Origin: a virus
Reading direction: 5' to 3' (one strand)
IMG/VR virus record: IMGVR_UViG_3300045988_125605
Location: 1-40,618 of that record
Length of the DNA: 40,618 nucleotides
Positions 1 to 40,618 of this stretch are shown piece after piece; the first letter of the stretch is position 1, and each line of letters starts with the position of its first letter. The position numbers and the translations under genes are program-made. The notes beneath the pieces were generated by a model that was not told where the DNA came from, ran no database searches, and worked only from the letters and a program-made list of their open reading frames with translations.

Positions 1-31234: not shown

Positions 31235-32437
31235 ATGGCAACAGGAGACCAGACACTCATTAATTTTCCAAGAGAATCTACCATGCAGGAAATTTCCCAG
31301 GCATTGCAGACCATGGCATTTACCCAGTCGGCAGACCTGGAAAAAATTTCTACATGGGCACAGTTTAGCGGACTTTCAAGGAACGGAATCACCCAGAAGA
31401 TATTTGATTTCGGCGATCAGATCCTTGAAAAATGGACTGATACAGCTGCGAACAACAAGGAATACGACTTCCCGTGGCATATCACACACTTTGATACTGC
31501 AGAACTGGAGGATGGAGAGAATATCCAGGGAACCTTCCTGGAAGCTCATTACACCACACCGTTCGGCGTGCAGTTTAGCAACCGTGCCTTTTTACGTTGC
31601 CCGGATGGGCTTGCAGCCGGAACCTACAATGTAACGCTGGGCGCAAAATGGGGCGAGAAAGACGCACAGAAAGGTACAACATGGCAGTTTACACTTACAA
31701 AAGCTGTTCCTGCAGGCGGATCAGTAGCTGGATTTACCCAGATGCCGGATGTGGTGGCATCCAACTGGAAAGCAACCTCATATGCAGCGGATGGCATCAC
31801 TGTAATTGAGACAGTACCTATTACATCAGGATCCGGAGGAACATCCATGGGAACTATGCAGCTGTCGACCAGGAATAGCAACCTCAATTCCATGCAGGAG
31901 GTCGGATATGGATGGAATCGCTGGAAGTACTCAGCGGCTCGCCAGTGGCTTAATTCCGATCAGCCAAAAGGAAAGTGGTGGACAAAACAGGATGACTGGG
32001 ATATAGCACCTAGTCAGTTAGCCACAAAAGATGGATTCCTCTGCGGAATGCCGGCGGATATGGTTGCGGTACTGAAACCAATAAAAGTGATCACGCTTGC
32101 GAATACAGTTAACGACGGCGGAGTGACAGATGTAACATATGATAAGGTTTTTCTTGCATCGTTCGCGGAAATGAACATCAATCTCAATAGAGATGAAGGA
32201 ACTCCGCATGAATACTGGCAGCGAAGAACTAACTCCAAAACTCCGCTGGAACCATGGAAGACATATCCTTGTCTGATCCGGTATTCAGCGGCAAATCATA
32301 CCTCACCTCAGACCGTGTTTACACGCTCGGCCTATCGCGGCAACGCTAATCACGTCTTGAATGTAAGCAGCACGGGTGGAGCCAACAGCACGGGCGCGTG
32401 GTACGCGAATACTTATGCCCCGCTTGTCTTCATTTAA
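31235..32437 (+). CDS. DGR target (variable) protein, Mtd-like receptor-binding candidate
   Basis: The VR occupies the last 43 codons (C-terminus ...QTVFTRSAYRGNANHVLNVSSTGGANSTGAWYANTYAPLVFI). It lies in the tail fibre module. Confidence 0.85.
   Translation: MATGDQTLINFPRESTMQEISQALQTMAFTQSADLEKISTWAQFSGLSRNGITQKIFDFGDQILEKWTDTAANNKEYDFPWHITHFDTAELEDGENIQGTFLEAHYTTPFGVQFSNRAFLRCPDGLAAGTYNVTLGAKWGEKDAQKGTTWQFTLTKAVPAGGSVAGFTQMPDVVASNWKATSYAADGITVIETVPITSGSGGTSMGTMQLSTRNSNLNSMQEVGYGWNRWKYSAARQWLNSDQPKGKWWTKQDDWDIAPSQLATKDGFLCGMPADMVAVLKPIKVITLANTVNDGGVTDVTYDKVFLASFAEMNINLNRDEGTPHEYWQRRTNSKTPLEPWKTYPCLIRYSAANHTSPQTVFTRSAYRGNANHVLNVSSTGGANSTGAWYANTYAPLVFI
32303..32431 (+). repeat. DGR variable repeat (VR)
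   Basis: Aligns base for base with 32931..33059. There are 10 mismatches, all opposite TR adenines. Confidence 0.92.
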
Positions 32438-32452
32438 TCAGAAATCAATAAT

Positions 32453-32474
32453 CCCTGCACCCACGGATGCAGGG
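32453..32474 (+). promoter_or_regulatory. GC-rich hairpin downstream of VR (ccctgca-N8-tgcaggg)
   Basis: 7-bp stem about 22 nt after the VR end. Comparable hairpins flank the VR in characterised DGRs. Confidence 0.45.
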
Positions 32475-32925
32475 ATGGAAAGGAAAGAAAATGGCAGTTA
32501 AAGCAGGCGAAAGAAATGTTCCCGACACGCCACAGAATCGGCAGCTCAATGCCGCATGGTACGCGATGGAACTGGCAGTCTACACACTCGATATCTGCAA
32601 AAATAAAAATACTTTTCTTCCGGAATACCAGACATTTCTCACAGACAAAATTGTTCAAGCGGCACTGGATATTTACATAAATACATGGACTGCGAACAAC
32701 ATCAGAGTCACAGAGGAACGCAAGAAAGAACTATGGAGTTGGAGGAGTAAGCTGCAGTATCAGGCTATACTGGACTGCAACAACCTGCTTGCTTATATCG
32801 GTCTCGCCAGAAGAGTATTCCATCTAAGAGAGAAACGAGTGGAGTACTGGTCAGCCAAAACCATAGAGGCGAGGAATTATATTAAAAAGTGGAGAGAATC
32901 CGATAAACAAAGATATGGGACGTAG
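32467..32925 (+). CDS. avd: DGR accessory variability determinant (Avd-like four-helix-bundle protein)
   Basis: About 145-152 aa, basic, helical. It lies between the VR and the TR. The start may be 32491 (MAVKAGER). Confidence 0.75.
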   Translation: MQGWKGKKMAVKAGERNVPDTPQNRQLNAAWYAMELAVYTLDICKNKNTFLPEYQTFLTDKIVQAALDIYINTWTANNIRVTEERKKELWSWRSKLQYQAILDCNNLLAYIGLARRVFHLREKRVEYWSAKTIEARNYIKKWRESDKQRYGT

Positions 32926-32930
32926 GCTGA

Positions 32931-33059
32931 TCACCTCAGAACGTGTTTACACGCTCGGCCAATCGCGGCAACGCTAATAACGTCTTGAATGTAAACAACA
33001 CGGGTGGAGCCAACAACACGAACGCGTGGAACGCGAATACTTATGCCCCGATTGTCTTC
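32931..33059 (+). repeat. DGR template repeat (TR), non-coding RNA template
   Basis: Contains 13 AAC/AAT codons in the VR frame. ORF-track ORF 32943..33140 is a by-product of this repeat. Confidence 0.92.
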
Positions 33060-33218
33060 CTAAAAGCATTACGGTCTACGTATAGCGTAGATTGCCTTGA
33101 AGACTTAGACAAGGAGCCGAAATCCCTGGCGAAAGCCTAAACAATACTGCGGATAATCGAAAGAGACAGTGCGTGACTCACATGAGCCTGCCAGCACTGA
33201 GAAACTGCGGAACAAAAG

Positions 33219-34337
33219 ATGAAAAAAATAACAGATTTTGACAGTTTGCATGAGTCAATGACGAAATGCAGGAAAGGAGTTTCTTGGAAACCCTCTGTAA
33301 AATCATTTGTCTTAAACAGCGAAGAAAACCTTCTTCGTATGGAGAGACAGCTAAAAGAAGATACCTGGAAGAATGGGACGCCCAAACCGGTTCTGATTAC
33401 ATATCCGAAACGTCGGGAAGCATTGAGCATCCCGTTCAAAGACAGAATATACCAGAGAAGTATCAATGATAACTCTCTGTACCCTCAGATGACCAGAAGC
33501 TTTATTTATGCAAACTGCGCCTGCCAAACTGGAAAAGGCACAGATTTTGCGAGAAAGCTGATTAAAAAATATCTGTGGAATTATTTCTGCAACTACGGCT
33601 CAGATGGATGGATCGTCCAGATTGACATACATGGTTATTATCTCAACATGCGTCACAAGGATGTAGAGCATCAGATCTACCGCAACACAGATCCTGATAC
33701 CACAAGAATGTCATGCGGAGTATTGAGAGATCAGTATGCTGGCGAGAGCGGATACAATCCAGGGTCCCAAATGGTCCAGATTGCCGGTATCGCTCTTCTG
33801 GATCCGGTGGATCATTACGCCAAAGAGCAGCTGCATGTAAAGTATTATATCCGGTATATGGACGACTTCTGGATGCTCTTGCCAACAAAAGAACAGGCAG
33901 AAAAGACATACACCGAAACCGTTGAAAAGATACAGGCATATGGCCTGGAAATCAACGAAAAGAAATCCCATGTCGTCCCACTCAGAAAAGGATTTACGTT
34001 CTTAGGTTTCCGATACCGCATGACAGACACCGGGAAAGTTATCATGACGCTCAATCCAGACAGCGTAAAGCACGAAAGAAAAACTCTGGCCAGAATGGTA
34101 AATAAATCCAAAAGAGGGGAACTACCTCCGGAGAAAGTGGAAGAGCATCATAATGCCTGGCAGAATAATGCGGAAAAAGGAAACTCAAACAAAGTAAGAG
34201 AAAGAACAAGAAAATATCTAAAACAATTGAAAGGAGACGAAAAGAATGAAAGTAAAAAGAATGTCTCAGACACCAGCAGAGACGGCGGAGAACGAAAATC
34301 TCAAAGCAACTGTCGAAAGACAGAATCAGACCATTGA
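33219..34337 (+). CDS. DGR reverse transcriptase
   Basis: RT motifs: YNPGSQMVQIAG (GxxxSQ), YIRYMDDFWML (YMDD), FLGFRY. Confidence 0.9.
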   Translation: MKKITDFDSLHESMTKCRKGVSWKPSVKSFVLNSEENLLRMERQLKEDTWKNGTPKPVLITYPKRREALSIPFKDRIYQRSINDNSLYPQMTRSFIYANCACQTGKGTDFARKLIKKYLWNYFCNYGSDGWIVQIDIHGYYLNMRHKDVEHQIYRNTDPDTTRMSCGVLRDQYAGESGYNPGSQMVQIAGIALLDPVDHYAKEQLHVKYYIRYMDDFWMLLPTKEQAEKTYTETVEKIQAYGLEINEKKSHVVPLRKGFTFLGFRYRMTDTGKVIMTLNPDSVKHERKTLARMVNKSKRGELPPEKVEEHHNAWQNNAEKGNSNKVRERTRKYLKQLKGDEKNESKKNVSDTSRDGGERKSQSNCRKTESDH

Positions 34338-34449
34338 GAATCAGAAAGTAACAATCCAGTATCTGGCAGCAATGACGGATGTCTATATTCCAGAAGAGGA
34401 GGAAGAGGAAAATGTACAGAATTTTGCTGAAAATGAAGAAAATGTATAA
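34246..34449 (+). CDS. Hypothetical coiled-coil acidic protein (67 aa)
   Basis: AAAGGAGA SD. It overlaps the RT 3' end by 92 nt. Confidence 0.45.
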   Translation: MKVKRMSQTPAETAENENLKATVERQNQTIENQKVTIQYLAAMTDVYIPEEEEEENVQNFAENEENV

Positions 34450-34552
34450 CTATGAGGACTGGCTCAAAATGGTGTATCAGGCCAAGGAACGCGGAAAGCT
34501 GACCAAACATGACTACCAGGCTCTTCTCGAGGAGGACACAGAATGTGTATAG
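34412..34552 (+). CDS. Small XkdX-like protein (37-46 aa)
   Basis: GAGGAAGAGGA SD. MYNYEDWLKMVYQAKERGKLTKHDYQALLEE resembles XkdX-family peptides found before lysis genes. Confidence 0.3.
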   Translation: MYRILLKMKKMYNYEDWLKMVYQAKERGKLTKHDYQALLEEDTECV

Positions 34553-34870
34553 CAGCCGGAATCATCTTATATGTAACCGGAGTAATGACCGGTATTGCAT
34601 TGATCTGCATCGTGCAGACGAGGCACTAATGACGCAGCTGCAGATCATCCGGAAGCTCTGGTCCGCCATTTACGACCTTCTACTGTACACCCAGAAAGAT
34701 CCACGCCGAAAATCACTGGATGAAATAGAGACAATTTAGATCTGCTGGAGAGAGCCTGCCGAAAATATGAAAATACTGACGATAACGAGCTTTTTCGATA
34801 AGATTAGAGTTTGCATTTCTTACATCCAGGAGTTAATATATAACTGCAGACAGCGATGATGGACATAAAA

Positions 34871-34904
34871 AACGGAGGGCAGGAGCAAAATCCTGCCCTC
34901 CGTT
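34871..34904 (-). terminator. 13-bp GC-rich hairpin; intrinsic terminator on the minus strand
   Basis: aacggagggcagg-N8-cctgccctccgtt. On the minus strand it is followed by TTTTTTAT. Confidence 0.5.
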
Positions 34905-34938
34905 GCGTCCAGAGGAAAAATATGAAGAAAATCAGAGC

Positions 34939-34962
34939 AGAGCCGTAAGGCTCTTATTTTTA
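34939..34962 (+). terminator. Intrinsic terminator (agagcc-gtaa-ggctct plus T-tract)
   Basis: 6-bp stem, GNRA-type loop, then tatttttat. It separates the DGR/small-ORF region from the lysis genes. Confidence 0.5.
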
Positions 34963-35003
34963 TACCAAAATTGTGCCGGCGCAACCGGAGAAAGAGTGGA
35001 ATA

Positions 35004-35306
35004 GTGAAAGAAATACTTATCCAGACATATACTATTGTGTTACCGGTACTCTTGGGATACATTGTCTGGCTTCTGAAAAATCAGAAAAAAGACAGAGACG
35101 CTAACAGCAAAGGAACGATGCTTCTGCTTCGCGCCCAGCTCATAGAGTACCATGCAAAGTATACAGCACTTGGAACCATCCCGTCATATGCTTACCAAAA
35201 CTACTGTGAGATGTATGCAGCATATCACGAACTAGGCGGGAATGGCATGGTAACAAAAATGAAACAGGAAATCGAAGAGTTGCATATTAAAAGAAAAGGA
35301 GAATAA
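35004..35306 (+). CDS. Membrane protein of the lysis module (about 100 aa), N-terminal TM helix
   Basis: TYTIVLPVLLGYIVWLL. It lies immediately upstream of the holin. The start is uncertain (TTG 34971 or GTG 35004). Confidence 0.5.
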   Translation: MKEILIQTYTIVLPVLLGYIVWLLKNQKKDRDANSKGTMLLLRAQLIEYHAKYTALGTIPSYAYQNYCEMYAAYHELGGNGMVTKMKQEIEELHIKRKGE

Positions 35307-35308
35307 TC

Positions 35309-35602
35309 ATGGAACAGATTGTAAATTATGTAAAACCGGAACTTATTGTGGTAGCCATTGCCCTGTATTTTGTGGGAATGGCACTTAAGCAGGCACAGGC
35401 AGTAAAAGATAAGTACATCCCGCTTATCCTTGGCGGGATCAGCGTTGTGATTTGTGCAATGTATGTATTTGCTACAACTACGCTGGGGACACCACAGGAT
35501 ATTGTGATGGCAATCTTCACAGCTATTGTGCAAGGAATCCTGGTAGCTGGTCTCTCTACATACGTGAACCAGCTGATCAAACAGACACACAAAGACGAGT
35601 AA
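35309..35602 (+). CDS. Holin (three predicted hydrophobic segments)
   Basis: ELIVVAIALYFVGMAL, IPLILGGISVVICAMYVF, IVMAIFTAIVQGILVAGL. It lies directly upstream of the endolysin. Confidence 0.75.
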   Translation: MEQIVNYVKPELIVVAIALYFVGMALKQAQAVKDKYIPLILGGISVVICAMYVFATTTLGTPQDIVMAIFTAIVQGILVAGLSTYVNQLIKQTHKDE

Positions 35603-35650
35603 CTTGGGGATGAGAGATCATCCCCTTTGCCATGAAATAGGAGGCAACAC

Positions 35651-37192
35651 ATGAAAAAAAACAACGTTGAAGTACTGAGAAAAATCTTATACGCGGTAGA
35701 GAGTGGCGGCCAGGTATACGGCCGCCAAAATTATGCTGCATTCATCGGAGCTGGGGCGAACTGCTCTAACGAAAAGGCAATCACAATCGGAGCTGGTCAG
35801 TGGTATGCGGGGGAAGCCAAAAAGCTCTTGCAGAAGATCCAGAGAGCGAATCCGGCGCAGTTCAAAAAGCTGGACACGCAAGGCATCACAACAGATCTGC
35901 TCAAAAAGAATTGGTCTGCATATGCAATCAGTCCGTCTTCGGCTAAAGCGAAGTGCATCGTTACAATCATTAACTCAACTCTTGGCCGGAAATGCCAGGA
36001 TGAGCTGATGGACGAACAGATTACCGAATATACTACCAGTATTGCTAAGACTTATGGATCCATGCCAGATACGGCTATGATGGAGTGCATCAACATTATC
36101 CATCAGGGCGGAAGCTCTGCTCTGAAGAGAATCCTTGCCAAGACCGCGAAACCATACACGGCCAAAAGCATCTATGCAGCCTTAAATACGGATCCGGCTG
36201 ATTCACGTACCAATCAGGTAGGCGATTACGTCACACGCCAGAAAAAAGTGTATGAGTACATTACGAAGTATGCTACAGACACAGCGACCGGAACAGCTGC
36301 ATCTGCAGAGAACAAGAAGGAGGAAAGTGCAGTGTCAACAGTACAGGACAGAATCAACAAGGCTATCAGCTGGATGGAAGAAACAGCAAAGGACGATAGG
36401 CATGGATATTGCCAGGATCATCGTTGGGGCAAAGATGGGGACTATGATTGTTCTTCGGCCGTGATCACAGCATGGGAACAGGCAGGAGTGCCGGTCAAGA
36501 GCAAAGGAGCAACGTATACCGGAAATATGCTGTCTGTATTCAAAGCAAACGGATTCCAGGACGTGACAGCTCTGGTCAACAGATCTACCGGAGCTGGACT
36601 GGCAAGAGGCGACGTACTGCTTAACACCGTACATCATACTGCAATGTATTGCGGCAATGGAAAAGAAGTAGAGGCAAGCATTAACGAAAAAGGCACAGCT
36701 CACGGCGGCAAACCGGGAGATCAGACCGGCAGAGAGTTCCTGATCCGAAGCTACAGAAATTATCCATGGACCAATGTTCTGCGATACACCGGGGGAAACA
36801 GTACACCAGTTACAGTCAAGAATTATCTGGAAATGGGAGATTCAAGGTCAGCGGTAAAAACCATGCAGCTCATGCTGATTGAATGCGGATATTCTTGCGG
36901 ATCATATGGTGCAGACGGCGAGTTTGGATCCGGAACAGATGCCGCTCTAAGAAAATTCCAGAAAGACAACAGTCTTGTCGTAGATGGCCAGTATGGACCG
37001 GTATCAAAAGCCAAACTGACAGCTCTCCATAATACAAAAACTACTTCCGGAAAGAAAACAGTAGACGAACTTGCAAAAGAAGTCATTGCTGGAAAATGGG
37101 GCAATGGAGCTGATCGTAAAAAGAGACTGACTGCAGCTGGTTACGACTACAATGCAGTCCAGAAAAAAGTTAACAAACTGCTTAAAAAATAA
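35651..37192 (+). CDS. Multidomain endolysin: N-terminal muramidase-like region, NlpC/P60-type Cys-His peptidase, PG_binding_1 and CW_7 wall-binding motifs
   Basis: DYDCSSAVITAW...VHHTAMYCG (Cys/His). GADGEFGSGTDAALRKFQKDNSLVVDGQYGP (PG_binding_1). VIAGKWGNGADRKKRLTAAGYDYNAVQKKVNKLL (CW_7). Confidence 0.85.
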   Translation: MKKNNVEVLRKILYAVESGGQVYGRQNYAAFIGAGANCSNEKAITIGAGQWYAGEAKKLLQKIQRANPAQFKKLDTQGITTDLLKKNWSAYAISPSSAKAKCIVTIINSTLGRKCQDELMDEQITEYTTSIAKTYGSMPDTAMMECINIIHQGGSSALKRILAKTAKPYTAKSIYAALNTDPADSRTNQVGDYVTRQKKVYEYITKYATDTATGTAASAENKKEESAVSTVQDRINKAISWMEETAKDDRHGYCQDHRWGKDGDYDCSSAVITAWEQAGVPVKSKGATYTGNMLSVFKANGFQDVTALVNRSTGAGLARGDVLLNTVHHTAMYCGNGKEVEASINEKGTAHGGKPGDQTGREFLIRSYRNYPWTNVLRYTGGNSTPVTVKNYLEMGDSRSAVKTMQLMLIECGYSCGSYGADGEFGSGTDAALRKFQKDNSLVVDGQYGPVSKAKLTALHNTKTTSGKKTVDELAKEVIAGKWGNGADRKKRLTAAGYDYNAVQKKVNKLLKK

Positions 37193-37198
37193 CAAAAA

Positions 37199-37222
37199 CC
37201 TCCCTGGCAATCGCCGGGGAGG
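37199..37222 (-). terminator. Intrinsic terminator for the integrase transcript
   Basis: 10-bp stem cctccctggc/gccggggagg with a tetraloop. On the minus strand it is followed by TTTTTG. Confidence 0.55.
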
Positions 37223-37251
37223 CAAAAATCATTTATTACATTTACTAATTT

Positions 37252-37293
37252 GTATGGTACTGCACTATAGACCGCCGTAATGCAGTACCATAC
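37252..37293. repeat. Perfect 13-bp inverted repeat with 16-bp spacer; candidate attP of the serine integrase
   Basis: GTATGGTACTGCA-ctatagaccgccgtaa-TGCAGTACCATAC, ending 6 nt from the integrase stop codon. No flanking T-tract on either strand. Confidence 0.4.
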
Positions 37294-37299
37294 AAAAAA

Positions 37300-38715
37300 T
37301 CACGGGACGATGATATCAAAGTACATCTTACCGGTTTTTTTATCGTATACGATCTGCTCCACGATCGTCCGGATCAGATTACCTTTTTCTTCATAGCTCA
37401 CATCCGGATCCTTAAGCACATCATTTACGGATCTGATTTCTTCCAGTATCTTTTCTCTGTCGATAGGCAGCTCCTTCACAGACTGCAGGTTCTGGAGTTC
37501 CTGTTCCAGGCGATGCCGGCTGTCAGCCAGACGCATCTTGTTATCCTTATATTCCTCAAGAGTATCAATTCCGTTCTCGTATGCATCCCGGATCCTGTCT
37601 TCCTTGACGGAAAGCCTTGACAGCTCTCTCTGCAGCTGCTCGATAGCTGCAGTGTTATCAATCGTAGACTGACTCTTGCGGACATAGGAGAAGTCAGCTC
37701 CAGCAAGAATCTCATCAAAGTAATTAATTACAGCTTTTTCCGCTTCCTCAATACGGATGGCAGAGCTCCCCTTGTGAAAACCCTTCGTATACTTCCAGCA
37801 TTGGAAGTAAGAATATCCACGACAGCCGTTGCGAGCAAGTGTACCTCCACAGGTGGAACATCTGAGAAGACCAGACAGCCAATGCTTACAGGCAGATACG
37901 CTCCGCGCCTTTGCCGGTCGATGTCTGGCCGCGATCAGCTCCTGACGGTGCTGGAAGCGTTCTTTCGACAGCCTTACTTCATGCGATCCCTCGAACTCAA
38001 TTCCGTTCCATGCAACGGTACCACAATAGAAGGCGTTCTGCAGGATACGCATCACAGTCCGACGCTCAAACGGAGTACCGCGTCTGGTCCGATATCCCAG
38101 ATCGTTACATCTCCTTGCGATTGCAGTCGGATCCAGATTACCATTATCGTACAGATCCATGATAAGTGCGACGATAGCATACTCACCCTCATCGATCACA
38201 AAAGGTTTTCCACCACCGACAGCCCTGTAGCCAAGAGACGGCACAGACTGGTACCCATGTTGCAGAGCTTTTTCCTTCATGCCGCGCAGCACCTCGCCGG
38301 ACAGCCGAATAGAGTAGTATTCATCCATCCATTCTATGATTCTTTCGATCAGACTCCCGAAAGGACCATCTACAAGCGGCTCAGATACGCTGACTACCTC
38401 GACATTATCTTTCTTAAGCATACTCTTATATACGATAGACTCTTCCTGATTCCTGGCGAATCGAGAGAACTTCCAGACCAGGATCACGTCGATCGGATGC
38501 GAAGACTGCTTCGCAAGTGCGATCATCCTCTGAAATTCTGGACGCTTCAAAGCATGCCGCCCGGATACACTTTCCGAAAAAATAAATTCACTGGGCACAA
38601 TAATACCATTCTTTTTGGCATATTCTAGCAGCAGACGTCTCTGAGCATCCGGAGAGAGATCTGTCTGATCATCTGTCGAGACACGCACATAGAGTGCACC
38701 TACACGATTTTCCAT
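37300..38715 (-). CDS. int: Large serine recombinase (phage integrase)
   Basis: N-terminal resolvase motif ALYVRVSTDDQ, recombinase domain, Cys cluster CKHWLSGLLRCSTCGG...FQC, and a C-terminal coiled coil. 471 aa. Confidence 0.92.
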   Translation of the reverse strand: MENRVGALYVRVSTDDQTDLSPDAQRRLLLEYAKKNGIIVPSEFIFSESVSGRHALKRPEFQRMIALAKQSSHPIDVILVWKFSRFARNQEESIVYKSMLKKDNVEVVSVSEPLVDGPFGSLIERIIEWMDEYYSIRLSGEVLRGMKEKALQHGYQSVPSLGYRAVGGGKPFVIDEGEYAIVALIMDLYDNGNLDPTAIARRCNDLGYRTRRGTPFERRTVMRILQNAFYCGTVAWNGIEFEGSHEVRLSKERFQHRQELIAARHRPAKARSVSACKHWLSGLLRCSTCGGTLARNGCRGYSYFQCWKYTKGFHKGSSAIRIEEAEKAVINYFDEILAGADFSYVRKSQSTIDNTAAIEQLQRELSRLSVKEDRIRDAYENGIDTLEEYKDNKMRLADSRHRLEQELQNLQSVKELPIDREKILEEIRSVNDVLKDPDVSYEEKGNLIRTIVEQIVYDKKTGKMYFDIIVP

Positions 38716-38890
38716 GATATCACCTCGTCTAAATTATGTAAAAATGGGTACAAAAATAACAGCCAGCTGGAAAAATATCTCATTCCGCTTGCGTGGCTGC
38801 TCCGAAGATGATACAATATGCGTGGTTGAAAGCTGTAGCATCTCCGGAGATGTTATAGTAAAGTCCTGGCTGGCATCCGGTCAGGGTGCA

Positions 38891-38926
38891 ATCGGTTCGG
38901 TGTTGGTAGCACTGAGCCGATTTTTT
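38891..38926 (+). terminator. Orphan plus-strand terminator-like hairpin plus T6 in the integrase upstream region
   Basis: atcggttc-N15-gagccgat followed by TTTTTT. There is no plus-strand CDS upstream. Confidence 0.35.
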
Positions 38927-38940
38927 ATTTAAAAAGTAAA

Positions 38941-38972
38941 AGACACCCGAGCAATTACTTGCACGAGTGTCT
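38941..38972 (-). terminator. Terminator for the minus-strand accessory cassette
   Basis: 14-bp stem (12 paired) agacacccgagcaa/ttgcacgagtgtct, loop ttac. A T-rich tract follows on the minus strand. Confidence 0.5.
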
Positions 38973-39076
38973 TTCAACCATAATCAATATAGTTCTCTCT
39001 GTACAAGTATATCATAGCGATGAAAATCTTAAAAGCCGTTTCTGGTGGTAACAGGATGTTTTTGTTTCGGCAAATA

Positions 39077-39361
39077 TTAAATATCTTTTTTGCTATCTGC
39101 TAACGGATCCAGTGTTATACCAATAAAAGTCTTACATTGAGGACAAGTTCTTTGATATAAAAAATCTGGAAATTTCGGATATTTTTTACTCCAACCGTAA
39201 AGAGAATAAATTTTCTGATTGTATTTTGAACATAGAGAACAGTTTCTGCTTGTTGAAACAAAGACTGTGTCAATTCTCCATTTCTTTATATCAGGAAGAA
39301 TACGCTGCAAAGAAACGTTTTCAATCTGAGATTTTGAATTGAAAATATTAAACAAATTCAT
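39077..39361 (-). CDS. Small zinc-ribbon protein (94 aa), second gene of the accessory cassette
   Basis: CSLC...CPQC pairs. It starts 31 nt downstream of the nuclease gene on the same strand. AT-rich. Confidence 0.6.
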   Translation of the reverse strand: MNLFNIFNSKSQIENVSLQRILPDIKKWRIDTVFVSTSRNCSLCSKYNQKIYSLYGWSKKYPKFPDFLYQRTCPQCKTFIGITLDPLADSKKDI

Positions 39362-39392
39362 AAAGAGCCTCCTTTCAATACTAGAATACAGC

Positions 39393-40618: not shown

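What the first reader, a model, noticed from the sequence alone, without database searches (positions are those of the whole stretch)
31235..34337. Complete diversity-generating retroelement targeting a tail-module protein
The last 129 bp of CDS 31235..32437 (VR, 32303..32431) align without gaps to a non-coding copy 628 bp downstream (TR, 32931..33059). I counted 10 mismatches. Every one is an adenine in TR (32941, 32961, 32979, 32995, 32998, 33016, 33021, 33022, 33030, 33051), replaced in VR by C, T, C, G, G, G, G, G, T and C. No non-adenine position differs. In the VR frame the TR carries 13 AAC/AAT codons. The changes convert Asn to T, Y, H, S, S, S, G and Y, plus Ile to Leu. An Avd-like gene lies between VR and TR. 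A reverse transcriptase with GxxxSQ and YMDD motifs follows TR, and a GC hairpin lies about 22 nt after VR. This is the canonical mtd-avd-TR-brt layout, here in a Firmicutes-type siphovirus whose fibre module has another large fibre upstream.
Basis: partly seen in the sequence, partly recalled or inferred. Interest (0 to 1): 0.75.

Follow-up and report, generated by a model that had tools for sequence, protein, structure and literature searches.

The report
Phage diversity-generating retroelement, complete and active
This is a complete, recently active diversity-generating retroelement in a human-gut phage that rewrites 13 codons at the tip of a surface protein; it is a well-supported but ordinary example of a known kind of system.

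Summary
VR 32303-32431 and TR 32931-33059 align without gaps, with 10 mismatches, all at TR adenines (P about 1.4e-6), and TR carries 13 AAY codons. The cassette is complete: target gene (DUF6273 domain), VR, IMH-like end, conserved hairpin, Avd, TR, structured spacer RNA and RT.

Evidence from related sequences is strong. Twenty-two loci in total, 19 after removing exact duplicates, show 282 mismatches at TR adenines against 5 elsewhere. Near-isogenic phages from different samples differ only at VR positions opposite TR adenines. All 13 AAY codon positions are hypervariable within the window's own 90% protein cluster, and 12 of the 13 across 120 more distant homologues.

- The tenth mismatch (TR A33051 / VR C32423, Ile to Leu) is not mutagenesis. 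It is A/C in 22 of 22 loci and lies in the predicted TR:spacer primer duplex, so it marks IMH* versus IMH. True mutagenic changes number 9.
- The RT has no GxxxSQ motif. The aligned signature is PGSQMVQ.

A C-type lectin fold could not be shown here. DGRs with DUF6273 targets in gut Firmicutes phages are already published, so this is a new member of a known kind, and interest is low to moderate.

The parts
31235..32437 (+). Target (variable-protein) gene, 400 aa: N-terminal helices, a beta-rich domain, and a C-terminal DUF6273 domain (aa 218-391) that carries VR
   Evidence: ORF. Pfam DUF6273 E 5.4e-12 and phrog_19280 E 1.7e-32. AF2 model with pLDDT 89.9. BFVD neighbours are DUF6273 proteins of gut Siphoviridae, E 1e-23. 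2595 homologues found.
32303..32431 (+). Variable repeat (VR): the last 43 codons of the target before Ile-stop
   Evidence: All 13 AAY codon positions vary within the window's own 90% cluster. Across 120 homologues, 12 of the 13 have 11-13 residue types.
32417..32431 (+). IMH-like 3' end of VR (GCCCCGCTTGTCTTC). C32423 is the fixed difference from TR
   Evidence: TR has A and VR has C here in 22 of 22 loci. The most 3' variable adenine seen in any locus corresponds to TR 33043 (L009).
32451..32476 (+). Inverted repeat (hairpin or cruciform) downstream of VR: ATCCCTGCA-CCCACGGA-TGCAGGGAT
   Evidence: DNA fold -9.8 kcal/mol, z -1.95. Identical in the 10 metagenome loci and, with its GC core intact, in the IMG/VR loci while the flanks vary. 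The distant locus L011 has a different GC hairpin at the same place. No T-run follows on the + strand.
32491..32925 (+). avd (accessory variability determinant), 144 aa. An alternative upstream ATG at 32467 gives 152 aa
   Evidence: phrog_3206 'Avd protein of DGR' E 1.9e-5. Homologues are named 'Avd-like protein' in nr. AF2 gives a four-helix bundle, pLDDT 88.5. Top Foldseek hits are 2rld and 2gsc (S23-IVP family), TM 0.83-0.87.
32917..32927 (+). GGGACGTAGGC upstream of TR, proposed as the 5' strand of a cPRT-stop-like duplex with spacer 33116-33126
   Evidence: Invariant apart from the internal loop in 11 loci. It is non-coding in the relatives whose avd ends earlier. The pairing is possible but never varies, so covariation neither supports nor contradicts it.
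32931..33059 (+). Template repeat (TR), non-coding, 37 adenines. Adenines from 32933 to 33043 are seen mutated in VRs of the family
   Evidence: The TR core is identical in L015, L017 and L018, which carry different VRs.
33048..33057 (+). 3' end of TR (CCGATTGTCT, within IMH*), predicted to pair with spacer AGACAAGG (33107-33114) as a template:primer duplex. A33051 is bulged
   Evidence: RNAalifold consensus. Pair counts: 8 pairs, 98.9% paired, one compensatory change in L011. The analogy is to Bordetella TR117-129:Sp47-56 (bioRxiv 10.1101/2023.10.23.563531).
33060..33218 (+). Spacer (Sp) RNA region between TR and the RT. It contains a stem-loop at 33064-33098, the primer strand at 33107-33114, GCCGAAATCCC at 33116-33126, a short hairpin at 33128-33137, the conserved single strand UAAACAAUA, and a long stem-loop at 33147-33210
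   Evidence: Over 45 pairs, 97% of cells are paired, 16 pairs change on both sides, and 0 of 500 shuffles reach this. Slid controls give 32-41% paired.
33219..34337 (+). Reverse transcriptase, 372 aa: YMDD at aa 213-216, motif 4 PGSQMVQ at aa 181-187, and a basic C-terminal tail
   Evidence: RVT_1 E 2e-12 and phrog_1423 E 2.9e-70. hhalign to BPP-1 Brt gives probability 97.9, E 5e-13, over 302 columns. The tblastn relatives that could be checked against the literature or the record's own features belong to DGR-bearing phages.

Best explanation
The region is a complete diversity-generating retroelement of a temperate siphovirus-like phage from the human gut.

Proposed mechanism:
- A transcript covering the 3' end of avd, TR and the spacer folds into a ribonucleoprotein with the RT and Avd.
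- The 3' end of TR (33048-33057) pairs with spacer 33107-33114.
- cDNA synthesis is primed in cis just upstream of that duplex, at about 33044-33047, and runs 5' through TR.
- The RT misincorporates opposite adenines.
- The adenine-mutagenised cDNA replaces VR (32303 to about 32416) in the target gene. The IMH-like end (32417-32431) and the downstream hairpin (32451-32476) guide this step.
- The outcome is randomisation of up to 13 Asn (AAY) codons in the C-terminal DUF6273 domain of a 400-aa virion-surface protein, most likely a receptor-binding protein, while the scaffold stays constant.

What is shown: the anatomy, the adenine specificity, the hypervariability in natural populations, the fold of Avd, the homology of the RT to Brt, and covariation in the spacer stem-loops.

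What is inferred by analogy with Bordetella phage BPP-1: cis-priming and its exact site, the roles of the hairpin and IMH, and the receptor-binding function of the target.
For: - TR/VR pair: 10 of 10 mismatches fall at TR adenines, P = 1.4e-6.
- Family level: 149 A versus 3 non-A mismatches in 12 loci, plus 133 versus 2 in 10 further loci. L004/L005 are not both counted, L020/L021 are identical to each other, and L009, L010 and L013 share one TR.
- Near-isogenic pairs: L009/L013 have 0 mismatches in 2905 nt of flanks but 16 VR differences, all opposite TR adenines. L019/L023 have 1 mismatch in about 1600 nt of flanks and 21 VR differences, all opposite TR adenines. The window's TR core is identical in L015, L017 and L018, which have different VRs.
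- Protein level: across 120 homologues, 12 of the 13 AAY positions carry 11-13 residue types at 2.3-3.0 bits, against a mean of 0.28 bits elsewhere. All 13 vary within the window's own 90% cluster of 419 members.
- Avd: PHROG hit, a four-helix bundle that matches the S23-IVP structures 2rld and 2gsc.
- RT: end-to-end homology to Brt. Its phage relatives include the known DGR phages nd12, Lelie and the Bordetella phages.
- Spacer RNA structure is supported by compensatory changes.
- The synteny tail fibre, target, avd, TR, RT, holin, endolysin is the same as in BPP-1.
Against: - No read-level data from this sample were available, so activity in this particular genome is inferred from relatives. 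The only other contigs carrying the identical RT have the identical VR.
- The RT lacks the textbook (I/V/L)GxxxSQ signature and has PGSQMVQ instead.
- Avd shows no sequence-profile similarity to Bordetella Avd or to Pfam PF05635.
- The target shows no similarity to Mtd by hhalign. Foldseek against PDB found no C-type lectin DGR target.
- The primer duplex and the cPRT-stop-like duplex are nearly invariant, so covariation cannot test them.
- The hairpin loop is not the 4-nt GRNA loop described for phage DGRs (PMC3240598).
Confidence: 0.95

Rival explanations
1. A once-functional DGR that is now inert in this genome. The TR/VR pattern would then be a historical record, not a sign of ongoing mutagenesis.
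For: The seven contigs that encode the identical RT show the same neighbouring genes, and the one I examined (L014) is 100% identical over 7.1 kb, VR included. Relatives can decay: L012 has lost the 3' part of avd, TR, the spacer and RT residues 1-141.
Against: All ORFs are intact. YMDD, the R74 equivalent (R66) and Q187 are conserved. TR, the IMH-like end, the hairpin and the spacer structure are all intact. Loci with the same TR core carry different VRs, so this lineage diversified after its last common TR.
Confidence: 0.1
2. The element is a DGR, but its target is not a tail receptor-binding protein. It could instead be a capsid-decoration or other surface adhesin (Hoc-like), for example one that binds mucus or glycans.
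For: The DUF6273 region hits phrog_10993 'Hoc-like head decoration', E 2e-12. The only PDB neighbour is the DUF6273 N-terminal domain of a secreted IgA peptidase (PMC12402451). No tail-fibre domain was detected in the N-terminal half. A terminator-like hairpin at 31174-31200 separates the gene from the tail genes.
Against: The gene sits directly after the tail and fibre genes and before the lysis genes, as mtd does in BPP-1. The same module forms the C-terminus of proteins of up to about 1290 aa, as is usual for modular fibres. One BFVD neighbour is named 'Tail-collar fiber protein'. Published DUF6273 DGR targets are interpreted as receptor-binding proteins (PMC10743442).
Confidence: 0.2
3. 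This is not a DGR. A chance or recombinational duplication of the gene's 3' end happens to lie next to an unrelated RT, such as a group II intron, retron or defence RT.
For: The best-scoring NCBIfam model is the group II intron RT, E 1e-23, below its cut-off. A profile search of PDB scores a group II maturase slightly above bRT.
Against: The mismatch pattern has P = 1.4e-6 in the window and is 282 to 5 across the family. Rfam finds no intron or retron RNA. No maturase or endonuclease domain is present, and the group II hits cover only the palm and thumb, whereas Brt aligns end to end. All DRT and retron models score weakly. Avd is present.
Confidence: 0.01

Closest known systems
Bordetella phage BPP-1 DGR (mtd-avd-TR-brt)
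   Same: The gene order is the same, as is the neighbourhood of tail fibre upstream and lysis genes downstream. VR lies at the 3' end of the target. AAY codons are diversified. A GC-rich IMH-like end differs from TR. An inverted repeat follows VR. The RT is homologous end to end (hhalign probability 97.9, 26% identity). The spacer RNA has an analogous order of elements: stem-loop, primer strand, short hairpin, A-rich single strand, long stem-loop (bioRxiv 10.1101/2023.10.23.563531).
   Different: The target shows no detectable similarity to Mtd. Avd is similar in fold only, not in sequence. The RT motif is PGSQMVQ rather than IGSLTSQ. The hairpin has a 9-bp stem with an 8-nt loop (or 3 nt after two extra pairs), not the GAAA tetraloop. 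IMH differs from IMH* by a single fixed base in this window. The host is a Gram-positive gut anaerobe rather than Bordetella.
DGRs of Faecalibacterium prophages with DUF6273 targets (Lelie, CP11, Roos, Pioen; PMC11792537)
   Same: These are gut Firmicutes temperate phages, the target carries DUF6273, and VR maps to the C-terminus of that domain. The RT of phage Lelie is a tblastn relative (29.7% identity, E 3e-39).
   Different: The RT identity is low, and the host lineage is probably different: Blautia, judging from the source name of homologue P0031. The target here is a single small 400-aa protein. No cultured phage shares DNA similarity with this region.
Phages nd4 and nd12: 'tentaclins' and their second DUF6273 targets (PMC10743442)
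   Different: In the tentaclins, DUF6273 and VR are N-terminal and are followed by Ig-like domains. Here the domain and VR are C-terminal, as in nd4/nd12 target2.

Membership tests
Diversity-generating retroelement (DGR) | An imperfect TR/VR repeat pair whose differences are confined to adenines in TR | tested here: met
   In the window, 10 of 10 mismatches are at TR adenines, P 1.4e-6. Over 22 related loci the count is 282 at A versus 5 elsewhere.
Diversity-generating retroelement (DGR) | VR lies inside a protein-coding target gene, and the diversified adenines sit at codon positions 1 and 2 (AAY codons) | tested here: met
   VR forms the last 43 codons before Ile-stop of CDS 31235-32437. TR has 13 AAY codons. 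All 10 mismatches fall at codon positions 1 or 2.
Diversity-generating retroelement (DGR) | An RT with an intact catalytic YxDD that belongs to the DGR RT clade | tested here: inconclusive
   YMDD is present. Homology to Brt runs end to end. Named tblastn relatives include phages reported to carry DGRs: nd12, Lelie and the Bordetella phages. No reference phylogeny could be built, and a group II maturase scores about as well over the palm and thumb.
Diversity-generating retroelement (DGR) | The signature RT motif 4, (I/V/L)GxxxSQ | tested here: not met
   The aligned motif is PGSQMVQ, invariant in 9 relatives. This motif is typical rather than obligatory: it is present in about 90% of DGR RTs, 'VQ' is a listed variant, and '(L/I/V)G' is described as almost invariant (PMC3521204). 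Pro at the first position is therefore unusual. The terminal Gln, which distinguishes DGR RTs from the QGxxxSP type, is kept.
Diversity-generating retroelement (DGR) | An accessory Avd protein: a small, basic four-helix bundle of the S23-IVP family | tested here: met
   phrog_3206 E 1.9e-5. AF2 four-helix bundle with pLDDT 88.5. Foldseek top hits 2rld and 2gsc with TM 0.83-0.87. There is no Pfam hit and no profile hit to bAvd. Pentamer formation cannot be tested here.
Diversity-generating retroelement (DGR) | IMH at the 3' end of VR: a GC-rich start, non-identical to IMH* in TR, marking the 3' limit of mutagenesis | tested here: met
   VR has GCCCCGCTTGTCTTC and TR has GCCCCGATTGTCTTC. The A/C difference is fixed in 22 of 22 loci, and no variable adenine lies 3' of TR 33043. 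The function itself is inferred.
Diversity-generating retroelement (DGR) | A GC-rich inverted repeat downstream of VR (found in about a third of DGRs, PMC5758913) | tested here: met
   The repeat lies at 32451-32476 and is conserved. L011 has a different GC hairpin at the same place. The loop is not the 4-nt GRNA loop (PMC3240598).
Diversity-generating retroelement (DGR) | Cis-acting RNA around TR: template:primer duplex, cPRT-stop duplex, Avd-binding and RT-binding stem-loops | tested here: inconclusive
   The stem-loops are supported by compensatory changes: 16 pairs change on both sides and 0 of 500 shuffles reach this. The two inter-segment duplexes can form but never vary.
Diversity-generating retroelement (DGR) | Demonstrated mutagenic retrohoming | not testable with these tools
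   Only indirect evidence is available: isogenic natural genomes whose VRs differ opposite TR adenines.
C-type-lectin-fold DGR variable proteins (Mtd/TvpA class) | VR displayed on a C-type lectin fold | tested here: inconclusive
Group II intron, retron or defence RT (DRT/UG) | The family-specific RT model scores above its cut-off, and the associated RNA or effector is present | tested here: not met
   All NCBIfam hits fall far below their cut-offs (84 bits against 300 for group II). Rfam finds no intron or retron RNA. The PADLOC DRT models score weakly.

The most novel reading that the evidence does not exclude
This clade of gut-phage DGR RTs carries Pro where bRT has Ile181, a residue shown to promote adenine mutagenesis, and Val where bRT has Ser186 (PGxxxVQ). 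It still produces clean adenine-specific diversification. In addition, a single fixed A/C difference, bulged within the predicted TR:spacer primer duplex, may be all that distinguishes donor (IMH*) from recipient (IMH). If both hold, the family would be a natural minimal variant for working out which RT residues and which IMH bases are truly required for adenine mutagenesis and for the directionality of homing.
Probability: 0.3. Interest if true: 0.4.

Novelty: new member of a known kind. Interest (0 to 1): 0.27.

Why it matters
The element gives a clean and abundant natural data set for DGR biology in gut Firmicutes phages. The target family has thousands of members, and many near-isogenic genomes carry different VRs. 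The data define the mutagenised window (TR 32933-33043) and locate the likely cDNA start. They also show that the RNA architecture solved for the Bordetella element is recognisable in a distant Gram-positive phage, and that an RT with an atypical signature motif still works.

For annotation, the result labels a DUF6273 protein as the hypervariable protein, probably the host-recognition protein, of a widespread human-gut phage. It does not reveal a new kind of system.

Tried and rejected
- Megablast of 29000-36000 against INPHARED phages found no match.
- A GTDB genome scan with the single RT sequence found no relative. With the RT alignment it found only distant relatives (54% identity or less) in Clostridia MAGs, plus one MAG binned as Sphaerochaeta, so the host could not be fixed that way.
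- Sequence searches of PDB with Avd (single sequence and profile) and with the target gave nothing meaningful.
- Pfam and NCBIfam gave no Avd hit.
- Foldseek of the whole target model against PDB did not retrieve Mtd, TvpA or any lectin. hhalign of the target profile against Mtd and of the Avd profile against bAvd was negative.
- Rfam has no family matching the spacer RNA.
- Searches for a second, remote VR in the window were negative.
- Looking up contigs with the identical RT, to find VR variants of this exact genome, returned only an identical copy.
- I first considered pairing of the upstream AGGCT with spacer AGCCT (33135-33139). I dropped it because those spacer bases form the local hairpin GGC-GAAA-GCC, which L011 supports with a compensatory change.
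- The idea that the hairpin is the target gene's terminator was rejected, because no T-run follows it on the + strand.
Full report
**1. The observation**

- I compared the window with itself at an offset of 628 nt. Each is an A in the downstream copy.
- Identity collapses immediately outside these limits on both sides.
- TR holds 37 A among 129 bases. The chance that ten random mismatches all fall on A is 1.4e-6.
- VR is in frame with CDS 31235-32437. In that frame TR has 13 AAC/AAT codons, and nine of the ten mismatches lie in them, all at codon positions 1 or 2.
- A pattern with every TR adenine masked finds only these two copies in the window, and a relaxed BLAST finds no partial third copy.

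**2. The proteins**

Target (400 aa):
- It matches Pfam DUF6273 over aa 218-391 (E 5e-12).
- Its family is very large: 2595 proteins with E below 1e-5 in the 90% clustered set, and 1644 representatives at 50% clustering.
- In many of these proteins the module forms the C-terminus of a much longer protein.

The gene between VR and TR:
- It has no Pfam or NCBIfam hit.
- It matches phrog_3206 'Avd protein of DGR' (E 1.9e-5), and some homologues are named 'Avd-like protein' in nr.
- Its AlphaFold model (pLDDT 88.5) is a four-helix bundle. The best PDB neighbours are 2rld and 2gsc, which belong to the S23 ribosomal / intervening-sequence protein family, with TM 0.83-0.87. Avd is described as resembling this family (bioRxiv 10.1101/2023.10.23.563531).
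- A profile comparison with Bordetella Avd is negative, so the relationship rests on the fold and on the PHROG profile.

RT:
- It has an RVT_1 domain and RYMDDF and matches phrog_1423 at E 2.9e-70.
- It aligns end to end with the Bordetella Brt (phmmer E 6e-10; hhalign probability 97.9, 26% identity over 302 columns).
- Group II maturases score similarly, but only over the palm and thumb.
- All retron, DRT and group II models fall far below their cut-offs, and Rfam finds no intron or retron RNA.
- Its tblastn relatives among deposited phages include Phage nd12, Roseburia phage Shimadzu, Faecalibacterium phages Lelie, Brigit and Toutatis, Vibrio phage VP585 and Bordetella phages. Several of these are known DGR carriers.

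**3. A correction on the RT motif**

- Three independent alignments, and the alignment to a group II maturase, put PGSQMVQ (aa 181-187) opposite bRT IGSLTSQ.
- The heptapeptide is invariant in nine relatives down to 50% identity.
- The published signature is (I/V/L)GxxxSQ. The '(L/I/V)G' part is called almost invariant, and 'VQ' is listed among rare variants of the last two residues (PMC3521204).
- bRT Ile181 promotes adenine mutagenesis (PMC7826257). This clade has Pro there and is still adenine-specific.
- The equivalents of R74 (R66 here) and Q187 are conserved.

**4. Evidence from related elements**

IMG/VR loci:
- The RT retrieved 13 IMG/VR loci with 53-94% RT identity.
- Every locus that contains both repeats shows the same pattern. 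Over the 118-121 nt core of 12 loci there are 149 mismatches at TR adenines and 3 elsewhere.

Metagenome contigs:
- Ten more contigs from unrelated samples encode an Avd identical to P0121, which is 99% identical to the window's Avd. They add 133 mismatches at adenines and 2 elsewhere.

Near-isogenic comparisons, which are the most telling:
- L009 and L013 come from different metagenomes. They are identical over 2905 nt flanking VR, TR included, but differ at 16 VR positions, all opposite TR adenines.
- L019 and L023 differ at 1 of about 1600 flanking bases and at 21 VR positions, all opposite TR adenines.
- The window's own TR core is identical in L015, L017 and L018, and each of these has a different VR.

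Protein level:
- Across 120 homologues, 12 of the 13 AAY codon positions carry 11-13 residue types (2.3-3.0 bits), against a mean of 0.28 bits for the rest of the protein.
- The thirteenth position (aa 379) is AAC in this TR. It varies within the window's own 90% cluster, where all 13 positions vary.
It shows recent activity in this lineage, though not in this exact genome. The only other contig examined that carries the identical RT is identical throughout.

**5. The tenth mismatch**

- TR A33051 opposite VR C32423 (Ile to Leu) is A/C in 22 of 22 loci, including the distant L011. Leu occupies that position in 118 of 120 homologues.
- Random mutagenesis would not give a single fixed base.
- The most 3' adenine seen to vary anywhere corresponds to TR 33043 (L009).
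- GCCCCG(A/C)TTGTCTTC therefore behaves as IMH* in TR and IMH in VR: a GC-rich start, a non-identical sequence, and the 3' limit of mutagenesis, as described for DGRs in general (PMC5758913).
- True mutagenic substitutions in the window number nine.

**6. The RNA**

- I aligned the segment upstream of TR, the 3' end of TR and the spacer from 11 distinct loci and counted pairs for a structure modelled on the Bordetella RNP (bioRxiv 10.1101/2023.10.23.563531).
- Of 45 pairs, 97% of cells are paired and 16 pairs change on both sides. No shuffle out of 500 reaches this, and sliding the partners gives only 32-41% paired.
- The compensatory changes are concentrated in the stem-loop just after TR (33064-33098, analogous to the Avd-binding stem-loop), in the short hairpin 33128-33137, and in the long stem-loop 33147-33210 (analogous to the RT-binding element).
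- TR 33048-33057 can pair with spacer 33107-33114, analogous to the template:primer duplex. One compensatory change in L011 supports this.
- A33051 is bulged within that duplex. If cDNA synthesis starts just 5' of the duplex, as in Bordetella, A33051 is never copied. That would explain why the A/C difference stays fixed.
- GGGACGTAGGC (32917-32927) can pair with GCCGAAATCCC (33116-33126), analogous to the cPRT-stop duplex. It never varies, so covariation is silent. In most relatives avd ends earlier and the element is non-coding, yet it is still conserved. This points to a nucleic-acid role.
- Caveat: I derived the structure from these same sequences, which inflates the paired percentage relative to the slid controls.
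- The authors of the Bordetella structure have already reported such RNA elements in 207 of 278 DGRs that have an Avd homologue, so this agrees with known biology.

**7. The hairpin**

- ATCCCTGCA-CCCACGGA-TGCAGGGAT lies at 32451-32476, 19 nt after VR (DNA fold -9.8 kcal/mol, z -1.95).
- It is identical in all 10 metagenome loci. Its GC core is conserved in the IMG/VR loci while the flanks vary.
- L011 has an unrelated GC hairpin (GGGCGGCGAA-CGCT-TTCGCCGCCC) at the same place. The structure is conserved but the sequence is not.
- No T-run follows on the + strand.
- This fits the hairpin/cruciform that boosts homing in BPP-1, although the loop is not the 4-nt GRNA loop reported for phage DGRs (PMC3240598).

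**8. The target's fold and role**

- The AlphaFold model built from 48 diverse homologues is confident (pLDDT 89.9, pTM 0.87).
- Against PDB, the only significant neighbour is the DUF6273 N-terminal domain of the Thomasclavelia ramosa IgA peptidase (9qa6, E 2e-5). No Mtd, TvpA or lectin match appeared (PMC12402451).
- Against BFVD, the neighbours are DUF6273 proteins of gut Siphoviridae and one 'Tail-collar fiber protein'.
- hhalign to Mtd is negative.
- The tail assignment rests on gene order: tape measure, a 1513-aa tail protein, two fibre-like genes, the target, then avd, TR and RT, followed by holin and endolysin. BPP-1 has the same order.
- A weak hit of the domain to a Hoc-like PHROG leaves open that the protein is a capsid or other surface protein.

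**9. Context**

- The window is a temperate siphovirus-like genome. It encodes a terminase, portal, major capsid protein, major tail protein, tape measure, endolysin and a large serine integrase, and no sheath gene was seen.
- Its first and last 55 nt are identical, which indicates a circular assembly of a complete genome of about 40.56 kb.
- An identical 7.1 kb stretch occurs in a human gut metagenome.
- A homologous cassette with the same synteny lies on contigs of up to 265 kb, and one source names that homologue as Blautia obeum.
- A Firmicutes host is therefore likely, but it is not shown for this particular genome.

**10. Verdict**

- It is a new member of a known kind.
- The points of modest specialist interest are the atypical RT signature (PGxxxVQ), the single-base IMH/IMH* distinction that coincides with the predicted primer duplex, and the size of the natural variant set.

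Noticed in passing
window 1-55 and 40564-40618: The first 55 nt are repeated exactly at the end of the window. This is the usual sign of a circular assembly, so the window is probably a complete phage genome of about 40.56 kb.
   Followed up: partly
window 10571-10645: A tRNA-Ile gene with anticodon TAT lies upstream of the terminase genes.
   Followed up: no
window 31174-31200: A terminator-like hairpin followed by a T-run sits between the preceding fibre-like gene and the DGR target gene. The cassette may therefore be transcribed separately from the tail operon.
   Followed up: no
L012 about 5950-6010 (IMGVR_UViG_3300045988_078796): This relative has a deletion of about 955 nt that removes the 3' part of avd, TR, the spacer and RT residues 1-141, while VR and the hairpin remain. 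It is a decayed DGR with a frozen VR.
   Followed up: partly
window 33759-33779 (RT aa 181-187): RT motif 4 is PGSQMVQ rather than (I/V/L)GxxxSQ, and it is invariant in relatives down to 50% identity. Pro replaces the bRT Ile181 that promotes adenine mutagenesis (PMC7826257, PMC3521204).
   Followed up: partly
window 32917-32927; L001-L010 upstream of TR: In the window, avd runs on through the conserved GGGAYGTAGGC element (its C-terminus reads ...RYGT*). In most relatives avd stops about 12-15 nt earlier (...RYS*) and the same element is non-coding, so its conservation is at the nucleic-acid level.
   Followed up: partly
window 37300-38715 (-) and 39393-40583 (-): A large serine recombinase/integrase (phrog_95, E 5e-108) and an FtsK/SpoIIIE-like protein lie downstream of the lysis genes, which points to a temperate lifestyle.
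   Followed up: no
L025 (CAMOUY010000014.1): The closest RT relative in the GTDB representative genomes (54% identity) lies on a 32-kb contig of a MAG labelled Sphaerochaeta, whereas all the other relatives are in Clostridia MAGs. This may be a phage contig that was binned into the wrong genome.
   Followed up: no
VR versus TR across 12 loci: The substitution spectrum at TR adenines, read on the coding strand, is A>G 64, A>T 59 and A>C 26. C is under-represented. Whether this reflects RT bias or selection was not examined.
   Followed up: no
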